Shown here: positions 1-9,889 of the stretch, piece by piece
Position numbering within the stretch: position 1 is the first letter of the stretch
Layout: every line of letters begins with the position of its first letter
NCBI GenBank assembly: GCA_964480335.1
Contig: CAYZOK010000006.1
Coordinates: forward strand, 1 to 9,889
Direction: 5' to 3'
Origin: an uncultured Candidatus Bathyarchaeia archaeon
GTDB taxonomy: Archaea; Thermoproteota; Bathyarchaeia; CAYZOK01
DNA length: 9,889 bases
Notes under the pieces: generated by a model
What the model was told of the DNA's origin: nothing
Databases searched by the model: none
The model's input: the letters and a program-made list of their open reading frames with translations, nothing else
Translations under genes and position numbers: made by a program

Positions 1-186
1 CCAGAGAAGCTGCGCGAAAAAGGGCACGCTCAGCTGGAAGACGAAGACCAGCATCTCAGATGCCCTCCGAGCGCTCCTCATCGGCACAGTTCGCAAACAC
101 GTTCCGACGAAATACCCGAGCAGGCAGAGAGACCACGCTATTAGGAACATCTCGTAGTTCATGACGACGTACGCTTCCAGCGTCAT
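1..186 (-). CDS. Partial integral membrane protein (N-terminal 62 codons; continues past window start). The N-terminus resembles AEC (auxin-efflux-carrier type) permeases.
   Basis: ATG at 186..184, open to position 1: MTLEAYVVMNYEMFLIAWSLCLLGYFVGTCLRTVPMRSARRASEMLVFVFQLSVPFFAQLLW. This gives two hydrophobic segments separated by a basic loop. The LLGYxxG ... VPxxxxLL pattern recalls AEC family N-termini. It is absent from the ORF track because there is no stop inside the window. The exactly antisense + frame (1..147) is also open but hydrophilic and low-complexity. Confidence 0.45.
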   Translation of the reverse strand, partial: MTLEAYVVMNYEMFLIAWSLCLLGYFVGTCLRTVPMRSARRASEMLVFVFQLSVPFFAQLLW

Positions 187-219
187 TTCCTCATGCGGTC
201 GGCGCCGTCAGGCCTGCGC

Positions 220-227
220 TATTTAAG
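220..227 (-). promoter_or_regulatory. Candidate TATA box (CTTAAATA on minus strand) for the partial permease gene
   Basis: The A/T-rich octamer lies about 35 nt upstream of the ATG at 186. This is consistent with an archaeal TATA at about -27 and a roughly 10-nt leader. A similar TTAAA-type element sits upstream of the three tRNA units in this window. Confidence 0.3.
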
Positions 228-235
228 CTTTCGCC

Positions 236-347
236 TGTTAGTACACTAACATTATTCGTGGACGAGGGGTGAATTTCCTCGTTTTCTCCAACTTCAGACC
301 TTCGGGCTGCGGGCGCGGGCTCACGAATAGTGTTAGTTTACTAACAC
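236..347. repeat. Imperfect 25-bp inverted repeat (arms 236..260 and 322..346, 23/25 complementary) around a 61-bp GC-rich spacer. Each arm contains its own palindrome, GTTAGT-NN-ACTAAC.
   Basis: Arm 1 is tgttagtacactaacattattcgtg. The reverse complement of arm 2 is tgttagtaaactaacactattcgtg. The nested palindromes are gttagtACactaac (237..250) and gtgttagtTTactaacac (330..347), with centres 95 bp apart. The spacer has a small hairpin, acgagg/cctcgt (262..267 and 277..282). Confidence 0.7.
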
Positions 348-384
348 ATACCTAAGCAAGCTCTCAGACAGGCCTTCCCGCAAG

Positions 385-404
385 AGTGTGTCCCGGGACA
401 CACT
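385..404. repeat. Perfect 20-bp palindrome AGTGTGTCCCGGGACACACT, immediately downstream of the stop of the 384-aa ORF. Possible 3'-end hairpin or protein-binding site.
   Basis: The sequence is self-complementary over all 20 nt. It lies 5 nt past the stop codon at 410..412 on the minus strand. No oligo-T run follows on the transcribed strand, so it is not a classical terminator. Confidence 0.6.
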
Positions 405-409
405 TTCCG

Positions 410-1564
410 CTACCATTGGGCGAGGACTTTGTAGGCAAGGTACGAAGCGCCGTCCTCCATCTGCACCTCCTCGACCTTGAGGTAGCCCTTGTCGCGGAGC
501 TTCAGGATGATGTCGTCCGCCTCGCCCAAAGACAGCCCTTCCCGCTCGCGTAGCACCCTCCACAACGTGTCGATCCGCTTCACTCTTAGCGCACTCGCAA
601 CCTCCATAACGCGGGCGTACTTCTCAGCCTCGCCTCCGAAGTGTATCATGATCAGGAAGGGGACGCGCTCACACAGCACGAGTTTGGCTTCGGAGACGGG
701 AACCTCGACCTCTTCTAGCTCGGTCTTTACGGGCCCTTTAGACCAAGGCCCGTGCGTAATCTTGTGTATTATCTTGCGTATCACCTCCCCTCGGCCTCTT
801 CTAGCTCGGCCTTCTCGCACGACTTCGGCCCGTTTGTGGTATTCGATCTCCCCGATGTGGTACGGCACATAGATCGCTGGCGGGAGCCTCGGCAGTATCG
901 GCTTTAGGGCCTTGTAGCGCTTGCCTCCATACCTCTTCTCAATCAGAGTCGAACACTCGCGATGCCTACCGGCCACGTAGTCCTCGTAGCTATACCAAGG
1001 GCTTTCGAAAGACACATCCGGCCTCTGGTAGAAGAAGCAACGGATACCCAAGGTCGGAACCTTGCGCAGGAGCCCCTTGGCGACCCGGCGAAGCGCTTTG
1101 TAGTATGGAACTTCCCTACGAAGCCGTTTATCGTATTTTCCATGCGCTCGCTCGCCGGAGAACAGATAGAGGTCGGCATAATCCTGTAAAACACGCATAT
1201 TGTCGGTTTCCTCGTAGAAGACGGCGGTCACGAGCCGATTTTCCTTCAGCAGATCTATCACGTCGCTCGGCTCGAACCCGAGCAACAAGACGTTCTGCCA
1301 GTCGGGCCAGTCGATCTTGTTCAGGATGTCCTCCACATCCTCGTTCTCGATCCTCGACGCATCCAAGTACGCCAACCCACTCAGCTTGATGAAGTCGCAC
1401 AGGAGCGCGGCTTCGACCTTCACCTCGCGGATCTTGGCCTTCCGGCGGAAGTACCTGCGCGTGCTCCAGTCCCAAAGCTTGAAGTCCGGCTTCCTGTCAA
1501 TTATGATGCCCTTCTTGACGCGGTAGACGCAGAAGTTCAGAAACGGAATGAACGGAGCCATCAC
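410..1564 (-). CDS. Hypothetical 384-aa protein with a probable C-terminal winged-helix domain; the N-terminal two-thirds are not recognisable
   Basis: This is the longest ORF in the region, with non-repetitive protein-like composition. The C-terminus IDTLWRVLREREGLSLGEADDIILKLRDKGYLKVEEVQMEDGASYLAYKV has a helix-turn-helix plus beta-wing pattern. There is no Walker A, HxH, DxD or other motif I can assign with confidence. The overlapping ORFs at 489..872, 943..1194, 962..1189, 1105..1389, 1128..1475 and 1317..1526 look like shadow frames (Ser/Arg/Pro-rich). Confidence 0.7.
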   Translation of the reverse strand: MMAPFIPFLNFCVYRVKKGIIIDRKPDFKLWDWSTRRYFRRKAKIREVKVEAALLCDFIKLSGLAYLDASRIENEDVEDILNKIDWPDWQNVLLLGFEPSDVIDLLKENRLVTAVFYEETDNMRVLQDYADLYLFSGERAHGKYDKRLRREVPYYKALRRVAKGLLRKVPTLGIRCFFYQRPDVSFESPWYSYEDYVAGRHRECSTLIEKRYGGKRYKALKPILPRLPPAIYVPYHIGEIEYHKRAEVVREGRARRGRGEVIRKIIHKITHGPWSKGPVKTELEEVEVPVSEAKLVLCERVPFLIMIHFGGEAEKYARVMEVASALRVKRIDTLWRVLREREGLSLGEADDIILKLRDKGYLKVEEVQMEDGASYLAYKVLAQW

Positions 1565-1802
1565 GACCGGACTTCTCCACCACCCGGCGAAGACGATCAG
1601 AGGCTTAGAAGAGAGGCTAACCGAGATTCAACACTCGTACGAAGGCATGATTGAGTCGGCTATACACGTGCACCTCGATGAGCGCAATTGCTTAGAGATA
1701 ATCGCAGTGAAGGGCCAATCCGTAAGGATGCGCGAACTTGCTGACAAATTGTTGGCCAATCGAGGAGTTAAGCAGCTTAAAACCATCTTGCTCACTACGT
1801 AG
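1548..1802 (+). CDS. nikR: NikR C-terminal (nickel-binding, ACT-like) domain only. The N-terminal ribbon-helix-helix DNA-binding domain is absent, so this is either a 5'-truncated nikR remnant or a stand-alone domain protein.
   Basis: LLHH...LTEIQHSYEGMIESAIHVHLDERNCLEIIAVKG...LADKLLANRGVK matches the NikR tetramerisation and metal domain, including the H-x-H-x5-C ligand spacing (HVHLDERNC). The frame is closed by TAG at 1524..1526, so no RHH (about 50 aa) can be encoded upstream. The start overlaps the divergent 384-aa ORF by 17 nt. Confidence 0.65.
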   Translation: MNGAITTGLLHHPAKTIRGLEERLTEIQHSYEGMIESAIHVHLDERNCLEIIAVKGQSVRMRELADKLLANRGVKQLKTILLTT

Positions 1803-1863
1803 GCAGCGACCGAGTCTGTACCAGCGCTAAGCTGAATTCTCGCCGCAGAGTTTCCAAATCGGC

Positions 1864-2493
1864 ATGCCCGGTGGATCTGCCTTGCGAAGGAAGCGCTTAG
1901 AAATGCTTCTCTCAAAGGTCAAGCCATTTTCGAGGCCCAAGGTCGAGCTAGAGGAGTATATGCTAGACTGCCGATCCGCAGCAGAGATGTTGTACATCGC
2001 CGAGTTCTTCCACCATGACATACGCGGCAAGGTAGTTGCCGACCTAGGATGCGGCACAGGAATCCTCTCCATCGGAGCCGCTCTGCTTGGAGCCGATTTC
2101 GTAGTCGGCGTTGACATCGACAAAAGCGCGATACGTATTGCTCGAGAAAACAGCGCAGGTCTTGGAGCCGATGTCCAGCTCGTGGTGGGCGATATAGCTT
2201 GCATGAAAGGACCAGTTGACGTCGCACTCACGAATCCTCCTTTTGGGACTCGAAGGCGCGGCGCTGATGTAGCGTTTCTCGAAAAGGCTGTCGAGATCGC
2301 TAGCGTCGTGTACTCGCTCCACAAGCGAGCGAAAGGGAGCCGCGAGTTCCTAACGAGAAGCATCAAATCCTTCGGAGGCAAGGTGGACGCGATCTACGAG
2401 CTAAGGATAGCATTGCCACCGACTTACGAGTTCCACCACAAGAGGCGCTACGAGGTCGATGCTGACCTCTACCGCATCGTCAAAGGCGGCTAA
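1864..2493 (+). CDS. SAM-dependent N6-adenine-type methyltransferase, METTL5-like / COG2263 putative RNA methylase
   Basis: Motif I is [20 protein letters not shown] and motif IV is LTNPPFG. The roughly 200-aa size and the N-terminal [21 protein letters not shown] (LEQY-like) segment are typical of the archaeal/eukaryotic METTL5 family. Confidence 0.85.
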
Positions 2494-2503
2494 GCTCGGT
2501 ACT

Positions 2504-2524
2504 GGCAGAATGCGATCTTCTGCC
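2504..2524. other. 7-bp perfect stem / 7-nt loop hairpin between the convergent methyltransferase gene and tRNA-Thr
   Basis: ggcagaa-tgcgatc-ttctgcc, 11 nt after the TAA of the methyltransferase. No T-tract follows and the function is unknown. Confidence 0.25.
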
Positions 2525-2570
2525 ACCTATTAGGGTTTAGCAGCAACGCTACGCGCCCTAACTAGACCAG

Positions 2571-2643
2571 AGCCCCGGGCGGGTTTCGAACCCGCGACCT
2601 CCGCCTTACCAGAGCGGCGCTCTACCAGCTGAGCTACCGGGGC
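2571..2643 (-). tRNA. tRNA-Thr (anticodon GGU), no encoded CCA, no intron
   Basis: Manual cloverleaf: GCCCCGG-UA-GCUC-AGCUGGUA-GAGC-G-CCGCU-CUGGUAA-GGCGG-AGGUC-GCGGG-UUCGAAA-CCCGC-CCGGGGC-U. All stems pair, with one U-G wobble in the anticodon stem. Confidence 0.95.
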
Positions 2644-2667
2644 TCACCACAGTTTTCTCTAAGATCG

Positions 2668-2674
2668 CTTTAAC
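2668..2674 (-). promoter_or_regulatory. Candidate TATA element (GTTAAAG, minus strand) for tRNA-Thr(GGU)
   Basis: The centre is about 28 nt upstream of the mature tRNA 5' end at 2643. It lies in the divergent tRNA/rpiA intergenic region. Confidence 0.35.
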
Positions 2675-2688
2675 ATTCTTCGAGTAAT

Positions 2689-3384
2689 TTGTCTTGGCGA
2701 GAAGAAGCGAAGAAGAGAGCTGCGCTAGCGATGCTCGAATGCGTTGAAGACAACCACGTTGTCGGACTCGGAAGCGGTAGCACAGTTGAGTATGCCATAC
2801 GAGAGCTCGGAAAGCTGGTTAAGCGGGGCAAGCTGAGGATAACGGGCGTCGCAACTTCGATAAGGACTGAGATCATCGCACGCGATTCTGGAATCTCCCT
2901 CACAACTCTCGAGGATGTGGGAAGGCTTGACGTTGCGATAGACGGAGCCGATCAAGTCGATCGGCGACTCAACTTGATCAAAGGCAAGGGTGGAGCTCTG
3001 GCTAGGGAGAAGATCGTGGCGTCAGCTGCTGATAGATATGTTATAGCCGTCGATGAAACGAAGCTGACAGAAAAGTTGGGCGTAGGAGTGCCCATTCCGA
3101 TCGAGGTCCTGCCCTTTGGAGCATCACTTGTCATGTCAAGGCTTCGCGAGTTGGGTGGGATACCGACATTGCGCGAAGCTGAGAGGAAGCTGGGACCGGT
3201 CATCACCGATAACGGGAATTTCATTGTCGATGTTGAGTTCGGAAAGATCGACGACCTAGAAGGCCTAAATCGTAAGCTTAAGGCAATGCCAGGTGTCGTC
3301 GAGACCGGACTTTTCCTCGGAATGGCAGATGCAGCCTACGTTGGCTTCAAGAGGGGAGGAATTGAAGTCTTAACGCGAGCTTAA
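2689..3384 (+). CDS. rpiA: Ribose-5-phosphate isomerase A
   Basis: VVGLGSGST, DGADQVD, LIKGKGGALAREKIVA, PIEVLPF and VITDNGNFIVD are all RpiA signature segments. The TTG start at 2689 is favoured because the conserved N-terminal helix (EEAKKRAALAMLECV) precedes the first ATG at 2731. Confidence 0.92.
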   Translation: MSWREEAKKRAALAMLECVEDNHVVGLGSGSTVEYAIRELGKLVKRGKLRITGVATSIRTEIIARDSGISLTTLEDVGRLDVAIDGADQVDRRLNLIKGKGGALAREKIVASAADRYVIAVDETKLTEKLGVGVPIPIEVLPFGASLVMSRLRELGGIPTLREAERKLGPVITDNGNFIVDVEFGKIDDLEGLNRKLKAMPGVVETGLFLGMADAAYVGFKRGGIEVLTRA

Positions 3385-3984
3385 CCAAAGTTTCGCATTT
3401 TCGAGAGCGAGCTTCACGTGCCAACCGTCTTCGACCCAAGGTCCATGCCCTGGAAATAATAACCGAACCTCAAGCTTCGCCAGCCTTTCCAGCGACTTCA
3501 GCATGTCGACATCTCTGAGCTCGACTTTCCCGAAGTAGCCGTTAGCAAAGACAGTATCTCCGCTGAAAAGAGCCTTGCTTGCCGCATGATATAGGCATAT
3601 GCTGCCCTTTGTGTGGCCAGGAGTCCTGAGGACGCGAAGAGGGCCTAATTCCGTCTTGACGAGAGCATATTCTTGCAACAGCTCAACATCGATTCCGCAG
3701 CTGTGTCCGATTATCGATGCATCGTATCCGCAAGCCAGCACGTGTGGTGAGGCCTTCTCCACTATCTCAGCAAGTCCTCCGACATGATCAGAATGGCAGT
3801 GCGTCAAGACGACTTGAGCTACATTTTTGATGGATAGACCTGCTGACTCTAGCGCCGATTCTAGCCTTATACCACCGGAGCCTGTGTCGATCAACGTTAT
3901 CTGGTCTCGCCCCAGCGTGTAGACATTCGAACAGAGGTTTCGCCCCTCGATCCCCCAGGCATTGGCAAGTTTCAGCGGAAGCAA
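3370..3984 (-). CDS. MBL-fold metallo-hydrolase (beta-lactamase-like superfamily), about 204 aa
   Basis: The HxHxDH motif (THCHSDHVGG) is present, followed by PGHTKGS, SGDTVF and FPGHGPW, the full set of MBL metal-ligand motifs. The track ORF (to 4071) reads through tRNA-Met. The only in-frame start codon between the tRNA and the first conserved strand (ITLIDTG) is TTG at 3984..3982. The 3' end overlaps rpiA convergently by 15 nt. Confidence 0.8.
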   Translation of the reverse strand: MLPLKLANAWGIEGRNLCSNVYTLGRDQITLIDTGSGGIRLESALESAGLSIKNVAQVVLTHCHSDHVGGLAEIVEKASPHVLACGYDASIIGHSCGIDVELLQEYALVKTELGPLRVLRTPGHTKGSICLYHAASKALFSGDTVFANGYFGKVELRDVDMLKSLERLAKLEVRLLFPGHGPWVEDGWHVKLALENAKLWLSSR

Positions 3985-3992
3985 CTCAGAAG

Positions 3993-4067
3993 TGCCGGGG
4001 GTGGGACTTGAACCCACGAACTCCGGATTATGAGTCCGGCGCCTTAACCAGCCTGGGCTACCCCGGC
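3993..4067 (-). tRNA. tRNA with CAU anticodon: elongator tRNA-Met, or tRNA-Ile2 if C34 is modified. It is not initiator-like (G1:C72). No encoded CCA.
   Basis: Manual cloverleaf: GCCGGGG-UA-GCCC-AGGCUGGUUA-AGGC-G-CCGGA-CUCAUAA-UCCGG-AGUUC-GUGGG-UUCAAGU-CCCAC-CCCCGGC-A. There is one C:A mismatch at the base of the D stem. Confidence 0.9.
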
Positions 4068-4092
4068 TCACTTCGAGATGCGATGCCGAGTC

Positions 4093-4099
4093 GTTTAAG
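4093..4099 (-). promoter_or_regulatory. Candidate TATA element (CTTAAAC, minus strand) for tRNA-Met, and possibly for the downstream MBL gene
   Basis: The centre is about 29 nt upstream of the tRNA 5' end at 4067 and is preceded by a purine-rich AAAACG (BRE-like). Confidence 0.35.
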
Positions 4100-4130
4100 C
4101 GTTTTAGATCGCAGGAGCATCAGTTTTTCT

Positions 4131-4144
4131 GAAAAATTTCTTTA
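4131..4144 (+). promoter_or_regulatory. Candidate A/T-rich TATA region for pgk (would give a leaderless or near-leaderless mRNA)
   Basis: gaaaaatttcttta is centred about 28 nt upstream of the GTG start at 4167. It lies next to a small palindrome, tttttc-t-gaaaaa. Confidence 0.25.
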
Positions 4145-4166
4145 CGCTAACGCGAAGTGTTAGAGT

Positions 4167-5396
4167 GTGGTAAAGATCGGCCCATTTGAATTTTTGACGA
4201 TAGATGATGTCGAAACGAGTGGGAAGCGGATTTTGTTGCGCGCCGACATAAACTCGCCGATAGATGTTGAGCGAGGAATCATCCTCAATGATAGACGGAT
4301 CCGAGCAATAACCGAAACGCTGCGTGACCTTCGCGATGCTAAGGTCGTTTTGACATCACACCAAGGCAGGCCTGGTCGCGACGATTTCAGCTCCTTAGCT
4401 CCTCATGCGGAAATCTTGCAGAAGTATCATGACGGTCCTATTAAGTTCGTAGAAGATGTCATAGGCCCCACCACCATCGAAGCCATACGCGAGCTGGAAG
4501 ATGGGGAGGTTTTAGTTCTCGAGAACGTCAGGTTCTGCTCCGAAGAGATGCTCGAGAAACCTCCCCATGAGCTCGTTAACACGTACATTGTCCGCCGACT
4601 CGCCCCTCACTTCGATTTATTCATAAACGATGCATTTGCAGCAGCCCATCGTTCGCAGCCCAGCCTCGTAGGGTTCGCCGAAATCTTGCCTACAGCAGCT
4701 GGCAGAGTCATGGAGCGCGAACTCAAAGCGTTAGCACAGGTACTAAAGAGACCATCCAGGCCAGTGGTCGTAGCCCTTGGTGGGGTGAAGATCGAAGACC
4801 GGGTTCCAGGAGTAAGAAAGCTCCTTGAGCGGAGAGTCGCGGACAAAGTCCTCGTAACAGGCTTAGTAGGACTAGTTTTCCTCAAAGCCAGAGGATACAG
4901 GCTGGGGGCAGAGACAGAATCCATGATCATGGAAGAATTCGTTCGAGAGGCTGAATCGATACTAGCGAAGTATGGCGATCAGATACTGACCCCGGTAGAC
5001 GTGGCTTGGGAGGAGGATGGAAAGCGTGCAGAAAGCTCGGTGCTCGAGCTCGAAAGTCCGCCTCCACTTCTCGACGTGGGCGAGAGGACAATCGAAGCAT
5101 TCTCAGCAGAGCTTGAGAAGGCGGGAACGGTAGTAGCGCTAGGACCTGCAGGTGTTTACGAGAGAGGGGGCTTTGAAAAGGGGACCACCAGACTGCTTCA
5201 CGCCATAGCCGATGGTAAAGCCGACACGACTTTGATAGGAGGAGGTCACTTAATCGCGGTCGTTGAGGGGGAAAAGCTGGCCGATAAGTTTACCTACGTA
5301 AGCACGGGCGGAGGCGCCCTCCTTTACGTGCTCTCAGGTCGTGACATGCCCGTCATTGAAGCTCTAAGGAGGGCTGCGAGGCGCTCTTATCGCTAG
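4167..5396 (+). CDS. pgk: Phosphoglycerate kinase (archaeal type)
   Basis: RADINSP, SHQGRPG, ENVRF, NDAFAAAHR, GGVKIEDR and STGGGALL motifs are present. The length is 409 aa and the start is GTG. Confidence 0.95.
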   Translation: MVKIGPFEFLTIDDVETSGKRILLRADINSPIDVERGIILNDRRIRAITETLRDLRDAKVVLTSHQGRPGRDDFSSLAPHAEILQKYHDGPIKFVEDVIGPTTIEAIRELEDGEVLVLENVRFCSEEMLEKPPHELVNTYIVRRLAPHFDLFINDAFAAAHRSQPSLVGFAEILPTAAGRVMERELKALAQVLKRPSRPVVVALGGVKIEDRVPGVRKLLERRVADKVLVTGLVGLVFLKARGYRLGAETESMIMEEFVREAESILAKYGDQILTPVDVAWEEDGKRAESSVLELESPPPLLDVGERTIEAFSAELEKAGTVVALGPAGVYERGGFEKGTTRLLHAIADGKADTTLIGGGHLIAVVEGEKLADKFTYVSTGGGALLYVLSGRDMPVIEALRRAARRSYR

Positions 5397-5397
5397 G

Positions 5398-5403
5398 TTT
5401 AAT
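5398..5403 (+). promoter_or_regulatory. Candidate TATA element (TTTAAT) for the tRNA-Thr(CGU)/tRNA-Pro(UGG) unit
   Basis: It begins 2 nt after the pgk stop, with its centre about 27 nt upstream of the tRNA-Thr 5' end at 5428. Confidence 0.4.
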
Positions 5404-5427
5404 CCTCGACCTGCGAATGAGCTTTCA

Positions 5428-5499
5428 GCCGGCGTAGCTCAGCGGTAGAGCGGCGGCCTCGTAAGCCGCAGGTCGAGGGTTCGAAACCCTCCGCCGGCT
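5428..5499 (+). tRNA. tRNA-Thr (anticodon CGU), no encoded CCA
   Basis: Manual cloverleaf: GCCGGCG-UA-GCUC-AGCGGUA-GAGC-G-GCGGC-CUCGUAA-GCCGC-AGGUC-GAGGG-UUCGAAA-CCCUC-CGCCGGC-U. Confidence 0.95.
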
Positions 5500-5501
5500 T
5501 T

Positions 5502-5576
5502 GGGTCGGTGGTCCAGCTTGGTCAGGATGCCCGGCTTGGGCCCGGGCGGTCGTGGGTTCGAATCCCACCCGACCCA
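5502..5576 (+). tRNA. tRNA-Pro (anticodon UGG), no encoded CCA
   Basis: Manual cloverleaf: GGGUCGG-UG-GUCC-AGCUUGGUCA-GGAU-G-CCCGG-CUUGGGC-CCGGG-CGGUC-GUGGG-UUCGAAU-CCCAC-CCGACCC-A. G37 is as expected for Pro. Confidence 0.95.
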
Positions 5577-7057
5577 TTTCTAGGGGCATGCTCCATCCTC
5601 GCCCAAGCTTCTTTGGCCGGAGTTAGCGCTTTCTGCGGAAGCTCTAGGACTCGTGTCCTCACGACTACAGGGAACAAAAACGGAGAGGCAGAGCCCCAAA
5701 GGAGAGCTTCGTGATCGTTCAGGCACGGCAGGATCGCCCGAAGCTCGCCTTCGAGGTCGGCGTGATTGGATAACGCTTCCAGGTCGTTAGAGCAAGTCGT
5801 CCTGAAGCAGACGACCGTGTTGCACTGGCTTATGACAGACTTGGAGATGTATGCTGGTCTTTGCGAGACTACGACGAAGCCTAAGTTGTAGCCTCCGGTC
5901 TGGCTCACAGCTTCTATGATCGCCTTATCGACCCGCAAGCGACTTGCCACTCCTTTGAGATCCAGACCCCGTTCGGGCACGTAGCGCTGAGCTTCCTCCA
6001 ACACCACGATAGCCGCGAAGTCTCCCGCCTCAGCTCGGCTAATTGCATGCCTGGTTAGCTCCTCGATTAGGTACTTGACTGCAAGTAACTTACCAGTGAG
6101 GTTCATGTCGAGCGAGAAATCAACAACGACCACGGGATAGCGGTGTAGTAGTCCAACTATGCTGGGAGGGCTCGCACCAAATGCAGAGGTCTTAGCTTGA
6201 AGCGCTTTTCGAATTCTCTCGAGAACTTGCTGATGGTTGCGCTCGAGAGCGGTCGAAGCAAGTTGCTGAACGCGCATCCAAAGCCTTTGCAGATCGGCTG
6301 AGCCGCTTGATTGCACGTCGCGGAGGGCTAACTCAACGAGCTTGCCAGCGCTGCTACACTTCGCGAATCCCAACATATTGGGAAAAACCGAAGGTGGAAC
6401 CGTCATCAAGCTTCTCGAAAAGCAAGTGTGCGGAACTATCACGGCGCCATACTTGGCAAGTGGGCGATATTCGCTTCGTGCATCTAGAATCACGAAGCGA
6501 GGCGTCGGCTCAAGCGACATGGCTTGTAGTACCATGTTTAAAACAAAGCTACTCTTTCCAGACCTCGTCATGCCAGAAATGAGCATGTGACCTCGAGCTA
6601 CCGCATCGAGATCTAGCCGAACTGGAATGTCGATATCGCGGTGGACGCCGACCTCTACACCCAGTCCTTCGCCATCTGCCCTGAGCAAGCTCTTTAGCTC
6701 CTCCAAGCTTGGTTCGAGGACTGGCGACCAACTCTCGGGGCTACACTCCAGCCGAAGCCATCGGCCTTGATCGACGTAGCCTAAAACTTGGGCCCACGCA
6801 ACTTCGTATTCGAGCCTCTTTCCATACCTGAAGGTCGAGCTCTTCTTTGCGGCTATCGGACCGAGCCTGCCCAACGCCATGTCCGGATTGTAGGGAGCTG
6901 ACTCGATTACGCGTACCAAAACCGGAGAGCCGCGCTTTATCGGGTGTGGAATGATGTAGTAGCGACCGAGCAACGCCTTGGCTCCCTCCCTTAGAACGAA
7001 GTAGATGAGGCGAGGCGAAGAGCCCGAGAGGACATAGCCGATTTCTCTCAAGGCCAT
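5522..7057 (-). CDS. herA: HerA-like (FtsK/HerA superfamily, DUF87-type) P-loop ATPase, 511 aa; the last 18 codons are antisense to tRNA-Pro
   Basis: The N-terminal HAS-barrel-like segment is IGYVLSGSSPRLIYFVL...GRYYII...VLVRVIE. Walker A is GMTRSGKS (6551..6574). The Walker B-like motif is AIVVLEEAQRY (EE at 5993..5998). GFVVVSQRP is a HerA/FtsK-type sensor segment. The start overlaps the NurA-like stop by 10 nt. Confidence 0.8.
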   Translation of the reverse strand: MALREIGYVLSGSSPRLIYFVLREGAKALLGRYYIIPHPIKRGSPVLVRVIESAPYNPDMALGRLGPIAAKKSSTFRYGKRLEYEVAWAQVLGYVDQGRWLRLECSPESWSPVLEPSLEELKSLLRADGEGLGVEVGVHRDIDIPVRLDLDAVARGHMLISGMTRSGKSSFVLNMVLQAMSLEPTPRFVILDARSEYRPLAKYGAVIVPHTCFSRSLMTVPPSVFPNMLGFAKCSSAGKLVELALRDVQSSGSADLQRLWMRVQQLASTALERNHQQVLERIRKALQAKTSAFGASPPSIVGLLHRYPVVVVDFSLDMNLTGKLLAVKYLIEELTRHAISRAEAGDFAAIVVLEEAQRYVPERGLDLKGVASRLRVDKAIIEAVSQTGGYNLGFVVVSQRPAYISKSVISQCNTVVCFRTTCSNDLEALSNHADLEGELRAILPCLNDHEALLWGSASPFLFPVVVRTRVLELPQKALTPAKEAWARMEHAPRNGSGGIRTHDRPGPSRAS

Positions 7058-8145
7058 TCGCCGAATCGCGGAGTTAAGAAGTCAAGGTCTCGTGGGTCGA
7101 ATGCTCCTTGGTTCACCATGCTCAAGGCCTTCTCGTGTAGCACAAGTCTATACATGAGCAGCGTTCGCCTCGTGAGCTTGCATCTCCTGTCAGCTTCGGC
7201 TATTGGATGAGGGATTCCGCTTAGGTCTGCTAGGCTTATCAGCAGCGATGCGACTTCGTCTACCCGCTTTAAGCAAAAAGCTGGAATTTCGACCCTGTAA
7301 GGAGGCGTTTCCGCACTTTTGATGTAGAATGCATAGATGGTCGGTCGCTCGACTCCGAGATTTTCTGCGAAGCGGGCGCAGATCCTGTTCATTCCGCTGT
7401 CGACGAGTCTTGGCTTCGTGTAATCGCCGACTTGCATAATCGGGTTGAGCAAGATCGAGTCGCGTAGCGCCGCCGAGCCTACCTTGCGATGGAAGTAGCC
7501 TGTTGAAGGACGTTTGATGAAACCGACCATTGATACCGAAGCTTTGTTGCACTCCTCGAGGGCAAGCAAGATCTCAGCTAGCGTGAGGACGAAGTCAGCC
7601 CTGTAGCCACTTGAGTCTTCAGGTCGAGGTCTTAGCAAGGGGTTCGGGAGTATTGGGCCATCCACCAAGACAACATCCGGCTTCCACTTGCCGACGGCTT
7701 CTCTAACTACGTGAAACTGAAGCGCAAAGTGTAGCAATGACTCTCTTCGCAAGGGATCGGGTTCGTTCGGCCATACATCGGCCGGGCAAGAAGCTAGGAT
7801 CGGATCTGAGCTTTCTCGTCCACCTTCAAAAAGCGTTGCTGCCGCGGAGTACAGTGGAATAAAGGCTGAGGCCAAGTTCTCGCCGTTATGCCCGGCGTCT
7901 ACCCCAACCACGCGTCTGAGCTTGGAGTTCTCGCCGGCTCGCCGAAGCTCAACTTCTAGCTCCAATTGCTGGAGCGCTCGGTTTCTCTCAGCAGCGAGGG
8001 AACGTAGCTTCTTAATGACGAGCGAAGTTGAAGTCTCGATCAAGCCGAAGTGTAGATCTTCGGACGCAAACGGGAGTAGCCATCGGGAAAAATCTCTAAA
8101 CCCTAGGCGACGATGATTCGGTTGGGTGCGACGGAGCAGGGTCAT
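7048..8145 (-). CDS. nurA: NurA-like nuclease domain protein, 365 aa
   Basis: The NurA-type motif series is VVGVDAGHNG (first acidic motif), RRESLLHFALQ, VVLVDGPILPNPL (DGxL motif), MVGFIKRPST (K-x-S/T strand), YAFYIK....YRVEIP, and GIPHPIAEADRRC (C-terminal P-x-P...A-D/H helix). It is translationally coupled to the HerA-like gene, the classical HerA partner arrangement. Confidence 0.7.
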   Translation of the reverse strand: MTLLRRTQPNHRRLGFRDFSRWLLPFASEDLHFGLIETSTSLVIKKLRSLAAERNRALQQLELEVELRRAGENSKLRRVVGVDAGHNGENLASAFIPLYSAAATLFEGGRESSDPILASCPADVWPNEPDPLRRESLLHFALQFHVVREAVGKWKPDVVLVDGPILPNPLLRPRPEDSSGYRADFVLTLAEILLALEECNKASVSMVGFIKRPSTGYFHRKVGSAALRDSILLNPIMQVGDYTKPRLVDSGMNRICARFAENLGVERPTIYAFYIKSAETPPYRVEIPAFCLKRVDEVASLLISLADLSGIPHPIAEADRRCKLTRRTLLMYRLVLHEKALSMVNQGAFDPRDLDFLTPRFGEWP

Positions 8146-8196
8146 CTTGCCCTCATCCGCCCCCTGCTGCCGAGTCTCCCGCTCCGTTGCACCCAG

Positions 8197-8643
8197 CTAG
8201 GCAACAACGTACACGTACCCATCTTTAGTCTTCCACCTCCTGAGCTTCCCGCGCTGCGTAAGCCTCTGCAGAGTTTTACCGATGGTTGATGCAGGATGGT
8301 GGAGGGCGCTTGACCTAAGGGCGTCCATCATCTCGCCTAGCGTACGCGGTTTAGCGCGCCCCCATTTGGATTGCAGAAGTTGCATTACAGCATCCGCGCA
8401 GCTTTTCGGCGCAGTTACGCTCGGAGCTCCCTCGCCAATCGAGGCTGTGATCGGCGGAGCAGAGGTTGCAACTGTAGTTGCGGGCTGAGGAAGTGTCTCG
8501 CCCAACTCTCCGAACGCTTTAGAAACGGCCTCTACGACTGGTGCGAGATTTTCGAGCACCTGCAGAACTTCTTGGCGAGCGCCGCTGACTTCGACTTCGT
8601 AAGCGCCGATTTTGATGCGAATCGAGAATCTAGGTTCGGACAT
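8197..8643 (-). CDS. Small paralog 3 (148 aa): conserved N-terminal beta module, Pro/Ala/Thr/Ser-rich linker, then a C-terminal winged helix
   Basis: The N-terminus FSIRIKIGAYEVEVSGARQEVLQVL matches the N-termini of the two upstream proteins. The linker LPQPATTVATSAPPITASIGEGAPSVTAP spans 8407..8493. The C-terminus is TLGEMMDAL...STIGKTLQRLTQRGKLRRWKTKDGYVYV (wHTH). The start overlaps the upstream gene by 14 nt. Confidence 0.75.
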   Translation of the reverse strand: MSEPRFSIRIKIGAYEVEVSGARQEVLQVLENLAPVVEAVSKAFGELGETLPQPATTVATSAPPITASIGEGAPSVTAPKSCADAVMQLLQSKWGRAKPRTLGEMMDALRSSALHHPASTIGKTLQRLTQRGKLRRWKTKDGYVYVVA

Positions 8644-9133
8644 GCTCAGCTTCCTTCAGCCTCGGCATCAAACTCTCACTCGCCGCCTTCGCGCCCAGCA
8701 ACGTTATCCTATATTCCTTGCCAGCCCTCTCGATCAGACCGGCTTTGACAAGCGATGGCAGCACGTTACGTATCGTTTTTTCGACCTTGCCAGTTGCAAC
8801 CGAAAGCTCGCGTACCGACAACGTAGGCTTGGAAAGCTCTCCTACTTGCTCACCGACGTAAGCAGCGAGAAGCGCGAGCTGGATGGCTTCCTCAGCCGTA
8901 GCCTTGATCGCGCTCTCAAGCCTAGGACCTTGCGGCAGAATTGCAACCAAGCCAGCTAGTTGATCGGCCAGCTCTGCTACATCGGGCCTGTAGACAAGCT
9001 TCGCAGCCACCCTGATCTGAGGAAGCTTCTGCGAAAGGGCCATGTGCAGTGCTTTCAGGGCTTCTTCCGGAGATTTGCCTTCAACTTCGAGCCTTATGTC
9101 GCCATATTCGACGCGGATCCGGATGGCTCTCAT
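8630..9133 (-). CDS. Small paralog 2 (167 aa): N-terminal beta module, helical middle region, then a MarR/TrmB-like winged helix
   Basis: IRIRVEYGDIRLEVEGKSPEEALKAL; DVAELADQLAGLVAILPQG; EEAIQLALLAAYVGEQVG; SVRELSVATGKVEKTIRNVLPSLVKAGLIERAGKEYRITLLG. The protein is colinear with paralog 1 along its whole length. It has an ATGA start/stop overlap with paralog 1. Confidence 0.8.
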   Translation of the reverse strand: MRAIRIRVEYGDIRLEVEGKSPEEALKALHMALSQKLPQIRVAAKLVYRPDVAELADQLAGLVAILPQGPRLESAIKATAEEAIQLALLAAYVGEQVGELSKPTLSVRELSVATGKVEKTIRNVLPSLVKAGLIERAGKEYRITLLGAKAASESLMPRLKEAEHVRT

Positions 9134-9675
9134 AGGTGCTCACTCAAGATTCTCTCCCTTATCCGAGGAAGCGCCGTGTCCAAGAACATCTTGATCCCCA
9201 CGGTCGTTATCCGGTAATCTCCTCGTCCGACACGAGATACCCATCCTCCGCCGACGAGCTCGCTAAGTCTGGCAGCTATAGCACTTTTCTTCGAGCCCGT
9301 GACCTCTGCTAATTCGGATACTGTCATAGAATCGCACTCCAAGCGACCCAGCTGATAGCCGAGATAAGCTTTCACCAAGTGGAGAAGAATAGCCTCTCGG
9401 TCAGTCAAACGAGGGATTACAATGGGCATGACCGCCAAACCTTCAGGGGTTATAGCGATCAAGCCCTCTACCGCTTCGGCTAAGCTTGACACGTCGATGC
9501 TTAAGGTCAAGCGCGAAATAGGCCCAATCGTCGGCGCAATCCTGCTCATGAAGCCCATTATTCCTCGAAGAACCTCATCGGGGCTTCCAGAGAAGAATGC
9601 TTCTAGGTCTCCGTACTTAACCCGCACTTCCAGTTTGCGTTCTTCGGGCCTTTCACGCTCCACATATTCTATCAC
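9130..9675 (-). CDS. Small paralog 1 (181 aa, or 177 aa from the alternative GTG at 9663): same architecture as paralog 2
   Basis: LEVRVKYGDLEAFFSGSPDEVLRGI; DVSSLAEAVEGLIAITPEG; REAILLHLVKAYLGYQLG; TVSELAEVTGSKKSAIAARLSELVGGGWVSRVGRGDYRITTVG. The GTG start at 9675 is 12 to 40 nt downstream of the A/T-rich palindromic block. Confidence 0.8.
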   Translation of the reverse strand: MIEYVERERPEERKLEVRVKYGDLEAFFSGSPDEVLRGIMGFMSRIAPTIGPISRLTLSIDVSSLAEAVEGLIAITPEGLAVMPIVIPRLTDREAILLHLVKAYLGYQLGRLECDSMTVSELAEVTGSKKSAIAARLSELVGGGWVSRVGRGDYRITTVGIKMFLDTALPRIRERILSEHL

Positions 9676-9686
9676 GTACTTAGATG

Positions 9687-9716
9687 TTTAAAAATTTCGA
9701 AATTTACGTAAATTTA
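9687..9716 (-). promoter_or_regulatory. A/T-rich promoter/operator candidate: TTTTTAAA (minus, 9687..9694) plus three AAATTT hexamers forming two overlapping perfect palindromes
   Basis: aaatttCGaaattt (9692..9705, 14-bp palindrome) and aaatttACGTaaattt (9700..9715, 16-bp palindrome) share the central hexamer. This is the only strongly A/T-rich stretch in the right half of the window. TTTTTAAA is centred about 27 nt upstream of the alternative GTG at 9663. Confidence 0.45.
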
Positions 9717-9889
9717 GCTTCAAGTATCTCTTTCTTCAATTCAAAATATCCAAGGCGTTTTAGATCCTCAAGCCAGCGCCATCTTTCCTCGGGTTTAGCG
9801 CGCTTCCCTATTCTGTAGAGCCTTCTAAGGAGCTCGCGCTTCCATTCTAGCGTTCGGACGATCTCTCCTCTCTCTGATGCAAACTTGAG
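9704..9889 (-). CDS. Partial ORF (C-terminal 61 codons; the gene starts beyond the window end), basic/helical, unknown function
   Basis: The minus frame is open from 9889 to TAA at 9706..9704: LKFASERGEIVRTLEWKRELLRRLYRIGKRAKPEERWRWLEDLKRLGYFELKKEILEAKFT. All three + frames carry stops here. It is on the same strand as the operon and only 28 nt upstream of it. It is not in the ORF track because it is truncated. Confidence 0.4.
   Translation of the reverse strand, partial: LKFASERGEIVRTLEWKRELLRRLYRIGKRAKPEERWRWLEDLKRLGYFELKKEILEAKFT

Follow-up and report, generated by a model that had tools for sequence, protein, structure and literature searches.

In Sulfolobus, Pyrococcus and Thermococcus, the canonical archaeal HerA-NurA pair is classically encoded in a herA-mre11-rad50-nurA operon. 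HerA-NurA works with Mre11-Rad50 in double-strand-break (DSB) resection in thermophilic archaea, and the NurA-HerA pairs of Deinococcus radiodurans and Thermus thermophilus are non-essential (review PMC7776575). The locus described here lies in a window (the whole stretch of DNA analysed) of 9,889 nucleotides from an uncultured Candidatus Bathyarchaeia archaeon. Like the canonical system, it has overlapping genes for a HerA/DUF87 ATPase and for a nuclease whose NurA domain shows conservation of the catalytic-type residues. Unlike that system, it has nurA before herA, it lacks mre11 and rad50 both in the window, as the sequence-only reading had noted, and in the 17-18 kb examined of its 24-25 kb contig, and its pair belongs to a module that carries two to six paralogous winged-helix (WH) proteins, none of which we found described for the canonical system. 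It resembles the bacterial pairs in that their role is not tied to an Mre11-Rad50 operon, but those pairs come without WH paralogs, whereas the present module is archaeal, specific to Thermoproteota and in some members linked to mre11-rad50. With the Sir2-HerA and DUF4297-HerA anti-phage systems (PDB 8wiv, 8xau, 8j4u; NCBIfam HerA_antiphage) it shares the combination of a HerA-family ATPase and an effector enzyme, except that the partner is NurA instead of Sir2 or DUF4297.

Five tightly packed genes on the minus strand make up the locus: the WH paralogs A (9130-9675, 181 aa from GTG 9675), B (8630-9133, 167 aa) and C (8197-8643, 148 aa), a NurA-family nuclease (7048-8145, 365 aa) and a HerA/DUF87 ATPase of the hexameric-translocase type (5522-7057, 511 aa), the last two named type 1. 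A and B overlap by 4 nt, B and C by 14 nt, and 51 nt separate C from nurA. ORF coordinates and Pfam thus bore out the content, order, strand and spacing first read from the sequence, except at the nurA/herA junction, where the proposed 10-nt overlap holds with ATG 7057 and shrinks to 4 nt with TTG 7051 (509 aa), the start that better matches the N-termini of the orthologs. For A, GTG 9663 (177 aa) is a likelier start than GTG 9675.

Upstream of A lies an AT-rich spacer (9676-9715) in which the GC fraction falls to 0.476. Positions 9687-9695 read TTTAAAAAT, which resembles a TATA box, and the self-complementary hexamer AAATTT occurs three times, at 9692, 9700 and 9710. According to an inverted-repeat scan, 9700-9715 form a perfect 16-bp palindrome, which shares bases with the stop codon of the gene upstream of A. 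From these features we infer that the spacer may act as a promoter or operator. The upstream gene, X216 (216 aa), is a sixth gene on the same strand, with its stop at 9704, and extends past the window end; it is not conserved in the other loci, and its basic product is unique to the window's genome.

At its other end the operon abuts two plus-strand tRNA genes, tRNA-Pro(UGG) (5501-5577) and, next to it, tRNA-Thr (5427-5500), and the final 56 nt of the herA ORF cross tRNA-Pro in antisense. This position had suggested a tRNA-linked island, and one may ask whether a plasmid or virus that carried a DNA-pumping or packaging module once integrated at tRNA-Pro and left the locus behind. The overlap of tRNA-Pro by the herA ORF, matches to PHROGs that include FtsK-like proteins and a terminase, and the unique X216 would fit such an origin. 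However, we found no integrase, att site or duplicated tRNA fragment, and the GC content showed no anomaly, the cassette matching its flanks. IMG/VR held no relatives of the A family or of the type-1 HerA, plasmid matches to HerA were weak (at most 32% identity) and partial, and about 100 other loci have orthologous cassettes, at housekeeping positions unrelated to this one. A plasmid or virus remnant is therefore largely refuted and very improbable, and the island proposal is not supported. A 38-nt repeat considered as an att site was rejected, as it is the T-arm common to two complete, different tRNAs.

Next, we examined the three small proteins. A and B share 36% identity (E=1e-29). C is a distant paralog: the BLAST alignment was confined to the N-terminal ~45 aa (E=6e-4), but hhalign against the A profile covered 132 columns with 93.5% probability (E=2e-7). 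The proposed paralogy of all three was thereby confirmed, as was their placement outside any named family: Pfam gave only sub-threshold wHTH matches in the C-terminal halves (residues 110-160 in A), the family matched only generic HTH families, and all homologs are annotated as hypothetical. Residues 99-150 of B showed weak wHTH, Csa3 and CasR HTH matches. A consists of an N-terminal beta-hairpin/helical domain followed by a C-terminal winged helix that ends in a long helix (AF2 model, pLDDT 81). In C the N-terminal domain is acidic and the C-terminal winged helix strongly basic (pI 10.7). In a Foldseek search with the A model only the wHTH part matched, to AspA, MarR and IclR-type proteins, and the C-terminal half superposes on pNOB8 AspA (TM about 0.7, target-normalised; rmsd about 3 A) as well as on MarR and IclR wHTH domains. 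Unlike these and other small dimeric binders such as the PadR type, A, B, C and a fourth paralog, X4, which accompanies them in most relatives, carry the extra N-terminal domain (~85 residues), for which we found neither a recognisable fold match nor detectable relatives, and come in sets of several paralogs linked to a nuclease and an ATPase. Orthologs of A in other Bathyarchaeia are 47-54% identical; those of B at other loci and of C are 33-36% and 31-41% identical, respectively.

The 365-aa protein matched Pfam NurA with 1.7e-15 and 57.7 bits (cutoff 21), covering profile positions 2-253 of 254. D83, the D162-G motif, K211 and a C-terminal EAD motif are conserved with its orthologs, and the EAD motif aligns with the LAH motif of the common type-2 NurA (common form A[D/H]). 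It is 37-38% identical to the NurA of three loci with type-1 pairs (L017, L035, L040) but only 15-16% to type-2 NurA in an alignment, where BLAST gave no match; NCBIfam yielded no NurA match and PADLOC none for this protein. The 511-aa protein matched DUF87/HerA (2.7e-9), FtsK_SpoIIIE (5e-6) and, weakly, the HAS-barrel in Pfam, and its Walker A (GMTRSGKS) and Walker B (VVLEEA) motifs, read from the sequence, are intact. It shares 42-43% identity with the HerA of the same three loci and about 21% with type-2 HerA. Conservation stops at AWARME, around residue 489 (about 5591). The tail beyond it (5522-5590) is a read-through that is not conserved and for the most part (5522-5577) lies antisense to tRNA-Pro. 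Against the NCBIfam HerA equivalog models it scored 29 bits (cutoffs 800-970), congruently with the proposal that the pair is non-canonical.

The best matches of the type-1 HerA in PDB, NCBIfam and PADLOC, all of them weak, were anti-phage HerAs and not canonical repair HerA: 8wiv, 9c1m and 8xau at about 1e-12, NCBIfam HerA_antiphage at 61 bits and the PADLOC HerA models at 5e-26. Such matches would suit a defence against viruses or plasmids, in which HerA would be the scaffold and NurA the effector, and the WH paralogs would sense foreign DNA or act as adaptors for it, and so would the weak AbiEi and Csa3-type HTH matches in the WH domains, the flanking tRNA genes and the replacement, in the window's lineage, of the common NurA-HerA pair by a non-orthologous one. 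Module exchange is common in defence systems. Nevertheless, the HerA_antiphage score is far under the family cutoff of 800, PADLOC matched the cassette with generic HerA models only, and the module has neither viral nor close plasmid relatives.

The distribution of the module weighs further against defence. Among Bathyarchaeia, at least 95 species-level genomes carry the A/B/C and X4 family, which is also present in Caldarchaeales and another Thermoproteota lineage, in both of which the same layout of small paralogs, NurA and HerA lies in core housekeeping neighbourhoods. The flanks are housekeeping genes and partly syntenic, with a conserved gatD-gatE synteny, and the annotated recurrent flanking gene clusters contained no defence genes. 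Since orthologous cassettes thus persist in such contexts, and in three genomes adjoin or share an operon with mre11-rad50, an anti-phage role, which the sequence-only reading had put forward, appears improbable.

To describe the linkage, we sampled 80 species-level GTDB loci found via protein A, 63 of them informative. A NurA-HerA pair adjoins the WH genes in 51 of the 63 (48 type 2, 3 type 1), and all three look-ups that started from type-2 HerA found WH paralogs upstream. Two further metagenome contigs (L097, L099) have exactly the order A>B>C>NurA1>HerA1, and rearranged type-1 versions occur at L017, L035, L040, L096 and L100; the arrangement is thus conserved, as had been anticipated. The other 12 loci encode A and B, mostly with X4, but the 5 kb to each side lack NurA-HerA, so that the link between the WH proteins and the pair is not a strict one. 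Wherever C and NurA occur together (32/32 loci), they are at most 252 nt apart, whatever the orientation or NurA type, and C is missing in 26/26 loci without NurA. By sequence comparison, the type-1 pair is not orthologous to the common type-2 pair yet keeps orthologous A, B and C, which means that the same WH set is retained with two different pairs. In relatives we also observed c4 and c6, separate wHTH genes that are transcribed divergently and have a TATA box enclosed by a conserved inverted repeat.

The loci without a pair would be expected if the WH proteins were ordinary transcription factors of nurA-herA or of a wider damage regulon, with the nuclease-ATPase pair working alone as in bacteria. 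Their generic MarR, PadR or AspA-like C-terminal fold and the palindromic AAATTT repeats in the putative promoter are consistent with this. We nonetheless consider it rather unlikely: three to six paralogs persist as distinct orthologous lineages over class-level divergence, A, B and C are translationally coupled upstream in the same operon, C follows NurA in every locus having both, and c4 and c6 are better regulator candidates in the relatives.

Finally, we looked at the neighbours of the module. In three Bathyarchaeia loci (L067, L093, L095) it adjoins mre11-rad50, whose products had best NCBIfam matches of 112-121 bits for Mre11 and 172-212 bits for Rad50; at L067, X4, A, C, NurA2, HerA2, Mre11 and Rad50 form a single same-strand run with gaps of at most 24 nt. 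All three cases are of type 2, of which there were about 60 loci, and no type-1 locus examined had mre11 or rad50 beside it. Flanking mre11/rad50 had been named as grounds against the proposal of the sequence-only reading; the genes are absent from the examined part of the window's contig but do flank orthologous cassettes in these three relatives. In one lineage, Caldarchaeales, Ogg overlaps type-2 HerA by 4 nt, in another (L095) XPF/Hef lies upstream, and at L017 and L100 a Lhr-like helicase, recognised by eye from its helicase motifs and not by family search, lies downstream of type-1 HerA.

Some other chromosomal DNA transaction in which the WH proteins would act as guides to specific sites, such as FtsK-like segregation, dimer resolution or the processing of replication forks, also has points in its favour. 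HerA is a member of the FtsK-HerA superfamily, and FtsK is guided by its wHTH gamma domain; the FtsK_SpoIIIE match, the centromere-binding AspA of pNOB8 among the closest structural matches of the WH domain, and one relative whose module sits beside CdvA and PolD, a core housekeeping neighbourhood, agree with it. But a nuclease that is a dedicated partner and keeps its catalytic motifs, together with the linkage to mre11-rad50, Ogg and XPF, points to repair, and no ParA, SegA or Xer was seen in the flanks, so that we give this explanation little credence.

Because the combination recurs across Bathyarchaeia, in places beside Mre11-Rad50, the locus looks like a DNA-break-repair machine and not an anti-virus island. 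On balance, it is probably a lineage-specific HerA-NurA machine for DNA-end processing (DSB resection, recombination repair) with WH accessory subunits, in line with the specialised end-processing machine that the sequence-only reading had listed as an alternative. If the two proteins work like the characterised HerA-NurA complexes to which they are homologous, HerA would be a hexamer that uses ATP to translocate DNA, and NurA a nuclease docked on it. Gene linkage suggests that the co-translated A, B and C, with X4 in most relatives, could be stoichiometric DNA-binding accessory subunits; they would recognise the substrate DNA or keep hold of it, and would load HerA-NurA or gate it, C being the paralog that may be coupled most directly to the nuclease. 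The literature searched contained no description of WH paralogs with HerA-NurA, so the arrangement is apparently undescribed, as had been supposed, and the WH proteins look like undescribed extra subunits of the HerA-NurA machine. The module would be an ancient chromosomal system that has been passed down vertically in Bathyarchaeia and neighbouring Thermoproteota, and the window's lineage may have replaced the common type-2 NurA-HerA pair with the type-1 pair, or seen it diverge into that pair, while keeping its WH partners.

Five minus-strand open reading frames occupy positions 5522-9675 of the window, just where the sequence-only reading had placed them: three small winged-helix (WH) paralogs, A (9130-9675, 181 aa), B (8630-9133, 167 aa) and C (8197-8643, 148 aa), followed by a NurA-domain protein (7048-8145, 365 aa) and a HerA/DUF87 ATPase (5522-7057, 511 aa). 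The A/B overlap measures 4 nt and the B/C overlap 14 nt, and 51 nt separate C from nurA. The adjacent nurA and herA genes also overlap, and the pair is kept in ~66 related loci. The extent of this last overlap depends on the herA start codon, being 10 nt with the ATG at 7057 or 4 nt with the TTG at 7051, which is the better match to the N-termini of the orthologs (MKEIGY...). At the other end of the gene, the final 56 nt run antisense through a tRNA-Pro(UGG) gene, inside which the stop codon lies. Conservation of the ATPase stops near residue 489 and its last ~22 codons (5522-5590) are not kept in orthologs, so we regard the 22-residue tail as unconserved read-through, mostly antisense to the tRNA. 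ARAGORN and Rfam both found this tRNA-Pro(UGG) (5501-5577, plus strand) abutting a tRNA-Thr(CGU) (5427-5500, plus strand); their boundaries differ slightly, leaving a spacer of 0-2 nt within 5427-5577, and the abutment suggests a dicistronic tRNA precursor.

The nuclease matched the Pfam NurA family over almost its full length (57.7 bits against a cutoff of 21; 1.7e-15) and had no match in PADLOC. Its catalytic-type residues D83, D162-G and K211 and a C-terminal EAD are kept in the alignment with its orthologs and with the NurA of a second type described below, in which the last motif reads LAH; both types retain the first Asp, the DG motif, the Lys and the C-terminal A[D/H]. With its conserved acidic/His catalytic residues, the protein has the NurA-domain nuclease expected of the canonical HerA-NurA double-strand-break resection system. 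The ATPase matched the DUF87/HerA central domain (37.9 bits, cutoff 23.2; 2.7e-9), with Walker A and B motifs present, as well as FtsK_SpoIIIE (Pfam, 5e-6) and, weakly, the HAS-barrel (14.4 bits against a cutoff of 25.2). Similarity to the Sulfolobus HerA (PDB 4d2i) reached only E=2e-5, and among the NCBIfam equivalogs NF040937 gave 29.1 bits (cutoff 800) and NF040819 28.2 bits (cutoff 970). The module is predicted to work like the canonical HerA-NurA system, but it scores far below equivalog level and has no link to mre11-rad50 in the part of its contig examined.

The idea that the cassette is an anti-phage variant rests mainly on the best database matches of the ATPase, which are anti-phage HerAs. 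These matches score ~60 bits (61 bits against a cutoff of 800 for NF042943 and 56.7 against 850 for NF042944), far under the anti-phage cutoffs, and the scores of canonical HerA models are just a little below these. In addition, the effector of the Sir2-HerA and DUF4297-HerA systems is Sir2 or DUF4297, whereas the partner of HerA in the window is a NurA-domain protein, and the module is outside both of these defence families. The proposed co-localization with defence genes did not hold either: across ~100 loci the flanks are of housekeeping type, with conserved gatDE synteny, and no defence genes occur among the recurrent flanking clusters. We therefore consider it improbable that the cassette is a defence system.

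The suggestion of a tRNA-linked island had to be abandoned as well. No integrase appeared in the Pfam results or the gene tables, att sites are absent and GC content is flat across the cassette. IMG/VR viral contigs contained no relatives of the A family or of the window's HerA type, and a tblastn search of plasmids with the window HerA returned partial matches only, at ≤32% identity, with no close relative. That the genes are the remnant of a mobile element is highly improbable. A 38-nt direct repeat around the cassette was considered as a trace of tRNA integration and rejected, for it corresponds to the T-arm and acceptor 3' part common to two tRNAs, both complete and different from each other, an intron-bearing tRNA-Trp(CCA) and the tRNA-Pro(UGG).

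The surroundings of the cassette were extended with matching sequences, namely two ENA metagenome scaffolds and one Logan contig. A sixth same-strand gene, X216, lies 28 nt before A (window 9704-9889, minus strand; full gene at 7792-8442 of locus L002) and encodes a very basic protein of 216 aa with a pI of 10 and a net charge of +19. Since X216 had no match in Pfam, in PDB sequences or in the 88 related loci compared, we count it as a non-conserved neighbour outside the module; in relatives, its position is held by X4, a fourth WH paralog. Past the window's right end, L002 carries a 5S rRNA gene (7427-7546) and the intron-bearing tRNA-Trp(CCA) (7609-7735), found by Rfam and missed by ARAGORN, so that the cassette and X216 are bracketed by RNA genes. 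The remaining neighbours are all housekeeping genes: PGK, ribose-5-phosphate isomerase, a methyltransferase, both PheRS subunits, methionine aminopeptidase and DUF1512. Further into the window, a 384-aa ORF (410-1564, minus strand), which the ENA record likewise lists as a gene, was without a match in Pfam, NCBIfam, PADLOC and PHROGs. Its end is overlapped by 17 nt by an opposite-strand 84-aa ORF (1548-1802, plus strand) that consists solely of a NikR C-terminal nickel-binding domain (Pfam, 1.9e-23) and lacks the ribbon-helix-helix domain that binds DNA at the N-terminus. The longest ORF of a metallo-beta-lactamase-fold gene (3370-4071, minus strand) traverses a same-strand tRNA-Met(CAU) (3992-4067), so its true start must be downstream; the ENA record calls it as 174 aa.

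Next to the cassette, the 28-nt spacer between X216 and A is AT-rich and holds a TATA-like TTTAAAAAT at 9687-9695. Three self-complementary AAATTT hexamers lie in this region (9692, 9700 and 9710) and include a perfect 16-bp palindrome, AAATTTACGTAAATTT, that overlaps the X216 stop codon. The elements between 9687 and 9715 may be the promoter or operator of the operon. The spacing of the TATA-like box is compatible with a leaderless transcript from the GTG at 9663, and on this ground we take the transcription unit to begin at A. In a set of related loci (L058, L059, L064, L068, L069, L073 and L080-L085), an inverted repeat, CACTTCA ... TGAAGTG, is conserved ~70 nt upstream of A, between A and the divergent c6, a gene for a 106-aa wHTH protein, and it flanks a CTTTTATA TATA-like box. 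The repeat is likely an operator and c6 its regulator, both as candidates.

Concerning the WH proteins themselves, Pfam gave only sub-threshold wHTH matches to A, B and C, in their C-terminal halves. The paralogy of A and B is clear, at 36% identity (E=1e-29). C is a remote paralog, in which BLAST detects only the N-terminal ~45 residues and a profile-profile comparison gave 93.5% probability across 132 columns; X4 aligned to A with a probability of 96.6% in hhalign. The AlphaFold model of A (pLDDT 81, from a 34-sequence alignment) opens with an N-terminal region of two beta-hairpins with three helices between them (residues 15-82), followed by a classic wHTH and a long C-terminal helix. Only the C-terminal part was matched by Foldseek when full-length A was used, to AspA of pNOB8, MarR and IclR-type proteins. 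The N-terminal domain is WH-like in the AF2 model, with a helix-helix-helix-hairpin order; modelled alone it reached a pLDDT of 58 and had no meaningful Foldseek match. C combines an acidic N-terminal half with a very basic wHTH (pI 10.7). Pfam scans of 101 family members returned generic wHTH families only, and wherever a WH-family homolog carries a source name, it is labelled 'hypothetical protein' or 'uncharacterized protein'. That A, B, C and X4 are purely transcription factors, as their wHTH folds could suggest, seems to us rather unlikely. One Caldarchaeales member showed a sub-threshold match to EAP30/Vps36 (E=1.2e-3), a family that falls outside the 25 commonest in the scan of the 101 members, and we treat a likeness to ESCRT-II as a lead only; the tandem WH adaptors of ESCRT-II (Vps22/25/36) and the SMC 'kite' subunits serve here as an analogy and nothing further.

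The arrangement is conserved in other genomes, as the GTDB and metagenome scans showed for the cassette and its variants. A search of a word-indexed protein database returned 57 relatives of A, all from Bathyarchaeia/MCG and all annotated as hypothetical, and the cassette was found in three unrelated genomic contexts as a small protein (X4) and A, B and C, with proteins of ~355 aa and, for the DUF87 member, ~490 aa after them. The same kind of search with NurA found only itself and one weak match; it missed 37%-identical orthologs later found in the loci and is therefore uninformative on rarity. An alignment scan with A over one genome per GTDB species identified 95 genomes, essentially all Bathyarchaeia, from which we analysed 80 loci, assigning the ORFs to families by HMMs that derive from the loci found first. 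Setting aside 17 loci cut by contig ends, a NurA-HerA pair lies beside the WH genes in 51 of 63 informative loci, and the other 12 have no NurA-HerA within 5 kb on either side. The recurrent layouts are X4>A>B>C>NurA>HerA; gatD>gatE> c4< A>B> c13< C< NurA>HerA; X4> c6< A>B>NurA>HerA; and gatD>gatE>X4> c4< A>B>, the last with no nuclease-ATPase pair nearby. In these, c4 and c6 stand for further wHTH proteins whose genes are transcribed divergently, and the housekeeping-type flanks include gatDE (from Pfam) and thiolase/DUF35-, rpoH- and pyrK-like genes (from sequence inspection).

The WH paralogs do not all behave alike in these loci. Among 95 non-redundant loci (L002-L101), C is the immediate neighbour of NurA wherever both occur (32 of 32 loci), at ≤252 nt, in either orientation and with either NurA type, and it is present in none of the 26 loci without NurA; C thus accompanies the nuclease-motor pair, while A and B, usually together with X4, can occur by themselves beside gatD-gatE.

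Beyond Bathyarchaeia, an exhaustive A/B profile search of 1.84 billion representative proteins gave 460 relatives at E≤1e-3, 187 of them at E≤1e-10, the remote ones coming from Caldarchaeales ('Aigarchaeota') and other Thermoproteota MAGs. The neighbourhoods of remote members hold two small paralogs, a NurA-like protein and a DUF87 protein. A Caldarchaeales locus has an additional C ortholog on the opposite strand, and in another Thermoproteota lineage the set lies among genes for ribosomal proteins, CdvA, enolase, Pelota and PolD. By the HMMs, the remote pairs belong to the second type and the small proteins sort into the A/B, C and X4 lineages, which indicates that the divergence of the paralogs predates the split of these classes.

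Two types of NurA-HerA share these WH partners. When compared with the first related loci, A, B and C of the window were 47-54%, 33-36% and 31-41% identical, NurA had no BLAST-detectable similarity and HerA was ~21% identical. Orthologs of the window's pair (type 1) were found in three loci (L017, L035, L040), with 37-38% identity for NurA and 42-43% for HerA, in the layout HerA1< NurA1< C> c4< X4>A>B>. A metagenome scan with a type-1 HerA alignment added two loci in the window's order, X4>A>B>C>NurA1>HerA1 (L097, L099), and two with a divergent layout (L096, L100). The type-2 HerA of the common pair forms a family of at least 2395 clusters at E≤1e-10; the best 120 of these all score ~740-800 bits, and within them every taxon-bearing source name is Bathyarchaeia/Bathyarchaeota and the protein names are only DUF87, ATP-binding or HerA-like. 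One sample yielded L097, a type-1 contig, together with L093 and L095, both of type 2; by GC content and tetranucleotide usage they come from different organisms, so they are silent on the coexistence of both types in one genome. That one WH set goes with two unrelated lineages of NurA-HerA amounts to a swap experiment made by nature, and it speaks for a modular interface between the WH set and the NurA-HerA pair.

The type-2 loci also tie the module to DNA repair. Three long contigs were reached via type-2 HerA matches, and WH paralogs lie upstream of the pair in all three. Within 0.5-3.5 kb downstream of the pair and on its strand, L093 and L095 encode a Metallophos protein of 399-403 aa and an SMC_N protein of 695 aa, whose best NCBIfam matches are Mre11 (112-121 bits) and Rad50 (198-212 bits), and XPF/Hef also occurs upstream in L095. 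A search of all loci with Mre11/Rad50 revealed a further one, L067, in which X4, A, C, NurA2, HerA2, Mre11 and Rad50 are lined up on a single strand with no gap above 24 nt and a 4-nt overlap between Mre11 and Rad50. This linkage is strong guilt-by-association evidence for a repair role of the module. The sequence-only reading had set the cassette apart from mre11 and rad50, which is borne out in the 17-18 kb of the window's contig examined and beside the type-1 loci examined, where neither gene was found, but not beside the WH and type-2 cassettes of L067, L093 and L095. The Rad50 homologs next to the module (L067 12132-14195, L093 13136-15223, L095 10212-12299) have 687-695 aa against ~870-895 aa for archaeal Rad50 profiles, which implies a much shorter coiled coil. 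A Lhr-like helicase, identified from its helicase motifs, lies downstream of HerA1 in L017 and L100. In the Caldarchaeales locus L089 (10425-12511), the type-2 HerA gene shares 4 nt with the Ogg (8-oxoguanine glycosylase) gene downstream of it; Ogg is a further repair gene in the transcription unit and is followed by an RsmB-type methyltransferase gene.

Given the domain content and motifs, the overlapping genes, the conserved arrangement, the linkage to repair genes and the absence of mobile and defence hallmarks, the reading with the best support is a HerA-NurA machine for DNA-end processing that is specific to the lineage and has the WH paralogs as its accessory subunits for DNA binding. 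By homology, HerA and NurA would form a complex; the WH proteins would be physically associated with it and may act in loading, sensing or gating, C being the partner nearest to the complex. Participation in another chromosomal DNA transaction seems unlikely. More tentatively, A, B, C and X4 could form a hetero-oligomeric DNA-end-recognition/loading complex, perhaps of tandem-WH (ESCRT-II/SMC 'kite'-like) type, that docks HerA-NurA via C and bridges to Mre11-Rad50; we hold this as possible, though doubtful.

Full-text searches of the literature on HerA/NurA found no description of a WH-paralog/NurA/HerA module, so the claim that it is undescribed has held up there. The module is a clear example of what is probably core repair machinery in a defence-like layout, a caution for defence-system mining: HerA with a nuclease and HTH proteins by tRNAs, with anti-phage best matches, can be core DNA repair. 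Descriptions of the recruitment of archaeal HerA-NurA to DNA ends, and of its coordination with Mre11-Rad50, lack detail (PMC7776575), and the module supplies conserved candidate partners for HerA-NurA throughout Bathyarchaeia, in PMC10321748 counted among the most abundant uncultured archaeal groups, and in Caldarchaeales. As the genes are short, co-transcribed and easily expressed, a loader/adaptor role is directly testable in vitro. If the proposed A/B/C/X4 complex is real, it would serve two non-orthologous nuclease-motor pairs and represent a previously unknown subunit class of the archaeal resection machinery, ancestral to much of Thermoproteota.
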